From Candidatus Allofournierella excrementavium (GTDB lineage Bacteria > Bacillota > Clostridia > Oscillospirales > Ruminococcaceae), in contig DWVE01000028.1 of NCBI GenBank assembly GCA_019120375.1, positions 9,209 through 73,208 on the forward strand: DNA of 64,000 bases, written 5' to 3'. Position numbers and translations under genes: made by a program. The notes below the pieces were generated by a model. It made no database searches, was not told the DNA's origin, and saw nothing but the letters and a program-made list of their open reading frames with translations. Below, one piece after another: positions 1 through 64,000 of this stretch; position 1 is the first letter of the stretch; each line of letters starts with the position of its first letter.

Positions 1-176
1 TCCACCAGCTTTTTGATGTGGAAGGTCACCGACGAGGCGGAAATGCCCATCTTGTCCGCCAGTTCCTTGGGCGTCATGGGCCGGCCCGCCAGCTGCAAAA
101 GGCGCAGGATGTCCTGCCGGGCGGGGTTCATAAAAGCGTTCTGCTTTTCGCGGGTGTCCAGATTGACGACTTCCAT
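1..176 (-). CDS. winged-helix (ArsR-like) transcriptional regulator, N-terminal 58 aa only (gene runs off the window start)
   Basis: Manual minus-strand translation from the ATG (complement of 174-176) gives MEVVNLDTREKQNAFMNPARQDILRLLQLAGRPMTPKELADKMGISASSVTFHIKKLVE. GGAGGG RBS at complement of 183-188. Absent from the ORF track because it is truncated. Confidence 0.7.
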   Translation of the reverse strand, partial: MEVVNLDTREKQNAFMNPARQDILRLLQLAGRPMTPKELADKMGISASSVTFHIKKLV

Positions 177-194
177 GCTCTTCCCTCCATCACA

Positions 195-241
195 TTACAC
201 GTTGTGTAACGATTATATCATTACACGATGCGTAACGTCAA
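195..241 (-). promoter_or_regulatory. promoter TTGACG-N18-TATAAT with two 15-bp palindromic operators
   Basis: -35 is the complement of 236-241 and -10 the complement of 212-217. TTACACGTTGTGTAA at 195-209 has perfect arms; TTACACGATGCGTAA at 221-235 has one mismatch. The two sites bracket the -10 upstream of the regulator ATG at 176. Confidence 0.6.
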
Positions 242-398
242 GAGGGATCTTGCGCTGCCCGCAAAAAAACGCTGGCGGGCCCCTGACGGAGCCCGCCGGT
301 GTTTGCACAGGGCGGTCAAAATCGATATTCCCCGCTGCCATGGCCCAGGCGGGGCCCCAGCGAAAGTTTGCGCAAACAAAGTTTCGCGGGGAAAAGGA

Positions 399-433
399 GC
401 CGCCGTGCAAGTGAACGCACCGGCGGCTTTTTT
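399..433 (+). terminator. intrinsic terminator, plus-strand orientation
   Basis: Stem GCCGCCGTGC / GCACCGGCGGC (one bulge), 8-nt loop, then TTTTTT at 428-433. No obvious plus-strand gene lies upstream. Confidence 0.55.
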
Positions 434-435
434 GC

Positions 436-472
436 AAAAAAGCCGCCGCAAGCGATGCACAGCTTGCGGCGG
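436..472 (-). terminator. intrinsic terminator of the minus-strand tRNA cluster
   Basis: Stem GCCGCCGCAAGC / GCTTGCGGCGG, followed on the minus strand by a T6 run (A-run 436-441). It sits immediately 3' of tRNA-Gln. Confidence 0.75.
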
Positions 473-474
473 TG

Positions 475-549
475 TGGTTGGGTTGGCGGGATTCGAACCC
501 ACGCATGCGGGAGTCAAAGTCCCGTGCCTTACCGCTTGGCGACAACCCA
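475..549 (-). tRNA. tRNA-Gln (anticodon TTG), CCA encoded
   Basis: Cloverleaf folded by hand: acceptor TGGGTTG/CAACCCA, anticodon arm CGGGA-CTTTGAC-TCCCG, T-loop TTCGAAT, 3' ACCA. Confidence 0.9.
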
Positions 550-600
550 GCTTATTTATAGAAAAAAGCGAACTCTTTCGAGTTCGCTTTCCCTGTAATG

Positions 601-678
<78 letters not shown>

Positions 679-684
679 ACATAT

Positions 685-761
<77 letters not shown>

Positions 762-797
762 CTGAAAGTTCAGGTCTCAGCGAAGCGCTGCTTGAAT

Positions 798-826
798 ATC
801 ATACTATGCGAAAGAGCAAAAGTCAA
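798..826 (-). promoter_or_regulatory. promoter TTGACT-N17-TATGAT for the Arg-His-Gln tRNA operon
   Basis: -35 is the complement of 821-826 and -10 the complement of 798-803, with a 17-nt spacer. It lies about 35 nt upstream of tRNA-Arg. Confidence 0.55.
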
Positions 827-948
827 GGCTTTGTAAAAAGTTTTTCTTTTCTGCCTATGGTCTTGCCGCAAAGAATATGCTATACTGATAGCAAACGAGG
901 GGCTGCGGCGCACTTTGCCGCCCGGCCTGGAAAGGAAGTTTTGTACTA

Positions 949-1482
949 ATGTCGAACATCTGGCATGATATGAACCCCGCCCGCATCACCGCCGAAGACT
1001 TTGTCGCCGTGATCGAGATCGAGAAGGGCTCGAAGAAGAAATACGAGCTGGACAAGGAGACCGGCCTCATCATTCTGGACCGCATCCTCTACACCTCCAC
1101 CCACTACCCCGCCAACTACGGTCTCATCCCCCGCACCCTGTCGGACGACGGCGACCCGCTGGACGTTCTGGTGCTGTGCAGCGAGGTCATCCAGCCCATG
1201 AGCCTGGTGCGCTGCTACCCCATCGGTGTGTTCACCATGCTGGACGGCGGCAAGCTGGACGAGAAGATCATCGCCATCCCCTTCAGCGACCCCACCTACA
1301 ATTCCTACCACGACATCAGCGAGCTGCCCAGCCATCTGTTCAGCGAGATGCGCCACTTCTTCCAGGTGTACAAGAACCTGGAGGGCAAAGAGACGGTGGT
1401 CAACGAGGAGCAGGGCCGCGAAGCCGCGATGGAGATCATCGACAAATGCCGCGAGGCCTACATCGAGCACTATTGCAAATAA
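949..1482 (+). CDS. ppa: inorganic pyrophosphatase, family I
   Basis: 177 aa. Motifs KYELDKETG, YPANYGLIPRT and DGDPLDVLVL are typical of soluble family I PPases. An extended -10 (TGCTATACT, 879-886) lies upstream. Confidence 0.93.
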   Translation: MSNIWHDMNPARITAEDFVAVIEIEKGSKKKYELDKETGLIILDRILYTSTHYPANYGLIPRTLSDDGDPLDVLVLCSEVIQPMSLVRCYPIGVFTMLDGGKLDEKIIAIPFSDPTYNSYHDISELPSHLFSEMRHFFQVYKNLEGKETVVNEEQGREAAMEIIDKCREAYIEHYCK

Positions 1483-1495
1483 TTTTTCGCGCACA

Positions 1496-1528
1496 GAAGC
1501 CCCGGGCCGCATGGCCCGGGGCTTCTTT
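1496..1528. terminator. bidirectional terminator between convergent ppa and the MATE gene
   Basis: Perfect 13-bp stem GAAGCCCCGGGCC / GGCCCGGGGCTTC with loop GCAT, then TTTC. Confidence 0.7.
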
Positions 1529-2892
1529 CATTGGACGCAGATCTGCTGTTTTCTGGTCAGCCGCGCAAGGAACACCAGGAAGATGCCGGTGAGGATGACG
1601 CCCTTGAAGATGCTGGAGATGGAGATGCTCCACCACACGCCGGAAAGGCCCAGGGCCGTGGCGCTGAGGGCCATGGCCGCGGGGATGCGCAGGCCGGTGA
1701 ACACGATGCTCACCGCGCTGGAGGGCAGGGTGTTGCCAAAGCCCGCGTAGGCGCCGCCTACCAATATCTCCCAGCACATGAACAGTTCGGAATAGCCCAG
1801 GATGACCAGGTAGTCCACGCCCATGGGCAGCACGTCCGCCTCCGGGATGAAGAAGCGGAAGATGGGCGCGGCGCAGAACACCAGCAGGGCGGTGCAGAGA
1901 ATGCCCCAAATGGTCATGAGCAGGAACGCCGCGCCGAAACCCCGACGCGCCCGGCGCAGGTTGCCCGCGCCGCAGTTCTGGGCGATGAAGCTGTTCACCG
2001 CGGCGGCAAAGCCGTCGGCGGTCATCCAGCTGATGGACTCGATCTGGCTGCCCACCTTCTGCACCGCCACCGCCGCATCGCCCCAGCCGGCCACCAGCCG
2101 GGCGATGACCATGCCGATGAGCGGGAAGATGATGTTCATCGCGGTGGCCGGGCCGCTCACTTTGGAGATGGCCGCCAGCTCGCTGCGCACGGCGGGCCGC
2201 TTGAGGTGGACGTGGGCGAACAGGGTCTGGTCCTGCACCGCGTAGCGGGCCAGCAGGGCGAACACGATGCCCTGGGCGGTGACGGTGGCCACCGCCGCGC
2301 CCGCAACGCCCCACTTGGGGAAGGGCCCCACGCCGAAGATGAGCACCGGGTCCAGCACGATGTTGGCCCCCAGGCCCACCGCCATGGCGAAGAAGGGGGT
2401 GCGGCTGTTGCCGGTGGCGTTGATGAGGGCCACCAGCACCTGATTGATGAAGGAGAAGAACATGCCGAAGCCCACGATGATGAGGTAGGCCCGGGCCTGG
2501 GCCTCCACCTCAGCGCTGTTCAGCCGGAAGAAGCCGATCAGCGGCCCCGCCCCCACGAACATCGCCACCGTGTAGACCAGCGACATCACGCCGCCCATCT
2601 GCAGCGCCGCTGCGGCATAGCGCCCGGCGGCCTCGATGTCGCCCGCGCCGATGCTCTGGGCCACCTTGACCTGGCCGCCCATGCGGGGCAGCACCGCCAT
2701 GCCGTTGGACAGCCACATGAACATGCCCGCCGCGCCCACGGCGGCCACGGCGCCCGCGCCCACCCGGCCGATCCAGATCATGTCGGTCAGGTTGTAGGCC
2801 ATCTGCACCAGCTGGCTGCCCATGATGGGCAGTGCCAGCAAAGTCAGAGAGCGCAGGATGTTCCCTTTCAAAAGATCCACTTGTCTTGCCAT
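1528..2892 (-). CDS. MATE family efflux transporter
   Basis: 454 aa, about 12 TM segments. The N-terminus LLKGNILRSLTLLALPIMGSQLVQMAYNLTDMIWIGRVG is typical of the NorM/DinF family. Confidence 0.9.
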   Translation of the reverse strand: MARQVDLLKGNILRSLTLLALPIMGSQLVQMAYNLTDMIWIGRVGAGAVAAVGAAGMFMWLSNGMAVLPRMGGQVKVAQSIGAGDIEAAGRYAAAALQMGGVMSLVYTVAMFVGAGPLIGFFRLNSAEVEAQARAYLIIVGFGMFFSFINQVLVALINATGNSRTPFFAMAVGLGANIVLDPVLIFGVGPFPKWGVAGAAVATVTAQGIVFALLARYAVQDQTLFAHVHLKRPAVRSELAAISKVSGPATAMNIIFPLIGMVIARLVAGWGDAAVAVQKVGSQIESISWMTADGFAAAVNSFIAQNCGAGNLRRARRGFGAAFLLMTIWGILCTALLVFCAAPIFRFFIPEADVLPMGVDYLVILGYSELFMCWEILVGGAYAGFGNTLPSSAVSIVFTGLRIPAAMALSATALGLSGVWWSISISSIFKGVILTGIFLVFLARLTRKQQICVQ

Positions 2893-2929
2893 GATTCCCC
2901 TCTTTTCTCCTCGGTAAAAAAATCGCGTT

Positions 2930-3589
2930 TCAGCGCACGGTCACGCCCAGCAGGCGGGCAAGCTCCGCCGCCTGCCGCACATTGACCGTTGCGCCTTTGA
3001 GTTCCGCGGCGACGTCGCTCACCACCACGCCCTCCAGCTCGCTGTCGGTGAAATCCAGCCCCGCCAGCGGCGTTTTGAAAAAGCTGGTGCGGAAAAATTT
3101 GCTGCGCGCCAGCATAAGCCCCTTGTGCCGCCATTCACTGAGGCTGGCGGCGGAAAAATCGCACTCCTCCAGGCGCACGCGCTCCACGCTGGCGCCGGTG
3201 AAGTTCGCTTCGGTGAAGTTGCACCCCTCCAGCCGCACATGGGCAAGGCGGCAGTCCGGCAGGGATGCCGCCACCGCCTTGACCCCCTGCAGCTGACAGC
3301 GCAGGAAGTAAACTTCGCCGGCCCGCACCGCCGAAAGCTCGCAGTGTTTGAGCCGGCAGTCCACAAAGCTTGCCGCCCGCAGGTCGGCCCCGGTGAAGCG
3401 GCAGCCCTCGAACAGGCACTGTTCAAAGCGCATCTCCCGCAGTGTTTCGCCGCAGAGGTCCAGCCCGCAGAAATGCCAGCGGGCCAGCGGCTCCTGCCTT
3501 GCGGCGGCCATGGCGGCGAGTTCCTCGCCCCGTTCCGCCGTTTCCAGCCCTTCGGGCAGCGCCGGCGGCAGGATGGGCTTTTCTTTCAT
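2930..3589 (-). CDS. pentapeptide-repeat protein, Qnr/MfpA-like
   Basis: Start trimmed to MKEKPILPP (ATG is the complement of 3587-3589; AGGAGG RBS). 219 aa. Tandem A(D/N)LxX-type pentapeptides (CRFTGADLRAASFVDCRLKHCELS...NFTEANFTGASVERVRLEECDFSAASL). Confidence 0.85.
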   Translation of the reverse strand: MKEKPILPPALPEGLETAERGEELAAMAAARQEPLARWHFCGLDLCGETLREMRFEQCLFEGCRFTGADLRAASFVDCRLKHCELSAVRAGEVYFLRCQLQGVKAVAASLPDCRLAHVRLEGCNFTEANFTGASVERVRLEECDFSAASLSEWRHKGLMLARSKFFRTSFFKTPLAGLDFTDSELEGVVVSDVAAELKGATVNVRQAAELARLLGVTVR

Positions 3590-3671
3590 TCCCGTTCCTC
3601 CTCTAAACACAGGCAAAGGGAACGGTCGGCAAAGCCGGCCGTTCCCTGCATGGTCTGCTTTTGGGAAACGA

Positions 3672-4595
3672 TCACTTCCACAGCGGGGTGGGATACAGCC
3701 CGTCGGCCACTTTCTGGGCCAGGGCAGCCACAACGCCGGGCTTGTCCTCCTTGTAGGTCACGCCGTACCACTTGTCGGCGCTGTGCAGCACGGTCACCTT
3801 CGCGGTGCCCTCGGTGAGCATCTGGCCCACGACGGTGGGCAGCAGGAACTCGGTCTTCAGGGGGTTGGGGGTGCTGGCCAGCTCCTGCATGAAGGGCACA
3901 AAGCGGGTCTTCAGCTCGCCCACGAAGCTGGGGTCAAAGCCCCACAGGTTCATGGAAACAGGGGTGTCCGCGGGCACGTCGGTCCAGGTGGCGCCGTCGT
4001 CTTCGGTGAAGTGGATGCCGCCCTCGTAGGTGCCGATCTTGGTGCGCTCCACCACGTTGACCAGGTGGCCGTTCTCATCCACCTGGCACAGGCCGCGGGC
4101 CACAGTGCCGTGCTCGGTGACGGTGCTGTCCAGCCGGTAGGCCACCATGCCGTACTTGCCCACGCCGCACCCGTCGCTGGCCAGGTAGTCGTAGATGGTC
4201 TTGAAGGCGGAGGGGCCGTAGTAGTCGTCGGCGTTGATCACGGCGAAGGGCGCGTCCAGCACGTCCCGGGCCGCCAGGATGGCATGGCCGGTGCCCAGGG
4301 GCTTCTCACGGCCTTCGGGCAGGGTGCAGCCCTCGGGCAGGTCGTCCAGCTGCTGGTAGGCATAGCGCACTTCCATGAACTTCTCGGCGCGCTGGCCCAC
4401 GGTCTCCTTGAAGGCCTCTTCGATCTCGTGCTTGATGATGAACACCACGGTCTCGAAACCGGCGCGCTTGGCGTCGTAGAGCGAGTAGTCCATGATGACC
4501 TCGCCGCTGGGGCCCACCGGGTCGATCTGCTTGAGGCCGCCGTAACGGCTGCCCATACCGGCAGCCAGCACCACTAAGATAGGTTTCTTCTGCAT
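3672..4595 (-). CDS. sugar-phosphate nucleotidyltransferase family protein
   Basis: 307 aa. N-terminal LAAGMGSRYGGLKQ (G-x-G-S/T-R NTP-transferase loop). GGGAG RBS. Lies directly downstream of galE. Confidence 0.75.
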   Translation of the reverse strand: MQKKPILVVLAAGMGSRYGGLKQIDPVGPSGEVIMDYSLYDAKRAGFETVVFIIKHEIEEAFKETVGQRAEKFMEVRYAYQQLDDLPEGCTLPEGREKPLGTGHAILAARDVLDAPFAVINADDYYGPSAFKTIYDYLASDGCGVGKYGMVAYRLDSTVTEHGTVARGLCQVDENGHLVNVVERTKIGTYEGGIHFTEDDGATWTDVPADTPVSMNLWGFDPSFVGELKTRFVPFMQELASTPNPLKTEFLLPTVVGQMLTEGTAKVTVLHSADKWYGVTYKEDKPGVVAALAQKVADGLYPTPLWK

Positions 4596-4636
4596 GTTCG
4601 TTATCTCCCTTCGTTGTTTGGCGTGTTGTGTATCGC

Positions 4637-5656
4637 TCAGCCCTTATAGCCGTTGGGGTTCATGCTCTGCCACTTCCAGCTGTCCGCGCACATCTCCTCG
4701 ATGCCGTACTGCGCCTGCCAGCCCAGCTCGTTCTTGGCCTTGGCGGGGTCGGCGTAAACGGTGGCGATGTCGCCGGGGCGGCGGGGGTCGATGACGTAGG
4801 GCAGGGTCTTGCCGCAGGCCTTCTCATAGGCCTTGATGACGTCCAGCACGCTGTAGCCCTTGCCGGTGCCCAGGTTGCAGATGAACAGGCCGGGCTTCTG
4901 CTCCAGCTTCTTGATGGCGGCCACGTGGCCCTTGGCCAGGTCCACCACATGGATGTAGTCGCGCACGCCGGTGCCGTCCGGGGTGGGATAGTCGTTGCCG
5001 AACACATGCACCTTTTCCAGCGCGCCCACGGCCACCTTGGCGATGTAGGGCACGAGGTTATTGGGGATGCCGTTGGGGTCCTCGCCGATCAGGCCGCTCT
5101 TGTGGGCGCCGATGGGGTTGAAGTAGCGCAGCAGCGCCACGTTCATCTCGGGGTAGGCCTTGCAGCAGTCGGTGAGCATCATCTCGTTCATCAGCTTGCT
5201 GGTGCCGTAGGGGTTGGTGGTGCCGCCCACGCGGCAGTTCTCATCGATGGGCACCTTCTCCGGGTCGCCGTAGACGGTGGCGGAGGAGGAGAACACCAGA
5301 TTGTTCACGCCGTGGCGGCGCATGGCAGCCAGCACGGTGAGGGTGGTGGTGAGGTTGTTGGTGTAGTACTCGATGGGCTTGCCCACGCTCTCGCCCACCG
5401 CCTTGTAAGCGGCGAACTGGATCACCGAGTCAATGTCCGGGTTCTGCGCGAACAGCTGCTCCACCTTTTCCGCGTCGGTGAGGTCGACCTCCACAAAGCG
5501 GAAATCCTTGCCGGAGATCTCCTTCACCCGGCGCACCGCCTCCGGGCAGGAGTTGTAGTAGTTGTCGGCCACGACGATGTCATAGCCGGCCGCCAGAAGT
5601 TCCACGCAGGTATGACTGCCAATGTAACCTGCGCCGCCGCACACTAAAATACTCAT
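4637..5656 (-). CDS. galE: UDP-glucose 4-epimerase
   Basis: Start trimmed to MSILVCGGAGYIGSH (Rossmann GxxGxxG; AGGAG RBS). Motifs YGTSK (YxxxK), NPIGAH and DGTGVRDYIHVVDLA. Confidence 0.93.
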   Translation of the reverse strand: MSILVCGGAGYIGSHTCVELLAAGYDIVVADNYYNSCPEAVRRVKEISGKDFRFVEVDLTDAEKVEQLFAQNPDIDSVIQFAAYKAVGESVGKPIEYYTNNLTTTLTVLAAMRRHGVNNLVFSSSATVYGDPEKVPIDENCRVGGTTNPYGTSKLMNEMMLTDCCKAYPEMNVALLRYFNPIGAHKSGLIGEDPNGIPNNLVPYIAKVAVGALEKVHVFGNDYPTPDGTGVRDYIHVVDLAKGHVAAIKKLEQKPGLFICNLGTGKGYSVLDVIKAYEKACGKTLPYVIDPRRPGDIATVYADPAKAKNELGWQAQYGIEEMCADSWKWQSMNPNGYKG

Positions 5657-5736
5657 GCTGTTGCTCCTTTCCCTTCCGGGCATTTTATACTTTAACTATA
5701 CCCCACGCCGGGGTGAAAAGCAAGAGAAACAGGGCC

Positions 5737-6687
5737 TCAGAGGACCCCCAGGCTGCGCCACAAAAAGATCCAGAAAGTCAGGCTCACGCTGGAGGCCAGC
5801 GTTGTGAGCATGACGGTGGTGCCGGCCAGGGCCGCGTCGCCGCCGAGGCTGCGGGTCATCACGTAGCTGGTGGGGGTGCAGGGCGAGCCCAGCATCACGA
5901 TGAGGCCCATGAACATCTGCTCCCGGAAGCCCAGGGCCGCGCCCAGCGGCAGGAACACCGCGGGCAGCACCACCAGCTTCACCGTCGAGGCGATGAGCGC
6001 CAGCCGGGAGGTGCCCAGCGCCGCCTTGAAATCGAAGGTCACGCCGATGGCCACCAGCGCCAGCGGCGTGGTCAGGCCGGCCAGATTTTCCAGCGTGCGG
6101 TCCAGCACGGTGGGCACCGGCAGGCGGATGAGCGCCGCCGCAAAGCCCGCCAGAATGCCCAGGATGATGGGGTTGGTGGCCACGCCTTTGGCCGCGCCGG
6201 CAAGGCGCGCTTTCAGCGGCTGGCCGCCCGCGTCCTCCCCTTCCAGGGTGAGCACCGCCACCGCGAACAGGTTGAACAGCGGCACGCTGCCCAAAATCAT
6301 CAGCCCGGCCATGCCGGCGGAGCCGTAGATGTTCTGGATGAAGGCAAGGCCCAGGATGGCGGCGCTGGAGCGGTAGCAGGCCTGCACGAAGGCGCCCACG
6401 CTGCCCTTTGGCCGCACGAAGCGGTGGGCCAGCGCCCAGATGACCAGGATGCCCGCCAGGGTGGCCCCCGCGCAGAAGGCCAGATACGTGCCGTCGAAGC
6501 TGTGGTAAATATCCACCGCGCGGATCTGCTCGAAGAGCATCAGCGGCAGAGTGACCTTGAAGACGAACTTGTCGGCCACATCGGCAAAGTGCCGGTCCAG
6601 CAGGCCCAGCCGCCGCAGCCCCAGGCCCGCCGCCATGGTGAGGAAGATGGGCAGGGATGCGTTCACGCTGTAAACGAAGGATTCCAA
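5737..6687 (-). CDS. AEC (auxin efflux carrier) family transporter
   Basis: 316 aa, TTG start, about 10 TM segments. N-terminal LPIFLTMAAGLGLRRLGLL is typical of the AEC family. Confidence 0.8.
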   Translation of the reverse strand: MESFVYSVNASLPIFLTMAAGLGLRRLGLLDRHFADVADKFVFKVTLPLMLFEQIRAVDIYHSFDGTYLAFCAGATLAGILVIWALAHRFVRPKGSVGAFVQACYRSSAAILGLAFIQNIYGSAGMAGLMILGSVPLFNLFAVAVLTLEGEDAGGQPLKARLAGAAKGVATNPIILGILAGFAAALIRLPVPTVLDRTLENLAGLTTPLALVAIGVTFDFKAALGTSRLALIASTVKLVVLPAVFLPLGAALGFREQMFMGLIVMLGSPCTPTSYVMTRSLGGDAALAGTTVMLTTLASSVSLTFWIFLWRSLGVL

Positions 6688-6901
6688 GCCGCCTGCCCCC
6701 TTTGCCGACCCCTATTGTATCACCCGCGCACCGGGAAAGAAAGACCCCGTCTCCGAAAATGCAAAAGAAAGGGCGCTGACTGCAAACCGGCCCTTTTTTC
6801 TCCTCCTTTTGCGGCGCGGCAGGGCCGTTCTTGCCAAAGGGCGGCAAATATGGTAGGGTATATTACAAAAGAGCGGCCGCGCCGAAACGGAGGGAGAACA
6901 G

Positions 6902-7282
6902 ATGCAGGTCCATGAATCCTCGGAGGATTATCTCGAGGCCATCCTGATGCTGAAAGAGCGCAAGGGCTACGTGCGCTCGGTGGACGTGGCCAACGAGCTG
7001 GCCTTCACCAAAGCCAGCGTGAGCGTGGCGATGAAAAAGCTGCGGGAGAACGGCTACGTGCAGGTGGACGCCGACGGGGGGCTGGTGCTGACCGAGGCGG
7101 GGCTGGCCATTGCCCGGCGGGTGTATGACCGGCACCGGCTGCTCACCGAGTTCTTCGTGCGGCTGGGGGTGGACCCGGAAGTGGCCGCCCGGGACGCCTG
7201 CCGCGTGGAGCACGACCTGAGCGAGCAGACTTTTTCGAAGCTTGTGGAACACGCGCAAAAAAAGTTTGAAAAAGATGGTTGA
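6902..7282 (+). CDS. DtxR/MntR-family metal-dependent transcriptional regulator (short form, no SH3-like C-domain)
   Basis: 126 aa. SEDYLEAILML, VRSVDVANELAFTKASVSVAMKKLRENGYV (wHTH) and a dimerisation helix (RHRLLTEFF). GGAGGGAG RBS. Confidence 0.85.
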   Translation: MQVHESSEDYLEAILMLKERKGYVRSVDVANELAFTKASVSVAMKKLRENGYVQVDADGGLVLTEAGLAIARRVYDRHRLLTEFFVRLGVDPEVAARDACRVEHDLSEQTFSKLVEHAQKKFEKDG

Positions 7283-7307
7283 CAACCGCCGAACTCTGTG
7301 CTAAAAT
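7279..7307 (+). promoter_or_regulatory. promoter TTGACA-N17-TAAAAT for tRNA-Leu
   Basis: Consensus -35 at 7279-7284 overlaps the DtxR stop codon. 17-nt spacer, -10 at 7302-7307. Confidence 0.65.
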
Positions 7308-7387
7308 AGCTATCGTTCCGCACAGCGGACCCCACGGTCCAACGTGAGAACAGCGTATTCGCGGCCTTGCGCCGCGTTTACATAGAT

Positions 7388-7474
7388 GCGGATGTGGCGG
7401 AATTGGCAGACGCGCTAGATTCAGGTTCTAGTGGGGGCAACTCCATATGGGTTCAAGTCCCTTCATCCGCACCA
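7388..7474 (+). tRNA. tRNA-Leu (anticodon CAG), long variable arm, CCA encoded
   Basis: Acceptor GCGGATG/CATCCGC, anticodon arm CTAGA-TTCAGGT-TCTAG, variable arm GTGGGGGCAACTCCAT, T-loop TTCAAGT. Confidence 0.9.
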
Positions 7475-7476
7475 GG

Positions 7477-7509
7477 CTCCCGAACGCTTCGGCGTTCGGG
7501 AGTTTTTTT
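7477..7509 (+). terminator. intrinsic terminator after tRNA-Leu
   Basis: Stem CTCCCGAACGC / GCGTTCGGGAG, loop TTCG, then T7. Confidence 0.85.
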
Positions 7510-7566
7510 GTGCAAAGCAAGGAGGGGCCCCGGCCAGCATTGGCCAGGGCCCCTTTCCCTTTTGAT

Positions 7567-8364
7567 TCAGATGTGCAGGTCCTTTTTGCAGAACACGGCC
7601 ACGCCCGCGGCATAGAGCGCCGCCGCGCCGGCCAGCAGCAGTCCGGCAAAGAGAACGGCCTGCTCCTCCCCCGCCGCAAGGCCCTTGGGGTCATAGAGGG
7701 TGAAGAAGGTGAACCAGCGGGCTTTTTCGGCCGCGTCGCCCGCGTTGGCCAGCATCTGGAGCAGGAACATCAGCGCGGGCACGCCCGCGCCGAAGGCAAG
7801 GCTGTACTTCGTGTCGGAGAAAGCGCAGGAGGCCAGAAAGCACACCCCGCCGATGAAGAGGTGCAGGCAGAGCAGGCCCGCGTTCACCGCCAGCAGCTCC
7901 CCCACCGCCAGTTCACCGGGGAAAGAGCTTTGGCACACCGCCAGTTCCAGCCCTGTGACGTAGCCCACCAGCAGCACCGTGCCGGAGATGAGCACCGCGG
8001 CCTGGGTGAGGGCCACGGCGCTGCGGCGCACCGGCGCGGCCAGCAGGCAGGCCATGGAGCCCCGGTCCACATATTTTGCCACCAGCCCGTTCGCACGCAG
8101 GATGCAGAACACCATGGGGAACACCAGCAGGATGAAGCCGTAGAGATAGGAGATCATAAAGCCCAGCAGGTCCGCCGCGCCGGCGGTCATGCCCACGGCG
8201 GCCATCAGTTCCGGCATCGCCTGGGCGTAGCTGTCCAGCAGTTTGAGCATGTCCGGCTCGTACATGGAGATGATGATGGCCACATACATGGTCAGCACCG
8301 CCCCGAAGATGACCAGCAGCTTCCAGCTGCCCTTCATCTCCCGCTTATACAGTGTGAGTTCCAT
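7567..8364 (-). CDS. ABC-2 type transporter permease
   Basis: 265 aa, 6 predicted TM segments. GGAGGGGAG RBS. Overlaps the upstream ATPase gene by 20 nt. Confidence 0.8.
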   Translation of the reverse strand: MELTLYKREMKGSWKLLVIFGAVLTMYVAIIISMYEPDMLKLLDSYAQAMPELMAAVGMTAGAADLLGFMISYLYGFILLVFPMVFCILRANGLVAKYVDRGSMACLLAAPVRRSAVALTQAAVLISGTVLLVGYVTGLELAVCQSSFPGELAVGELLAVNAGLLCLHLFIGGVCFLASCAFSDTKYSLAFGAGVPALMFLLQMLANAGDAAEKARWFTFFTLYDPKGLAAGEEQAVLFAGLLLAGAAALYAAGVAVFCKKDLHI

Positions 8365-9178
8365 GGTTCTCCCCTCCCCCGTAATACTCCAGAAAGATGT
8401 TCTCCAGGCTCTTCTGGGCGCGCACCGTCACCTGAAGGCCGTTCTGTTCGCCGGCAAAGTCCCGGGCGAAGGCGGCGGCCTGCTCCGGGCTTTCCAGCGT
8501 GACGGTGTAGCTGCGCAGGTACCGCCCCCGCAGCGTTTCCACCGGTTCGTCGGCCACCAGCCGCCCGGCGCGGATGATGCCCACCCGGTCGCAGGTGCGC
8601 TCCACCTCTTCAAAGATGTGGCTGGAGAGCAGGATGGTCTTGCCCCGGGCCTTTTCTGCGTCCAGCAGCTGGATGAAGCGGTTCTGCATCAGCGGGTCGA
8701 GGCCGGAGGTGGGCTCATCCAGCAGCAGGATGCGCGGGTCGTGCATGAAAGCGGCCACGATGCCCAGCTTCTGCTTCATGCCCTTGCTCATCTTTTTGAT
8801 CTTGCCTTTGGGGGCAAGCTCGAACATTTCCAGCAGCTCCGCCTTGCGGCCCGCGCCCGCCCGGCCCCGGTATTTTTCCAGAAAGCGCAGGAATTCCTCG
8901 CCGGTCATGTCGTCGAAAAAGGCGATCTCGCCGGGGATGTAGCCCAGCTCCCGCTGGATGCGCGCCCGGTCGCGCCAGCAGCCCATGCCGTCGATGCGGC
9001 AGCTGCCCGCCTGGGGATGAATGAACCCCATCAGGTGGCGAATGGTGGTAGTCTTGCCCGCCCCGTTGGGCCCCAGAAAGCCGAACACTTCCCCTTCCCC
9101 CACCCGGAAGGTCAGGTCAAACACCCCTTTGCCGCCGCCGTAGTCCCGTGTGAGGCGGTCCACTTCCAGCATGCTCAT
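8345..9178 (-). CDS. ABC transporter ATP-binding protein
   Basis: 277 aa. Walker A GPNGAGKTT, signature MSKGMKQK, Walker B ILLLDEPTSGLD. Confidence 0.92.
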   Translation of the reverse strand: MSMLEVDRLTRDYGGGKGVFDLTFRVGEGEVFGFLGPNGAGKTTTIRHLMGFIHPQAGSCRIDGMGCWRDRARIQRELGYIPGEIAFFDDMTGEEFLRFLEKYRGRAGAGRKAELLEMFELAPKGKIKKMSKGMKQKLGIVAAFMHDPRILLLDEPTSGLDPLMQNRFIQLLDAEKARGKTILLSSHIFEEVERTCDRVGIIRAGRLVADEPVETLRGRYLRSYTVTLESPEQAAAFARDFAGEQNGLQVTVRAQKSLENIFLEYYGGGENHGTHTV

Positions 9179-9795
9179 CGTTTCTCCTCCTTATAAGACC
9201 ATTCGCGGAACATCTGCATCCAGCGCTCCACCTCGGCCATCATCTCTTCCATATCCAGCGGCTTGCCCTCCATCCGGCGCACGTGGATGTAGCCGTCGGT
9301 CATCCAGGCGATCATGTTCAGGATGTGGGCCGGGTCCGCCCCGGGCCGGAAGCGGCTGGTGTCCACCCCGGCGAACCAGGTGGAGTAGAGCCCGCCCAGC
9401 TCGCCGCCTATTTTCTGACGCAGCGCGTCGGAGATCTCCTCCCCGCTGGAATAATAGGCCCGGACGCAGAAGTCCAGCAGAAAGGGACTTTGGTCCATCA
9501 GGCGCATCTTTTCCCGGGAGGCGCCGGCCAGCCGGTCGAAGAAGCCGTCGCTCTGCACGGGACAGGCGTCCCGGATGAACTCGCTCACCAGCCGCTGGGC
9601 ATAGGCAAAGGTCTCCAGATACAGGGCGCGCTTGTTGTGGAAGTAGTAAAAGAGCAGCCCCTTGGACACCCCCGCCTTGGCGGCAATGAGGTCGGTGGAG
9701 GCGCGTTTGTACTCCCAGCGGGAGAACACCTCCATGGCCGCGTTGAAGACCGCCCGCTGTTTTTCCTCTTCCAGCGCGTAAAAGGCCTCGTTCAT
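9175..9795 (-). CDS. TetR/AcrR family transcriptional regulator
   Basis: 206 aa. N-terminal HTH (ASTDLIAAKAGVSKGLLFYYFHNK). 4-nt overlap with the ABC ATPase start. Confidence 0.88.
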   Translation of the reverse strand: MNEAFYALEEEKQRAVFNAAMEVFSRWEYKRASTDLIAAKAGVSKGLLFYYFHNKRALYLETFAYAQRLVSEFIRDACPVQSDGFFDRLAGASREKMRLMDQSPFLLDFCVRAYYSSGEEISDALRQKIGGELGGLYSTWFAGVDTSRFRPGADPAHILNMIAWMTDGYIHVRRMEGKPLDMEEMMAEVERWMQMFREWSYKEEKR

Positions 9796-9868
9796 CTGAC
9801 CGCCTCCCTTTGACCGATTTGCTTTGACTCACAGTATAGAGGATTGACTCAGATTTTCAAAGGGGGGG

Positions 9869-10597
9869 TCAGTTTGCAAAAGCCGCGGCCGCCGCCAGCA
9901 CCAGAAGGTGGGCGGGATAAAAGCCGTAGAAAAGCCAGCGCACCGCCCGCCCGTGGGGGCCCTGCCGGCCCCGGTAGAGCCAGATGAAGGGCAGAGCCAG
10001 CACCGCGAAGGCCTGGATGGGCAGGGCGAGGCCTCCCGGCAAAACAGTCTGCCCCGCCAGCAGCCAGCCGTTCAAAAACAGCAGGCACAAAAGCTGGCCC
10101 AGCCGCTGCCGCCAGCCATCGCCCCGGAAAAAGTAAAACACCAGCACTGTCCAGACGCCGGGGCCGAAGTAATCCACCATGAACGCCGTGCCCGCCAGAA
10201 AGCCGCCCAGCACAGCCCCCGCGCTCAGCACGAACCGGGCGGCGGGCCGGGGGTCGGCCTTGGCCCATTCCAGCAGCTGCATGCAGCCCAGGGCGATGAG
10301 GAAGGTCCAGAGCACGTTCTGGCGCAAAGGATAAACGGGACGGCCCGCCGCCAGCAGGTCGAAGGGCACTTCGGAGACGAGGGCAACGACCAGCAGCCGC
10401 CGGGCATAGCGGGCGCGGCTGCGGGTGCGGATGAAGCCCTCCGCCACGAGAAAGGCAAAGATGGGAAAGGCCAGCCGCCCAACACAGGTCATCCAAAGCC
10501 GGTCCGGCATGAGGGCAAGGCAGATGTGGTCGCACAGCATCAGCCCCATGGCCAGCAGGTGCAGGTCAAAAGAAGTGAGCTCCGGCTTGTTTTTCAT
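9869..10597 (-). CDS. TraX family membrane protein
   Basis: Start trimmed to MKNKPELTSFDLHLLAMGLMLCDHI (ATG is the complement of 10595-10597). 242 aa, multi-TM, with the DH motif typical of the TraX family. Confidence 0.75.
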   Translation of the reverse strand: MKNKPELTSFDLHLLAMGLMLCDHICLALMPDRLWMTCVGRLAFPIFAFLVAEGFIRTRSRARYARRLLVVALVSEVPFDLLAAGRPVYPLRQNVLWTFLIALGCMQLLEWAKADPRPAARFVLSAGAVLGGFLAGTAFMVDYFGPGVWTVLVFYFFRGDGWRQRLGQLLCLLFLNGWLLAGQTVLPGGLALPIQAFAVLALPFIWLYRGRQGPHGRAVRWLFYGFYPAHLLVLAAAAAFAN

Positions 10598-10699
10598 GCG
10601 CTTGCCTCCCCTTTTTTCTTTTTGCGCTTGCCGCACGGGGCGGCGGGCGTTATGATAAGAGTATAACACACGCCTTTGAGGGGCAAAAGGGAGGCCGCC

Positions 10700-10939
10700 A
10701 TGAAAAAGCTGCTGGACTGGGCCAACGGCTGCATCCGCCGCTGGGATTGGAAGGACGTTGCGCTGCTGAAATTCTGCATGCTGGCGCTGGGAGTGCTGGT
10801 GGGCCTTGCCATGCCACACCGGGGCCGCCGCCTGGCAAAGCAGATCTGCGCCGAGGTGTTTTTGATGGCCTGGGCCACTTTGATGGTGGATTGTTTTCGC
10901 ATGACGCTGCCGAAGAGCAGCGCCGATTCGGCAGAATGA
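10700..10939 (+). CDS. small hypothetical membrane protein
   Basis: 79 aa from MKKLLDW. GGGAGG RBS 6 nt upstream. One or two hydrophobic helices (LKFCMLALGVLVGLAM). No recognised family. Confidence 0.5.
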   Translation: MKKLLDWANGCIRRWDWKDVALLKFCMLALGVLVGLAMPHRGRRLAKQICAEVFLMAWATLMVDCFRMTLPKSSADSAE

Positions 10940-11048
10940 CCAACAAACCGACACAATGCTTGTGCGCCCGGCCCTCTTGACGAGGACCGGGCGCGGCCTT
11001 TATATTGGTAGTGGCACTACCTCAGTAAGATATAAGGAGGAATGACGG

Positions 11049-11732
11049 ATGCAATACCAGATCGCGGGCGAGCCGCTGCCGGTGGTGACCTGCCAGCTGG
11101 CCGCGGGCGAAACGATGATCACCGAGCGGGGCAGCATGAGCTGGATGACCCCCAACATGAGGATGGAGACCACCACGAACGGAGGGCTGGGCAAAGCCTT
11201 CGGCCGCCTGCTGGCCGGCGAAGCGCTGTTCCAGAACCGCTACACCGCCCAGGGCGGGCCGGGCCTCATCGCCTTCGCCTCCAGCTTCCCGGGCAGCATC
11301 CGCGCCTTTGAGATCGGCCCCGGCAAGGAGCTGGTGGTGCAGAAGAGCGGATTTTTGGCAGCCGAGGCGGGCGTGGAGCTCTCGGTCTTTTTCCAGAAAA
11401 AGCTGGGCTCCGGCTTCTTCGGCGGCGAAGGCTTCATCATGCAGAAGCTCTCCGGCCAGGGCATCGCCTTTGCCGAGTTTGACGGTCATGTGGTGGAATA
11501 CGAGCTGGCCGCCGGCCAGTCGCTGGTGGTGGACACCGGCTACATCGCCGCCATGGACGCCACCTGCTCCATGGACATCGTCACCGTGCCCGGCGTGAAA
11601 AACGCCTTCTTCGGCGGTGAGGGCCTGTTCAACACGGTGGTGTCCGGCCCGGGCCACATCTGGCTGCAGACCATGCCCATCAGCAGTGTGGCTGCCGTGC
11701 TGCGGCCCTTCTTCCCCTCCGGCAGCAACTGA
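11049..11732 (+). CDS. AIM24/TIGR00266 (DUF124) family protein
   Basis: 227 aa. MQYQI.GEPLPVV.C.L..GE.M..E.GSM.WM and the C-terminal GPG.IWLQTMP pattern are typical of this family. Confidence 0.8.
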   Translation: MQYQIAGEPLPVVTCQLAAGETMITERGSMSWMTPNMRMETTTNGGLGKAFGRLLAGEALFQNRYTAQGGPGLIAFASSFPGSIRAFEIGPGKELVVQKSGFLAAEAGVELSVFFQKKLGSGFFGGEGFIMQKLSGQGIAFAEFDGHVVEYELAAGQSLVVDTGYIAAMDATCSMDIVTVPGVKNAFFGGEGLFNTVVSGPGHIWLQTMPISSVAAVLRPFFPSGSN

Positions 11733-11742
11733 ATCAGCAAAA

Positions 11743-11780
11743 AGGACCATCCCCCGCGGGGGACGGTCCTTTTTTGTTTT
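11743..11780. terminator. bidirectional terminator
   Basis: Stem GGACCATCCCCCGCGGGGGACGGTCC flanked by an A-run and T-run, between convergent genes. Confidence 0.75.
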
Positions 11781-12165
11781 AACGGATGGCTTCGGCCAGT
11801 TCTTCGGCCAAAGTGCGGGCGGCTGCGCCTACTTCCCCGATCTGTTCCGGGGTGATGCCGTCCTGATGGAAACCGCCGGTGCAGACGGTGACGCGCCCGG
11901 TGCGGCTGGCCACCGTCTCCGCCAGCAGGCGGCAGACGGCCTCGTCCTTGTGGCCGCAGACGTTCAGCACCGAGGCGGTGGCGCTGGCAGAACCGTCTCC
12001 CGTAAGAGAAGGCCGGGGCTCGGCCAGCACGGTGCAGTCGATGTGGGGCGACTGGCCGCCGTACAGAAGGATGTGGCAGCTGCCGTCCAGCAAAACGGCC
12101 TCGGCGCGCAGCTCCCCGAAGGAGAGGCGGGCCGTCCGCTCAAGTTTTTTCACAGTCCCTGCCAT
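11779..12165 (-). CDS. small subunit of UbiD-type decarboxylase (LpdD/BsdD-like)
   Basis: 128 aa from MAGTVKKLER (ATG is the complement of 12163-12165). This is the last 128 codons of the 292-aa track ORF. 16-nt overlap with the end of ubiX. Assignment rests mainly on size and position after UbiD-UbiX. Confidence 0.6.
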   Translation of the reverse strand: MAGTVKKLERTARLSFGELRAEAVLLDGSCHILLYGGQSPHIDCTVLAEPRPSLTGDGSASATASVLNVCGHKDEAVCRLLAETVASRTGRVTVCTGGFHQDGITPEQIGEVGAAARTLAEELAEAIR

Positions 12166-12719
12166 CTGCGGTACTCCTTTGCCTCCACGCCGAAGGGCTC
12201 CACCAGCTTTGCGGCGATGTGATAGACCATTTCGTCGATGGTCTCTGGCTTGTGGTAGAAGGTGAGCATGGGCGGGATGATGCGCACCGTGGGCAGCATG
12301 GCCAGTTCGTGCAGGTTGCGCAGGTGGATGGCGCTCATGGGCGTTTCCCGGGCGGCCAGCACCAGGGGGCGGTGCTCCTTGATGGTCACGTCCGCGGCAC
12401 GCAGCAGCAGGTTGTCGGCATAGCCGGCGCAGATGCCCGCCGCCGTTTTCATGCTGCAGGGCACCACCAGCATGCCCGCCGCCGGCCAGGAGCCGCTGGC
12501 GGGGGGCGCGCCCACTTCGCCGGGGCCGTAGACCGCGTCCACCAGCGGAGCCAGGTCCTCCGGGGTGCTGCCGGTCTCCTGTCGCAGGGTAAGAACGGCG
12601 CTGTCGCTCATGATGAGCACGGAGGATCGCCCGGCTGCGCGGATGAGTTTCAGGCACTGGATGAGCAGCGGCATACCGCTGGCGCCGGAAGCGCCCACCA
12701 CGATGGTATCCCTGTTCAT
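12150..12719 (-). CDS. ubiX: UbiX-family flavin prenyltransferase
   Basis: 189 aa. IVVGASGASG flavoprotein N-terminus, PCSMKT, PLVLAARETP. Confidence 0.9.
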   Translation of the reverse strand: MNRDTIVVGASGASGMPLLIQCLKLIRAAGRSSVLIMSDSAVLTLRQETGSTPEDLAPLVDAVYGPGEVGAPPASGSWPAAGMLVVPCSMKTAAGICAGYADNLLLRAADVTIKEHRPLVLAARETPMSAIHLRNLHELAMLPTVRIIPPMLTFYHKPETIDEMVYHIAAKLVEPFGVEAKEYRRWQGL

Positions 12720-12723
12720 GCGC

Positions 12724-14190
12724 TCACTCCTTTACCCAGTGGGTGGGGTCCACGTCCATGAAGCGGGCGCGGACGAACCGGGCCTTCTGGTCGTAGGGCA
12801 CGGTGCAGTCGAAGATAGTCTTGCAGGCGATGCCGTGGTCCCGGATGGACTTCGAGCAGCTGGGGTCGTTGGAGGGGTCCAGGGGATGGCAGCGCACGCC
12901 GGGGATGGTGATGATGTCCGCGTCGCCCTGGAAGCGGGTGTTCATGGCCCAGAGCACGTCGTTCATGTCGAAGCAGTCCACATCCTCGTCCACCAGGAAG
13001 ATGTGCTTGAGCTCGCTGAAGGCGGAGAAGGCCAGCAGTGCCGCCTGACGCTGGCGGCCCTCGTCGCTGGGGGCCAGCTTCTTGAACTGAAGCACCGCCA
13101 TGTACTTGCCACCACCGGCGGAGGCGCAGTAGACGTTCTGCAGCCGGCCGGGCATGGCCTTGTCCACCATACCCCAGATGGAGGCCTCGGTGGGGATGCC
13201 CGCCATGGAGACGTGCTCCTCGCTGGGGCCGATGCAGGTCTGCATGATGGGGTCCTTGCGGGTGGTCACCGCGGTGACCTTGATGAGCCAGCAATCGGAG
13301 GAGGCGGGGCCGGTGTAGCCGGGGAACTCGGGCATGGCGAAGCCGGAGTGGCTGTTCTGGTCCTCCTGCACCCGCACGCCGGGCACCACCTCGCCCTCGA
13401 TGACGTATTCGGCGTTGGCGATGGCCTTCTCGTTGACGGTGAGGCACTTGCACAGTTTCACCGGCTCGCCCCGCAGCGCGCCGGCCACCGCCAGCTCATC
13501 GTAGCCCATGGGGGTGGTGGGGGCCTCGAAGCAGGAGCCGATCTCGATGGCGGGGTCCACGCCGATGCTGATGGAGATGGGCAGGCGCTGGCCCAGCTGC
13601 TCCGCCCGCTCGGCCATGGCGCCGATGTGCCGCGCGCCGGGGGTGAAGAAGATGGACAGCTCATCCTTGCTCTGGATGCACATCCGGTGGATGGTCACGT
13701 CGCTGAGGCCGGTGTCCGGATGGGTGGCGTAGCACATGCCCAGGGTGATGTAGGGGCCCGCGTCGTCCGGGGTGTTGGTGGGGGCGGGCACCAGCTTGAA
13801 CAGGTCAAAATCCGGGTCGGTGGCCTTGTGCACCACCTCCTGGCAGGGGGCGGGGCCCTCTTCCAGCACCGGCGGCACCGGGTTCGCAACGCTCTGGTAC
13901 ATCATTTTGCCCAGCGCGCGGGCGTCGCAGTCCAGCAGGGCGGCCACCCGCTTGCGGCTGGCCAGCAGGCCGATGACCACCTTTGCGCCGGGGTGGCCCT
14001 TCACATTGTTAAAAATCATGGCGGGGCCCTCTTTGGTGGGGCGCATCACCGTTCCGCCCGCGCCCACATGGCGGTACACCCCGGCCAGTTCGGCCATGGG
14101 GTCCACCTCCACGTCGGTCTCGATGAGCTGGCCGGGCATCTCTTTCAGCAGCGCCAGCGCGCTGCGCAGGTCGGTCACCTTGTTGTTCAT
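12724..14190 (-). CDS. UbiD-family (hydroxy)aromatic acid decarboxylase
   Basis: 488 aa. UbiD-like N-terminus (DLRSALALLKEMPGQLIETDVEVDP) and full-length similarity pattern to the LpdC/BsdC/VdcC type. The AAGGAG RBS for ubiX is embedded at its end. Confidence 0.88.
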   Translation of the reverse strand: MNNKVTDLRSALALLKEMPGQLIETDVEVDPMAELAGVYRHVGAGGTVMRPTKEGPAMIFNNVKGHPGAKVVIGLLASRKRVAALLDCDARALGKMMYQSVANPVPPVLEEGPAPCQEVVHKATDPDFDLFKLVPAPTNTPDDAGPYITLGMCYATHPDTGLSDVTIHRMCIQSKDELSIFFTPGARHIGAMAERAEQLGQRLPISISIGVDPAIEIGSCFEAPTTPMGYDELAVAGALRGEPVKLCKCLTVNEKAIANAEYVIEGEVVPGVRVQEDQNSHSGFAMPEFPGYTGPASSDCWLIKVTAVTTRKDPIMQTCIGPSEEHVSMAGIPTEASIWGMVDKAMPGRLQNVYCASAGGGKYMAVLQFKKLAPSDEGRQRQAALLAFSAFSELKHIFLVDEDVDCFDMNDVLWAMNTRFQGDADIITIPGVRCHPLDPSNDPSCSKSIRDHGIACKTIFDCTVPYDQKARFVRARFMDVDPTHWVKE

Positions 14191-14208
14191 ACTGCATCGC
14201 TCCTTTCG

Positions 14209-15030
14209 TCAAAGCTGCTTTTTGTAAAATATATTTCCGTATTTGCCGTCCGCCCGCAGCTGGCTGTGGGGGCGGCGGGCCTTGGCCAGCACCCCTTCCA
14301 CATCCGCGAAGGTGCAGGGCACGTCGTCGGTGTTGCCGGCGAGCACATCGCCGCACACTTCGATCACTCCGTCCAGGATGCCCGCCGGCAGACTGCCGCT
14401 GCCGTGAGCCTCCAGCACGACGTCGAACCGGCCCGCCAGCCGCTCTTTCAGCCGCAGAAGGTTCTGCCGGTAAACGGGGATGGGCAGGCACTCCTCCCCC
14501 GCCAGAAAGGTGAAGTTGCTGCAGGCGTCCCCCACGACGAGGATGCGCAGCTCCCGCAGAAGCACCACCACAGTGCCGGGGGTGTGGCCCGGGCACCCGA
14601 ACACCTCCAAATGCACGCCGCCCAGATCGAAACACGCCCCGTCCGAAAGGGGCAGAAAGCGCGCCGGGTCCGCGGCGGGCACCATGGGCGGCAGCTCCTC
14701 CAGGCGCGGCTGCGCGCCCCGCAGGATGGCACGGCGGTACTCCGCCGGGGCGTGGGCATGGAACACGGGGATGTCCCGCCGGTCCATCCACACCTCGTCG
14801 AACTCCCCCGCGCCCATGGCGTGGTCGATATGGCCATGGGTGAGCAGCACCACAAGGGGCAGGCCGGTGAGGTCCGCCGCCACTTGGCGCAGGCTGCCGA
14901 ACCCGCAGCCGCTGTCGATGAGGGCGGCCCGCTCGTCGCCCTTTATCAGATAGACGAACTCATGCATCAGCCCGCCGATGCGCACCACCCGGGGCGAGAT
15001 CTGCCATATTCTGAAAGGTTCCACAAGCAT
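14209..15030 (-). CDS. MBL-fold metallo-hydrolase
   Basis: Start trimmed to MLVEPF. 273 aa. HxHxDH motif (THGHIDH) and a downstream GHTPG. Only an 18-nt gap to ubiD. Confidence 0.85.
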   Translation of the reverse strand: MLVEPFRIWQISPRVVRIGGLMHEFVYLIKGDERAALIDSGCGFGSLRQVAADLTGLPLVVLLTHGHIDHAMGAGEFDEVWMDRRDIPVFHAHAPAEYRRAILRGAQPRLEELPPMVPAADPARFLPLSDGACFDLGGVHLEVFGCPGHTPGTVVVLLRELRILVVGDACSNFTFLAGEECLPIPVYRQNLLRLKERLAGRFDVVLEAHGSGSLPAGILDGVIEVCGDVLAGNTDDVPCTFADVEGVLAKARRPHSQLRADGKYGNIFYKKQL

Positions 15031-15058
15031 CCGCCTTTCTTTGTGCCGGACAACCGGA

Positions 15059-15090
15059 AATCGGGAAGCAGAACGTGCTGCTTCCCGATT
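15059..15090 (-). terminator. hairpin (possible attenuator or partial terminator) between the acyltransferase and MBL genes
   Basis: 13-bp perfect stem AATCGGGAAGCAG / CTGCTTCCCGATT with a 6-nt loop. The T-run is only on the plus-strand side, so minus-strand termination is probably weak. Confidence 0.4.
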
Positions 15091-15138
15091 TTTGTCCATG
15101 CACGGCAATCTTCTTTGTTATGGAGGAAGAAGAGAGAC

Positions 15139-16350
15139 TTATTTCTTTTTCAGGATGGTCTTTTCCATCGCGAACTTGGTGATGACGCTCAGCACCATGG
15201 TGATGACCACGGTGGGCACGAACACGCTCCAGAAGGAGTAGGTGGTCGCCTCGGTGTTCTTGCCCATGACGCGCAGCACCAGGATGGCCACCGGGTAGTG
15301 CAGCATGTAAACATAGAGGGAGATGCCGCCCAGGTAGGCGAACAGCTTGCTGGTGACGTTGTTGTTCAGCGCGGCGGTGAGGCCGTCCTTGTTCAGCAGG
15401 GACAGGGTGATGACCACGATGCACAGCAGGGCAACGGTCCAGCGGTCCAGCATGAAGTAGGTGGGCTGATAGACGGTGTACCACAGCAGCAGCACGCTGC
15501 ACACGATGTTCAGCAGGGTCAGCGCGGCCTTGGCAGCGCCGGAGAAGGTGACTTCAGAGGCCTTTTTCACCAGGTAGTATACCATGCAGCCGCCCATCAT
15601 GCCAAGCATGACGTAGAGCAGGCCGTTGTTGAAGCCCAGCATGGCGGTGGTGTCGCCGGCGCTGCCGCCCATGCCGTTGGTGGAGGCAGTCTGCAGGCCC
15701 AGGGTGGACCAGGCGGTCTGGGCAGCGCGGGTGCCGCTGAAGCACCACCAGCCGCCCAGGAAGACGAAGGTCAGGGGGGCGACGAAGCCGCAGAACACAT
15801 CCTCGTTCTTGCACAGGGCCCAGTACATGAAGTAGCCCACGATGATCATGGCGGAGATGAACCACAGGGTGCCGTTCAGGTTAAAGAACTGGTTGCCGGT
15901 GGAGCGGAAGCCCGCGGCGTGGAAGCCCAGGAACTCCCAGACGCTGTTCACCACCATGGCCAGCACCTGCTGCACGGTGTAGTCCTGATAGAAGAAGCCG
16001 GTGCTGATGATGACGCCCAGGGCGTAGCCCAGGATGAGCACAGGCAGCAGAGACTTGATGCGGGCCCAGGTGTAGTCCCAGGCGCGGGAGGAAGCGCTGC
16101 GGGCCATATAGACGCCGTCAGACTTGCGCTTGTTGAAGTGAGCCACCATGAAGTAGCCCGCGGTGACGGTGAAGATCAGCAGCACTTCGCTGGAACCGAA
16201 GAACCAGTTGCTGCTCTCCATCCAGTAACCCAGGCTGCCGTCGCAGCTCATGGCGATGATCCAGCCGGTGTGGAAGCCCACGATGGCGAAGGCGATCAGA
16301 AAACGCCACAGTTCAATGGCCACATTCCTTTTTTTCGTTGCGGTTTGCAT
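15139..16350 (-). CDS. acyltransferase family 3 (OatA-like) membrane protein
   Basis: 403 aa, about 10 TM segments. N-terminal IELWRFLIAFAIVGFH is typical of acyltransferase_3. Confidence 0.8.
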   Translation of the reverse strand: MQTATKKRNVAIELWRFLIAFAIVGFHTGWIIAMSCDGSLGYWMESSNWFFGSSEVLLIFTVTAGYFMVAHFNKRKSDGVYMARSASSRAWDYTWARIKSLLPVLILGYALGVIISTGFFYQDYTVQQVLAMVVNSVWEFLGFHAAGFRSTGNQFFNLNGTLWFISAMIIVGYFMYWALCKNEDVFCGFVAPLTFVFLGGWWCFSGTRAAQTAWSTLGLQTASTNGMGGSAGDTTAMLGFNNGLLYVMLGMMGGCMVYYLVKKASEVTFSGAAKAALTLLNIVCSVLLLWYTVYQPTYFMLDRWTVALLCIVVITLSLLNKDGLTAALNNNVTSKLFAYLGGISLYVYMLHYPVAILVLRVMGKNTEATTYSFWSVFVPTVVITMVLSVITKFAMEKTILKKK

Positions 16351-16419
16351 GATTACACCTCAATTACCTTTTTATATGTTTTGCTGTACGGAAAGAAATT
16401 GCCGTCCAGGTCCGCCAAA

Positions 16420-17319
16420 TCATTGGATGGTGCCCAGCACCGAAGTGAGAATGGAGTAGTACTTGTTTTCGATGGTGTCGGTGCGGCTGGTCATCACCAC
16501 CGGGCTGCGCAGGCCGTTCAGGGTGCCGGCGCTCTTCATATGGGCGAAGAACACAAGGCCCTTGGTGAAGATGTTGCCGCTCCACATGTCCGGCACGATG
16601 AGGATGTCCGCCCTGCCGGCGATGGGGCTGTCGATGCCCTTGTGCTTGGCGGCCTCCACGCTGACGGCGTTGTCCAGCGCGAAGGGACCGTCGATCTGGT
16701 ATTTGTCTTTCAGGCGGGCGGTCACCTCGGCGGCGTCCACCGTGCCCTGAATTTTCGGGTTCACCACTTCCAGCGCCGAGAGCATGGCGATCCTGGGCTC
16801 TTCGATGCCCAGGGACCCGGCCACCTTCACGGCGTTCTCCACGATCTTGCACTTCTGGTCCACATTGGGCTCGATGTTCACGGCGCAGTCGCTGATGATG
16901 AGCATTTTGCCGGTCTCCTCCACCTCGAACACCGAGGCCTGGCTCAGCAGCTCGCCCGGCTCCAGAAGGCCGGTCTGCTTGTCCAGGATGCCCCGCATGA
17001 AGGTGGCGGTGTGCATCAGGCCCTTCATGGGGATGTCCGCCGTGCCCTCGCGCACCATGGCCACCGCCTTGTCGATGGCGGCCCGCTCGTCGGCCTCGTC
17101 GATGATCTCGAAGGCGGCGGGGTCCTTGCCGAACTGCCGCAGCAGCGCCTCGATCTCGCCCTGTTTGCCGATGAGCACCGCGTCGGCCACGCCCTTGTCC
17201 ACGGCCATCAGCACCGCTTCCAGGGTGACGTCGTCGTGGGCGCAGGCCACGGCGATCTTCTTGCGGCTGGCGTGGCCCTTCACAAAGGCTTCCATCTGTT
17301 CAAACGAAGCGATCTTCAC
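16420..17319 (-). CDS. ptb: phosphate butyryltransferase
   Basis: 299 aa. PTA/PTB family pattern (IAVACAHDDVTLEAV, DIPMKG, ISDCAVN, GPFALDNA, ADILIVPD). 4-nt overlap with buk. Confidence 0.88.
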   Translation of the reverse strand: MKIASFEQMEAFVKGHASRKKIAVACAHDDVTLEAVLMAVDKGVADAVLIGKQGEIEALLRQFGKDPAAFEIIDEADERAAIDKAVAMVREGTADIPMKGLMHTATFMRGILDKQTGLLEPGELLSQASVFEVEETGKMLIISDCAVNIEPNVDQKCKIVENAVKVAGSLGIEEPRIAMLSALEVVNPKIQGTVDAAEVTARLKDKYQIDGPFALDNAVSVEAAKHKGIDSPIAGRADILIVPDMWSGNIFTKGLVFFAHMKSAGTLNGLRSPVVMTSRTDTIENKYYSILTSVLGTIQ

Positions 17320-18377
17320 AGTTCAAAAACCTCCTCTTTGCCGATCAGCGCGTAATAGGTCTGCTGGCCCAGCGAGAGCATCTCCCGCTCGCCGGGATAC
17401 ACATACACGGGCGCGATGAAGCCCACCCGCTTCTTCAGCTGGTCCACGATGTAATCGTTGTGCACGATGCCGCCGGTGAGCAGCACCGCGTCCACCTTGC
17501 CGTCCAGCACGGTGGCCATGGCGCCGATGGACTTGGCGGTCTGATACACCATGGCGTCGATGACTTCCATGCACTGCTTATCGCCCGCAAGGCCCTTGTT
17601 GTAGACCGAGAGCACGTCGTTGTCGTTCACATAGGCCATCATGCCGCCCAGGCCGTTGAGCTTGCGGTGCATCTGCTCGCGGGTGTACTCGCCGGAGTAG
17701 CAGGCGTCCACCAGAGCGCCCACCGGCAGCGCGCCGGTGCGGTTGGTGGAGAAGGCGCCGTCGCCCTCCAGGCCGTTGTCGCCGTCGATGAGCTTGCCGT
17801 TCTTGTGGGCCGCCACCGAGGTGCCGCCGCCCAGATGGGCCACCACCAGACTGACCTTGCCGTAGTCCAGGCCGTGGTCCTTGCAGAAGGCCCGGCCGCA
17901 GGCCTTGTGGTTCAGCACATGGAACCGGCTCTGGCGGGGCATCTCCGGCAGGCCGGAGTAGCGGGCCAGCGGCTCGAACTCGTCGGTGCAGGGGCTGTCC
18001 ACGATGTAGGCGCTGTGCTCATCCTTCGCCAGGTCGTAGGCGATGCGCATGCCCAGGTCGGACACATGATTGCCGTACTTCATGCTGCGGGATTCCTCCA
18101 GCATCTTCTGATTGATGCGCCACACGCCGCCGTGGATGGGTTCGGTGTGGCCGCCCCGGCTGACAAAGGCGTCCAGTTTTGCGATGTCCACGCCTTTGCT
18201 TTCAAAAAATTCCACGATGCGCTTTTTGCGGTAATCGTACTGGTCCCAGTTGGTGGCGAACTGTTTGATCTCCTCCGCCGGGTGGGAAATGGAATCGGAA
18301 AAAACGCACACGTCGTCCTCAAAATAGGCAACCTTGGTGGACGTGGAACCAAGATTGATGACCCCGAGCTTCTTCAC
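17316..18377 (-). CDS. buk: butyrate kinase
   Basis: 353 aa. INLGSTSTK N-terminus, ASKHA-fold motifs (VAHLGGGTSVAAH, LTGGIVHN). Confidence 0.9.
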   Translation of the reverse strand: MKKLGVINLGSTSTKVAYFEDDVCVFSDSISHPAEEIKQFATNWDQYDYRKKRIVEFFESKGVDIAKLDAFVSRGGHTEPIHGGVWRINQKMLEESRSMKYGNHVSDLGMRIAYDLAKDEHSAYIVDSPCTDEFEPLARYSGLPEMPRQSRFHVLNHKACGRAFCKDHGLDYGKVSLVVAHLGGGTSVAAHKNGKLIDGDNGLEGDGAFSTNRTGALPVGALVDACYSGEYTREQMHRKLNGLGGMMAYVNDNDVLSVYNKGLAGDKQCMEVIDAMVYQTAKSIGAMATVLDGKVDAVLLTGGIVHNDYIVDQLKKRVGFIAPVYVYPGEREMLSLGQQTYYALIGKEEVFEL

Positions 18378-18491
18378 GGTGTCCCCTCCTGTTTCATTTT
18401 GCGAAACTCATGTTTCATTATCCGAACTTATTATAGCACTCGACCCACAAAATTCAACAGTTTTTTTCAAAAACGAGGAATTTGTTAATCT

Positions 18492-18523
18492 TTGCACAAT
18501 TTCGCGGTTTTCCGTTTGTGCAA
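18492..18523. promoter_or_regulatory. inverted repeat TTGCACAA-N16-TTGTGCAA in the buk/iclR divergent region (candidate operator)
   Basis: Perfect 8-bp arms at 18492-18499 and 18516-18523. An extended -10 (TGTTATAAT, 18581-18589) lies downstream, facing the IclR gene. Confidence 0.4.
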
Positions 18524-18621
18524 TCTGTTCACGAATCTGGCCCTTTGAGCTCAAAACGATATTTTCATTGGGCGAAAGTATGTTATAATGAAGTACGACC
18601 AAGAAATGTGAAGGTGTGCAT

Positions 18622-19392
18622 ATGCAGAAAAACGGCGAGCAGGCGCAGTACCTGCTGCAATCGGTGGACAACGCCCTGTGCGTTCTGAACCTTTTCGACA
18701 ACACGGACAAGCTCTCGCTGACCGAGATCGCCGCCCAGATGGGCATGGGCAAGACCACCGCCCTGCGGCTGGTGTACACCCTGGAGATGCGGGGCTTTTT
18801 GTGCCGCGGCGAGGACAACAAGTATTCTTTGGGCATGCGGCTGTTCACCCTGGGCAACCGGGTGTATGAGCAGAAGGCCTATCTGCCGGTGGTCAAGCCC
18901 CTGCTGGACCAGCTGACCGAAACGGTGAACGAGAGCGCCCATCTGGTCACCTGGGAGAACCGCTCCCGGGTCATTTTGCTGTACGAGGCGCTGCCCCACC
19001 TCTCGCTGCGGGCAGAGATGGACCGCTCCATCAGCAGCCGCCCCCCTCACCTGACCAGCACGGGGCTTGCGCTGCTCTCCACCTTAAGCGACGAGCAGAT
19101 CGCCGCCTATGCCGACTCGGCCATTTTTGAAAAGCGCACCGCGTACTCCATCTCCACCCGGGAGCAGCTGGAAGAGGACGTGCGCTTTGTGCGCAGCCAC
19201 GGCTATGCCATCAACAACCAGCGGTTCGAGCAGGGCATGATCTCCATCGCGGTGCCGGTGCAGCGCACGAAGGGCGCGCCCGCCGATTTTGCCATCAGCA
19301 TCTCCGGGCCCAGCACCCGCATCGCGGACCGGCAGGACACCATCGTGCAGGAACTGTTCAAGACCGCCGGGCGCATCAGCGAGCTGCTGTGA
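18622..19392 (+). CDS. IclR family transcriptional regulator
   Basis: 256 aa from the ATG at 18622 (GAAGGTG RBS; the track ORF opens at GTG 18616). N-terminal wHTH (SVDNALCVLNLF...LSLTEIAAQMGMGKTTALRLVYTLE) and an IclR effector domain. Confidence 0.88.
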   Translation: MQKNGEQAQYLLQSVDNALCVLNLFDNTDKLSLTEIAAQMGMGKTTALRLVYTLEMRGFLCRGEDNKYSLGMRLFTLGNRVYEQKAYLPVVKPLLDQLTETVNESAHLVTWENRSRVILLYEALPHLSLRAEMDRSISSRPPHLTSTGLALLSTLSDEQIAAYADSAIFEKRTAYSISTREQLEEDVRFVRSHGYAINNQRFEQGMISIAVPVQRTKGAPADFAISISGPSTRIADRQDTIVQELFKTAGRISELL

Positions 19393-19412
19393 ATCTGTTT
19401 TTCAGAAAAAAG

Positions 19413-19453
19413 GCCGCCGCGCGCTTTGCCAAAAAGCGTGCGGCGGCTTTTCT
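19413..19453 (+). terminator. intrinsic terminator after the IclR gene
   Basis: Stem GCCGCCGCGCGCTTT / AAAGCGTGCGGCGGC, then TTTTCT. Confidence 0.7.
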
Positions 19454-19560
19454 GCACCGGGTGCAACCATTGGTTGCGCGATTTCCAAGGCGGCTTGGTG
19501 GACTTGCGGCGGCCGGGCGGTTATACTTTTACCATAGGAAACAAGAAGGGGGACCATCCC

Positions 19561-20415
19561 ATGAGCCTTGGGGAGAACATCGCCCGGCTGCGGGCGCGGA
19601 AAAACTGGTCGCAGGAGGAACTGGCCCGGGCGCTGGACGTATCCCGCCAGTCAGTCTCCAAGTGGGAGACCGACGCCTCGGTGCCGGACCTGGACAAGCT
19701 GGTGAAGCTGGGCGAGGTGTTCGGCGTTTCACTGGACGAACTGGTGCAGGGGCGGGCCGCCGGCGGCGCGCCGCCCTGCCCTGCCCCGCTGCCCGCCGCG
19801 CCCGCCCTCGCGCCCGCGCAGAAAGCGGGCGTGAGCACCGGGCAGAAGATCGTGGCGCTGGTGCTGCTTTTGTTCGGGCTGATGGTGCTGTTTGTTTTTC
19901 TGCTGTTGGGCGGCGGCATGTTCAGCTTTTTGTTCGCCGCGCCCTTCTGGCTGTGCGCGGGCGTCTGCGCCGTGTGCCGCAAAAACGCGGGGCTCTGGTG
20001 CGGCTGGGCGGTGTATTTCTGCGCCGCGCTTTATATGCGGCTGGCCACCGGCATCTCCTGGAGCCTTGTTCTGCTGACCCGCATCTACGAACCCAGCTGG
20101 AACTACGCCCGCCTCGCCGCGGCCTGGGTGGAGCTGGCGGTCATCCTTGTGCTGCTGGCCGTCACGGTGCTGCGCTTTCGCCGCCTGCCGCTGGCCACGG
20201 GGCGGGACGCCCTCATCGCGCTGGCCGCCGGGTGGCTGGGCTTTTGGCTGGTGCGGGCCGTGGGTGAGTATATCTTTGACACCTTTTTCCGATTCACCGC
20301 GGTCGTTGGCCCTCTGGGGCTTTTATACAACCTGTTCGACTTTGCCCAGCTGGCGGCGCTGGCGGCATTGCTCTGCTTCTCCGCGCGGTACATCCACAGC
20401 CTGCGGCACAAATAA
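19561..20415 (+). CDS. XRE-family HTH protein with multi-TM C-terminal domain
   Basis: Start trimmed to MSLGENIARLRARKNWSQEELA (ATG 19561; GGGGGA RBS). 284 aa. HTH_3 motif SRQSVSKWE, a Pro/Ala linker, then 5-6 hydrophobic helices. Confidence 0.8.
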   Translation: MSLGENIARLRARKNWSQEELARALDVSRQSVSKWETDASVPDLDKLVKLGEVFGVSLDELVQGRAAGGAPPCPAPLPAAPALAPAQKAGVSTGQKIVALVLLLFGLMVLFVFLLLGGGMFSFLFAAPFWLCAGVCAVCRKNAGLWCGWAVYFCAALYMRLATGISWSLVLLTRIYEPSWNYARLAAAWVELAVILVLLAVTVLRFRRLPLATGRDALIALAAGWLGFWLVRAVGEYIFDTFFRFTAVVGPLGLLYNLFDFAQLAALAALLCFSARYIHSLRHK

Positions 20416-20429
20416 CGCTTTGAACAAAA

Positions 20430-20477
20430 AGAGCCGCCGGGTCTCTCCTTTCGGGAGGGGCCCGGCGGCTCTTTTTT
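20430..20477. terminator. bidirectional terminator
   Basis: Stem AGAGCCGCCGGG...CCCGGCGGCTCT flanked by A5 and T6, between convergent genes. Confidence 0.8.
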
Positions 20478-20484
20478 GATGTTT

Positions 20485-21342
20485 TCAGGCGCAGCGCCCG
20501 GCAGGATGCCCGGTGCAGACCACTTCGCCTTTGGCGGCGGGGTCGTCCCGGATGACTTCGCCCACGGCGGGGGCCTCGATGCGGCCCGCCTTGGGGTTCT
20601 TGACGCTGTCGATGGGGGTGGTGACGGTGGCCTGCACCTCGCTCTTTTCAAAGGCCAGGTCGGTGTGCTCCATGCGGCAGTTCACCAGCTTCAGGCCCTT
20701 GCAGTAGCACAGGGGCTGGGTGCCCCGGATAACGCAGTTTTCAAAGGTGAGGTTCTGGCTGTACCAGCCCAGGTACTCCCCTTCCACCACGCTGTTTTTC
20801 ACCACCACGTTGCGGGCGTGCCAGAAGGCGTCCTTGGTGGTCAGACGGCAGTTTTCCAGCACCGCGTCGCGCACATACTGAAAGGAGTATTTCCCGGTGA
20901 AGGTCACATTCCGAAAGCGCAGGCCCGAGGCGCGCATCATGAAATACTCGCTCTCGGCGGTGCAGTTCTCCATGGTCACCTTTTTGGAGGACCAGCCGAA
21001 CTCCGGCGAGCGGATGCCGCACCCTTTCAATTCCACGTCTGCGCACTCCCGCAGGGCCTTGATGCCGTGGAGGCGGGTGTCCTCCAGGCGGATGCGCCGG
21101 GAATACCACAGGGCGGCCCGGCAGTTCTCGGTGAGCTCGCATCCCTTCACTTCAAGGCCCCGGTCGTGCCAGAAGGGATAGCGCAGATCAAAAAAGCAGT
21201 TTTCGGCGGCGATGCCGGCGCACTCCTTGAAGGCGCTTTCGCCGTCGGCGGGGCCGTCAAAGCGGCAGTTCACCGTTTTCAAATTGCGCACACCGTAGAG
21301 CGCGCGCTCCTGGTCAAAAGTCTGATTCTCAATGATCTTCAT
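20485..21342 (-). CDS. DUF3737-like right-handed beta-helix protein
   Basis: 285 aa. Repeating about 22-residue units (NC.F...., VELKGC, LENCRL, FENCVI, LVNCRM). Family name is from memory. Confidence 0.65.
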   Translation of the reverse strand: MKIIENQTFDQERALYGVRNLKTVNCRFDGPADGESAFKECAGIAAENCFFDLRYPFWHDRGLEVKGCELTENCRAALWYSRRIRLEDTRLHGIKALRECADVELKGCGIRSPEFGWSSKKVTMENCTAESEYFMMRASGLRFRNVTFTGKYSFQYVRDAVLENCRLTTKDAFWHARNVVVKNSVVEGEYLGWYSQNLTFENCVIRGTQPLCYCKGLKLVNCRMEHTDLAFEKSEVQATVTTPIDSVKNPKAGRIEAPAVGEVIRDDPAAKGEVVCTGHPAGRCA

Positions 21343-21557
21343 GCCTGTCTCTCCGTTTTCACTGAACGCGGCGTTTCCCGGCCGCCCTTTTCTTCACCCT
21401 CAGTATACGCCCCGCGCCCAAAAAGCACAAATGCTTATATTTTATGGTCTGTCATAGCTTTGAGGCATAGGACGGGCAGACTATGCTCAAAAGGCAAAAA
21501 GCGGCGGAGCGCGCGTTTTGCCGCGTGCCCCGCCGAAGGGAGGATATGGGTTTTGGG

Positions 21558-23396
<1,839 letters not shown>

Positions 23397-23532
23397 TGGT
23401 CATCGCCTCCTGTTATACTCCGTTTCCCACGAAAACCGCCTTTCCCAACGCGGTTTTTCGCCTCTTTTCCATTTCATGCAGTGTGGGCCATTCCCGTGAG
23501 GAAAAGCCTTTTGTGCAAAAAGCACGGATATA

Positions 23533-23560
23533 AGTATAACAGATTTCTGTCCAATTGCAA
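23533..23560 (-). promoter_or_regulatory. promoter TTGCAA-N16-(TGT)TATACT for glmS
   Basis: -35 is the complement of 23555-23560. The extended -10 is the complement of 23533-23541. It leaves a structured 5' UTR of about 128 nt. Confidence 0.5.
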
Positions 23561-23632
23561 TCCCGCTTTTGGCCCGGGGCGCGCCCCACAGCCCGCAAAA
23601 CGCCTGACAGCGCCGCTGCGCGGGGAAAAATT

Positions 23633-24838
23633 TTATTTTTCCTGGGGGCCCTGGAGCAGTTTTTTGTAGGTGAGGTCCATGCCCAAAGCGCCCAGCGGCG
23701 CGGTGAGCAGGATGGCCACCACCGCCACCGACAGCACCATCTGCCCGCAGGCAAGGCCCGCCGCCAGCGGCACCGAGCCGATGGCCGCCTGCACGGTGGC
23801 CTTGGGCAGATAGGCGATGACGCAGAACAGCCGCTCTTTGCGGGAGAGGGCGGTGCCCGCAAGGCAGAGGGTGACGCCCACCGCCCGGAACACCAGCGCC
23901 AGGGCGATCATGGCCACCACCCCAAGACCCGCGCCCAGGGTGTAGCGCACGTCCACCGCCGCGCCCACCAGCACGAAGAGGATGATCTCCGCCGCCAGCC
24001 ACAGCTTGCCGAACTTTTGACTCAGGCGCATGGAAACGCCCGGCGCGCAGCGCAGCTTGAGCACACAGGCCATGCTGACCACCGCCAGCAGGCCGGAGAG
24101 GGGCAGCGTGCCCTCCAGCCAGTCCTCGGCGGCCATCAGCAGGAAGGACATGCCCAGCACCACGATCACCTTCATGCTGTTGCGCACCATGTGGGCGTGG
24201 GCATAGGCGGTCTCAAAGAAAGCGCTGAGGGCCCAGCCCACCGCCGCGCCCAAAGCCACGCCGCTGACGATGGACACCGGGATGGAGGCAAAGGCCGCCA
24301 AATCCGCCCCCTGGCCCTGGGCCATGCCCAGGAAGGTGGAAAAGAGCACGATGACAAAGATGTCGTCGCAGGAGGCCCCGGCCATCACCATCTGGGGGAT
24401 GCCCTGCTTTGTGCCCCAGCCCTCTTCCATCAGGCGCACCATGCGGGGCACCACCACGGCGGGCGACACCGCCGCCATCACCGCGCCCATCACCGCCGCC
24501 TCGGTGCGGGTGAGGCCCAGCAGCACCGGGGCCAGCAGCACATAGCCGACGATCTCGAAGCTGGCGGGCACAAAGCTCATCAGCACCGCCGGGCGGCCCA
24601 CCTTTTTCAGGTCCGCCAGATTCAGCGAAAGGCCCGCCTTGAGCAGGATGATGATGAGGGCCATCTGCCGCAGGTCGGCGCTGATGGAGAGGATGGAATC
24701 ATCCAGCACATTCAGCACCGAGGGCCCCAGCACAACGCCCACCGCCAGCATGCCGATGATGCGGGGCAGGTGCAGCTGCTGGCAGAGGGCCGCCGCCGCG
24801 AGGCCCGCCAGAAACACGAACGCAAGACTTGTTAACAT
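23633..24838 (-). CDS. cation:proton antiporter (CPA1/Na+/H+ exchanger family)
   Basis: Start trimmed to MLTSLAFVFLAG (AGGAGG RBS). 401 aa, about 12 TM segments. Motifs LPRIIGMLAVGVVLGP and AGASCDD. Confidence 0.85.
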   Translation of the reverse strand: MLTSLAFVFLAGLAAAALCQQLHLPRIIGMLAVGVVLGPSVLNVLDDSILSISADLRQMALIIILLKAGLSLNLADLKKVGRPAVLMSFVPASFEIVGYVLLAPVLLGLTRTEAAVMGAVMAAVSPAVVVPRMVRLMEEGWGTKQGIPQMVMAGASCDDIFVIVLFSTFLGMAQGQGADLAAFASIPVSIVSGVALGAAVGWALSAFFETAYAHAHMVRNSMKVIVVLGMSFLLMAAEDWLEGTLPLSGLLAVVSMACVLKLRCAPGVSMRLSQKFGKLWLAAEIILFVLVGAAVDVRYTLGAGLGVVAMIALALVFRAVGVTLCLAGTALSRKERLFCVIAYLPKATVQAAIGSVPLAAGLACGQMVLSVAVVAILLTAPLGALGMDLTYKKLLQGPQEK

Positions 24839-24963
24839 CACAGTTCCTCCTTTGGGACGCAAAAAAAGCCGACAGCTTCCGCGACCCTTTCGATCACAGA
24901 AGTCATCAGCTTTTGAAAAAACGGTTTAGGTTTCCCAAGAGAGAACTTCATTCCCTGCCGTGC

Positions 24964-24992
24964 ATTATACCCCATGGCGGGCGGTTTGTAAA
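24964..24992 (-). promoter_or_regulatory. promoter TTTACA-N17-TATAAT for the antiporter gene
   Basis: -35 is the complement of 24987-24992 and -10 the complement of 24964-24969. It gives a leader of about 119 nt that ends in a U7 tract (complement of 24861-24867). Confidence 0.55.
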
Positions 24993-25108
24993 GGCCTTTT
25001 TTCCGGCGGCAAATGCCACAAAAAAGCCCCGCGCCGCTTATGCAAAGGGGAGAAACCGCCCTTTGCCCATTGTGCGATGCCGCCGCGGGGTGTAAGATAG
25101 CCTTGTCG

Positions 25109-25135
25109 GAAACCTGTTTTTGATTTTGGGTTTCC
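25109..25135. promoter_or_regulatory. inverted repeat GGAAACC-N13-GGTTTCC upstream of the TetR gene (candidate operator)
   Basis: Perfect 7-bp arms at 25109-25115 and 25129-25135, between a TAAGAT -10-like hexamer (25094-25099) and the AGGAGG RBS. Confidence 0.4.
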
Positions 25136-25151
25136 TCAAAAGGAGGCCATT

Positions 25152-25730
25152 ATGGACGATCCACGGAAACGGTGCATCCAGGAGACCATCGCCCTGTGCA
25201 GCAGCCAGGGGCTGGATTTCACCATGAGCGAGCTGGCGGCGCGGCTGGGCATGAGCAAAAAGACGCTGTATGTTCTGTTTGAAAGCAAGGAGGCGCTGCT
25301 GCTGGCGACGGTGGACTCCATGTTCGATGAGGTGAAGGTGAGCGAGGCGCAAATTCTGGCCCGGCAGGACCTGAGCCTTGCGGAAAAGATACGCCGGCTG
25401 GTGGTGGTGCTGCCCGATTCCTACCAGACGCTGGACTGGACCCGCCTGCAGGGCGTGGAGGAAAAGTACCCTGTGGTGTACCGCCGCATCCGCCAGCGGC
25501 TGGAGACCGGCTGGGAGCCCACGCTGGATCTTTTGCGCCAGGGCGTGGAGCAGGGGGTGCTGCGCCCCTTTGAGCCGGGGCTGTTCCGCGCGGTGGTGGA
25601 GGGCGCCATCGAGCACTTTCTTTCCAGCAACGCGCTGGAACGGGAGGGCCTTGGCTATGTGCAGGCCATGGACGGCATGATGGACCTTTTGATGGAAGGA
25701 ATTCTGACCCGGCAGGAGGACAAAGCATGA
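25152..25730 (+). CDS. TetR family transcriptional regulator
   Basis: 192 aa. HTH (FTMSELAARLGMSKKTLYVLFESKEALL). Its stop overlaps the GH2 start (ATGA). Confidence 0.88.
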   Translation: MDDPRKRCIQETIALCSSQGLDFTMSELAARLGMSKKTLYVLFESKEALLLATVDSMFDEVKVSEAQILARQDLSLAEKIRRLVVVLPDSYQTLDWTRLQGVEEKYPVVYRRIRQRLETGWEPTLDLLRQGVEQGVLRPFEPGLFRAVVEGAIEHFLSSNALEREGLGYVQAMDGMMDLLMEGILTRQEDKA

Positions 25731-28105
25731 AACGCATCCCTTGGAACAACGGCTGGTATTTCACGCCCCATTATGAACCTGCGCTGACCGCGCTGAACGC
25801 CCCGCAGGAAAACCTTGAAGGGGTGCGCCTGCCCCACACGGTGGCGATGCTGCCCTTCAACGAGTTCAGCGAGCAGGCCTATCAGATGGTGAGCGGCTAT
25901 CTGCGCTTTTTCACCCCGTCAGAAAGCTGGCGGGGCAAACGGGTGCGGGTGACCTTTGAGGGCGCGGCCCACTTTGCCAGGGTGTACCTCAACGGGGCGC
26001 TGCTGGCGCAGCACGGCTGCGGCTACACCGCTTTCACCGTGGACCTGACCGACCGGCTGCGCTGGGGCGAAACCAACAATCTGACGGTGGAGCTGGACAG
26101 CCGGGAAACGCTGGACGTGCCCCCCTTCGGCAATGTCATTGACTACCTGACCTATGGCGGGCTCTACCGGGAAGTTTTTCTGGAGGTGGGCGGCCCCGCC
26201 TTCATCAATGACCTCTGCGTGCAGGCGGACATGGACGGCAGCGTGCGCTGCCTGCCCGACTGCGAAAACGCCGCCGGGCTCACCCTGCGCCTTGCGGTGT
26301 GCGATGATAGCGGCAAGGAGCTGGCCCGCTGGGAGGGCGATGCCGAAGCGGAGGAAGCGCTCTTGAAGGTGGAGCAGCCCGCTTTGTGGGACTGCGACCA
26401 CCCGAACCTTTACCATCTGAAGGCCGCGTTGCTGCAGCAGGGCGAGCCGGTGGATGAGCGGACGGTGCGCTTCGGCTTCCGCCGGGTGGAATTTCGGGCG
26501 GACGGGTTTTATCTCAACGGCAGGCGGGTGCAGCTGCGAGGGCTGGACCGGCACCAGAGCTGGCCCTACATGGGTTATGCCGTGCCCGCCCGGGCCCAGC
26601 GTCTGGACGCGGACATCCTGAAATATGAGCTGGGCTGCAACGCGGTGCGCACCAGCCACTATCCCCAGAGCCACCACTTCATCGACCGGTGCGACGAGAT
26701 AGGCCTGCTGGTGTTCACCGAAATTCCCGGCTGGCAGCACATCGGCGGCGGCGCATGGAAGGCCCAGGCCCTGGTGAACACCGAGGAGATGGTGCTGCAA
26801 TGGCGCAACCATCCCTCCATCTTCCTGTGGGGGGTGCGCATCAACGAGAGCGCGGACGACGACGAACTCTACCGCCGCACCAACGAGATCGCCCACCGGC
26901 TGGACCCCACCCGCCCCACCGGCGGAGTGCGCAATTTCGCTCACAGCCATCTGTTCGAGGATGTTTACACCTACAACGATTTCTCCCACCACGGGCCCAA
27001 CAAAGGCTGCGCGCCCCGTGATACCATCACCAAGACGAAGGACAAGGGCTATCTCATCAGCGAGTACAACGGCCACATGTTCCCCACCAAGGCCTGCGAC
27101 TGGGAGGGCAAGCGGCTGGAGCACGCTTTGCGCCACGCCCGGGTGGTGAGCGACGCCGCCAAGAGCGAAGGCATCGCCGGCACCTTCGGCTGGTGCATGT
27201 TCGACTACAACACCCACCGGGACTTCGGCAGCGGCGACCGCATCTGCTACCACGGGGTGATGGACATGTTCCGCAACCCCAAACTCGCCGCGGCTCTCTA
27301 CGCCAGCCAGCAGGAGCGTACTCCGGTGCTGGAAGTGAGCAGCAGCATGGACATCGGCGAGCACCCCGCCGGGGCGGTGGGCACGGTGGCGGTGTTCACC
27401 AACGCCGACCGGGTGGACGTGTACCGCAACGACCTGCCGGCGGGCAGCTTTTCTCCCGCGGCGGAGTACGATGGCCTCGCCCACCCGCCGGTGCTCATCG
27501 ACGACACGGTGAGCGCCCTTTTGCAGAGCCAGGAGGGCATGAGCCGCCGCACCGCCAACCTGGTGCGGGACGTGCTGCTGGCAGTGGCCAGCTGCGGCTC
27601 CGACCTGCCCCTTTCTGTGCTGGCCAAAGCGGCGTACCTGATGGTGTTCAAGGGCTTCACCCGGGAAGAGGGCGTCCGCCTTTATAACAATTATGTGGCC
27701 GGCTGGGGCGGCCAGGTGGTGCGCTGGCGCTTCGACGCCGTGAAGGACGGCAGAGTGGCGGCCAGCGTGGTGCGCTGCCCCGGCGAAACGCTGGCGCTGG
27801 AAGTGAAGGTGGACACCGACACGCTTGCCGACGGCCCCTGCTGGGACATGGCCACTGTGCGCATCCGGGCGGTGGACGAGTTCGGCACGGTGCGCACTTA
27901 CTGCAGCCGCAGCCTGAGCCTGCGGGCCGAGGGCGCGGTGGAACTGGTGGGCCCGGCAGCAGTGCCCCTTTGCGGCGGCATGGCCGGGTGCTATCTGCGC
28001 ACAAAGGGCGAGGCCGGCGAAGGCAGACTGACCGTTGAAATGGAAGGCGCGGAGCCTGTGGCCCTCACCTTCCGCGTGACGAAACAGGAGGAGGAACAGA
28101 AATGA
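25727..28105 (+). CDS. glycoside hydrolase family 2 (beta-galactosidase-like)
   Basis: 792 aa. Sugar-binding N-domain (GAAHFARVYLNGALL), TIM barrel with VRTSHYP, acid/base WGVRINES and nucleophile ISEYNG. Confidence 0.88.
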   Translation: MKRIPWNNGWYFTPHYEPALTALNAPQENLEGVRLPHTVAMLPFNEFSEQAYQMVSGYLRFFTPSESWRGKRVRVTFEGAAHFARVYLNGALLAQHGCGYTAFTVDLTDRLRWGETNNLTVELDSRETLDVPPFGNVIDYLTYGGLYREVFLEVGGPAFINDLCVQADMDGSVRCLPDCENAAGLTLRLAVCDDSGKELARWEGDAEAEEALLKVEQPALWDCDHPNLYHLKAALLQQGEPVDERTVRFGFRRVEFRADGFYLNGRRVQLRGLDRHQSWPYMGYAVPARAQRLDADILKYELGCNAVRTSHYPQSHHFIDRCDEIGLLVFTEIPGWQHIGGGAWKAQALVNTEEMVLQWRNHPSIFLWGVRINESADDDELYRRTNEIAHRLDPTRPTGGVRNFAHSHLFEDVYTYNDFSHHGPNKGCAPRDTITKTKDKGYLISEYNGHMFPTKACDWEGKRLEHALRHARVVSDAAKSEGIAGTFGWCMFDYNTHRDFGSGDRICYHGVMDMFRNPKLAAALYASQQERTPVLEVSSSMDIGEHPAGAVGTVAVFTNADRVDVYRNDLPAGSFSPAAEYDGLAHPPVLIDDTVSALLQSQEGMSRRTANLVRDVLLAVASCGSDLPLSVLAKAAYLMVFKGFTREEGVRLYNNYVAGWGGQVVRWRFDAVKDGRVAASVVRCPGETLALEVKVDTDTLADGPCWDMATVRIRAVDEFGTVRTYCSRSLSLRAEGAVELVGPAAVPLCGGMAGCYLRTKGEAGEGRLTVEMEGAEPVALTFRVTKQEEEQK

Positions 28106-29454
28106 AAGGAACGGCAAAACAGGCGCTGGGCTATGGCGCCGGCGCGGTGGGCAAGGACATGGTCTACGCCCTGGTCTCGGGCTTCATTCTCTATTATTAC
28201 AACGACATCTTGGGCATCAGCGGCACCTTCACCGGCGTGATGATGATGGCCGCCCGGGTGTTCGACGCCTTCAACGACCCGCTGATGGGCGTGGTGGTGG
28301 AAAAGACCAACACCCCCTTCGGCAAGTTCCGGCCCTGGATCGTCACCGGCACGCTGACCAACGCCTTCATCCTTTACGGCATGTTCGCCATGCCCGCCTC
28401 GGTCACCGGCACCGCCATGCTGGTGTATGCCTCTGTGGCCTATGTGCTGTGGGGCGTGACCTATACCCTGATGGACATCCCCTTCTGGAGCATGATCCCC
28501 GCCATCACCTCCTCCGGCAAGGAGCGGGAGAACCTGTCGGTCATCGGGCGCACCTGCGCCGCCGTGGGTTACGCGGTGCCCACCGTCCTCACCATGCTGC
28601 TGGTGGTGCGGCTGGGCTCCGGCGAGCGGGAGGGCTTTGCCATCTTTGCCGCCGCCGTGGCCGTGGTGTTCGTTGCGGCCGAGCTGGTGTGCGTGGCGCT
28701 GGTGCGGGAAAAGCCCACCGAGCGCCAGAAGACCGCCACCGTGAAGGAGATGTTCTCCGCCCTCATCCACAACGACCAGGCCATGGTGGTGGTCGTGGGC
28801 ATCGTGGTGTTCAACGCTTCCCTCTACCTCACCACCCAACTGGCGGTCTACTTCTTCAAATACGACATCGGCAACAGCGATTTGTTCAGCCTGTTCGGCA
28901 CCGTGGGAGGCGTGGGCCAGATCCTGAGCATGGTCAGCCTGCCTTTGCTGCGCCGGCGCTGGGGCGGCAAGCAGATTTTGGCCGGGGCGCTGGGCGTGAC
29001 CATCGCCGGCTATCTGGCGCTCTTCGCTTTGAGCATGGCGGGGGTGCGGGCCGTGGCTCCGCTGGCCGCCACCGCCTTTGTCATCTACATCGGCTTTGGT
29101 CTTGCCACCGTGCTCACCACCGTCTTTCTGGCGGACACGGTGGACTACGGCGAGTACAAGACCGGCAGCCGCAACGAGAGCGTGGTGTTCAGCATGCAGA
29201 CCTTTGTGGTGAAGCTGGCCAGTGCGGTGAGCGTGCTCATCGCCGGCATCGGCATTGACCTCATCGGTCTGGACGACACCGCCGCCGTGCAGTCGGAGAG
29301 CACCCTGCTGGGCCTGCGCCTGCTGATGGTGGGGCTGCCGGTGCTGGGCCTTGTGTTCTCCATCCTCTACTTCATGAAGAAATACCGCCTCACCGAGGCC
29401 GAGACCGCACGCATCAGCGAGGCACTGCGCCAGAGAGAAGGGAGCAAGGGATGA
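28102..29454 (+). CDS. glycoside-pentoside-hexuronide (GPH):cation symporter, MFS
   Basis: 450 aa, 12 TM segments. N-terminal GYGAGAVGKDMVYALVSGFILYYY and DAFNDPLMG are typical of the MelB/GusB family. Confidence 0.88.
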   Translation: MKGTAKQALGYGAGAVGKDMVYALVSGFILYYYNDILGISGTFTGVMMMAARVFDAFNDPLMGVVVEKTNTPFGKFRPWIVTGTLTNAFILYGMFAMPASVTGTAMLVYASVAYVLWGVTYTLMDIPFWSMIPAITSSGKERENLSVIGRTCAAVGYAVPTVLTMLLVVRLGSGEREGFAIFAAAVAVVFVAAELVCVALVREKPTERQKTATVKEMFSALIHNDQAMVVVVGIVVFNASLYLTTQLAVYFFKYDIGNSDLFSLFGTVGGVGQILSMVSLPLLRRRWGGKQILAGALGVTIAGYLALFALSMAGVRAVAPLAATAFVIYIGFGLATVLTTVFLADTVDYGEYKTGSRNESVVFSMQTFVVKLASAVSVLIAGIGIDLIGLDDTAAVQSESTLLGLRLLMVGLPVLGLVFSILYFMKKYRLTEAETARISEALRQREGSKG

Positions 29455-31802
29455 TTTTTGAGAAAAGCGGGGTCTTCTGCATAGAGACCGAAGACACCGG
29501 CATGTACATCGCGCCCCGGGGCCCGCTGGCCGAGCAGCTGCACTACGGCCGCAAAATCGAGCCCTCCGCCGAAGCGCTGCGCCAGCCGCTGGCGGTGGCC
29601 TACGGTACCGACGTCATCTACGACAAGGCCTTTGACCCGGCGCTCTCGCTGCTGCACCTGGGGCTGGAAGTCTCCCCCACCGAGAAGGGCGACTTCCGCC
29701 GGGGCGCGCTGGCTCTGACGCTGGCAAACGGCAGCCCGGTGTGCGACCTGCGCTTTTCGGGCGGCGAGGTGCTGCCCGCGCCGCCCGAGGTCCCCGGCCT
29801 GCCCGCCGCCCGTGATGCGGGGCAGTGCCTTGTGCTGCGCTTTGAGAGCGGTGAGGGCATGGCGGCGGAACTTTTCTACATTCCCCTCGATGACTGCGAC
29901 GTCATCGTGCGCCAGACGCGGCTGACCAACTGCACCGGCGGGCCGGTGACCCTGCGGCGGGCCATGAGCTATCAGCTGGACCTGCCCCGGCAGGACCTTG
30001 CGCTCACCACTCTCACCGGGGCCTGGGCCCGGGAGTTCGAGCCCTGCACCGCCCCGGTGCGGCGGGGGCTGACCCAGTTTGGCAGCACGTCCGGCACCTC
30101 CGGCCACTACTGCAACCTCTTCTTCGCCCTCAGCGCCCCTGACGCAAACGAGCACACGGGGGAAATTTACGGCTTCAACCTGCTCTATTCCGGCAGCCAC
30201 GCCGCCAGCGTGGAGGCGGACAGCTACGGCTTCACCCGGGTGATGGCGGGCATCCAGCCGGAGGGCTTTTCCTGGACATTGGAGGACGGCGAAAGCTTCG
30301 TCACGCCTCAGGCGGCGCTCACCTTCAGCGCCGGGGGGCGCAACGGCCTGCGGCACAACATGCACCGCTTTGTGCGCCGCCACATCCTGCCGCCCCGCTG
30401 GAAGGACGCGCCCCGGCCGGTGCTGGTGAACAACTGGGAGGCCACCTACTTCGACTTCACCCCCCGCAAGCTGCGGGCGCTGGCGGCAAAGGCCGCAAGT
30501 CTCGGGGCGGAGCTGTTCGTGCTGGACGACGGCTGGTTCGGCCGCCGCACCGACGACACCAAGGGTCTGGGCGATTTTGACCCCAACCCCAAAAAGCTGC
30601 CCCATGGCCTTGAGGGCCTGGCCCGGGACCTTGCGGAAAAGGGCCTTGCCTTCGGCCTTTGGGTGGAGCCGGAGATGGTGAACGAGAACAGCGCACTCTA
30701 TGAGGCGCATCCGGACTGGGCGGTGGCCGCCCCCGGCGTTGCCCCCAGCCGCAGCCGCAACCAGCTGGTGCTGGACCTCTGCCGCGCCGAGGTGCGGGAC
30801 TACCTCATCGACCAGCTGAACGCCCTGCTGGACAGCGCCCCCATCCGCTACATCAAGTGGGACATGAACCGCCACCACACCGACCGGTTCAGCCCGGCGC
30901 TGGGCGAACAGGGGCGCTTTGCCCACGCCTGGACGCTGGGGCTCTATCAGGTGCTGGAGGCGGTGACCTCCGCTCACCCGGACGTGCTGTTCGAGGGCTG
31001 CGCCAGCGGCGGCAACCGCTTTGATCTGGGCATGCTTTACTACATGCCCCAGATCTGGCTCAGCGACGACACCGACGCCTGGGAGCGGTGCAAGATGCAG
31101 ACCTGGGCCAGCCTTGGCTACCCGCCGGGGGTGATGGGCTGCCATGTGAGCGCCGCGCCCAACCACCAGACCCTGCGCTTCACCCCGCTGGACAGCCGCT
31201 TTGACGTGGCGGCCTTCGGCCTTCTTGGCTACGAGATGGACCTGACCACCCTGAACGCCGCCCAGGAGAAGAGCGTGAAGGCGCAAATCGAGTTTTACAA
31301 GGCCCACCGGGACCTGTTCCAGCGCGGGCGGTTCTACTGCCTTGCCGCCCCCGAAGCGGAGAGGGGCGGCGCATGGATGGTGGTGTCGGAGGACCGGCGC
31401 GAAGCGGCGGTGCTGGAGATGACCGGCCTTGTGCGCCCCAACGCGCCGATGCCCGTTCTGCGGCTGGCGGGGCTGGGCGAAGCGCTCATCTATCAGGTGA
31501 GCGTGCGGCCCCAGAGCGTGGAGCTGGACTCCTTCCGCACCCTTCTGGGCCATGTGCTGCCGGTGAAGCCCAAAGCCGACGGGGTGCTGGTGCATCTGGC
31601 GGGGCAGGTGTATCAGCTGCCCTGCGAAACGGTGGACTTTGCCGCCGCGGGCAGCCTTCTGATGCACGCGGGGCTGCGCCTGCCCCAGCGTTTTTGCGGC
31701 ACCGGCTACACCGAGGGCGTGCGCCCCATGCCGGATTTTTCCGCCCGCATCTGGATGCTGGAGGCGCGGGAGGTTGCCGAGCCTGCGCCGGATATGATAT
31801 AG
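29451..31802 (+). CDS. alpha-galactosidase, GH36
   Basis: 783 aa. Motifs LFVLDDGWFG.R.DD..GLGD, YIKWDMNR and CASGGNRFD. Confidence 0.9.
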   Translation: MIFEKSGVFCIETEDTGMYIAPRGPLAEQLHYGRKIEPSAEALRQPLAVAYGTDVIYDKAFDPALSLLHLGLEVSPTEKGDFRRGALALTLANGSPVCDLRFSGGEVLPAPPEVPGLPAARDAGQCLVLRFESGEGMAAELFYIPLDDCDVIVRQTRLTNCTGGPVTLRRAMSYQLDLPRQDLALTTLTGAWAREFEPCTAPVRRGLTQFGSTSGTSGHYCNLFFALSAPDANEHTGEIYGFNLLYSGSHAASVEADSYGFTRVMAGIQPEGFSWTLEDGESFVTPQAALTFSAGGRNGLRHNMHRFVRRHILPPRWKDAPRPVLVNNWEATYFDFTPRKLRALAAKAASLGAELFVLDDGWFGRRTDDTKGLGDFDPNPKKLPHGLEGLARDLAEKGLAFGLWVEPEMVNENSALYEAHPDWAVAAPGVAPSRSRNQLVLDLCRAEVRDYLIDQLNALLDSAPIRYIKWDMNRHHTDRFSPALGEQGRFAHAWTLGLYQVLEAVTSAHPDVLFEGCASGGNRFDLGMLYYMPQIWLSDDTDAWERCKMQTWASLGYPPGVMGCHVSAAPNHQTLRFTPLDSRFDVAAFGLLGYEMDLTTLNAAQEKSVKAQIEFYKAHRDLFQRGRFYCLAAPEAERGGAWMVVSEDRREAAVLEMTGLVRPNAPMPVLRLAGLGEALIYQVSVRPQSVELDSFRTLLGHVLPVKPKADGVLVHLAGQVYQLPCETVDFAAAGSLLMHAGLRLPQRFCGTGYTEGVRPMPDFSARIWMLEAREVAEPAPDMI

Positions 31803-31839
31803 TGAGGTCAGAAAGACCGCCTGCAAAGGAGGGCGCACC

Positions 31840-33417
31840 ATGACCCCGAACGATTTGAAAGAGAGCGGACTGCGGCTTTTGGAAAAAAGCCGCAAGGGCC
31901 TTGTGCACGCGCTGTTCAGCCGGCTGGGCCTGTTTTTGGTCCTGCTGGTGATGGAAGTGCTGCTTTTGCTCAGCGCCTTCCGCTGGTTTGCCCGGCTGCT
32001 GCCCCACTTCATCGGCGGCGCGGCGCTGTTCTCGGCGGTGATGGTGCTGTACCTTCTCAACACCCGCATGGACGCCACCGCCAAGATCACCTGGCTGGTC
32101 ATCATCATGGCCGCGCCCGGCGCAGGGGCGCTTTTGTTCTGGCTGGTGCGCAGCGACCTGGGGCACCGGGCGGAAAAGGCCCGGGTGGCCGAGCTGATAG
32201 ACCTCACCCGCGGCACCCTGCCCCCGCAGCCCGAAGCCCTTGCCGCCCTGGAAAAAGAGGACCCCGGCGCGGCGGCGCTGGCCCGGTACGTTGACGGAAA
32301 CGGCTGTCACCCGGTGTATCAGAACACCGAGGTGACCTATTTTGCCCTGGGCGAGGAAAAGTGGGAGCGGTTGCTGGTCGAACTGGAACAGGCCGAAAAA
32401 TTCATTTTTATGGAGTACTTCATCATCGACGAGGGCGTGATGTGGGGCCGCGTTCTGGAAATCCTGGCCCGCAAGGCAAAAGCGGGCGTGGACGTGCGGG
32501 TGATGTACGACGGCACCTGCGAGTTTTCCACTCTGCCCCATGACTATCCCCGGCGGCTGGCGAAACTGGGCATAAAATGCAAGGCTTTCGCGCCGGTGGT
32601 GCCGCTGGTGTCCACCCATTACAACTACCGGGACCACCGCAAGATTTTGGTCATCGACGGTCACACCGCCTTCAACGGCGGGGTGAATCTGGCGGACGAG
32701 TACATCAACCGCATTGAAAAGTACGGTCACTGGAAGGACACCGCCGTGATGCTCAAGGGCGAGGCGGCGCGCAGCTTCACGCTGATGTTTTTGCAGATGT
32801 GGAACGTGACCGAACAGCCGCCCAAGTTCGGGGAGTTCTGTGCCGCGCCGGTGCCGCCGGTGAGCGCGCCGGGCTTTGTGATGCCCTTCGGAGACTGCCC
32901 GCTGGACGAGGACAAGGTGGGCGAGCAGGTCTACATGGACATCCTCAACCGGGCCACCAAATACGTGCACATCATGTCCCCTTATCTGATTTTGGACGGC
33001 GAGCTTCAGAACGCGCTGGAATTCGCCGCCCGCCGGGGCGTGGACGTGCGGCTCATCCTGCCCGGCGTGCCGGACAAGACCTGCCCCTACGCGCTGGCCA
33101 AGACCCATTACGCAGCCCTGCTGGACGCGGGAGTGAAAATTTTTGAATACGACCCGGGCTTCGTGCACGCCAAGGTGTTCGTGGCCGACGGGCGGGAGGC
33201 GGTGGTGGGCACCATCAATCTGGACTACCGCAGCCTCTATCACCACTTCGAGTGCGCCACCTGGATGTACGGCGTTTCGTGCATCGGGGACATCGAGGCG
33301 GACTTTGAGGCCACCCAGGCGAAATGCCGCCGGGTGGAAAAGGGCATTATTTGGCAAAACGCCCGGCGGCTGCGGCTGCTGGGACCGGTGCTGAAGGTGA
33401 TCGCGCCCCTGATGTGA
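31840..33417 (+). CDS. cls: cardiolipin synthase
   Basis: 525 aa. N-terminal TM helices and two HKD motifs (HRKILVIDG...; HAKVFVADG). Confidence 0.9.
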   Translation: MTPNDLKESGLRLLEKSRKGLVHALFSRLGLFLVLLVMEVLLLLSAFRWFARLLPHFIGGAALFSAVMVLYLLNTRMDATAKITWLVIIMAAPGAGALLFWLVRSDLGHRAEKARVAELIDLTRGTLPPQPEALAALEKEDPGAAALARYVDGNGCHPVYQNTEVTYFALGEEKWERLLVELEQAEKFIFMEYFIIDEGVMWGRVLEILARKAKAGVDVRVMYDGTCEFSTLPHDYPRRLAKLGIKCKAFAPVVPLVSTHYNYRDHRKILVIDGHTAFNGGVNLADEYINRIEKYGHWKDTAVMLKGEAARSFTLMFLQMWNVTEQPPKFGEFCAAPVPPVSAPGFVMPFGDCPLDEDKVGEQVYMDILNRATKYVHIMSPYLILDGELQNALEFAARRGVDVRLILPGVPDKTCPYALAKTHYAALLDAGVKIFEYDPGFVHAKVFVADGREAVVGTINLDYRSLYHHFECATWMYGVSCIGDIEADFEATQAKCRRVEKGIIWQNARRLRLLGPVLKVIAPLM

Positions 33418-33426
33418 ATAAAAATG

Positions 33427-33461
33427 CCCGGCGGGCTTTTGACCCGCCGGGTGTTTTTGTT
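33427..33461. terminator. bidirectional terminator
   Basis: Stem CCCGGCGGG / CCCGCCGGG, loop CTTTTGA, flanked by an A-run and TGTTTTTGTT. Confidence 0.8.
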
Positions 33462-34752
33462 ATTTTGCAGAGGTGAACTGATAGGTCTGGACGGTGCTGT
33501 CGGTGGGATAGAAATAGAGCCAGTCCCCTGCTTTGAGCACGCCGCAGCTCACGGTGAAAGCCCCGCCCATCTCGACCTCAGACTCCATCAGGGCGATCTG
33601 CCGGCCGCTCTGGTCACAGATCTCCACGGGGGTGATGGGAACGATGCGCTCCTCGTCAATGTACCGCTCGCCGGTTTTTGCCCGGGCAAGGGCGCCGTCG
33701 GCCAGCACGTTCATCTCACCGTCGTAATGGCACAGCGCCCCGGTATCCTTTTCCTGCACATAGACGCTGCCGTCCGCCATCACGTCGGAGATATAGCTCA
33801 GGCTGTCCGGGACGGCCACCGAGCCGTTGGTGTTCAGGATGCCAAAGCCGCCCTCATCCTGAAAGACCGGGCGGGAACCGGCGGAAAGGCCAACGATCTT
33901 GCGGCCGTCGGTGCTCAGCTTCGCGCCGGTGCGGTCATAGGGCACGCCGCTCACGACCACGCCCTCTTCCCAGGTGGTGAAGTCCGGCATGGGGCAGTTG
34001 CCGAAACTGTAGGGCGCTTCTTCCAGCACCACCGAGCCGTCGGCGTTGTAAAGCACCGCGCCGCCGTCGCCGGACTCGTCCACGAAGTAGTAGCCGTTGC
34101 GCGGGTCGCACCAGCAGTTCTTGCCGCTGACGATCACCGAGCCGTCGGGCTTGATCACATCATAGTAGTAGATCCACTCGGAGCCCGCGTCGCCCTCCCG
34201 GGCGCCCCAGCCCAGCTGGCCCATGGGCGAGATATGGATGTAGGCCGGCTGCACCAGCACATTGCCGGAAAGGTCGCAATAGCCCCACAGGCCGTCCTTG
34301 TAAAAAGGCACGATGCCGCTTTCGGGGCAGGAGTAAAGTTCGCTGAGCTTTTCCACGTTCTGCTGCAGCGTGAACCCGTCGGTGGTCATCTGCTCCACGT
34401 CGATGTTGAAAATGTCCTCCCGGGGGATGGAATACAGCGGAGTATACTGGCCGTCCTCGCTCAGACAGCCGGCCTCGCCGTTCGCCCACACCCAGGCATA
34501 GCCGTTGGAAAACATGGTGAAGAGCTCATAGCTGCCCAGCGCGCTCTCGCGCTCGGTCAGCTCCAAAGCGCCCTGAGCCGCCGGGGCTGCGGTGGGCTCC
34601 GGCGTGGGCTGTGCCTCCTGGCTGGAAACAGCGGAGGAAGGCGTCTGGTCTTCCGGGACGGACGGAGATACCGTCTGCCCGCCGCAGCCGGCCAGCAGCG
34701 CGCAGGCCAGCGCCGCAGCAGCGCCCCGCGCCAAAAGTGCGTTCAGTTTCAT
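33460..34752 (-). CDS. WG-repeat lipoprotein
   Basis: Start trimmed to MKLNALLARGAAAALACALLAGCGG (lipobox LAGC; AGGAG RBS). 430 aa with repeated ..GLWGY.D..G.. type WG motifs. Confidence 0.75.
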   Translation of the reverse strand: MKLNALLARGAAAALACALLAGCGGQTVSPSVPEDQTPSSAVSSQEAQPTPEPTAAPAAQGALELTERESALGSYELFTMFSNGYAWVWANGEAGCLSEDGQYTPLYSIPREDIFNIDVEQMTTDGFTLQQNVEKLSELYSCPESGIVPFYKDGLWGYCDLSGNVLVQPAYIHISPMGQLGWGAREGDAGSEWIYYYDVIKPDGSVIVSGKNCWCDPRNGYYFVDESGDGGAVLYNADGSVVLEEAPYSFGNCPMPDFTTWEEGVVVSGVPYDRTGAKLSTDGRKIVGLSAGSRPVFQDEGGFGILNTNGSVAVPDSLSYISDVMADGSVYVQEKDTGALCHYDGEMNVLADGALARAKTGERYIDEERIVPITPVEICDQSGRQIALMESEVEMGGAFTVSCGVLKAGDWLYFYPTDSTVQTYQFTSAK

Positions 34753-34874
34753 GGTGATCCACTCCTGTTCAGATTGTTTTATCGCAGTAAAATGCAAATT
34801 CAATATAGCACTGCCCGCAGCCGATGTCAATAAAAATTTTATCATAATATAATTTTCTGCAGCAACAACCGCTC

Positions 34875-34903
34875 TTGACAAATCCACCGCCCGATGGTAT
34901 GGT
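34875..34903 (+). promoter_or_regulatory. promoter TTGACA-N17-TATGGT for the cysK leader
   Basis: Consensus -35 at 34875-34880, 17-nt spacer, -10 at 34898-34903. Confidence 0.55.
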
Positions 34904-34921
34904 ATCTGCAAGGTGATTTTT

Positions 34922-34978
34922 ATGAATCTTGTCTATCTTGTCTCTGTGAAAGAGAATATCTGTTGTTGTCGCTGTTGA
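34922..34978 (+). CDS. candidate Cys-rich leader peptide (18 aa, MNLVYLVSVKENICCCRC)
   Basis: AAGGTGA RBS at 34910-34916, ATG at 34922, TGA at 34976-34978. Four of the last five sense codons are Cys, all TGT. It lies upstream of the cysteine synthase gene and is below the ORF-track size cut-off. Confidence 0.55.
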   Translation: MNLVYLVSVKENICCCRC

Positions 34979-35138
34979 GGGACGGCTGCTTTTTCGCGTC
35001 GGGCCAGAAAGGCCTTTGAAGACGCGGCGGGCAGACGGCCCTGCTGGTGCTGTCTGCTGCCCCCTTCAACCGCGGCCCCGACGAAAAAGCAGGGCAAGGC
35101 CTCCGGGCTTTGCGCTTTTGTTGGCAGGACCCTTTTGC
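34979..35138 (+). promoter_or_regulatory. structured leader with mutually exclusive stems (candidate attenuator body)
   Basis: GGGACGGCTGC (34979-34989) pairs with GCAGACGGCCC (35031-35041), enclosing the hairpin CGCGTC...GACGCG (34995-35026). Competing stems: GGGCAGAC (35029-35036) / GTCTGCTGCCC (35052-35062), and CCCTGCT (35039-35045) / AGCAGGG (35088-35094). Confidence 0.45.
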
Positions 35139-35174
35139 AAGGCTGTGTGCGCAGGCACACAGCCTTTTTGTTTT
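35139..35174 (+). terminator. intrinsic terminator inside the cysK 5' leader
   Basis: 12-bp stem AAGGCTGTGTGC / GCACACAGCCTT, loop GCAG, then TTTGTTTT. It ends 39 nt before the cysK ATG. Confidence 0.8.
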
Positions 35175-35212
35175 GCCCGCCGCCAAACAACGAACACAAA
35201 AGGAGAACTGTT

Positions 35213-36202
35213 ATGAAAGCTTACGAAACTCTTTCCGGCAACACCCCGCTCATCCGCATCGACTACCGGCTGGACGGCCGCCCCGGCGCGGTGTATGCCA
35301 AGCTGGAGAGCTTCAATCTCTCCGGCAGCATCAAGGACCGGGTGGCCGCCCGCATCGTGGCCCGCGCCGAGGAGACCGGCGCGCTTGTGCCCGGCCAGCC
35401 CATCGTGGAGGTGACCAGCGGCAACACCGGCATCGCCTTCGCCGCCCTGGGGGCGCTCACCGGGCACCCGGTGCACATCTTCATGCCCGAGCGCATGAGC
35501 CGGGAGCGCCGGCAGTTACTGGAGATGTACGGCGCGCAGCTGCATCTGGTGAGCGACGCCGACGGGGGCTTTGAAGGGGCGCTGGCCCAGGCGCGGCAGG
35601 CCGCCGGGGAGCTGGGCGCATTTCAGCCCCTGCAGTTCGACAACGAGGAGAACGTGCTGGCCCACTTCCACACCACCGGCGCGGAACTGCTGGCCGCGCT
35701 GCCCGGCGTGAAGGCCTTTGCGGCGGGGGTGGGCACCGGCGGCACCCTGATGGGCGTGGCCCGCCGCCTGAAGCCCCGGGGCGCCTTCATCGCCGCGCTG
35801 GAGCCGGACGCCGCGCCCCTTCTGAGCGGCGGCGCCGTCACCGGCCCCCACAAGATCGAGGGCATCGGCGACGACTTCATCCCCTCCATCGTGGACCGCC
35901 GCCTCATCGACACGGTGCTGCCGGTGAACGACGACGACGCGGTGCTCATGGCCGCGCGCCTTGCAAAGGAACTGGGCCTGGGGGTGGGCATCTCCTCGGG
36001 GGCGAACCTGCTGGGCGCCATCGAGCTCACCCGCCGGGGCCTGGGGCCCGCCGCCACCGTTTTTGCCGACGACAACAAAAAATACCTCACCACGGCGCTG
36101 GCCTCCCCCGTCCCGGCCCGGGAGGGCTTTCTCTCCTCCCGGGTGGAGCTGCTGGGCTGGAGCCGGGCGGACGCGCCCCGACCCGTTTCTCTCGCCGTGT
36201 GA
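35213..36202 (+). CDS. cysK: cysteine synthase family PLP enzyme (CysK/CysM-like)
   Basis: Start trimmed to MKAYETLSGNTPLIRI (AGGAG RBS). 329 aa. PLP lysine SIKDR, TSGNTG loop, GVGTGGT, HKIEGIG. Confidence 0.88.
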   Translation: MKAYETLSGNTPLIRIDYRLDGRPGAVYAKLESFNLSGSIKDRVAARIVARAEETGALVPGQPIVEVTSGNTGIAFAALGALTGHPVHIFMPERMSRERRQLLEMYGAQLHLVSDADGGFEGALAQARQAAGELGAFQPLQFDNEENVLAHFHTTGAELLAALPGVKAFAAGVGTGGTLMGVARRLKPRGAFIAALEPDAAPLLSGGAVTGPHKIEGIGDDFIPSIVDRRLIDTVLPVNDDDAVLMAARLAKELGLGVGISSGANLLGAIELTRRGLGPAATVFADDNKKYLTTALASPVPAREGFLSSRVELLGWSRADAPRPVSLAV

Positions 36203-36218
36203 GTTTTCTGCCCGCTCA

Positions 36219-36254
36219 AAGCCGCGCAGCCTCGCCCGCCGCGCGGCTTTTTCT
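36219..36254 (+). terminator. intrinsic terminator after cysK
   Basis: Stem AAGCCGCGC / GCGCGGCTT, then TTTTCT. Confidence 0.6.
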
Positions 36255-36316
36255 CGTTCTTTTACACAACGTCGAAGGTCTTGCTGTGGCAAAAGCGCTG
36301 AAAATTTTCGCGGCAC

Positions 36317-36345
36317 TTGTAGTCATTTCGGCTATATGCTACAAT
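36317..36345 (+). promoter_or_regulatory. promoter TTGTAG-N17-TACAAT
   Basis: -35 at 36317-36322, -10 at 36340-36345, upstream of the ROK regulator gene. Confidence 0.5.
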
Positions 36346-36414
36346 TAAAAAGAATTAGTAAGGCCACCGGACAAATAATCTCACCCCCCGATCTTTTGAC
36401 CAAAGAAAGCAGGG

Positions 36415-37614
36415 ATGGCATTGATCACGCAGCAAATCATCCGCAGCGAGAATCTGCGCAGGATCTATCATCTGATCGACCGCAACGCCAACATTTCCCG
36501 CGCCAATCTGGCGGGCATCACCAGCCTGAGCAAGACCACCGTCTCCAGCCTGGTGGACGAGCTGATCCTCGGCGGGTATGTGGTGGACTGCGGCGCCGGC
36601 GTGAGCGTCCACCAGGGCAGAAGGCCCAACGCGCTGCAGGTGGACGGCGATTCCAACGTGGTGGCCGTCATCAGCTGGCGGCGCGGCCGGCTGGACATCG
36701 CCCTCGTCTCCTCCGACAGCCGCATGGCCTACCGGGGCCAGGCGCCGCTGAACGCGCCCGAAGAGGGTGTGGAGCAGATACGCCGCGCCTTTTTTGAGGT
36801 CCTTCTGCCCGCCGCCGGCAGCGCCCGCATCATGGGCGTGTGCGTCATCATTCCCGGCATTGTGGACGAGGAGCGGCAGAGCCTTTTTTCCACCGTGATC
36901 GGCGTGGGCCACGACGACCCGGTGGTGCCCCAATTGCAGCAGGCGCTGGCGGGGTATCCCCTGTGCTTTTTGAACGACACTGCCTGCCTTGGCTATGCCG
37001 AGCGGGTGTTCACCCCCGTGCGGGACCCCTATGTGGCCTATGTGAACGTCTCCAAGGGCGTGGGCGCGTGCCTGTTCGCCGAGGACCGCATGCTGCGGGG
37101 CGCGGGCGCAGTGGGCACCCAGTTCGGCCACTTTTCCATCGACCGGGACGGCCCGCTGTGCGACTGCGGCAACCGGGGCTGCCTGGAATGCCTTGTGGGC
37201 GAAAACGCCCTGGGACGGCGGGCGGCGGAGCGCGGGCTGGACGTGTCCGGCCTGGGCGGGCGGCGGCTGCTGTTCAGCGACGTGGCGGCCATGGCCGACG
37301 CGGGCGACGAAAAGGCCCGGGCGCTGATCGGCGACCTGGGGCGGGACCTGGCCTACGGCATCTCCAACCTGATCGCCCTGTTCAACCCTTCGCTGGTGGT
37401 GTTGGGCGGCACCGGCGTCACCCTGGGGCCCGCTTTTCTCGAAGCGGTCCGCACGGTGCTGGCGGGCATGGGCTTCCCCGAGTTCGTCAGCCGGGTGCGG
37501 GTGGAATACTCCCGGCTGGGGCTGGACGCGGAACTCACCGGCGCGGCCCAATACTACATCGACACCCATTACGATTTTTCCGGCAACACGCAGCAGCGGC
37601 TTTTTCTGCGCTGA
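36415..37614 (+). CDS. ROK family transcriptional regulator (NagC/XylR type)
   Basis: 399 aa. N-terminal wHTH (NLRRIYHLIDRNANISRANLAGITSLSKTTVSSLVDEL) and a ROK domain with the C.CGN.GCLE zinc motif. Confidence 0.88.
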   Translation: MALITQQIIRSENLRRIYHLIDRNANISRANLAGITSLSKTTVSSLVDELILGGYVVDCGAGVSVHQGRRPNALQVDGDSNVVAVISWRRGRLDIALVSSDSRMAYRGQAPLNAPEEGVEQIRRAFFEVLLPAAGSARIMGVCVIIPGIVDEERQSLFSTVIGVGHDDPVVPQLQQALAGYPLCFLNDTACLGYAERVFTPVRDPYVAYVNVSKGVGACLFAEDRMLRGAGAVGTQFGHFSIDRDGPLCDCGNRGCLECLVGENALGRRAAERGLDVSGLGGRRLLFSDVAAMADAGDEKARALIGDLGRDLAYGISNLIALFNPSLVVLGGTGVTLGPAFLEAVRTVLAGMGFPEFVSRVRVEYSRLGLDAELTGAAQYYIDTHYDFSGNTQQRLFLR

Positions 37615-37656
37615 TGCGCCGCGCCGCAGAATACAAGACGAAAGGCGGTTTTTACC

Positions 37657-38472
37657 ATGGACAAACGGATCATCGCGGTCAACTCCAACTGCTATCACGG
37701 CTACTCCATCGAGGAGGCGCTGGAAGGCATCGCCGCGGCGGGCTTCCACTATGTGGAGCTGACGGCCACCAAAGGCTGGACGGAGCATGTGTTCCCCGAC
37801 CAGAGCTTTGAAAAGCTCTGCGCCGTGAAGGACAAGATGAAGGAGCTGGACCTTGTCCCCTTCTCCATGAGCGGCCACTGCAACCTGATGGACGCCGCCC
37901 GCCTGCCGGATTTCATCATGAACATGCGGCTGGCCAACTTCTTCGGCTGTGACTACATCGTGTCCTCCATCGGCGAGGCCCATCTGGCGGACAACGCCAA
38001 GGCGGGCAACGACCTGCTGGCCCATAACATCAAGAGCCTTGTGCCCAAGCTGGAGGAGTACGGCCTGACCCTGGTGCTGGAACTTCACGGCGAGCACGCC
38101 ACCGGCACCATCATGAAGGAGATCGTGGACCTGGTGGGCAGCGAGCGGGTGAAGATCAACTACGACACCGCCAACTGCGTGTTCTACGCCGACGTGGACG
38201 CTGCCGACGATGTGGATACCTGCATGGGCGACATCGCCTATCTGCATCTGAAGGACAAGGCCGGCGCGCGCAACGCCTGGGACTTCCCCGCGCTGGGCAA
38301 GGGCTATGTGGATTTTGAGACCATCTTTGCCAAGCTGAAAGCCGCAAACAACAACTCCCCCTTCAGTGTGGAGATCGAGTTCACTCAGGCCGGCCCCAAG
38401 GACCTGGCCGAGATCAACACCGCCGTGCAGGATTCGGCGGCGTATCTGAAAGCCCACGGCTTTGAGCTGTGA
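37657..38472 (+). CDS. sugar phosphate isomerase/epimerase (xylose isomerase-like TIM barrel)
   Basis: 271 aa. The pattern GF..VEL, LELHG and YLHLKD is typical of the AP_endonuc_2 / TIM-barrel family. Confidence 0.8.
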   Translation: MDKRIIAVNSNCYHGYSIEEALEGIAAAGFHYVELTATKGWTEHVFPDQSFEKLCAVKDKMKELDLVPFSMSGHCNLMDAARLPDFIMNMRLANFFGCDYIVSSIGEAHLADNAKAGNDLLAHNIKSLVPKLEEYGLTLVLELHGEHATGTIMKEIVDLVGSERVKINYDTANCVFYADVDAADDVDTCMGDIAYLHLKDKAGARNAWDFPALGKGYVDFETIFAKLKAANNNSPFSVEIEFTQAGPKDLAEINTAVQDSAAYLKAHGFEL

Positions 38473-38512
38473 GCGCTTTGCAGAACACCAACGCTGAAAG
38501 GGGAATTCCGAT

Positions 38513-39508
38513 TTGGTCAATGTAGCGATCGTAGGCGCGGGGTTCATGGGCAAGACCCACCTGACCGCCTATCAGGCAATGAAGAACGTCAAGGTCACCG
38601 CCGTGTGCGACCTGGGAGAGGCCGCGGGGCGCGCGCTGGCCGAAGCCGCCGGCTGCCCCTGGTACGCCGACGGCGAAGCCATGCTGGCCGCCGAGCCGGT
38701 GGATGTGGTGGACATCTGCCTGCCCACCTTCCTCCACGAGCAGTATGTGCTGCTGGCGGCAAAGCACAAAAAGCATGTCATCTGCGAAAAGCCCGTCACC
38801 CTCTCCATGGGATCGCTGGAGCGGATGCTGGCCGCCGTCTCCGATGCGGGGGTGCAGTTTGCCGTGGGGCAGGCGGTGCGCTTCTGGCCGGAATATGTCA
38901 AGACCAAGGAGCTTTACGACGCGGGCGAGCTGGGCGCGGTGAAATACGCCCGGGCCAGCCGCCTGTCGGTGCATCCTTTGTGGAGCGAGTGGTACCGCAA
39001 GCCGGAAAACAGCGGCGGCCTGTTCGACCTGCATCTGCACGATGTGGACTATCTGTGCTATCTGTTCGGCAAGGTGAAGCAGGTCTACGCCGTGGGCCAG
39101 AAGAACGCCGTGGGCTGCTGGAACCATGTGGCCAGCTCCCTGACCTTTGAAAACGGCGTGCAGGCCACTGCCGAGGGCATCATCGAGATGCCCAAGGGCT
39201 TCCCCTTCACCATGGAGCTGAACGTGGTGGGCGACAAAAAATCCGTGAGCTACCGCATGCGCGCCGGCACCAACCTGGAAGACGTGGCCTCCGCCGTGCG
39301 GGAGACCTGGCTTTACGGCGGCGACGAGCCGCAGCTTCTCGACATCGACCCCTTCGACGCCTACCAGCGGGAGCTGGAGGACTTCATCGGCCACATCGAG
39401 GCGAGCACCCCCATCACCTCCATCACCCCGGAGGATGTGCGGCACGTGCTGTCGGTCATTCTGGCCATCCGCACCTCGCTGGAGACCGGTCAGACCGTTG
39501 CCCTCTGA
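38513..39508 (+). CDS. Gfo/Idh/MocA family oxidoreductase
   Basis: 331 aa, TTG start. Rossmann motif VAIVGAGFMGKTH and the EKP motif (VICEKPV). Confidence 0.88.
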   Translation: MVNVAIVGAGFMGKTHLTAYQAMKNVKVTAVCDLGEAAGRALAEAAGCPWYADGEAMLAAEPVDVVDICLPTFLHEQYVLLAAKHKKHVICEKPVTLSMGSLERMLAAVSDAGVQFAVGQAVRFWPEYVKTKELYDAGELGAVKYARASRLSVHPLWSEWYRKPENSGGLFDLHLHDVDYLCYLFGKVKQVYAVGQKNAVGCWNHVASSLTFENGVQATAEGIIEMPKGFPFTMELNVVGDKKSVSYRMRAGTNLEDVASAVRETWLYGGDEPQLLDIDPFDAYQRELEDFIGHIEASTPITSITPEDVRHVLSVILAIRTSLETGQTVAL

Positions 39509-39521
39509 ACAAAATAAAAGA

Positions 39522-39568
39522 CCGGCGCGTTCCCCCGCTCCATGCGGGCCGAACGCGCCGGATTTTTT
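39522..39568. terminator. bidirectional terminator
   Basis: Stem CCGGCGCGTTC / GAACGCGCCGG, then ATTTTTT, between convergent genes. Confidence 0.75.
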
Positions 39569-39572
39569 GCGC

Positions 39573-39893
39573 TCACGCCTGCTGCAAAAGCGCCTTCACC
39601 TCGTCCTTTTTCAGCACCCGGCCGCTGGCCAGCACTTTGCCGTCCACCAGAAGCGCCGGCGTGGCCATCACGCCCAGGGCCGCGATCTGCACGAAGTCGG
39701 TCACATGGCCCACTTCCTCCTGCCGGCCCAGCTCCGCCAGGGCGGCGCGCACCGCGGCTTCCAGCTCATTGCACTTGGCGCAGCCGCCGCCCAGCACAAA
39801 GATGCCGCGGCTGGTGTCCGCAGCGGGGGCATTGCAGCCGCCCGCGCAGCCGCAAGCGGTCTTTTCTTCCTTTTTCTTTCCAAACAGTCCCAT
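39573..39893 (-). CDS. thioredoxin-fold protein (redox-active disulfide protein 2-like) with Cys-rich N-extension
   Basis: 106 aa from MGLFGKKKEE (AGGAGG RBS). This is the last 106 codons of the 363-aa track ORF. CGCAGGC motif, then VLGGGCAKC (CxxC). Confidence 0.8.
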   Translation of the reverse strand: MGLFGKKKEEKTACGCAGGCNAPAADTSRGIFVLGGGCAKCNELEAAVRAALAELGRQEEVGHVTDFVQIAALGVMATPALLVDGKVLASGRVLKKDEVKALLQQA

Positions 39894-39910
39894 CGTTTTT
39901 CCTCCTTGTG

Positions 39911-40918
39911 TCAGATAAAGAATACTTGCAAGACGTTGAACAGATAGCCCACCGCCACGATGCCTGCCACGCACACCCCCACGAACAGCGCCAGCAGCTG
40001 CGGGCGCACCGCCTTGCGCAGCATGATGAGGGAGGGCAGCGACAGGGTGGTGACCGCCATCATGAAGGCCAGCACCGTACCCAGCTGGGCGCCCTTGGCC
40101 AGCAGCGCCTCCGCCACCGGGATAGTGCCGAAGATGTCGGCATACATGGGCACGCCCACCACCACCGCCAGCAGCACGCCGAAGGGGTTGCTGCCGCCCA
40201 GCAGCGTCTCCACCCAGCCGGCGGGGATCCAGTTGTGGATGACGGCCCCCACGCCCACCCCCACAAGGATGTAGGGGAACACCTTTTTCAAAGTGCCGGT
40301 CATCTGGGCGCGGGCGTAGGTGAGGCGGTCCCGCAGGGTCAGCTCCGGCAGCGAGACGTCCACGCCTCCCGCCGACAGGATGAAGGGCTCCACATACTTT
40401 TCCATGCCCAGCTTTTGAATGAGCACGCCCCCTGCCACGGCCACCACCAGCCCCAGCACCACATAGACCACCGCCACACGCGCGCCGAAGATGCCGGTGA
40501 GCAGCACAAGGCTGCCCAGGTCCACCATGGGCGATGAGATGAGGAAGGAGAAGGTCACACCCACCGGCAGCCCTGCCCCGGTGAAGCCCATGAACAGCGG
40601 GATGGAGGAGCAGGAGCAGAAGGGCGTGACCGTGCCCAGCAGCGCCGAAGCCACGTTGGCCCACAGCCCCCGGAACCGCCCCAGGATGCGCTTGGAGCGC
40701 TCCGGCGGGAAATAGCTCTGGATGTAGGAAATGCCGAAAATCAGCACGCAGAGCAGCACCGTGATCTTGACCGTGTCATAAAGGAAAAACTGCACGCTGG
40801 CCCCCAGGCGGCCCGCCGTGTCCACACCAAGGGCCCGCAGCCCCGCGCCGATGGCCTCGTTCAGCCAGTGCATCCCCAGCAGTTCGTTTTGTATCCATTG
40901 CCAAGCCGACATTCGCAT
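39911..40918 (-). CDS. permease, DUF318/ArsP-like family
   Basis: 335 aa, about 8-10 TM segments. Conserved TPFCSCSSIP motif. Confidence 0.8.
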   Translation of the reverse strand: MRMSAWQWIQNELLGMHWLNEAIGAGLRALGVDTAGRLGASVQFFLYDTVKITVLLCVLIFGISYIQSYFPPERSKRILGRFRGLWANVASALLGTVTPFCSCSSIPLFMGFTGAGLPVGVTFSFLISSPMVDLGSLVLLTGIFGARVAVVYVVLGLVVAVAGGVLIQKLGMEKYVEPFILSAGGVDVSLPELTLRDRLTYARAQMTGTLKKVFPYILVGVGVGAVIHNWIPAGWVETLLGGSNPFGVLLAVVVGVPMYADIFGTIPVAEALLAKGAQLGTVLAFMMAVTTLSLPSLIMLRKAVRPQLLALFVGVCVAGIVAVGYLFNVLQVFFI

Positions 40919-40987
40919 CGCTCTCTTTCTTATATCAAAAAGTTTTGATGTTTTATCCTGAGAAAAACGCCATCCGCATGATGGCGT

Positions 40988-41299
40988 TCATCTGCCGCAG
41001 CAGCTTTGCCCTGCTTCGGCGTTCGGGGCAGTGAGCTCTTCCAGCAGGGCCAGCGCCCGCCGCCGCCCGCTTTCGCTCAGGCGGTAATGGGTCCATTTGC
41101 CCTCCTGGCGGCTCTCCACAAGGCCGGATTCGCACAGGATCTTCATGTGATAGGAAAGGCCGGACTGGGTCAGCCCCAGGTCCTGGTCCTGCAGCACGCA
41201 GGCGCACTTTTCGCCGCTGCGCAGCCGGGCCAGAATGGCAAGGCGCTTTTCGTCGCACAAAGCGCGGAACACCGCCGCCTCCTGCCGAAAGTCCTCCAT
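40988..41299 (-). CDS. ArsR/SmtB family metalloregulator
   Basis: 103 aa from the ATG (complement of 41297-41299; GAGGTG RBS). FRALCDEKRLAILARL, putative sensing site CACV, wHTH LSYHMKIL, C-terminal CC pair. Confidence 0.88.
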   Translation of the reverse strand: MEDFRQEAAVFRALCDEKRLAILARLRSGEKCACVLQDQDLGLTQSGLSYHMKILCESGLVESRQEGKWTHYRLSESGRRRALALLEELTAPNAEAGQSCCGR

Positions 41300-41380
41300 G
41301 CCGCTCACCTCAAATCAAATTTTATTGATGTATCGAACAAAGTATACACCCTGCCGGCAGCTCTGTCAACAGGGTGTTTT

Positions 41381-42172
41381 TCACGCGGTGGGCCGGGGCC
41401 GCAGCAGATGGGCGTAGCGTTCCGCCAGCCGCTGCCAGGCGGCCCCGGCCTCTTCGGGGAGGTCCACATGGGCGATGAAGCCACGGCCCTTGGGGCCGTA
41501 GCCCTGGGCGTCGTCCCGCAGGCGGGGCACCTCGCTGAGCAGAAGGCTCATGTAGTGCTCCGGCTGCCAGAGGCCCCAGATGCGGTTGGGCGCAAAGGCA
41601 AGGCCCCTCTCCCCCGCTTCCAGCCGCGCCCGATAGGCGGCAAAGTGGACGAAGCGGGTGGTGTTTTCAGGCCACCAGCGGTCCAGCGTGGCACCGATGC
41701 GCCGCTGCATGGTGGAATCATGGAGCACGATGGCGCTGGCGGGCAGGGCGTTCTGCTCCTGCAGGATGCGAAGGGCAAAGCGCACGTTTTCGCCGCAGTT
41801 GGCGGAGGCGCTCTCCACCAGCAGGTCCTCTTCCGGGACGCCGAAGGCGCTTTGCAGGTACTCCTTCATGCACTCCCCTTCCGTGGCGCTGTGGCCGGCG
41901 GGCAGGGCGCTCTCGAACCGCTCCAGAAAGGCGGCGGTGGTGTGGCCCACCCCGCCGATGGTCATCACCTTCCGGGCAAGCCCCGCCTGCCACAGCTGCC
42001 CCGCCAGACGGCAGCCCTCCGGCAGGCTGCCGCCGAACAGCAGCAACATGTCCGCCCGGGGCGCGCCGAGGGCGTTTTGCAGCGCGGCGGCGTCCAGTTG
42101 GGGCACATCCCGCCGGGCCAGAAACTCCGCCAGGGTGTTGAAGTCCCGGGCGTCCTGTGCAAGGCCGGTCAC
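41381..42172 (-). CDS. YdcF/DUF218 family protein
   Basis: 263 aa. The pattern LLLFGGS...VGHTT...NCGEN is consistent with the ElyC/SanA/YdcF fold. 4-nt overlap with the upstream RpiR gene. Confidence 0.6.
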
Positions 42173-43035
42173 TGGTTTTCCTCCTCCCGGTAAACTTTGC
42201 GGCTGACCATGCGGTTGACCCCCTCCAAAGCGCCGGAGAAGCGCTCGAAGTCCTGCAGCATCACGCCCATATAGAGGCTGTCCACGATGGCCAGCTGGGA
42301 GATGCGGGAGAACATGGTCTCGGTGTAGAAGGCGGTCTCCACGTCGCCGGTGAGCAGGGCGATGTCCGCGTGGCGCAAAATCTCCGCGCCCTTGAAGTTG
42401 GTGATGGCGATGGTCACCGCGCCCCCGGCGCGGGCCATGGCCAGGGCGTCCACCGTGTCCCGGGTGGCGCCGGAGTGGGAGATGCCCACCGCCACGTCCC
42501 CCGGGCCCAGGGCCGAGGCACAGATCTGCTGGAGGTGGCTGTCCGGGTAGGCACGGCAGGTCAGGCCGATGCGCAACAGCTTTATCACCATGTCCTGGGC
42601 CACGGCGGCGGAGTTGCCCACGCCGTAGATGTCGATGAGGCGGGCAGAGGCCAGCGCCCGCACCGCCTTTTCGTAGCTGCGGGAGTCCAGCATGCGGCGG
42701 GTGTCCTCCAGGGCGGTGAGGGCCATGGAGATCATCTTGTCCGGCACGGTGCTCAGCTTGTCGCCCGGCTGCACATGCACGTCCAGCAGCCGCCGGGGGG
42801 CCGTCGGGGCCGCTTCCTTCGCCAGCGCCAGCTTCAGGGCGCTGAACCCCTCAAAGCCCGCCGCCTCGGCAAAGCGGGCCACCGTGGGCTCGCTGACCCC
42901 TGCCGCCGCCGCCAGCTGGGCCATGGTCATCTCCGGCACCTTGGCCGGGTCGCGCAGCACCCAGTCCGCCACCTTGCGCTCGGAGGCGCGCAGCTGGGCG
43001 TAGTTTTTCTTTATCCTGCCAACGGTCTGCCCCAT
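42169..43035 (-). CDS. MurR/RpiR family transcriptional regulator
   Basis: 288 aa from [10 protein letters not shown] (AGGAGG RBS). This is the last 288 codons of the 609-aa track ORF. HTH_6 ([20 protein letters not shown]) and a SIS domain ([20 protein letters not shown]). Confidence 0.88.
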
Positions 43036-43101
43036 GAGGCATCCTCCTTTTTGATTCGTACCCCCATTATACCCCGGGGGCGGGCAGGCCGCAAGGGTTT
43101 T

Positions 43102-43153
43102 TGTAGTAAAACTACATATTTCAATTGATTTTGTAGTTCCGCTGTGGTATGCT
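43102..43153. promoter_or_regulatory. palindrome TGTAGTAAAACTACA plus a third TGTAGT half-site, with promoter TTGATT-N17-TATGCT
   Basis: Perfect 6-bp arms at 43102-43116, and a repeat half-site at 43132-43137 inside the spacer of the plus-strand promoter (-35 at 43125-43130, -10 at 43148-43153). Lies in the divergent RpiR/DeoC region. Confidence 0.45.
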
Positions 43154-43248
43154 GGAACCAATGAAAGGAGATGCGCGGCCACGCCCGTTTTGCGGCAAAT
43201 TTCCACCGCGCATGAACGTGCTATGAAACCTGCAAAAAAGCTGCCGAC

Positions 43249-43965
43249 ATGACCGTGGCCGAGCTGGCCGCCTACATTGACCAGTCCGTTCTGAAGCCGG
43301 AATTCACCCAGGATGACATCCGCAAGTACATCCAGGAGGGCATCGACTTCGGCTGCCGCACCGTGTGCATCAACCCCGCCTCCCTGCCCATCGCCATCGA
43401 GCTGTGCGAAGGCACCGACACCAAGATCTGCGTGGTGTGCGACTTCCCCTTCGGCCTGTCCACCACCGCTTCCAAGGTGATGCAGGCGGAAGAGTACTGC
43501 AAGACCGGCAAAATTTTTGAGCTGGACATCGTTGCCAACTACGGCTGGATCCGCAGCGGCATGTGGGCCGAGGTGGAGGCCGACATCAAGGCCGTGTGCG
43601 ACACCTGCCACAAGTACGGCACCGAAGTGAAGGTCATCTTCGAGACCGACGCTTTGACCCTGGACGAGGTGAAGAAGGCCACCGAGACCGCCATTGCCGC
43701 GGGCGCTGACTTTGTGAAGACCAGCACCGGCTTCTTCACCGGCGGCAAGAACGAGGGCGCCACCTACGAGGTCATCCAGGCCATGATGGACACCGCCCAG
43801 GGCCGTTGCAAGATCAAGGGTTCCGGCTGCATCCGCACCCGCGAGCACTTCCTGAAGCTCATCGACATGGGCATCGACCGCATGGGCATCGGCTACCGCT
43901 CCACCCCCGTGGTGCTGAACTGCACCCCCGAGGAAGCCAAGGCCATGCGCGAGGGCAAGGCGTAA
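43249..43965 (+). CDS. DeoC/LacD-family class I aldolase (deoxyribose-phosphate aldolase-like)
   Basis: 238 aa. LAAYIDQSVLKPEFT, VCINP, Schiff-base lysine motif ADFVKTSTGF, IKGSGCIRT. The RBS is weak. Confidence 0.85.
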   Translation: MTVAELAAYIDQSVLKPEFTQDDIRKYIQEGIDFGCRTVCINPASLPIAIELCEGTDTKICVVCDFPFGLSTTASKVMQAEEYCKTGKIFELDIVANYGWIRSGMWAEVEADIKAVCDTCHKYGTEVKVIFETDALTLDEVKKATETAIAAGADFVKTSTGFFTGGKNEGATYEVIQAMMDTAQGRCKIKGSGCIRTREHFLKLIDMGIDRMGIGYRSTPVVLNCTPEEAKAMREGKA

Positions 43966-43985
43966 ATTTCTTTTGAACGCAGAAA

Positions 43986-44040
43986 AAGACCGCCGCATCG
44001 GAACACCGATCGGAACACCGATGCAGCGGTCTTTTGTTTT
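43986..44040. terminator. bidirectional terminator containing a tandem 12-mer
   Basis: Stem AAGACCGC-GCATCGG ... CCGATGC-GCGGTCTT flanked by an A-run and T-run. The loop carries ATCGGAACACCG twice (43997-44020). Confidence 0.75.
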
Positions 44041-44045
44041 GTTGT

Positions 44046-44954
44046 TCAGCCGCCCACCCGGGCGTCCAGCCCCATGGAGCAGGCCAGCTGCCGCCAGGGT
44101 TCCACTTCCCCTTTGGTGAGCATGGGGGTGTCGCCCAGCGGGTAGTCCCGGCCCAGCGCGGCATACTTGTTTTTGCCCAGCGTGTGGTAGGGCAAGAGGT
44201 CCAGCCGCTTTGCGCCGCAGTCCAGCGCCAAGGCAAAGATGCCCTTCATGCTGGCCTCGTCGTGGTTGAAACCGGGAATCACCGGCACCCGGACCACCAC
44301 CTCCCGGCCCAGCTCCACCGCGCGCCGCAGGTTGGCGGTCGCACGGGCGAGGTCCGCGCCGGTCACTTCGGCAAGGCGGGCACTGTCGGCGCTCTTCAAG
44401 TCGAAGAGGAACAGGTCGAGATAGGGCGCGCAGGTCTCCAGCGCCGCGGGCGTGAACGCGCCGCAGGTCTCGGCGGCGGTGTGCAGGCCGTGCTGCTTGC
44501 AGAGGGAGAGAAACTCCGCCAGCGCCTCGGGCTGGGTCAGCGGCTCGCCGCCGGAGACGGTGACGCCCCCGCCGGAAGTCTCATAATAGTCCGCATCCCG
44601 CAGCACCTCTTCCAGCAGCGATTCCGGGGTGCGCTCGGTTCCCGAGACCTGCAGCGCGCCGGCGGGGCAGACCGCCGCACAGGCGCCGCAGGCGACGCAC
44701 TTTGCCCGGTCCAGCCGGGGCTTTTCCCCCGGGCGGCCGCTCCTGGCCCCCTGTTCGCAGGCGGTCAGGCAGCCGCCGCAGGCGGTGCACTTATTGGAAA
44801 ACCACAAAAGCTGGGCCGCCGCGCTCTGGGACTCGGGGTTCGCGCACCAGGGGCAGTGGAGCGGGCAGCCTTTTAAAAACACGGTGGTGCGGATGCCCGG
44901 CCCGTCCTTGGTGGCGAACCGCTCCACATCCATCACCCGCAGGGTCTTTGTCAT
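44046..44954 (-). CDS. glycyl-radical enzyme activating protein (radical SAM)
   Basis: 302 aa from MTKTLRV (GAGAGG RBS; an alternative ATG at 44972 overlaps the GRE stop). CPLHCPWC (CxxxCxxC) and two ferredoxin clusters, CTACGGCLTAC and CVACGACAAVC. Confidence 0.9.
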   Translation of the reverse strand: MTKTLRVMDVERFATKDGPGIRTTVFLKGCPLHCPWCANPESQSAAAQLLWFSNKCTACGGCLTACEQGARSGRPGEKPRLDRAKCVACGACAAVCPAGALQVSGTERTPESLLEEVLRDADYYETSGGGVTVSGGEPLTQPEALAEFLSLCKQHGLHTAAETCGAFTPAALETCAPYLDLFLFDLKSADSARLAEVTGADLARATANLRRAVELGREVVVRVPVIPGFNHDEASMKGIFALALDCGAKRLDLLPYHTLGKNKYAALGRDYPLGDTPMLTKGEVEPWRQLACSMGLDARVGG

Positions 44955-44964
44955 GGCGCGCCTC

Positions 44965-46969
44965 TCATTCATACATGACCCGGCTCATCAGCTCCTGCTG
45001 GATGTCCGGCTCCAGGTTGACGAACACCGCCGAGAAGCCGCTGACCCGCACGATGAGGTCTGGGTAGCGCTCGGGATGGGCCACCGCGTCCTCCAGAACG
45101 CCGTGGTCAATGACGGTGACCATCAGATGGCAGCCGCCCCGGGCGAAGTAGGTCTTGAACATGGCCTTGATCTTCTCCCGGTTCTCCCGGAAGAAGGGGG
45201 TGGCGAACTTGATGTTCTGCACCGACGCGCCGTGCAGGCGGGCGTCGAACTTGGCCAGCGAGTTGAGCATGGCGGTGGGGCCGTGGGTGTTGGCGCCGCC
45301 CTGGGGGTTGTTGGCGGGGTTCATGTACTGGCCCGCGTGGCGGCCGTCCAGCGAGGCGGCGGTGCGGCGGCCCCACTCGGTGTTCAGCTGGTTGTTGCTG
45401 ATGACGATGAGGTAATACTGCATGCCCGCGGCGATGCCCCGGTCCCGCACGCCGTTTGCCACGAACTGATACAGCCGGTCGGCCATGCCGTCGGCGGTGT
45501 CCAGGTCGTTGCCGTACTTGTCGCACTTCCACAGGGCGGTGCGGATGTCCTCCGCGCCGGCGAAGTCGGCGTTGGCCGCGGCCACCAGCTGGGGCAGGGT
45601 GTACTTCTTCTGGTCGTACACCAGGTCCTTGATGGCCCACAGGGCATCGGAGGTGTTGATGTTGCCGTAGGTCTCGTTGGTGCCGCCCAGATAGCGCACG
45701 CCGCCGTCCAGCACGGCCTTGCCCCGGGCGATGCAGTCGTCCATCAGCAGGCTGGTGAACAAGAAGCTCACCTGACGGCGCATGACCTCGTAGGAGTGGA
45801 CCTGGGCGTGGATGGAAAGGTCAAGGTAGTGGTCCAAAAGGCGGGTGTACTGCGCCCACAGCTCCTCGAAGGTGTGCAGTTCGCTGGCCGGGGCCAGGGG
45901 CACGCCGTCGCTCTTGTCCTTGCCGTCCATGGGGTCGATGCCCTCGTTGAGGGCAATCTCCAGCAGCTTGAGCAGGTTGATGCAGGTGTTGGGGGTGCCG
46001 GTGCTCTGGCCGGCGATGACGTACTCGCCGCAGCCGAAGGGCACATACTGCTCGGCGGTCTTTTCGTCCACCCGCATGGCGTAGGCCACGGCGGGCACGT
46101 TCACGTCGTCGTTGTAAAAGGTGGGATAGGTGGCTCCCCGGCCCAGCGCCTCCAGGGCGGAATCCCAGATCTCCTCCGGCATGTCCTTGGTGACGCGCAG
46201 GGTGAACTGAGGCTCCACATAGCGCAGCTCGGTGGCCGCCCGCATGGCAAGGCGCAGGAACACGTCCGCCTCGCGGGGGTGTTTGCGGCCGCGGCCGCCC
46301 ACAATGATGCGCCCGTTGACGGTGGTGCGGCGGTTCTCGATCATCCGCCACAGGCACTTGACGTACTCATAGGCCTCGTCCTCGGTGAGGCGGCCCGCTT
46401 CCAGGTCCGCCGCGAGGTAGGGCCCCAACAGGTCGTCCAGGCGGCCGTAGTTGATGACGCCCGCCATCAGCGCGTAGAGCCAGAACAGCTGCAACGCCTC
46501 CGGGAAGGTCCTGGGCGCGCCGTGCTGGATGTTGGCCAGCACCGCTCACGTCGTCGATCAGCACCTCGTTGCAGTAGATGGTCTTGCAGTCATGGTCCAG
46601 CCAGTACTGATACAGCGCGTCCAGCTGCTGCTTTTCTGCCTCGGTGGGCAGGGTCTCCCGCATGGCCTTCAGCTTGCCGAACACGCAGTAGTGCCCCACG
46701 CCGCCCAGAGAGGTGACGCAGCCGAAGCCGATGGGCAGAAAGTCCAGCCGGCCCAGGAACAGGTCGCCCGGCTCCATCCGGCGCAGCAGCGCGGGATACA
46801 GCACCCGCAGGCAGCGCACTTCCCGCTCTTCCTTGCTCAGGTCCGCGCAGGCGCGGTGGGTGTCGGTGTACCGTTGCATGAGCGCCAGCTGTTCGCTGGG
46901 AGACATCTGGGGAGGCAGCTTTTTGCTGACTTCCACATTTTGAATGCCGTCCACATTGAATTTTGCCAT
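44965..46969 (-). pseudogene. glycyl radical enzyme (PFL2/eliminase-like), reading frame broken by a 1-nt frameshift near 46538-46550
   Basis: The N-frame ORF 46367-46969 is meaningful for about 141 aa, up to LIDDVSG. The C-frame ORF 44965-46542 (525 aa) carries TFPEALQLFW, GCGE (Cys loop) and the C-terminal RVSGFSAVF glycyl-radical motif. Joined length is about 666 aa. Confidence 0.75.
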
Positions 46970-46998
46970 GTCGGTCCCCTTCTTTTATCTAAGGATGC

Positions 46999-47757
46999 TT
47001 ACTTTTTCTGGTGTTTGCTCTTTTCGGCGTTGCGCCAGTTGTTCTGATAGCCGCTCATCAGGTCCACAAAGCGCTTGGCGGTCAGGTGCGGGCGGGTGAT
47101 GGCGCTGCCCACCACCACGCTGTGGGCGCCCAGGTACAGGCACTTGATGGCGTCCTCGGGCGAATAGATGTGGCCCTCCATCACAAAGTATGCCTCGTCG
47201 CCCATGTCGCGGCACATGCGGGCAAACTCGCGCAGGTCGGGATACTCGATGGAGGCAGTCTCCTTGGTGTAGCCGTAGAGGGTGGGGCCCACGATGTCCG
47301 CGCCCAGCTCCACCGCGCGCTTGGCCTCGTTGTAGTTGGAGACGTCGGCGAAGATCATCGCCTCGGGGATCTCCTTCTTCACGATGGGCAGCAGCTCCCA
47401 GGCGGGACGGCCCTCGCGGGTGATCTGGTCGGTGCAGTCCAGCGCGATGATCTCGGCGCCGGCCTCCCACACCTCGCGGGCGGCCTCCAGGGTGGGGGTG
47501 ATGAACACGTCGGTGTCGTCGTGCCAAATTTTGTAAAGGCCGATTATGGGAAGGTCCACCTTCTCCTTAATGGCGCGGATCTGCTCGGGAGAGTTGGCGC
47601 GGATGCCCACGGCGCCGGCCCAGCGGGCGCCCTCGGCCATTTTCACCACCATGTCGTCGGTGTAGATGGGATCGTCCCACTGGACCTGGCAGGACACGAT
47701 GAGGCCGTTTTTGAAGCTTTCGAGGATGGCGCGCTTTTTCGGATCCTGGGTTTTCAT
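46999..47757 (-). CDS. nanE: N-acetylmannosamine-6-phosphate 2-epimerase-like (NanE family)
   Basis: 252 aa. GLIVSCQ, GAVGIRAN, VDLPIIGLYK, IALDCT, GPTLYGYT, VVVGSAITRP. Confidence 0.85.
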   Translation of the reverse strand: MKTQDPKKRAILESFKNGLIVSCQVQWDDPIYTDDMVVKMAEGARWAGAVGIRANSPEQIRAIKEKVDLPIIGLYKIWHDDTDVFITPTLEAAREVWEAGAEIIALDCTDQITREGRPAWELLPIVKKEIPEAMIFADVSNYNEAKRAVELGADIVGPTLYGYTKETASIEYPDLREFARMCRDMGDEAYFVMEGHIYSPEDAIKCLYLGAHSVVVGSAITRPHLTAKRFVDLMSGYQNNWRNAEKSKHQKK

Positions 47758-47853
47758 GATTCCTTCCTTTCCCCACCCCGCCGGGCGAAAAGCCGCCGTT
47801 CCGGCCGCGGTGCGCCGTACTTATGGGGCGAGCCCCTGCGCTGCCGCGGATGC

Positions 47854-47915
47854 AAAAAAATGCAAACCGCCGCGCCCTTGTTTCCATAACAATTACAGCG
47901 CAAGCGGTTTGCATT
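47854..47915 (-). terminator. intrinsic terminator after the DeoR gene
   Basis: 12-bp perfect arms AATGCAAACCGC (47859-47870) / GCGGTTTGCATT (47904-47915), with extra GCGC pairs inside, followed on the minus strand by T7. Confidence 0.65.
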
Positions 47916-47951
47916 TTCAATACTATTCTTTTCAAAACTGAACATTTTTGT

Positions 47952-48713
47952 TCATTTTTGAACGAGCGCAAAATTCCCCGGAAGGTCCATGGGCTGCTGG
48001 GGACGGGTGCAGTACACCTGATCGAAGGCTGCCAGGTCGGCAAATCCGTAGAAGCCCCGTTTCTCCAGTTTGGAGTCGTCCAGCAGCAGGTAGCGGTGCA
48101 CGGCGTTCTCCATGCCGATGAGCTTGATGTTGGTGCTGGCCATGTCCAGGTCGTAGCACTTGCCCTCGGTGAGGGACACGCCATAGCAGCCGATGAAGGC
48201 GTGCTCAAAGCGGAAGCTGCGCAGCATCTGCTCGGCCATGGTGCCGGTGAAGATGCTGTGGTGGGGGTCGTAGGAGCCGCCCAGCATCACCAGCTCGGCC
48301 TTGGGCATCTTCCCCTGGCTCAGCAGCAGGGTGCTGTAGGTGACGATGCGCACCTTGCGCCGCATCAGGATGGCACCCAGCGGCGCGATGGAGGTGCCGC
48401 AGTCCAGAAAAACGGTGTCGCCGTCCTGCACGTTTTTCGCCGCTTCGGCGGCCACGGCCAGCTTTTCGGCATGGTTGATCTGCATTTTGCTGCGCATGGC
48501 CAGCTCGCTCATGTCGCCGCTTTCCTCGCCGCCGCCGTTGCTGGTGGCGCCGCCCTGGACGCGGGTCAGCTTGCCCGCCCGCTCCAGCTTTTCCAGGTCG
48601 CGGCGGATGGTGGCTTCCGAGGTGCCAAGCTCCACTGCCACCTCTTTCAGGTTGATAACGCCTCGTTCATGGATCGCGCGCAGGATATACAGGCTGCGTT
48701 CCGATGCGATCAT
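47952..48713 (-). CDS. DeoR family transcriptional regulator
   Basis: Start trimmed to MIASERSLYILRAI (ATG is the complement of 48711-48713). 253 aa. HTH (LKEVAVELGTSEATIRRDLEKLE) and a DeoR C-terminal sensor domain. Confidence 0.88.
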   Translation of the reverse strand: MIASERSLYILRAIHERGVINLKEVAVELGTSEATIRRDLEKLERAGKLTRVQGGATSNGGGEESGDMSELAMRSKMQINHAEKLAVAAEAAKNVQDGDTVFLDCGTSIAPLGAILMRRKVRIVTYSTLLLSQGKMPKAELVMLGGSYDPHHSIFTGTMAEQMLRSFRFEHAFIGCYGVSLTEGKCYDLDMASTNIKLIGMENAVHRYLLLDDSKLEKRGFYGFADLAAFDQVYCTRPQQPMDLPGNFALVQK

Positions 48714-49720
48714 ACAAAATCCCTCGTTTCTTCCGGCCGCGGAGCATGCGGCCGATAATCGATCCCCGCCTGACTGCGGGCTTCGTCCAGGAGCTTCGCG
48801 GCCATCCCGGACCAACGCCGCCAGGGCGCCGGGTCCAGTTCGCCCCGCACCATGGCGATAAAGTCTTCTATCTCATAATACATGTCCTTGTCGCAAATAG
48901 CAAGCCCTATCGTTTTCCATTCCTCGCCCCGTTTTTTCCAGCGTGCCCACCGGGGCGCGCCCACCGGGCCGAACTGGATGGTGCCGTTTTCGCCGGCCAC
49001 CTCGCAGGGGCAGTTGCTCTCGTGTATCTTGCTGTAGGTCAGGCTGGCATTGAAGCCGGGATACCGGGCGGTGAGGTCGCCCATGGCGTCGATGGAGCCG
49101 GGCAGGAAATCGGCGTGGGCGCTGATGGCGCGGGGTTGACCCAGCAGCATGACCAGCATGTGCACGCAGTATACGCCCAGGTCGGTGAGAGCGCCGCCGC
49201 CCATCGTCGGGTCAAAGGCGTTCTCCACGATGCCCGCCTTCCATTTGTCGTAGCGGGAGGAATACTGGCAGTAGGAGAAGGACGCGCCGCGGATGGGTCC
49301 GATCTCTTCCATGGCGCTGCGCAGGGCGGGCACCACCGGGCCGTGGGCGCTGCGCATGGCCTCCAGCAGCACCATGCCGTTGGCCTTGGCCGCCGCTTCC
49401 ATCTGCGTCAGCTGCCCGGCGTCGATGGCCATGGGCTTTTCGCACAGCACGTGCTTGCCCGCCTCCATCATTCGAATGGCCTGCTCGGCATGGCAGACGT
49501 TGGGGCTGGCAATGTACACCGCGTCCACCGTCTCGTCCGCCGCAAGGCTCTCCAGCGTGTGGTGGGCATGGGGCACGCCCCACTCCCGCGCAAGCATCTC
49601 CGCCCGCTCCTTGGTGCGGGAATACACCGCGGTCAGCTCGCAGTCCGGGCAGAGGGCCGCGGCTTCGCGGAACCAGTCCACGATGAAATTGCTGCCGATG
49701 ATGCCAAAACGCACCTTCAT
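48710..49720 (-). CDS. Gfo/Idh/MocA family oxidoreductase
   Basis: Start trimmed to MKVRFGIIGSNFI. 336 aa. EKP motif (VLCEKPM). 4-nt overlap with the DeoR start. Confidence 0.88.
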   Translation of the reverse strand: MKVRFGIIGSNFIVDWFREAAALCPDCELTAVYSRTKERAEMLAREWGVPHAHHTLESLAADETVDAVYIASPNVCHAEQAIRMMEAGKHVLCEKPMAIDAGQLTQMEAAAKANGMVLLEAMRSAHGPVVPALRSAMEEIGPIRGASFSYCQYSSRYDKWKAGIVENAFDPTMGGGALTDLGVYCVHMLVMLLGQPRAISAHADFLPGSIDAMGDLTARYPGFNASLTYSKIHESNCPCEVAGENGTIQFGPVGAPRWARWKKRGEEWKTIGLAICDKDMYYEIEDFIAMVRGELDPAPWRRWSGMAAKLLDEARSQAGIDYRPHAPRPEETRDFV

Positions 49721-49794
49721 CTTGATTCCCCTCTCTTTTGCGAAAAAGGCCCCCACAAGAGTGCTGTGGGGGTCTTTGCTTGCAGATGCCGGCG

Positions 49795-50745
49795 TTACGC
49801 GCCCAGCAGCGCGGCGCCGATGATGCCCGCGTCGTTGCCCAGGGTGGCCTTGAGGATCGCGGGCGGGTCCATCAGGTCGGAGGCATACACCGTCTCGCTC
49901 ACGCGGCGGCGCACCGGGCCCAGGAGGTATTCGCCCTCGTTGCTCAGGCCTCCGCCCAGGATGACCACGGTGGGCCGGAAGGCGGTGACCAGACTGCCGA
50001 TGCCCGCGGCCAGATATTCCACATAGTTGTGGACCACCTGCAGCGCGGCTTCGTCGCCCTGTTTGGCGGCGTCAAAAGCGGTGCGCCCGTTGACGCGGCT
50101 CATGTTGCCGCCGCACATCTCGCACATCAGGCTGGTGGGGCAGGCGGCCATCATCTCGATGGTCTCGCGGATGAGGGCCGTTACCGAGGCGTAGGCTTCC
50201 AGGCAGCCCTTGCGGCCGCAGGTGCACTGCACGCCGTTGTAGACCAGGATGGAGTGGCCGGGCTCGCAGCCGTAGCCGTTGCCGCCCAGGTAGATCTTTT
50301 TGTTCATCACGAAGCTGCCGCCCACGCCGGTGCCGAGGGTCAGCATCAGCACGTTTTCATAGTCCTTCGCGGCGCCCGCGATGGACTCCGCCAGGGCGGC
50401 ACAGTCGGCGTCGTTGGCGATGTGCACCGGGATGTCCCAGTGCTTTTTGAACTCGTCCGCAAGGTCGGCCTTCTTCCAGCCGAGGTTGTTGGCGAACACG
50501 ATGCGCTGGGTGCCGGGCTCGATGGTGCTGGGCGCTCCGATGCCCACATACTCGATGTCCTTCTCCGTCAGGCCGGCCTGTGCCACCACCGCGCGGGCGG
50601 CGGCGGCGATGTCGAGCACCACCGTCTCGAAGGGACGGGCGCCCTTGGTGGGCACGCTGTGGCGGGCCACGAACTGATAGTTCTCATCGATGACGCCGGT
50701 GGCGATGTTGGTACCGCCGAGGTCGATGCCGAGGTAATGCTTCAT
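49795..50745 (-). CDS. glk: ROK family sugar kinase (glucokinase-like)
   Basis: Start trimmed to MKHYLGIDLGGTNI. 316 aa. ANDADCAALAE, LGTGVGG, zinc motif C.CGRKGCLE. Confidence 0.88.
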   Translation of the reverse strand: MKHYLGIDLGGTNIATGVIDENYQFVARHSVPTKGARPFETVVLDIAAAARAVVAQAGLTEKDIEYVGIGAPSTIEPGTQRIVFANNLGWKKADLADEFKKHWDIPVHIANDADCAALAESIAGAAKDYENVLMLTLGTGVGGSFVMNKKIYLGGNGYGCEPGHSILVYNGVQCTCGRKGCLEAYASVTALIRETIEMMAACPTSLMCEMCGGNMSRVNGRTAFDAAKQGDEAALQVVHNYVEYLAAGIGSLVTAFRPTVVILGGGLSNEGEYLLGPVRRRVSETVYASDLMDPPAILKATLGNDAGIIGAALLGA

Positions 50746-50910
50746 AAATGTTCCTGCCTCTCGTTGCGTTGTTTCCTGTATGTTTTCGCCTTTCCGAAGG
50801 GGGCTTTGCGCCCGCTGCATCCATTTTTGGGCCGTTTTTTGCCCTTCCCGGGCGGCAAAAATGCGCCGCTCGAACCGTTTATCCGGCGGCCTTAAAAATC
50901 CCTGGTACTA

Positions 50911-50938
50911 ATTATACAATAACCGTGTGCAACGTCAA
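50911..50938 (-). promoter_or_regulatory. promoter TTGACG-N16-TATAAT for the ROK kinase gene
   Basis: -35 is the complement of 50933-50938 and -10 the complement of 50911-50916. It leaves a structured leader of about 160 nt. Confidence 0.55.
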
Positions 50939-51024
50939 CGCATTGCCGCCAAGTTTGCATCAAAACGCAGGAGTGTTAAAAATCTTTGCGCAACCCCCAG
51001 TTTATGATATCTTTTGCAAAATCT

Positions 51025-51058
51025 GAAAAGCCTCTGCGCATTTGCGCAGAGGCTTTTC
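51025..51058 (-). terminator. intrinsic terminator after manA
   Basis: Perfect stem GAAAAGCCTCTGCGCA / TGCGCAGAGGCTTTTC. Confidence 0.8.
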
Positions 51059-51064
51059 AGAGGG

Positions 51065-52000
51065 TCAGTTCCGTGGGGCAGGCACGCGGCACACCAGCGC
51101 CGAGGCGCTGCCGGTCAGCTTCCAATCGCCGCTGCCGGCGGGCAAAAAGAGGCTGTCGCCCTTGCGAACGGCCATCTCCTCGCCGCCGCAGGAAAGGACG
51201 CCTTCCCCGTCGGTGATGAGCAGGCTGGTGAAGGAGCTGTCGTCGCACATGCCTTCGGCACTGCCCCGCACCGCGTCCGCCACAAAGTACTGGCAGGCCG
51301 CCAGATGCCCGTCGAAGTCCTGGGGCTGGGGCGGCACGCACTGGGTCACTTCCAGCGCCTGGGCCACGTGCAGCTGCCGGGGCTTGCCGTCCGCGCCCAG
51401 GCGGCCGTAGTCGCAGACCCGGTAGGTCACGTTGGAGTTCTGCTGAATTTCGGCAATGACAATGCCTTTGCAGATGGCATGCAGCGTGCCCGCCGGGATG
51501 AAGAACACATCCCCCTTCTTCACCGGGGCGGCATTCAGCACCTCGGTGAGGGTGTTGTTCTCGATGCGCTCTTTGTATTCCTCTTTGGTGATGGGGTGTT
51601 TGAAGCCGTAGTAAAGGAAGGCGTTCGGCTCCGCCTCCAGCACTTACCACATCTCGGTCTTGCCGTACTGCCCTTCATGCTCCAGGGCGTAGGCGTTGTC
51701 CGGGTGCACCTGGATGGACAGGTCCCCTTTTGCGTCGATGAATTTGGTGAGGATGGGGAAATCCTCGAACCGGGCGCAGTTTTTGCCCAGCACTCCCCTG
51801 CCGTGCTTTTCAATGTACTGGGGCAGGGTCAGGCCTGCGTCGGGGCCGTTTTCCACCACGCTGGGGCCGTCCGGGTGGCAGGAGAGCACCCAGGCTTCCT
51901 CCAGCGGGTCGAGGTCCGAGGAGATGTTGTACTCCTCCCGCAGCTTGCTGCCGCCCCAAAGATAGTCCTTGCAGGCGGGCTTCAGCTTCAGAATGGGCAT
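51065..52000 (-). pseudogene. manA: mannose-6-phosphate isomerase, class I, interrupted by an in-frame TAA
   Basis: Track ORFs 51644-52000 (ending ...GKTEMW) and 51065-51643 (VLEAEPNAF...) are in the same frame, separated only by a TAA (complement of 51644-51646). Cupin motifs SIQVHP and AGTLHAI are present. Confidence 0.8.
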
Positions 52001-52083
52001 GGGGCATCGCTCCTTTTCCGTCGTTGGTTTTTCTGCCCCCTATTGTAGCACACCGCCGCCCGAAATCAATCCCGGCCCCAAAA

Positions 52084-52461
52084 TCACTCGGCGGGGATGG
52101 TGCGCACCCCGAAGGTGAAATAGAGGATGTGGAACACCCACACCGCCCCCAGGATGATGCGCCCGACGAACACGGCGTGCATCATGGCAAAACCCACCGC
52201 CATGAGCAGGGTCACGGTGACCATGATGCGTATCTTGGTCCTGCGGGTCATGCCTTTGCCCGCCACATAGTCCGCCAGATTCTCGCGGTAAAGGCGGGTG
52301 TTTTTGAACCAGGCGTTCAGCTTTTCGCTGCTTTTGCCAAAGCCGAAGGCCGCCAACAAAAGGAAGGGGAAGGCGGGCAGCAGGGGCAGCACCGCGCCCA
52401 CGGCGCCCAGCGCCAGGCCCAAAAAGCCCAGGGTGAGATACATCGCTTTTTTCAGTTTCAT
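52084..52461 (-). CDS. YbaN (DUF454) family inner membrane protein
   Basis: 125 aa from MKLKKAMYL (AGGAG RBS). Contains LGAVGAVLPLLPAFPFLLLAAFGFGKSS. Start overlaps the upstream stop (TGATG). Confidence 0.8.
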   Translation of the reverse strand: MKLKKAMYLTLGFLGLALGAVGAVLPLLPAFPFLLLAAFGFGKSSEKLNAWFKNTRLYRENLADYVAGKGMTRRTKIRIMVTVTLLMAVGFAMMHAVFVGRIILGAVWVFHILYFTFGVRTIPAE

Positions 52462-52796
52462 CAAACACTCTCCTGTTGTTTTTTCTCCCGGTGGCTCTCG
52501 ATGAGATGCCGCACCGCCAGCACCGGGTGGACCAGCAGCATCCGCGGGCCGGAAAACCGCATCACTTCCCGTATTTTCCGGCGCATCTCGGGGCAGTAGC
52601 AGTGGACCTTGCAGTTGGAGCAGAAGGTCTTGGTCTCCATGAAGGGGCAGCGGTCGCTGCGCTGGCAGGCATAGTCCAGAAGGGCCGCGCACTCGGGGCA
52701 GAGCTCCTTTCGGCCGCCGTGCTTTTTGCGGCAGTAGAGGCGTATCATAGCCTCCACCACCTGCTTTTCCCGACGGCGTTTGCTTTGCAGGTCCAT
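52461..52796 (-). CDS. nitrous-oxide-stimulated-promoter (YgbA) family Cys-rich protein
   Basis: 111 aa. CPECAALLDYA..R...CPF...K.FCSNCKVHCY...MR.KIREVMRFSGPRM matches my recollection of E. coli YgbA. Start overlaps the upstream ABC gene stop (TGATG). Confidence 0.8.
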   Translation of the reverse strand: MDLQSKRRREKQVVEAMIRLYCRKKHGGRKELCPECAALLDYACQRSDRCPFMETKTFCSNCKVHCYCPEMRRKIREVMRFSGPRMLLVHPVLAVRHLIESHREKKQQESV

Positions 52797-54457
52797 CAGC
52801 TCAGCCGCCCCCGCTCCACGCTCACCACCCGGTCGGCGATGCGCAGGGTGCTGCGCCGGTGGCTCACCAGCACCACCGTGCGTCCTGTGCTCTCCTGCCC
52901 CAGCGAGCGCAGGATGACCGCCTCGTTCAGGCTGTCCAGATTGCTGGTGGGCTCATCCAGCAGCAGGAAGGGCGCGCCGTAAAGGAAGGCCCGGGCAAGG
53001 CCCAGCCGCTGGCGCTCGCCGCCGGAGAGGGTCTCGCCCAGCTCGCCCACCGGGGTGTCGTAGCCCTGGGGCAGGCTTTGGATGAAGTCGTGCACCGCGG
53101 TCTTTTTGCAGGCGGCCTCGATTTCCGCATCGGTGGCGTCGGGCTTCGCAATCCGCAGGTTTGCCCGGATGGAATCCCGGAAAAGGTGGGTCTCCTGGGT
53201 GACATAGGCCTCCATGGCCCGCAGGTCGGCGGTGTTCACCTCGTCGATGGGCCGGCCGGAAATTTCCACCTGGCCCTGACGCACCTGCCAGAAGCGCATG
53301 AGCAGCTTGAGCAGGGTGGATTTGCCGCTGCCGCTGCGGCCCGCCACGCCGATGACGCTGTGCTGGGGGATGTCCAGGGAAAGGCCGTCCAGAATGAGCT
53401 CGTCGCCGTAGGAGAAGGTCACGTTTTTCACCTTCGCGCCAAAAAAGCCGGTGGCCGGGCGGCCTTCCACCTCCGCCGTGACGGGGGTTTCCTCCAGAAT
53501 GTCCAGCACCCGGTTGCCGGCGGCAAAGGTGTTCTGCAGCCCCGCGCCCAGGTTGGCCAGGGCCACCACCGGGCCGAAGGAGCTCATCAGCGCCACGGTG
53601 GCCACCGCCGCACCGGCAAACCCCAACCGGCCCGCCATGCACAGCGCCGCTGCCGCGAAGAGCATCGCCAGGTCGAACGCCAGGATGAGGGTGTTGGTGA
53701 CGGCGGCGTTGAAGGCCGCGGTGCGCTTCATCCGCCCTTCGTGGGCCGCCAGCACGGCGGTGCGGCGCTCCATCTCCGCCAGGCGGCACGCCCCCGCGCC
53801 GTACTGCAGAATTTCCGAAAGGCCCCGCAGGCTGTCCAGCACGAAGGCGGACAATTCCCCCGCGCGGCGGCGGAAGTCCATGCCCGCCCCGCCGGCAGCC
53901 CTGCTGGTGGCCAGCGGCACCAGCACCCCCACCGTGAGGTAGGCGGCCAGGGCGATGGCCCCCAGCAGCGGGTGCGCCGCCCCGATGAACGCCGCCATGC
54001 CCGCCGAGAAGAGCAGCGCGATGGCGGCGGGCGAGATGGTGTGGGCATAGAACACCTCCAGCAGCTCGATGTCGCTGGTGATGACCGAGATCAAATCGCC
54101 CTTGTCCCGCCCTTCCAGCTTGGCGGGGGCCAGCCGCCGCAGGGCGGCGAACACCTTGTCCCTCAGAAGGGCCAGCAGCTTGAAGGCGATGAAGTGGTTG
54201 CAGGCCTGCTCGCCGTAGCGCAGCAGCCCCCGGGCCAGGGCCATGGCCGCCGCAGCGGCAAAGAGGGCGGGCAGGGGCAGCGCCCCGCCCAGGCCCAGCA
54301 CCCGCAGCAGGCCGAAGGCCCCGAAGATGGTGATGAAGGAGGCACACAGGTGCCCCGCCAGCCCCATCAGGACGGCCAGCGCCATGTAGCCCGCCAGAGG
54401 TTTTACCAGCCCAATGAGCCGGGCCATCACGGCAAAACCGCTTCGCTCCTTTTTCAT
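52796..54457 (-). CDS. ABC transporter permease/ATP-binding protein (CydC-like half transporter)
   Basis: 553 aa. 6 TM segments plus an NBD with Walker A GRSGSGKST, signature LSGGERQR and Walker B LLLDEPTSNLD. Confidence 0.85.
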   Translation of the reverse strand: MKKERSGFAVMARLIGLVKPLAGYMALAVLMGLAGHLCASFITIFGAFGLLRVLGLGGALPLPALFAAAAAMALARGLLRYGEQACNHFIAFKLLALLRDKVFAALRRLAPAKLEGRDKGDLISVITSDIELLEVFYAHTISPAAIALLFSAGMAAFIGAAHPLLGAIALAAYLTVGVLVPLATSRAAGGAGMDFRRRAGELSAFVLDSLRGLSEILQYGAGACRLAEMERRTAVLAAHEGRMKRTAAFNAAVTNTLILAFDLAMLFAAAALCMAGRLGFAGAAVATVALMSSFGPVVALANLGAGLQNTFAAGNRVLDILEETPVTAEVEGRPATGFFGAKVKNVTFSYGDELILDGLSLDIPQHSVIGVAGRSGSGKSTLLKLLMRFWQVRQGQVEISGRPIDEVNTADLRAMEAYVTQETHLFRDSIRANLRIAKPDATDAEIEAACKKTAVHDFIQSLPQGYDTPVGELGETLSGGERQRLGLARAFLYGAPFLLLDEPTSNLDSLNEAVILRSLGQESTGRTVVLVSHRRSTLRIADRVVSVERGRLS

Positions 54458-56187
54458 ACCGCGTCCCCCCTTTTATACTGTTCCAGTTCCTGCTGGGCGT
54501 TCCAGAGCCGGGCGTAGACCCTGCCCCGGGCCAGCAGTTCGGCGTGGCCGCCCTCTTCCGCCACCCGGCCGTTCTCCAGCACATAGAGCCTGTCCGCCCC
54601 GGCCACGTTGGCCAGCCGGTGGGAGATGAGGATGACCGTCTTTGTCTTTGCCAGCTCGGTGATGCGGGCCATGATGTCGTTCTCGCTTTCCACGTCGATG
54701 TTGGAGGTAGCCTCGTCGAAGATGTAAACGGGGCTGTCGTGCAAAAGGGCCCGGGCCAGGGCAAGGCGCTGGCACTGGCCGCCGGAGAGGTTCGAGCCCT
54801 TCTCCGTCACCGGGGCGTCCAAGCCCCCTTCCCCGCGCACAAAGTCCGCCAGATTCACCTGCTCCAGCGCCTGCCAGAGGGCCTCGTCCGGCGCGTCCGG
54901 CCGGGCCATGCGCAGGTTCTCCGCCACGGTGCCCTTGAACAGATAACTGTTGTGGGAGATATAGGTGATGTGCCGGGCCAGGGCCGCCTCGTTGATGTCT
55001 TCCAGGGGCCGCCCGCCCATCGTGACGCTGCCGCCCTGCGGTCGGCGGCGGCCGGTGAGCAGCGAGGCCACGGTGGACTTGCCGGAGCCGGACTCGCCCA
55101 CCACGGCGGTGAAGCTGCCCGCCGGGAATTCCATGGTCACGCCCCGCAGCACCGGGCGGTCCGCCTCATAGGCAAAGGCCGCGCCCCGCAGAGCGACGCC
55201 GCCCTCTTCGGGCACCTGCCCGCCCGCCATGGGCGCTTCGGGCAGGTCCAGCAGGCGGAAAATGCGCTCCGCCGCGGCCATGCCGTTCATGGCCACGTGG
55301 AAGAAGCTGCCCAGCAGGCGCATGGGCAGAAAGAACTCCGCCGCCAGCAGGATGATGAACAGCGCCCCCGCCAGGTCCACCCGGCCGGCGGCAAAACGGC
55401 TCACCGCCAGGGCCATGCCCGCCGCCGCGCCGCCGTAGGCGATGAGGTCCATGATGGTGATGGAGTTCAGCTGCATGGTGAGCACCTTCATGGTGATGCG
55501 GCGGAACTGCTCGGCCTGCCGGTTCATCTCGGCGTGCTTCTGCCCGTCCGCGCCGTAAATTTTCAGGGTGGTCAGGCCCTGCAGGTTTTCCAGAAAGGTG
55601 TCGCCCAGGGCGGTGTACTGCCCCCAGTAGCGGCCCAGCAGCTTTTTGGCCCAGGTCTGCACCGCCGCGATGGACACCGGGATGAGCGGCACACACACCA
55701 GCAGCACCACGGCGCTCGTCACATCCACCGGGGCCAGCACCGCGAACAGGGTCAGCGGCGCCAGCATGGCGTAGAAAAACTGGGGCAGGTACTGGCCGAA
55801 GTAGACCTCCAGCTGGTCCACCCCTTCCACCGCCACCTGCACGGCCTCGCTGGTGCGCACCTGCTGCCGGCCCGCCGCGCCCAGGCGCAGCAGCTTTTCA
55901 TAGATAAGGCGGCGCAGTTTTGCCTTCACCGCCCGGCTGGAGCGCCAGCTCATGCCCGCCGAGGCCAGAGTGCAGCCAAAGCGCACCGCCAGCGCGGCGG
56001 CGGCCAGCGCACCCAGTCGCAGCAGGCCGGACGGGTCGGCCGTGCCCGCCCACAGCGCCGCCAGCAGGCGGCAGACCGCGCCGGTGAGCAAGATGTTCGC
56101 CGCCAGCGACACCCACTGGAACGCCACCCCCGCCGCGATGTACTTTTTGCTCTCGCTGACCATACCGATCAGCCGTGTGTTGATCAT
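54454..56187 (-). CDS. ABC transporter permease/ATP-binding protein (CydD-like half transporter)
   Basis: 577 aa. 6 TM segments plus an NBD with GESGSGKST, LSGGQCQR and IFDEATSNID. 4-nt overlap with the partner gene. Confidence 0.85.
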   Translation of the reverse strand: MINTRLIGMVSESKKYIAAGVAFQWVSLAANILLTGAVCRLLAALWAGTADPSGLLRLGALAAAALAVRFGCTLASAGMSWRSSRAVKAKLRRLIYEKLLRLGAAGRQQVRTSEAVQVAVEGVDQLEVYFGQYLPQFFYAMLAPLTLFAVLAPVDVTSAVVLLVCVPLIPVSIAAVQTWAKKLLGRYWGQYTALGDTFLENLQGLTTLKIYGADGQKHAEMNRQAEQFRRITMKVLTMQLNSITIMDLIAYGGAAAGMALAVSRFAAGRVDLAGALFIILLAAEFFLPMRLLGSFFHVAMNGMAAAERIFRLLDLPEAPMAGGQVPEEGGVALRGAAFAYEADRPVLRGVTMEFPAGSFTAVVGESGSGKSTVASLLTGRRRPQGGSVTMGGRPLEDINEAALARHITYISHNSYLFKGTVAENLRMARPDAPDEALWQALEQVNLADFVRGEGGLDAPVTEKGSNLSGGQCQRLALARALLHDSPVYIFDEATSNIDVESENDIMARITELAKTKTVILISHRLANVAGADRLYVLENGRVAEEGGHAELLARGRVYARLWNAQQELEQYKRGDAV

Positions 56188-56218
56188 CGTTTCTCTCCCC
56201 CCGCGCCTTCAAGCGCAA

Positions 56219-56270
56219 ATGTTAGTTTTAGCTAACTTCAAATCCAAAAAGTTGGTTAGCCTTAGCTAAC
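56219..56270 (-). promoter_or_regulatory. promoter TTGGAT-N17-TAACAT with two copies of a 16-bp operator, GTTAGyyTTAGCTAAC
   Basis: Sites at 56221-56236 (GTTAGTTTTAGCTAAC) and 56255-56270 (GTTAGCCTTAGCTAAC), 34 nt apart. Each is GTTAG-N6-CTAAC. -10 is the complement of 56219-56224 and -35 the complement of 56242-56247. Confidence 0.55.
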
Positions 56271-56387
56271 CACGGTACAGGATACCACATTCTCCTCCTC
56301 TTTGTCAAGGGAAAATGCGGGAGGGCGGCCCGGCGCAGACCGGCAGAGGCCGGGCGCAGCCTTCCAAAGAGCGCGGGGGCGGGCGGT

Positions 56388-57656
56388 TCAGCTTTGTACG
56401 GAGGGCAGGCTGACCAGCAGGCAGAAGCGCCCCTGATCGGCCCCGGCCTGCAGTGTTCCGCCGCACCGCTGGGCGATCTCCCGCATGCCGGGGATGCCGA
56501 AGCCGTGGGCGGTGCGGTCCGCCTTGGTGGTGGCAAGGTCCGGGTCCACCGGGCCGGAAACGGGGTTTTCCACCCGCAGCATGAACAGACCCTTATCCTG
56601 CCGGCAGCGCAGGCGCACCCAGGGGTCGGGGCAGCGGGCCGCGCCCTCCCGGGCGTTGTCCAGCGCGTTGCCCAAAAGGGCGCAGAGGTCGGTGTCCGAC
56701 AGGGGCAGCGAGGAGGGCAGCTGGGCCTTGAAATCCGCCCGCACGCCCGCCTGCTCCAGCTCCGCCGCCTTCACCGCCAGCACCACGTTGGCCGCCTCGT
56801 TCTCGCAAAAGCGCACGGGGCCTTGCAGCCCTTCCTGGCGGCCCAGCTCGTCCAGATAGGCGCAGGCCTCCGCCCAGCGCTTTTGCTCCATCAGCCCGCC
56901 CAGCACCGAGAGGTGGTTGCGCAGATCGTGGCGCAGCTGGCGCACCTGGCTCTCCCGGGCGCGCAGGGCCTGATAATAGGCCTCCCGCAGAGAGGCCAGC
57001 CGCCGGACCTGTTCCAGCGTTTCGTGCTCGGCCAGCACGAGGATGGCAAAGAGCAGCAGCACCGAGGTGACCAGCGCCACCGGCAACACCGCGAGGCCCA
57101 TTTTCAAGGCGAGGGTGTCCACCTGGGGCGAGGGTTCCGCCCCGCCGGTGAGCAGTACCACCGCCGCCAGCGAGCACAGGGGCATGGCCGCAAGGCCCAG
57201 CACCAGCCGCCACAGCCGGAGCGAAAGGCTGACCGGCTGGTCCGGCAGGCGTTTTTTCAGCGCCAGCCATATCCCTGCCAGCGCCGCGGCGCGCAGCAAG
57301 AGGGAGAACGCGTCGCGGGTGAAGCCGCCCCGGAGCGCCTCCGCCGCGTAGTTATCAATGAGTGCGTTCAGCGACATGATGAGGCAGAAGAGGATGACCC
57401 CCACCGCCAGCCGCCCCGCAAGGTCGCCCCGGGTGCAGAGCAAAAATGCCGCCAGAAACACCGGCAGCGCGTAGAGCAGGTTCGGGTCCCCCACCCAGAT
57501 GGGCAGGCTGCCCATGTAGCCCAGGCCCACCAGCATCAGCGCTTTCTGCCACCGGCGGCCCCGCAAATCGGCAAAGGGGCGGCAGAGCAGAAAGGCGGGC
57601 GCGCCGATGCAGACGGAGCAGACAAGGCTCAAAAAAATCAGAAGCAGTTCATCCAT
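56388..57656 (-). CDS. sensor histidine kinase, AgrC/ComD-like (HPK10, GHKL ATPase)
   Basis: 422 aa, about 6 N-terminal TM helices. H-box QLRHDLRNHL, N-box LLGNALDNA, G-box HGFGIPGM. Confidence 0.85.
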   Translation of the reverse strand: MDELLLIFLSLVCSVCIGAPAFLLCRPFADLRGRRWQKALMLVGLGYMGSLPIWVGDPNLLYALPVFLAAFLLCTRGDLAGRLAVGVILFCLIMSLNALIDNYAAEALRGGFTRDAFSLLLRAAALAGIWLALKKRLPDQPVSLSLRLWRLVLGLAAMPLCSLAAVVLLTGGAEPSPQVDTLALKMGLAVLPVALVTSVLLLFAILVLAEHETLEQVRRLASLREAYYQALRARESQVRQLRHDLRNHLSVLGGLMEQKRWAEACAYLDELGRQEGLQGPVRFCENEAANVVLAVKAAELEQAGVRADFKAQLPSSLPLSDTDLCALLGNALDNAREGAARCPDPWVRLRCRQDKGLFMLRVENPVSGPVDPDLATTKADRTAHGFGIPGMREIAQRCGGTLQAGADQGRFCLLVSLPSVQS

Positions 57657-57660
57657 CGCG

Positions 57661-58374
57661 TCAGTCCCCCAGTTCCGCCCGGGCCATGGCCAGCAGCGCC
57701 CCCTGCCGGCAGGAGCGGCTCACCGGCAGCGAAGCGCCGCCGGCGAGATATACCTCCGCGCCCTCCAGCCGCTCCACCGCCGCCGCACGCACCAGATACC
57801 GCTGATGCACCCGCACAAAGTCCGGCCCCAGCTGGGCGGCCACGTCGTCCAGCTTGCCGTAAAAGGTATACGAACGGTCTGCCGTCACGCAGGTCACCTG
57901 CCGCCGGTCGGAGGAAAAGTAAAGTATCTTTTGCAGGGGGATGCGGTAATACACCTCGCCGCTGCGGCAGACATAGGCCCGCTCCAGCGCGCGGCACAGC
58001 GCCGCCCCGGCCCGGTCCAGCATCTCCTCCAGCGCCTCGGGGGCCGGGGGCTTGAGCAGGTAGCCCAGCGCCCCCACGCCGTAGCCGTCGAACACCCGGT
58101 CGGCGTGGCCGGTGACGAACACGATCTGCAGCCCCTCGTCCGCCGCCCGCAGCCGCCGGGCGGTCTCGATGCCGTCCACCTCGCCCATCTCCAGGTCCAG
58201 GAACACCAGGTCCAGCTCCCCCGCGTGGCCTTCCAGCCAGCGCAGCAGGTTCTCCCCGGCGGAAAATTCAAAGAACGCGGCGGTGATGCGGCGCTTTTCC
58301 ACCGCGCGCTCCAGCGCGGCCCGCAGCACCAGCCGGGCGTCGTACACGTCGTCGCAGATGCCGATGCGAAGCAC
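57661..58374 (-). CDS. LytTR-family response regulator
   Basis: 237 aa from a GTG (complement of 58372-58374) preceded by GGAAAGGAGGGGGAG. Receiver domain (ICDD, DLVFLDLEM) and a LytTR domain (ILYFSSDRRQV...HQRYLV). Confidence 0.85.
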   Translation of the reverse strand: MLRIGICDDVYDARLVLRAALERAVEKRRITAAFFEFSAGENLLRWLEGHAGELDLVFLDLEMGEVDGIETARRLRAADEGLQIVFVTGHADRVFDGYGVGALGYLLKPPAPEALEEMLDRAGAALCRALERAYVCRSGEVYYRIPLQKILYFSSDRRQVTCVTADRSYTFYGKLDDVAAQLGPDFVRVHQRYLVRAAAVERLEGAEVYLAGGASLPVSRSCRQGALLAMARAELGD

Positions 58375-58609
58375 GGCGCTCCCCCTCCTTTCCGGGTTTC
58401 TGCGGGTATTGTACCACGGCGGGGCCCGAAGCGCCAAACCAAACTTGACGGCAGAGCCGCCAAATTTTACATGCTCCGCCCCCGCCGCGCAAAAGCTGGC
58501 CTCTCCCGCCCCGAACTTGACCGCCCCGTTTGCGCCGCCGGGCTGCCAGCGTTACCCTCAAAGCAGAGGGCCGGGCGTTTTTCCGGCCCCGGAAAGGAAG
58601 GAACACGAC

Positions 58610-59353
58610 ATGCTCACGGTGAAAGACCTTTACAAATCCTACCGGGTAGGCGGCTCCACCTACGACGTGCTGAGCGGGGTGAGCCTGACGGTGGAAAAAG
58701 GAGAGTTCGTGGCGGTGATGGGGCCCTCCGGCTCCGGCAAGACCACCCTGCTCAACTGCATCTCCTGCTACACCCCCGCCGACTCCGGCAGCATCCTGCT
58801 GGACGGAGTGGAGCTGGCCCGGCTGAAGGAGGACGAACTGGCCGGGGTGCGCAACCGGAAACTGGGCTTCGTCTTTCAGGATTTTCTTTTGCTGGACGGC
58901 CTCTCGGTGCGGGAGAACATCCTGCTGCCGGCCATTTTGAGCGGGCACATCAACAGCACCGCCGAGGCCCGGGCGGACCAACTGTGCGATGTGTTCGGCA
59001 TCGGCGGCATCCGGGACAAATACCCCGCCGAGATCTCCGGCGGCGAAAAGCAGCGCACGGCGGTGGCCCGGGCGCTCATCAACCATCCGCTGCTGGTGCT
59101 GGCAGACGAACCCACCGGCAATCTGGACTCCAAGTCCGCCCGGGCGGTGATCCGCACCTTTGAGCAGGCCCGGCAGGCGCTGGGGGCCACCATCTTCATG
59201 GTGACTCACGACTCCTACGCCGCCTCCCACTGCGACCGGGTGGTCATCTTGCAGGACGGCCGGGTGCGCCGCACGCTGGAAAAGGGCGGCATGGAGCGCG
59301 GCGCGTTCCAGGACCTGCTGCTGGACGCCATCCGGGAAATGGGAAAGGAGTGA
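58610..59353 (+). CDS. ABC transporter ATP-binding protein (BceA/MacB-like)
   Basis: 247 aa from MLTVKDLYKSY (GGAAAGGAAGG RBS). GPSGSGKTT, ISGGEKQR, LLVLADEPTGNLD. Confidence 0.9.
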   Translation: MLTVKDLYKSYRVGGSTYDVLSGVSLTVEKGEFVAVMGPSGSGKTTLLNCISCYTPADSGSILLDGVELARLKEDELAGVRNRKLGFVFQDFLLLDGLSVRENILLPAILSGHINSTAEARADQLCDVFGIGGIRDKYPAEISGGEKQRTAVARALINHPLLVLADEPTGNLDSKSARAVIRTFEQARQALGATIFMVTHDSYAASHCDRVVILQDGRVRRTLEKGGMERGAFQDLLLDAIREMGKE

Positions 59354-59359
59354 GCGGGC

Positions 59360-61480
59360 GTGAACAGCTTTACTTCCGTGTGGGCCCGGCTGCGCAGCCG
59401 CGGCCGCAGCCGCTACGCCCTTTTGGCCGGGTGCTGCTTTTTCTCCACGCTGCTCATCACCGCCTACGCCCTGATGATGCGCGCGCCCACCATCCTTGAG
59501 GTGCTGCCCGAGGGGGGCGACAGCCGCAAGCAGGTCATCATGGTCTTTGCGCTGGCGGTGCTGGGCTGCGGGGTGTTCACCGCCTACGCCGCCGGGCTGT
59601 TTTTCCGACAGCGCTCCCGGGAGACGGGGGTGTTTCTGGCGCTGGGGGCCAGCCGGGGACAGGTGCAGGCGCTGCTGCTGCCGGAGGTGTGCGTGCTGGG
59701 GCTGACCGCCTGCGGGGCGGGGGCTGTGCTGGGCGTGCCGCTGGCCTTCGGGCTGTGGCAGCTGTTCCGCGCCTTTGTGGTGGACAGCGGCGAGATGCCC
59801 CTGCGCTTTGACTTCGGCGCGCTGGCCTGGCCGCTGGCCTTTGCCGCCTACACGGTGCTCATGCTGCTGTGGATGGGCCGGCGCTCGGTGCGCAAGGCCA
59901 GCATCATGGAGGTGGTGCGCCAGAGCCACACCGCCGAGCCGGTGCGGGCGGTGCCCCGCTTCTACGGCTGGCTGGGCATCCTGCTGACGGCGGCGGGCTG
60001 CCTGTGCGGCTATCTTGTGCCCACCATCTGCGTGCGGTGGCTGCACTGGTATGCCCCCGCCATTTTCACCGCGCCGTTCTATCTGCCCGCGCTGGCGGGG
60101 CTGTACATGATGCTGCTGCACACGGTGGCCAACGGCTGGGGCCGCAGAGCCGCCTGGCACCGGGACATCCTCTCGGTGTCCATGATGCGCTTCGAGGGCC
60201 GCCAGACGGTGCGCAACATGCTGGTGATGACGGTGCTCATCGGCGGGGCGTGCTTCGCGGGCTTCTATGCGCCCATGCTGGGCACCGGCTCCATGCTCAG
60301 CTACGACGCCCGCCCGGTGGACTTTGCCTTCCACTACCGGGCCGACCAGGACATGCCCCAGAAGGACGAGGTGCTGGCGCTGGCCGAAGGGTACGGCGTG
60401 GAGGTGACCCATTGGGCCGAGGCGCCCATGGCGCGCCTGGGGGTGGACGGCGAGCACGACGTGGAGACCGAGGGCCCGCTGGGCACCACCTGGGAGGCCG
60501 TGTACAGCGAGCTGGATTCCTCGGAGCTGTTTTTGTCCGAGAGCGGCTGGAACGCCCTCACCGGCGAGAGCGTGGGCATCGCGCCGGGGCAGGCCGCGGC
60601 GGTGCTGGACACTTCCGGCAGCAGCCAGGGCAGGTTCTCCCCCGGCATCAGCCTTGTGACCAACACCGCCACCGGCCGGTGCCTGCACGTCAGCGCCGCC
60701 GCGCCGCTGCGCAGCGACATGCTGTTCGGGTATTTCGTGCTGGACGACGGCGACTGGGCCGCGGTGACCGCCGGCCTGCCCGGCGACTGGCGGGAGCAGA
60801 TGGTCTTTTTTGACGCGGCGGAGGGCGGTGATGAATACGCCTTTGCCAAGGCGCTCTTCAACGAGATCGTGGACCGCTCCGGTCCGGAGGTGGCCCTGCA
60901 CAGCGGCTGGGACCCGGTGGTGCGCCAGCGCTATATCGAGGAAGAGGGCTCCTATTTCCTGGACCGGGAGACCCTTTTGGCAAACGGCGAGAGCGTCATC
61001 GACTACGCCCTGCGGGACAGCTCCGAGTTCCGCCTGTTCTGGCAGTATATGCCCCAGTTCCGGGCGCTGGACAAGGCGGACTTTGTGCGCACGCTGGCGG
61101 TGTTTCTGATGCTGTTCCTTTTCATCAGCACCGTGTGCTTTGCGGCGGCGGCGGTCATCGGTTTCGTGCGCAGCCTCACCATCGCGCTGGAAAACCGCCG
61201 GGTCTACGGCGATCTGCGCCGGCTGGGCGCGTCGGCGGACTGGATGCGCCGCTCGGCCCGCAGCCAGGTGCGGCGGGTGTTCACCGTGCCCACCGCCGCG
61301 GGCATCGGCCTCATGTACGCCTTTTACGGCATGATCATGTTTTTCAACGACGGCAGTTTCACCGCCGGCGAGCTGGCGGGCCTTGTCAGCTGCCTTGGGC
61401 TGGCGGCGGCGGTGGCCGCGGCGCTCTGGTGCGTGTACCGGCTGGCGGTGCGGGGCGTTTTTCGTGTGCTGGGGCTTTGA
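59360..61480 (+). CDS. FtsX-domain ABC transporter permease (BceB-like)
   Basis: 706 aa, GTG start. About 10 TM segments, with a large soluble loop (roughly residues 330-560) between TM blocks. Confidence 0.8.
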   Translation: MNSFTSVWARLRSRGRSRYALLAGCCFFSTLLITAYALMMRAPTILEVLPEGGDSRKQVIMVFALAVLGCGVFTAYAAGLFFRQRSRETGVFLALGASRGQVQALLLPEVCVLGLTACGAGAVLGVPLAFGLWQLFRAFVVDSGEMPLRFDFGALAWPLAFAAYTVLMLLWMGRRSVRKASIMEVVRQSHTAEPVRAVPRFYGWLGILLTAAGCLCGYLVPTICVRWLHWYAPAIFTAPFYLPALAGLYMMLLHTVANGWGRRAAWHRDILSVSMMRFEGRQTVRNMLVMTVLIGGACFAGFYAPMLGTGSMLSYDARPVDFAFHYRADQDMPQKDEVLALAEGYGVEVTHWAEAPMARLGVDGEHDVETEGPLGTTWEAVYSELDSSELFLSESGWNALTGESVGIAPGQAAAVLDTSGSSQGRFSPGISLVTNTATGRCLHVSAAAPLRSDMLFGYFVLDDGDWAAVTAGLPGDWREQMVFFDAAEGGDEYAFAKALFNEIVDRSGPEVALHSGWDPVVRQRYIEEEGSYFLDRETLLANGESVIDYALRDSSEFRLFWQYMPQFRALDKADFVRTLAVFLMLFLFISTVCFAAAAVIGFVRSLTIALENRRVYGDLRRLGASADWMRRSARSQVRRVFTVPTAAGIGLMYAFYGMIMFFNDGSFTAGELAGLVSCLGLAAAVAAALWCVYRLAVRGVFRVLGL

Positions 61481-61487
61481 CGCGCCG

Positions 61488-61516
61488 TTGACATCCGGCC
61501 CGCCGCGTGGGATACT
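61488..61516 (+). promoter_or_regulatory. promoter TTGACA-N17-GATACT
   Basis: -35 at 61488-61493 and -10 at 61511-61516, upstream of the hypothetical gene with an AAAGGAGG RBS. Confidence 0.5.
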
Positions 61517-61555
61517 TATAACAAATCAGCGCCTGCGCGCAAAGGAGGCCCCATC

Positions 61556-62170
61556 ATGGCACATCCCCAAACTTCCTGGCCCGAGCGGTATTATGAAGAG
61601 TTTGACCCGGAAAGGCGGCGCAGGCTGCTGGACGAGGCCATGGCCGCGGGCGAAGGCGACGCGGCGGAAAATGAGATCCGCCGCAGGTTGTGGGAACTGC
61701 GCTATGTGCGGCCCCGGAAGAACGCCCCGCTGGCGGACCGCTATATCGCCCTGTGGCTGTCGCTGGACCACTGGCGCAAGGTGGGGCTTGCCCCCCGTCA
61801 GGTGCGCGCCGCCCGCAAGGAGCTGGAAAAGATGACCGGTCTTTTGCAGCCGGAGGGTGACGCGGACCTTGTGCAGCCGCTGCTGCACAGCGAGCTGATG
61901 CACGCGGTGCGGCTGTATCTGACCACCTGCGTTCAGAGCAACTACGGCACCATGCTGATGGGCATGATGCGCATGAAGGACGAGCAGATCGTCGGCAAGG
62001 CGGCAAAGGAAGTGGCGGAGGTGACCCTGACGGTGCCCCGCTGGGCGGGCATGGACGAGGCCTTCGCTCCCCTTGCCCCCGCCGCCCGGGAGGCCTTCGC
62101 CCTGGTGTTCCCCGCCGGGACCGAGGCGCTGGAACGCGCCTTTGCCCAGTGCGGGCAGGCCGAAGCGTGA
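61556..62170 (+). CDS. hypothetical protein (helical, no recognised motif)
   Basis: 204 aa. Strong RBS (AAAGGAGG), its own promoter and a terminator. GC3-biased codon usage like its neighbours. Confidence 0.7.
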   Translation: MAHPQTSWPERYYEEFDPERRRRLLDEAMAAGEGDAAENEIRRRLWELRYVRPRKNAPLADRYIALWLSLDHWRKVGLAPRQVRAARKELEKMTGLLQPEGDADLVQPLLHSELMHAVRLYLTTCVQSNYGTMLMGMMRMKDEQIVGKAAKEVAEVTLTVPRWAGMDEAFAPLAPAAREAFALVFPAGTEALERAFAQCGQAEA

Positions 62171-62187
62171 GCACAACGAAAAACAAA

Positions 62188-62215
62188 CAGGGCCTCCGGC
62201 GGAGGTCCTGTTTTT
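62188..62215 (+). terminator. intrinsic terminator
   Basis: Stem CAGGGCCTCC / GGAGGTCCTG (one G-T pair), loop GGC, then T5. Confidence 0.75.
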
Positions 62216-62303
62216 GCTTGCGGCCCTTGAGTGACGTCATCACTGAAAAAAGCCGCGTTTGGGGGTATACTAAACTCAAACAAAAGGAAAGGAGCTGACC
62301 GGT

Positions 62304-62627
62304 ATGGCAGCCATCAACATAAACGCAGAACAATTCAAGCAGAGCGCAGCGGGGGACAAGCCCCTTCTGGTGGACTTCTGGGCCCCCTGGTGCGGCTACT
62401 GCCGGCGCATCGGCCCCGCCTATGACCAGATCGCCGGGGAGTATTCCGACCGGCTGACGGTGGCCAAGGTGAACATCGACGAGGACGGCCAACTGGCGAA
62501 GGACGCAGGGGTGGAGGTCATCCCCACCCTGGTGCTCTACCGGGACGGCAAGGCGCTGGGCTCCATCGTCGCCCCCGACTCCAAGGCGGCCATCGACCGG
62601 TTCATCCGGGAGACGCTGGAGCAGTGA
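62304..62627 (+). CDS. trxA: thioredoxin (active site WCGYC)
   Basis: 107 aa. LVDFWAPWCGYCRRIGP, VAKVNIDE, IPTLVLY. AGGAG RBS. Confidence 0.9.
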   Translation: MAAININAEQFKQSAAGDKPLLVDFWAPWCGYCRRIGPAYDQIAGEYSDRLTVAKVNIDEDGQLAKDAGVEVIPTLVLYRDGKALGSIVAPDSKAAIDRFIRETLEQ

Positions 62628-62640
62628 GGAGACACCGAAG

Positions 62641-63570
62641 ATGAGCGACACCCATGTTTATGATATGATCGTGGTGGGCGGAGGCCCCGGCGGCTACACC
62701 GCCGCCCTCTATGCCGCCCGGGCCGGGCTGGACACGCTGGTGCTGGAAAAGCTTTCGGCGGGCGGGCAGATGGCCCTGACCGACGTCATCGACAACTACC
62801 CCGGCTACGAAGAGGGCATCGACGGCTTCACCCTGGGGGAAAAGATGCAGCAGCAGGCCCAGCGGTTCGGCGCAAAGACCAAGTACGCCCAGGTGGAGCG
62901 GGCGGACCTGACCGCCAGCCCCAAGGTGCTGCACACCAGCGAGGGCGATTTTTACGCCCGCACCGTGGCGCTGGCCACCGGGGCCGACCCCCGGCAGCTG
63001 GGGCTGGAAAATGAGGCGGCCCTCACCGGCCGGGGCGTGGCCTACTGCGCCGCCTGCGACGGCATGCGCTACAAGGGCAAGACCGTTGTGGTGGTGGGCG
63101 GCGGCAACTCCGCGGCGGAGGACGCCCTGCTGCTGAGCCGCATCGCGGAAAAGGTGGTTTTGGTCCATCGCCGGGACACCCTGCGGGCCACGAAGGTCTA
63201 TCACCAGCCGCTGATGGATGCCGAAAACGTGGAGTTCCGCTGGAACAGCACCGTCACCGAACTGCTCCACGACGACAAGCTCACCGGCGTGAAGCTGCGG
63301 GACGTGAACACCGGCGAAGAGACCCTTCTGCCCTGCGACGGGCTGTTCGTCAGCGTGGGCCGCAAGCCCGCCACCCAACTGGCCGAGGGCCAGCTGGAAC
63401 TGGACGGGAGCGGCTACATCGTGGCGGACGAGACCACAAAGACCAGCGTGCCCGGCGTTTTTGCCGTGGGCGACGTGCGCACAAAACCTCTGCGTCAGGT
63501 GGTCACCGCGGTGGCCGACGGGGCCATGGCGGTGCACATGGCCGAGGAATATCTGGCGGGCGGCGCGTGA
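62641..63570 (+). CDS. trxB: thioredoxin-disulfide reductase
   Basis: 309 aa. FAD motif VVGGGPGG, redox centre CAACDG, NADPH motif VVGGGNSAAED, GVFAVGD. Confidence 0.93.
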   Translation: MSDTHVYDMIVVGGGPGGYTAALYAARAGLDTLVLEKLSAGGQMALTDVIDNYPGYEEGIDGFTLGEKMQQQAQRFGAKTKYAQVERADLTASPKVLHTSEGDFYARTVALATGADPRQLGLENEAALTGRGVAYCAACDGMRYKGKTVVVVGGGNSAAEDALLLSRIAEKVVLVHRRDTLRATKVYHQPLMDAENVEFRWNSTVTELLHDDKLTGVKLRDVNTGEETLLPCDGLFVSVGRKPATQLAEGQLELDGSGYIVADETTKTSVPGVFAVGDVRTKPLRQVVTAVADGAMAVHMAEEYLAGGA

Positions 63571-63587
63571 GCGCCCCCAAGCCAAAA

Positions 63588-63621
63588 AGCACACCCCGGA
63601 CTGCCCGCGGTGTGCTTTTTC
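63588..63621 (+). terminator. intrinsic terminator after trxB
   Basis: Stem AGCACACC / GGTGTGCT with a 13-nt loop, then T5. Confidence 0.65.
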
Positions 63622-63718
63622 ATTTTGTTCCGATTGCCAGACGGCGCCGCCCGTGCTATGATGAAGCTGCGGACGGCCGCAGCCGCCCCGCCAAAACGCG
63701 CCGGGAGGAGGCAGCGCC

Positions 63719-64000
63719 ATGGTCATTCTCATCGCGGGGGCATCCCACACGGGAAAGACCGCCCTTGCCCAGCGGCTGGTGAAGCGGTACGGCTGCTTCT
63801 GCCTTTCCCTCGACCATCTGAAGATGGGCCTCATCCGCAGCGGCCGCACCCGCCTGACTCCTCTGAGCAGCGACCGGGAGCTGACCGAACTTCTGTGGCC
63901 GGTGGCCCGGGAGATGGTCAAGACCGCCATCGAAAACGGGCAGGACCTCATCGTGGAAGGGTGCTACATCCCCTTCGACTGGGCGAAGGACTTTTCCGAA
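63719..64000 (+). CDS. P-loop NTPase/kinase-like protein, N-terminal 94 aa (runs off the window end)
   Basis: Manual translation from ATG 63719 (GGAGGAGG RBS): MVILIAGASHTGKTALAQRLVKRYGCFCLSLDHLKMGLIRSG... Walker A GASHTGKT. No stop before 64000. Confidence 0.65.
   Translation, partial: MVILIAGASHTGKTALAQRLVKRYGCFCLSLDHLKMGLIRSGRTRLTPLSSDRELTELLWPVAREMVKTAIENGQDLIVEGCYIPFDWAKDFSE

Follow-up and report, generated by a model that had tools for sequence, protein, structure and literature searches.

A leader ORF ending in cysteine codons, followed by an intrinsic terminator, recurs upstream of cysteine-synthase-family genes in gut Clostridia and probably forms a ribosome-mediated attenuator

The cysteine-synthase-family gene described here is preceded by a short open reading frame (sORF) that ends in a run of cysteine codons and by an intrinsic terminator, and we consider it likely that this leader works as a ribosome-mediated transcription attenuator responding to the supply of Cys-tRNA(Cys). 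It lies in a window of 64,000 nucleotides from Candidatus Allofournierella excrementavium, the whole stretch of DNA that was analyzed. The original prediction of a sensor of tRNA(Cys) charging is supported, in that the leader matches no riboswitch or T-box and the leaders of orthologous genes also carry an sORF with a Cys run. The leader and its gene contain the following elements, in window coordinates.

34875 to 34903, + strand: sigma-70-type promoter, TTGACA (34875-34880), N17 and TATGGT (34898-34903), agreeing with the consensus at 10 of 12 positions
34910 to 34916, + strand: Shine-Dalgarno sequence (SD) AAGGTGA, 5 nt ahead of the sORF ATG at 34922
34922 to 34978, + strand: leader ORF of 18 codons, MNLVYLVSVKENICCCRC and a stop codon, as translated from the letters
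34961 to 34975, + strand: regulatory codons TGT TGT TGT CGC TGT, with Cys at 34961-34969 and 34973-34975
35139 to 35177, + strand: main intrinsic terminator, AAGGCTGTGTGC-GCAG-GCACACAGCCTT, with a 12-bp stem (35139-35166) and the U-tract TTTGTTTTG / UUUUUGUUUUG
35213 to 36202, + strand: PLP-dependent enzyme of the cysteine synthase family, 329 aa

Promoter, SD, 18-codon sORF, terminator and cysK-family gene all proved to lie exactly where they had been placed from the sequence. The window promoter has an extended -10 element, with TG preceding TATGGT, and all related leaders are fronted by equivalent promoters. The transcript is predicted to start at about 34910, so that the SD would stand at its extreme 5' end; this SD is kept in the related leaders L001, L002, L004 and L208. 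Of the features expected of a leader-peptide attenuator, the window leader has a credible 5' translation start (the SD and the 10/12 promoter), clustered codons for the end product (the Cys run, with a cysteine synthase family member downstream) and an intrinsic terminator between the leader ORF and the structural gene.

Four of the last five sense codons of the window sORF encode Cys, and all four are TGT. The ratio of TGT to TGC is 23:332 (6.5% TGT) in the 51 high-GC3 ORFs of the window, as expected from the earlier remark that TGT is the rare codon in this genome, and the WCGYC motif of the trxA-like gene does carry TGC at 62391 and 62400. At that frequency, TGT at four of four sORF Cys codons has a P value of about 2e-5.

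The product of the cysK-family ORF matches TIGR01136 at 5.6e-84, with a score that falls short of the curated cut-off. It has no Cys residue and its gene no Cys codon, which fits a protein needed when cysteine is scarce. Its best solved relative is Fn1055 (5B53), with 46.5% identity. Fn1055 has been characterized as releasing H2S from cysteine (PMC9865163), an activity that would fit induction by excess cysteine and so counts against induction by shortage.

We compared positions 34700-35300 of the window with the covariance models of Rfam 15 (cmscan) and obtained no match at the gathering threshold or at E<=10, beyond chance-level snoRNA and miRNA models (E>0.5). The T-box (RF00230, E<=10), SAM-I/S-box and other riboswitches, and the Trp, His, Leu, Thr, Phe and leu/phe leader families all gave none in this region; a scan empty of T-box and SAM elements had been anticipated. 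At 20 related loci that have no sORF, the Rfam scan likewise gave no T-box or SAM element suggesting that one regulator had replaced another. No Firmicute Cys leader peptide was found in the searchable literature, and a Cys-run device in Clostridia is apparently undescribed. The description of the device as unusual for its lineage holds by the literature and by Rfam, but not by abundance, since it is common among gut Clostridia.

Our comparative set comprises 33 non-redundant leaders upstream of cysK-family homologues, drawn from genome and metagenome contigs. The homologues are 47-91% identical to the regulated enzyme, and the hosts are Oscillospiraceae, Christensenellaceae, Anaerovoracaceae, Erysipelotrichaceae and AT-rich Clostridia. 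The leaders fall into three architectures: G1, the window's own group, with nine members, and the sister architectures G2 and G3. All 33 have an ORF of 12-19 codons with a run of 2-5 Cys codons near its stop and, closing the leader, a homologous intrinsic terminator of hairpin and U-tract. The alignment thus recovers, across several families and in the correct frame, the terminal Cys run that had been expected in the leaders of cysK orthologues. Sequences of this kind are concentrated in the leaders, with 22 Cys-run sORFs in 25 kb of homologous leader against 9 in 993 kb elsewhere at the same loci, an enrichment of about 97-fold (Poisson 5e-36). Across the family the ratio of TGT to TGC is 104:10, over a range of genome GC from 0.25 to 0.69, and variation within the Cys run is almost wholly synonymous exchange between these two codons. 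The N-termini of the sORFs vary, whereas the Cys run, 0-6 codons from the stop, is invariant. Many members are leaderless (L203, L204 and L205 of G1 and nearly all of G2), with a -10 box 6-9 nt ahead of the ATG. A metagenome scan with TGTYGTTGTCGCTGTTGA gave at least 120 matches; among the matches listed, 118 of 120 were chance occurrences in unrelated coding sequence, and L116 and L120 were real. The terminator CTATGTG...CACATAG was considered as a family-wide signature and set aside, because similar hairpins end unrelated upstream genes (the AT-rich L027 and L065).

Could the sORF instead encode a functional Cys-rich micropeptide, metal-binding or redox-active for example, with the hairpin ending its transcript and cysK expressed independently? 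In favor of such a peptide, seven of the nine G1 sORFs share the C-terminal motif NICCCRC (those of the window, L001, L002, L004, L203 and L208, L004 and its duplicate being counted once). Outside the Cys run, however, neither length (12-19 aa) nor sequence is conserved between groups, and much of the nucleotide conservation falls in the noncoding relay. Moreover, in every case the sORF immediately precedes, on the same strand, a gene of this one enzyme family, and the stretch from the terminator to cysK showed no further promoter. A micropeptide is therefore barely credible.

The window leader folds better than shuffled sequences (z = -4.7). Its structured segments, in addition to the terminator, are these.

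34968 to 34981, + strand: segment a', the last Cys codon, the stop codon and GGG; pairs with F at -19.1 kcal/mol
34977 to 34998, + strand: segment a2 (GAGGGACGGCUGCUUUUUCGCG), alternative partner of segment b
34985 to 35005, + strand: segment B, pairs with B' (35074-35095) at -27.9 kcal/mol and closes a three-way junction
35029 to 35062, + strand: b:c hairpin (GGGCAGACGGCC...GGUGCUGUCUGCUGCCC), -26.5 kcal/mol
35030 to 35045, + strand: candidate antiterminator strand b, able to pair with the terminator 5' arm at 35136-35150
35061 to 35074, + strand: segment F, resting-state partner of a', with 35018-35023 as alternative partner when a' is covered
35074 to 35095, + strand: segment B', partner of B
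35094 to 35124, + strand: hairpin G, also T1 (GCAAGGCC-UCCG-GGCUUUGC), then GCUUUUGUUGG; terminator-like
35114 to 35140, + strand: U-rich flank, can pair with 35196-35220 and so sequester the SD and AUG of cysK, at -22.7 kcal/mol, z = -4.5

Compensatory changes, predicted for the stems of related leaders, were found for three helices of G1. Helix 1 (a':F) is 93% paired with 4 pairs changed on both sides, including a co-insertion GAAAGGG/CCCTTTC in L004; helix 2 (b:c) is 92% paired with 3 such pairs, for example A-U to G-C, which backs the hairpin that had been drawn at 35029-35062; and helix 3 (the main terminator) is 99% paired with 5. The G1 terminator-state structure as a whole is 94.6% paired with 12 pairs changed on both sides, a score matched by none of 500 shuffles (0/500), and the terminator states of G2 and G3 also gave 0/500 each. 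In our model, a':F would be the ribosome-free pairing, and a ribosome on the Cys codons or at the stop codon would cover a'. The pairing B:B' and a':F are mutually exclusive, and B:B' is the state predicted when a ribosome covers a'. Compensatory changes in B:B' were seen in L001, L203, L205 and L208, judged by eye with no formal count. Together with a hairpin at 35002-35014 and the b:c hairpin, B:B' makes up the G1 three-way junction, which covaries. The A-tract of B' has an alternative pairing with the U-tract 3' of the 35094-35113 hairpin. Within G1 the structure of hairpin G is kept and its sequence is not; in most of the nine members the hairpin is followed by TTTTGG, and it is possible that it serves as a first terminator or pause signal.

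Several pairings could compete with this resting state. The pairing of GGGACGGCTGC with GCAGACGGCCC, proposed for the segment just past the stop codon, does exist and extends to a duplex of -22 kcal/mol that is possible in nine of nine G1 members. The a2:b duplex ranges from -22 to -27 kcal/mol in five of five sequences and is 88-94% paired in nine sequences, against 32-55% with the partner slid, although the shuffle control was not significant. Arm b is similar to the terminator 3' arm, and arm c to the terminator 5' arm. Pairing of b with the terminator 5' arm has -21.6 kcal/mol in the window and -16 to -23.5 in L001-L004, and it is 92.6% paired in nine sequences against 24-53% when slid; it was never populated in equilibrium folding. 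In L004, this antiterminator pairing uses the adjacent upstream segment. The proposed stem CCCTGCT/AGCAGGG stands as a pairing, and extends to a duplex with b of -27 kcal/mol, but it is not clearly above shuffled sequence. Strand b can also pair with the T1 5' arm (-23 to -36 kcal/mol), in most sequences not clearly above shuffles. We also considered the 3' arm of hairpin G as an antiterminator pairing with the foot of the main terminator; by inspection this suits the window sequence but neither L001 nor L003, and it was rejected. Overall, G1 and G3 retain their alternative pairings at 88-93%, and the G1 candidate antiterminators, though preserved, lack significant covariation.

A rival reading is that of an untranslated RNA sensor, in which the UGUUGUUGU region and the folded domain would act as a riboswitch, a T-box-like binder of tRNA(Cys) or a protein site, and the ORF would be incidental. 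Conservation extends past the stop codon, with GGGACG lying 3' of the stop in G1 and inside the ORF in G2; the three-way junction of G1 covaries; and the Cys codons strongly favor U at their synonymous sites, which could reflect RNA pairing. Against this, an in-frame ATG is found in the Cys frame in 33 of 33 leaders and in the other frames in 1 and 6 of 33, and each sORF start has either an SD or leaderless promoter spacing. All three architectures have the terminator and an sORF with a Cys run in common and nothing else, which argues against a common aptamer or structured core, and Rfam was empty even at E<=10. UGC or UGU does occur in the apical loop of b:c in six of nine G1 members, but UGY is missing from the other three, and we dropped the loop as a T-box-like specifier because six of nine is all it reaches. 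An untranslated sensor also sits poorly with the modeled optimum for ribosome position, which falls exactly on the Cys codons (see below), and we regard it as highly improbable.

Masked folding in the sister architectures gave the behavior expected of an attenuator. A modeled ribosome on the Cys codons of G2 and G3 leaders cuts the advantage of the terminator by 2-14 kcal/mol, while one at the stop codon does not lower terminator stability; in silico, a Cys stall therefore favors the antiterminator, and a ribosome at the stop codon, or none, favors the terminator. The most destabilizing A-site position was a Cys codon in 21 of 23 leaders of these architectures. The G2 antiterminator of one sequence, projected onto the group alignment, was 69% paired, which is not significant, and for this group per-sequence energetics are more informative than such a mapping.

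The window's own architecture behaves differently. It had been expected that a ribosome block of the type 34955-34992 would exchange the terminator for an antiterminator, and at equilibrium it does not. With a ribosome mask placed on each of the Cys codons or on the stop codon in G1, the terminator advantage stays at 12.4 kcal/mol (range 11.8-12.8), and a sliding 28-nt mask nowhere brings it below 8.7 kcal/mol. In transcripts truncated ahead of the terminator 3' arm its pairing was unchanged (equilibrium folding, window and G1), and the stability of hairpin G/T1 was independent of ribosome position in masked folding. The long relay of the window would presumably switch kinetically.

This insensitivity of the G1 terminators at equilibrium would also suit control exerted mainly on cysK translation, with a stall altering access to the ribosome binding site and the terminator constitutive, leaky or otherwise used. 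The U-rich flank could then act through its helix with the cysK SD and AUG (35114-35140 with 35196-35220; -22.7 kcal/mol, z = -4.5), and control of this kind has been shown by experiment in mycobacteria (bioRxiv 10.1101/834739). The anti-SD helix, however, is above shuffles in G1 only for the window (z = -4.5), L001 (-3.2) and L002 (-2.5), and in G2 and G3 it is all but absent, L008 (z = -2.3) being the one exception. Pairing of the Cys tract with the SD region is weak (-9.9 kcal/mol), a canonical hairpin and U-tract are kept in 33 of 33 leaders, and in the G2/G3 models it is the terminator that switches. Translational control as the main mechanism thus appears quite improbable. A rather unlikely extension of the attenuator is that the G1 domain of about 160 nt provides a further sensor, responding to a sulfur metabolite, to tRNA(Cys) or to a protein, and forms a two-input attenuator with the leader peptide; what points to it is the combination of the three-way junction, the second hairpin with a U-tract and a terminator that ribosome position alone does not switch.

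For transcription attenuation by the leader peptide, the reading we prefer, the proposed sequence of events is as follows. Transcription from the promoter at 34875-34903 would yield an RNA starting almost at the SD of the 18-codon ORF, which we infer to be translated, with stalling at the Cys codons when supply fails. With ample charged tRNA(Cys), the ribosome would cross the four rare UGU codons and be released at UGA; a' would then pair with F, the b:c hairpin would form and the terminator at 35139-35177 would halt transcription. With charged tRNA(Cys) in short supply, the ribosome would stall at the UGU run and cover a', and the downstream RNA would re-pair, the candidates being B:B', a2:b together with c:e, and b with the terminator 5' arm. 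Such re-pairing would let the polymerase read through. Read-through on stalling would confine synthesis of the enzyme to times of cysteine shortage, a direction of regulation that we infer. Ribosome-mediated attenuation needs coupling of translation to transcription, which has been reported absent in Bacillus subtilis, and we count this against the attenuator.

Terminator-based leader-peptide attenuation is a textbook mechanism. The Clostridial leaders share with the enterobacterial trp, his, leu, thr, pheA and ilv attenuators a promoter-proximal sORF with end-product codons near its end and an intrinsic terminator ahead of the structural gene; in silico, the G2 and G3 leaders also have mutually exclusive helices chosen by ribosome position and reproduce the 1:2 / 2:3 / 3:4 logic. 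The his leader has six segments, which the multisegment relay of the window resembles. The differences are that cysteine is sensed here, that the hosts are Clostridia and not Proteobacteria, that many members are leaderless, and that there is no likeness in sequence or covariance model to the Rfam leader families; in the window group, in addition, about 160 nt separate stop codon and terminator, and no switch is seen at equilibrium.

Among known Cys leaders, the mycobacterial polycysteine sORFs are leaderless, and their Cys tract pairs with a downstream SD, a translational mechanism with no terminator (Canestrari et al. 2020, bioRxiv 10.1101/834739 / Mol Microbiol 114:93). They have in common with the Clostridial sORFs consecutive 3'-terminal Cys codons upstream of cysteine biosynthesis genes, the occurrence of leaderless members and the sensing of charged tRNA(Cys) through ribosome transit (proposed on the Clostridial side). 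In contrast, each Clostridial sORF is followed by a hairpin and U-tract, in another phylum and with no sequence homology; the window sORF is SD-led with a 5' UTR of about 12 nt, its Cys tract pairs weakly with the SD (-9.9 kcal/mol) and a terminator is present. The uORFC-8-2 element upstream of cysS in Rhodobacterales, a predicted and untested attenuator (Brewer et al. 2021, PMC8632094), also has tandem Cys codons within a stem and then an intrinsic terminator. It differs in having two codons, mostly UGC, at positions 14-15, a two-stem structure, an alpha-proteobacterial host and a tRNA synthetase gene as target; the window, with a cysK-family gene, an Oscillospiraceae host and another architecture, does not belong to it. 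Seliverstov et al. 2005 (PMC1262725) described candidate Cys leader peptides in Actinobacteria, located ahead of cys and cbs operons and with Cys-codon runs near the stop, but found no terminator hairpins and proposed Rho dependence. Finally, the Firmicute Cys T-box, S-box/SAM-I and CymR systems likewise target cysK-type genes, and the Cys T-box also senses tRNA(Cys) charging with a terminator/antiterminator output; unlike T-box and S-box, the window device would sense through translation and not by direct binding of tRNA or ligand.

The searchable literature holds no experimentally established cysteine example of terminator-based leader-peptide attenuation. The nearest cases are the mycobacterial translational attenuators and the untested alpha-proteobacterial cysS predictions, so the leaders described here would add a new amino acid to a classic mechanism. 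In Firmicutes, leader-peptide attenuation of amino acid genes is regarded as rare. The leaders put a label on a regulatory element that recurs without annotation, and its presence suggests that this Fn1055-like branch of CysK serves cysteine supply rather than H2S release. The 33 leaders, of three architectures, several leaderless and all from abundant gut Clostridia, form a comparative dataset with mutational predictions that bears on whether translation paces transcription in Clostridia and whether leaderless initiation can drive attenuation. If intrinsic terminators across the Clostridia are governed by sORFs of both kinds, leaderless and SD-led, this would imply tight coupling of transcription and translation in the class, in contrast to Bacillus subtilis.

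The leader of the cysK-family gene (35213-36202) carries a Cys-codon short ORF (sORF) and a terminator, as the original prediction described, and all of its elements lie exactly where they had been predicted.

Elements of the window's leader
34875-34880, to 34903, + strand: promoter, TTGACA, 17-nt spacer, TG-TATGGT (sequence inspection)
34910-34916, + strand: Shine-Dalgarno sequence (SD), AAGGTGA (sequence inspection)
34922 (ATG) to 34978 (end), + strand: leader ORF of 18 codons, MNLVYLVSVKENICCCRC and a stop (translation)
35139-35166, + strand: terminator, a 12-bp hairpin, then TTTGTTTTG (sequence)
35213 (ATG), + strand: cysteine-synthase-family gene (TIGR01136 match)

The leader folds much more strongly than shuffled sequence (z = -4.7), and an Rfam 15 scan of the region, from which no hit was expected, found nothing with gathering thresholds and, with E<=10, only snoRNA and miRNA models at chance level. 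A small hairpin, GCUGUUGAGGGACGGC then UGCUUUUUCG (34971-34986, T-run to 34996), overlaps the last Cys codon and the stop; it was flagged as terminator-like by a simple scan, and a translating ribosome would melt it. Back-to-back with the leader promoter is a divergent one (TTGACA-17-TATATT, 11/12, 34802-34830, - strand), which probably drives a 430-aa ORF (33460-34752, - strand) with a lipoprotein-signal-peptide-like N-terminus and no NCBIfam family match. Rfam also places four tRNA genes in the window, a cluster of three at 478-761 (-) and one at 7388-7471 (+).

The claim that TGT is rare in this DNA (64.5% GC) was right: TGT:TGC is 23:332 in the window's 51 high-GC3 ORFs, and TGC encodes both cysteines of the thioredoxin-like WCGYC motif, as had been noted. 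Given this usage, TGT in four of four leader Cys codons has a probability of about 2e-5. Across the leader runs of the family the ratio is 104:10 at any genome GC (0.25-0.69), which makes the bias toward the U-ending codon a feature of the element itself.

Searching with the downstream protein, at one genome per species, yielded 80 loci, the best matches (91% and 87% identity) being from Candidatus Allofournierella, which assigns the window to the Oscillospiraceae. An sORF with an ATG start, at most 30 codons and at least three consecutive Cys codons lies upstream of the homologue in 22 of these. Such sORFs occur at 0.88 per kb in the 320-nt leaders and, with both strands counted, at 0.009 per kb in the rest of these loci, so that the leaders are 97-fold enriched (Poisson 5e-36). 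None was found in the 16 archaeal loci, i.e., 15 of Methanobrevibacter (L010-L017, L023, L026, L032, L039, L041, L057, and L068) and one labelled only "archaeon" (L080). The homologues in archaeal gut MAGs, mostly Methanobrevibacter, are 52-56% identical to the window protein, which suggests gene transfer between gut Clostridia and methanogens. In eight loci without the Cys leader (L044, L048, L050, L052, L053, L059, L073, and L076), the promoter region has an inverted repeat, TGTAT(A/C)AAATATA(C/T), some 40-60 nt before the cysK homologue; it is probably the operator of a DNA-binding regulator that takes the place of the attenuator. The skipping-rope RNA motif (RF02924) occurs twice beside cysK homologues, at L052 2742-2818 (+), some 180 nt before the gene, and at L019 4120-4199 (+).

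With 10 further leaders from a protein search and then contig look-ups, the Cys-run sORF expected upstream of cysK orthologues is present in 33 non-redundant leaders. The sole trait common to their peptides (for example, MKNFEACFCCCMTQRRP, MKQNEWKTCCCKTQDG, MILINIISNCCCMN, and MKNLFLTAHWQNNCCCCC) is the terminal Cys run, with the stop 0-6 codons later. In all 33, the Cys frame has an in-frame ATG with no stop between, versus 1/33 and 6/33 for the other frames; changes within the run are nearly all TGT to TGC; and every sORF has a start signal, either an SD or a leaderless-type promoter. The leaderless start predominates in mid- and high-GC members, whose consensus promoter has a -10 box ending 6-9 nt before the ATG. 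These three observations speak for the run being read codon by codon. Degenerate runs with the downstream structure kept (C-Y-C, MILKNIIVNCYCR; C-R-C-R-C; C-C-S) occur in L035 (~2760-2990), L003 (2674-2730), and L206 (1318-1359); these natural variants could reveal the number of Cys codons required.

Three leader architectures
G1: the window, L001-L004, L203-L205, and L208; stop to terminator ~140-160 nt
G2: 11 mid- and high-GC members, mostly leaderless; stop to terminator 63-105 nt
G3: 11 AT-rich Clostridia, SD-led; stop to terminator 76-99 nt

The Cys-run sORF and the terminator are all that the three share, which argues against a shared ligand-binding core. The loci labelled Rickettsiales (L028) and Muribaculaceae (L046) carry typical AT-rich Clostridial G3 leaders on MAG contigs, the 320 nt upstream of the gene being identical in L028 and L030; their labels are probably due to mis-binning.

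In predicted folds of free G2 and G3 RNAs, the terminator forms, and the 3' half of the sORF, Cys codons included, is paired with a "region 2" further downstream; once a 28-nt ribosome footprint is placed with its centre on a Cys codon, the terminator becomes the partner of region 2 instead. Measured as the free-energy advantage of terminator-containing over terminator-free ensembles, the terminator loses 2-14 kcal/mol in nearly all 24 G2/G3 leaders when the modelled ribosome sits on the Cys codons, its advantage often becoming negative, and is still strongly favored with the ribosome at the stop codon. When the A site was scanned along each sORF, the position that destabilised the terminator most included a Cys codon in 21 leaders of 23. 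The resting structures have covariation support both in G2, with 84% paired and 15 pairs changed on both sides (0/500 shuffles), and in G3 (92% paired, 0/500 shuffles). The G3 antiterminator is 88% paired, versus 21-60% with its partner slid; that of G2, mapped from a single sequence, has weak support (69% paired). At the level of the family, a cysteine attenuator is quite probable.

The resting state of G1, which comprises three helices named by RNA segments, has good support: 94.6% of cells are paired, and 12 pairs have changed on both sides (0/500 shuffles).

Resting helices of G1 (window positions)
34968-34981 with 35061-35074, + strand: a' (last Cys codon, stop, GGG) with F
35029-35062, + strand: b:c hairpin
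35139-35166, + strand: terminator hairpin

Masking a' moves the predicted fold to B:B' (34985-35005 with 35074-35095, -27.9 kcal/mol), which is mutually exclusive with a':F. The conserved segments fall into two mutually complementary kinds of repeat, one G/U-rich (the Cys codons, c, and the 5' arm of the terminator) and one C/A-rich (a2, b, and the terminator's 3' arm), so that several exclusive pairings are possible in all nine sequences. Among these is the originally predicted post-stop pairing, whose extended form, a2:b (34977-34998 with 35030-35045), has -22 kcal/mol and is 88-94% paired. Segment c with the 3' arm is 94% paired, and b with the 5' arm (-21.6 kcal/mol, comparable to the terminator's -23) is 92.6% paired versus 24-53% slid. 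None of these three pairings was significant against column shuffles in G1, because the segments hardly vary. Replacement of the terminator by an antiterminator under a ribosome mask, as originally envisaged, was not seen in the window's equilibrium folds: the terminator's advantage never fell below about 9 kcal/mol at any ribosome position, or with a 28-nt mask slid anywhere along the leader. A second hairpin with a conserved structure and a U-tract, at 35094-35124, responds just as little. The relay may therefore be kinetic or need another factor, and the function we ascribe to it is inferred from the homologous G2 and G3 leaders and the conservation of its competing pairings as a set. A U-rich stretch lying between these two hairpins (35114-35140) can also pair with the cysK SD and AUG (35196-35220; -22.7 kcal/mol, z = -4.5) in a helix around the main terminator. 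Within G1 this helix stands above shuffled sequence in the window, L001, and L002 alone, and it may be an extra translational layer.

The Clostridial leader would work like the trp/his-class attenuators, its multi-segment relay being most like the his leader. Cys-sensing sORFs in mycobacteria are leaderless and act on translation without a terminator (bioRxiv 10.1101/834739), those predicted in other Actinobacteria also lack terminators (PMC1262725), and two Cys codons followed by a terminator have been predicted upstream of Rhodobacterales cysS (PMC8632094). No Firmicute or Clostridial example of the regulatory element came up in a full-text literature search, nor does Rfam have a model for it; we therefore class it as a new member of the attenuators, its variant features being the coupling of leaderless members to intrinsic terminators and, in G1, the long relay.

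The regulated gene matches TIGR01136 (5.6e-84) under the curated cut-off and is therefore assigned to the family rather than the equivalog. Its closest solved structure is Fusobacterium nucleatum Fn1055 (PDB 5B53; 46.5% identity over 312 aligned residues), which is annotated as a cysteine synthase and in vitro is a cysteine (hydroxyl) lyase making H2S and serine (PMC9865163, PMC9600241), so that the enzymatic direction of this Clostridial CysK-family branch is uncertain. The 329-aa product of 35213-36202 has no cysteine codon. The attenuator would be ON when Cys-tRNA is scarce, and a Cys-free enzyme would suit synthesis under just that limitation; together these point to a biosynthetic role here, presumably as an O-acetylserine or serine sulfhydrylase.
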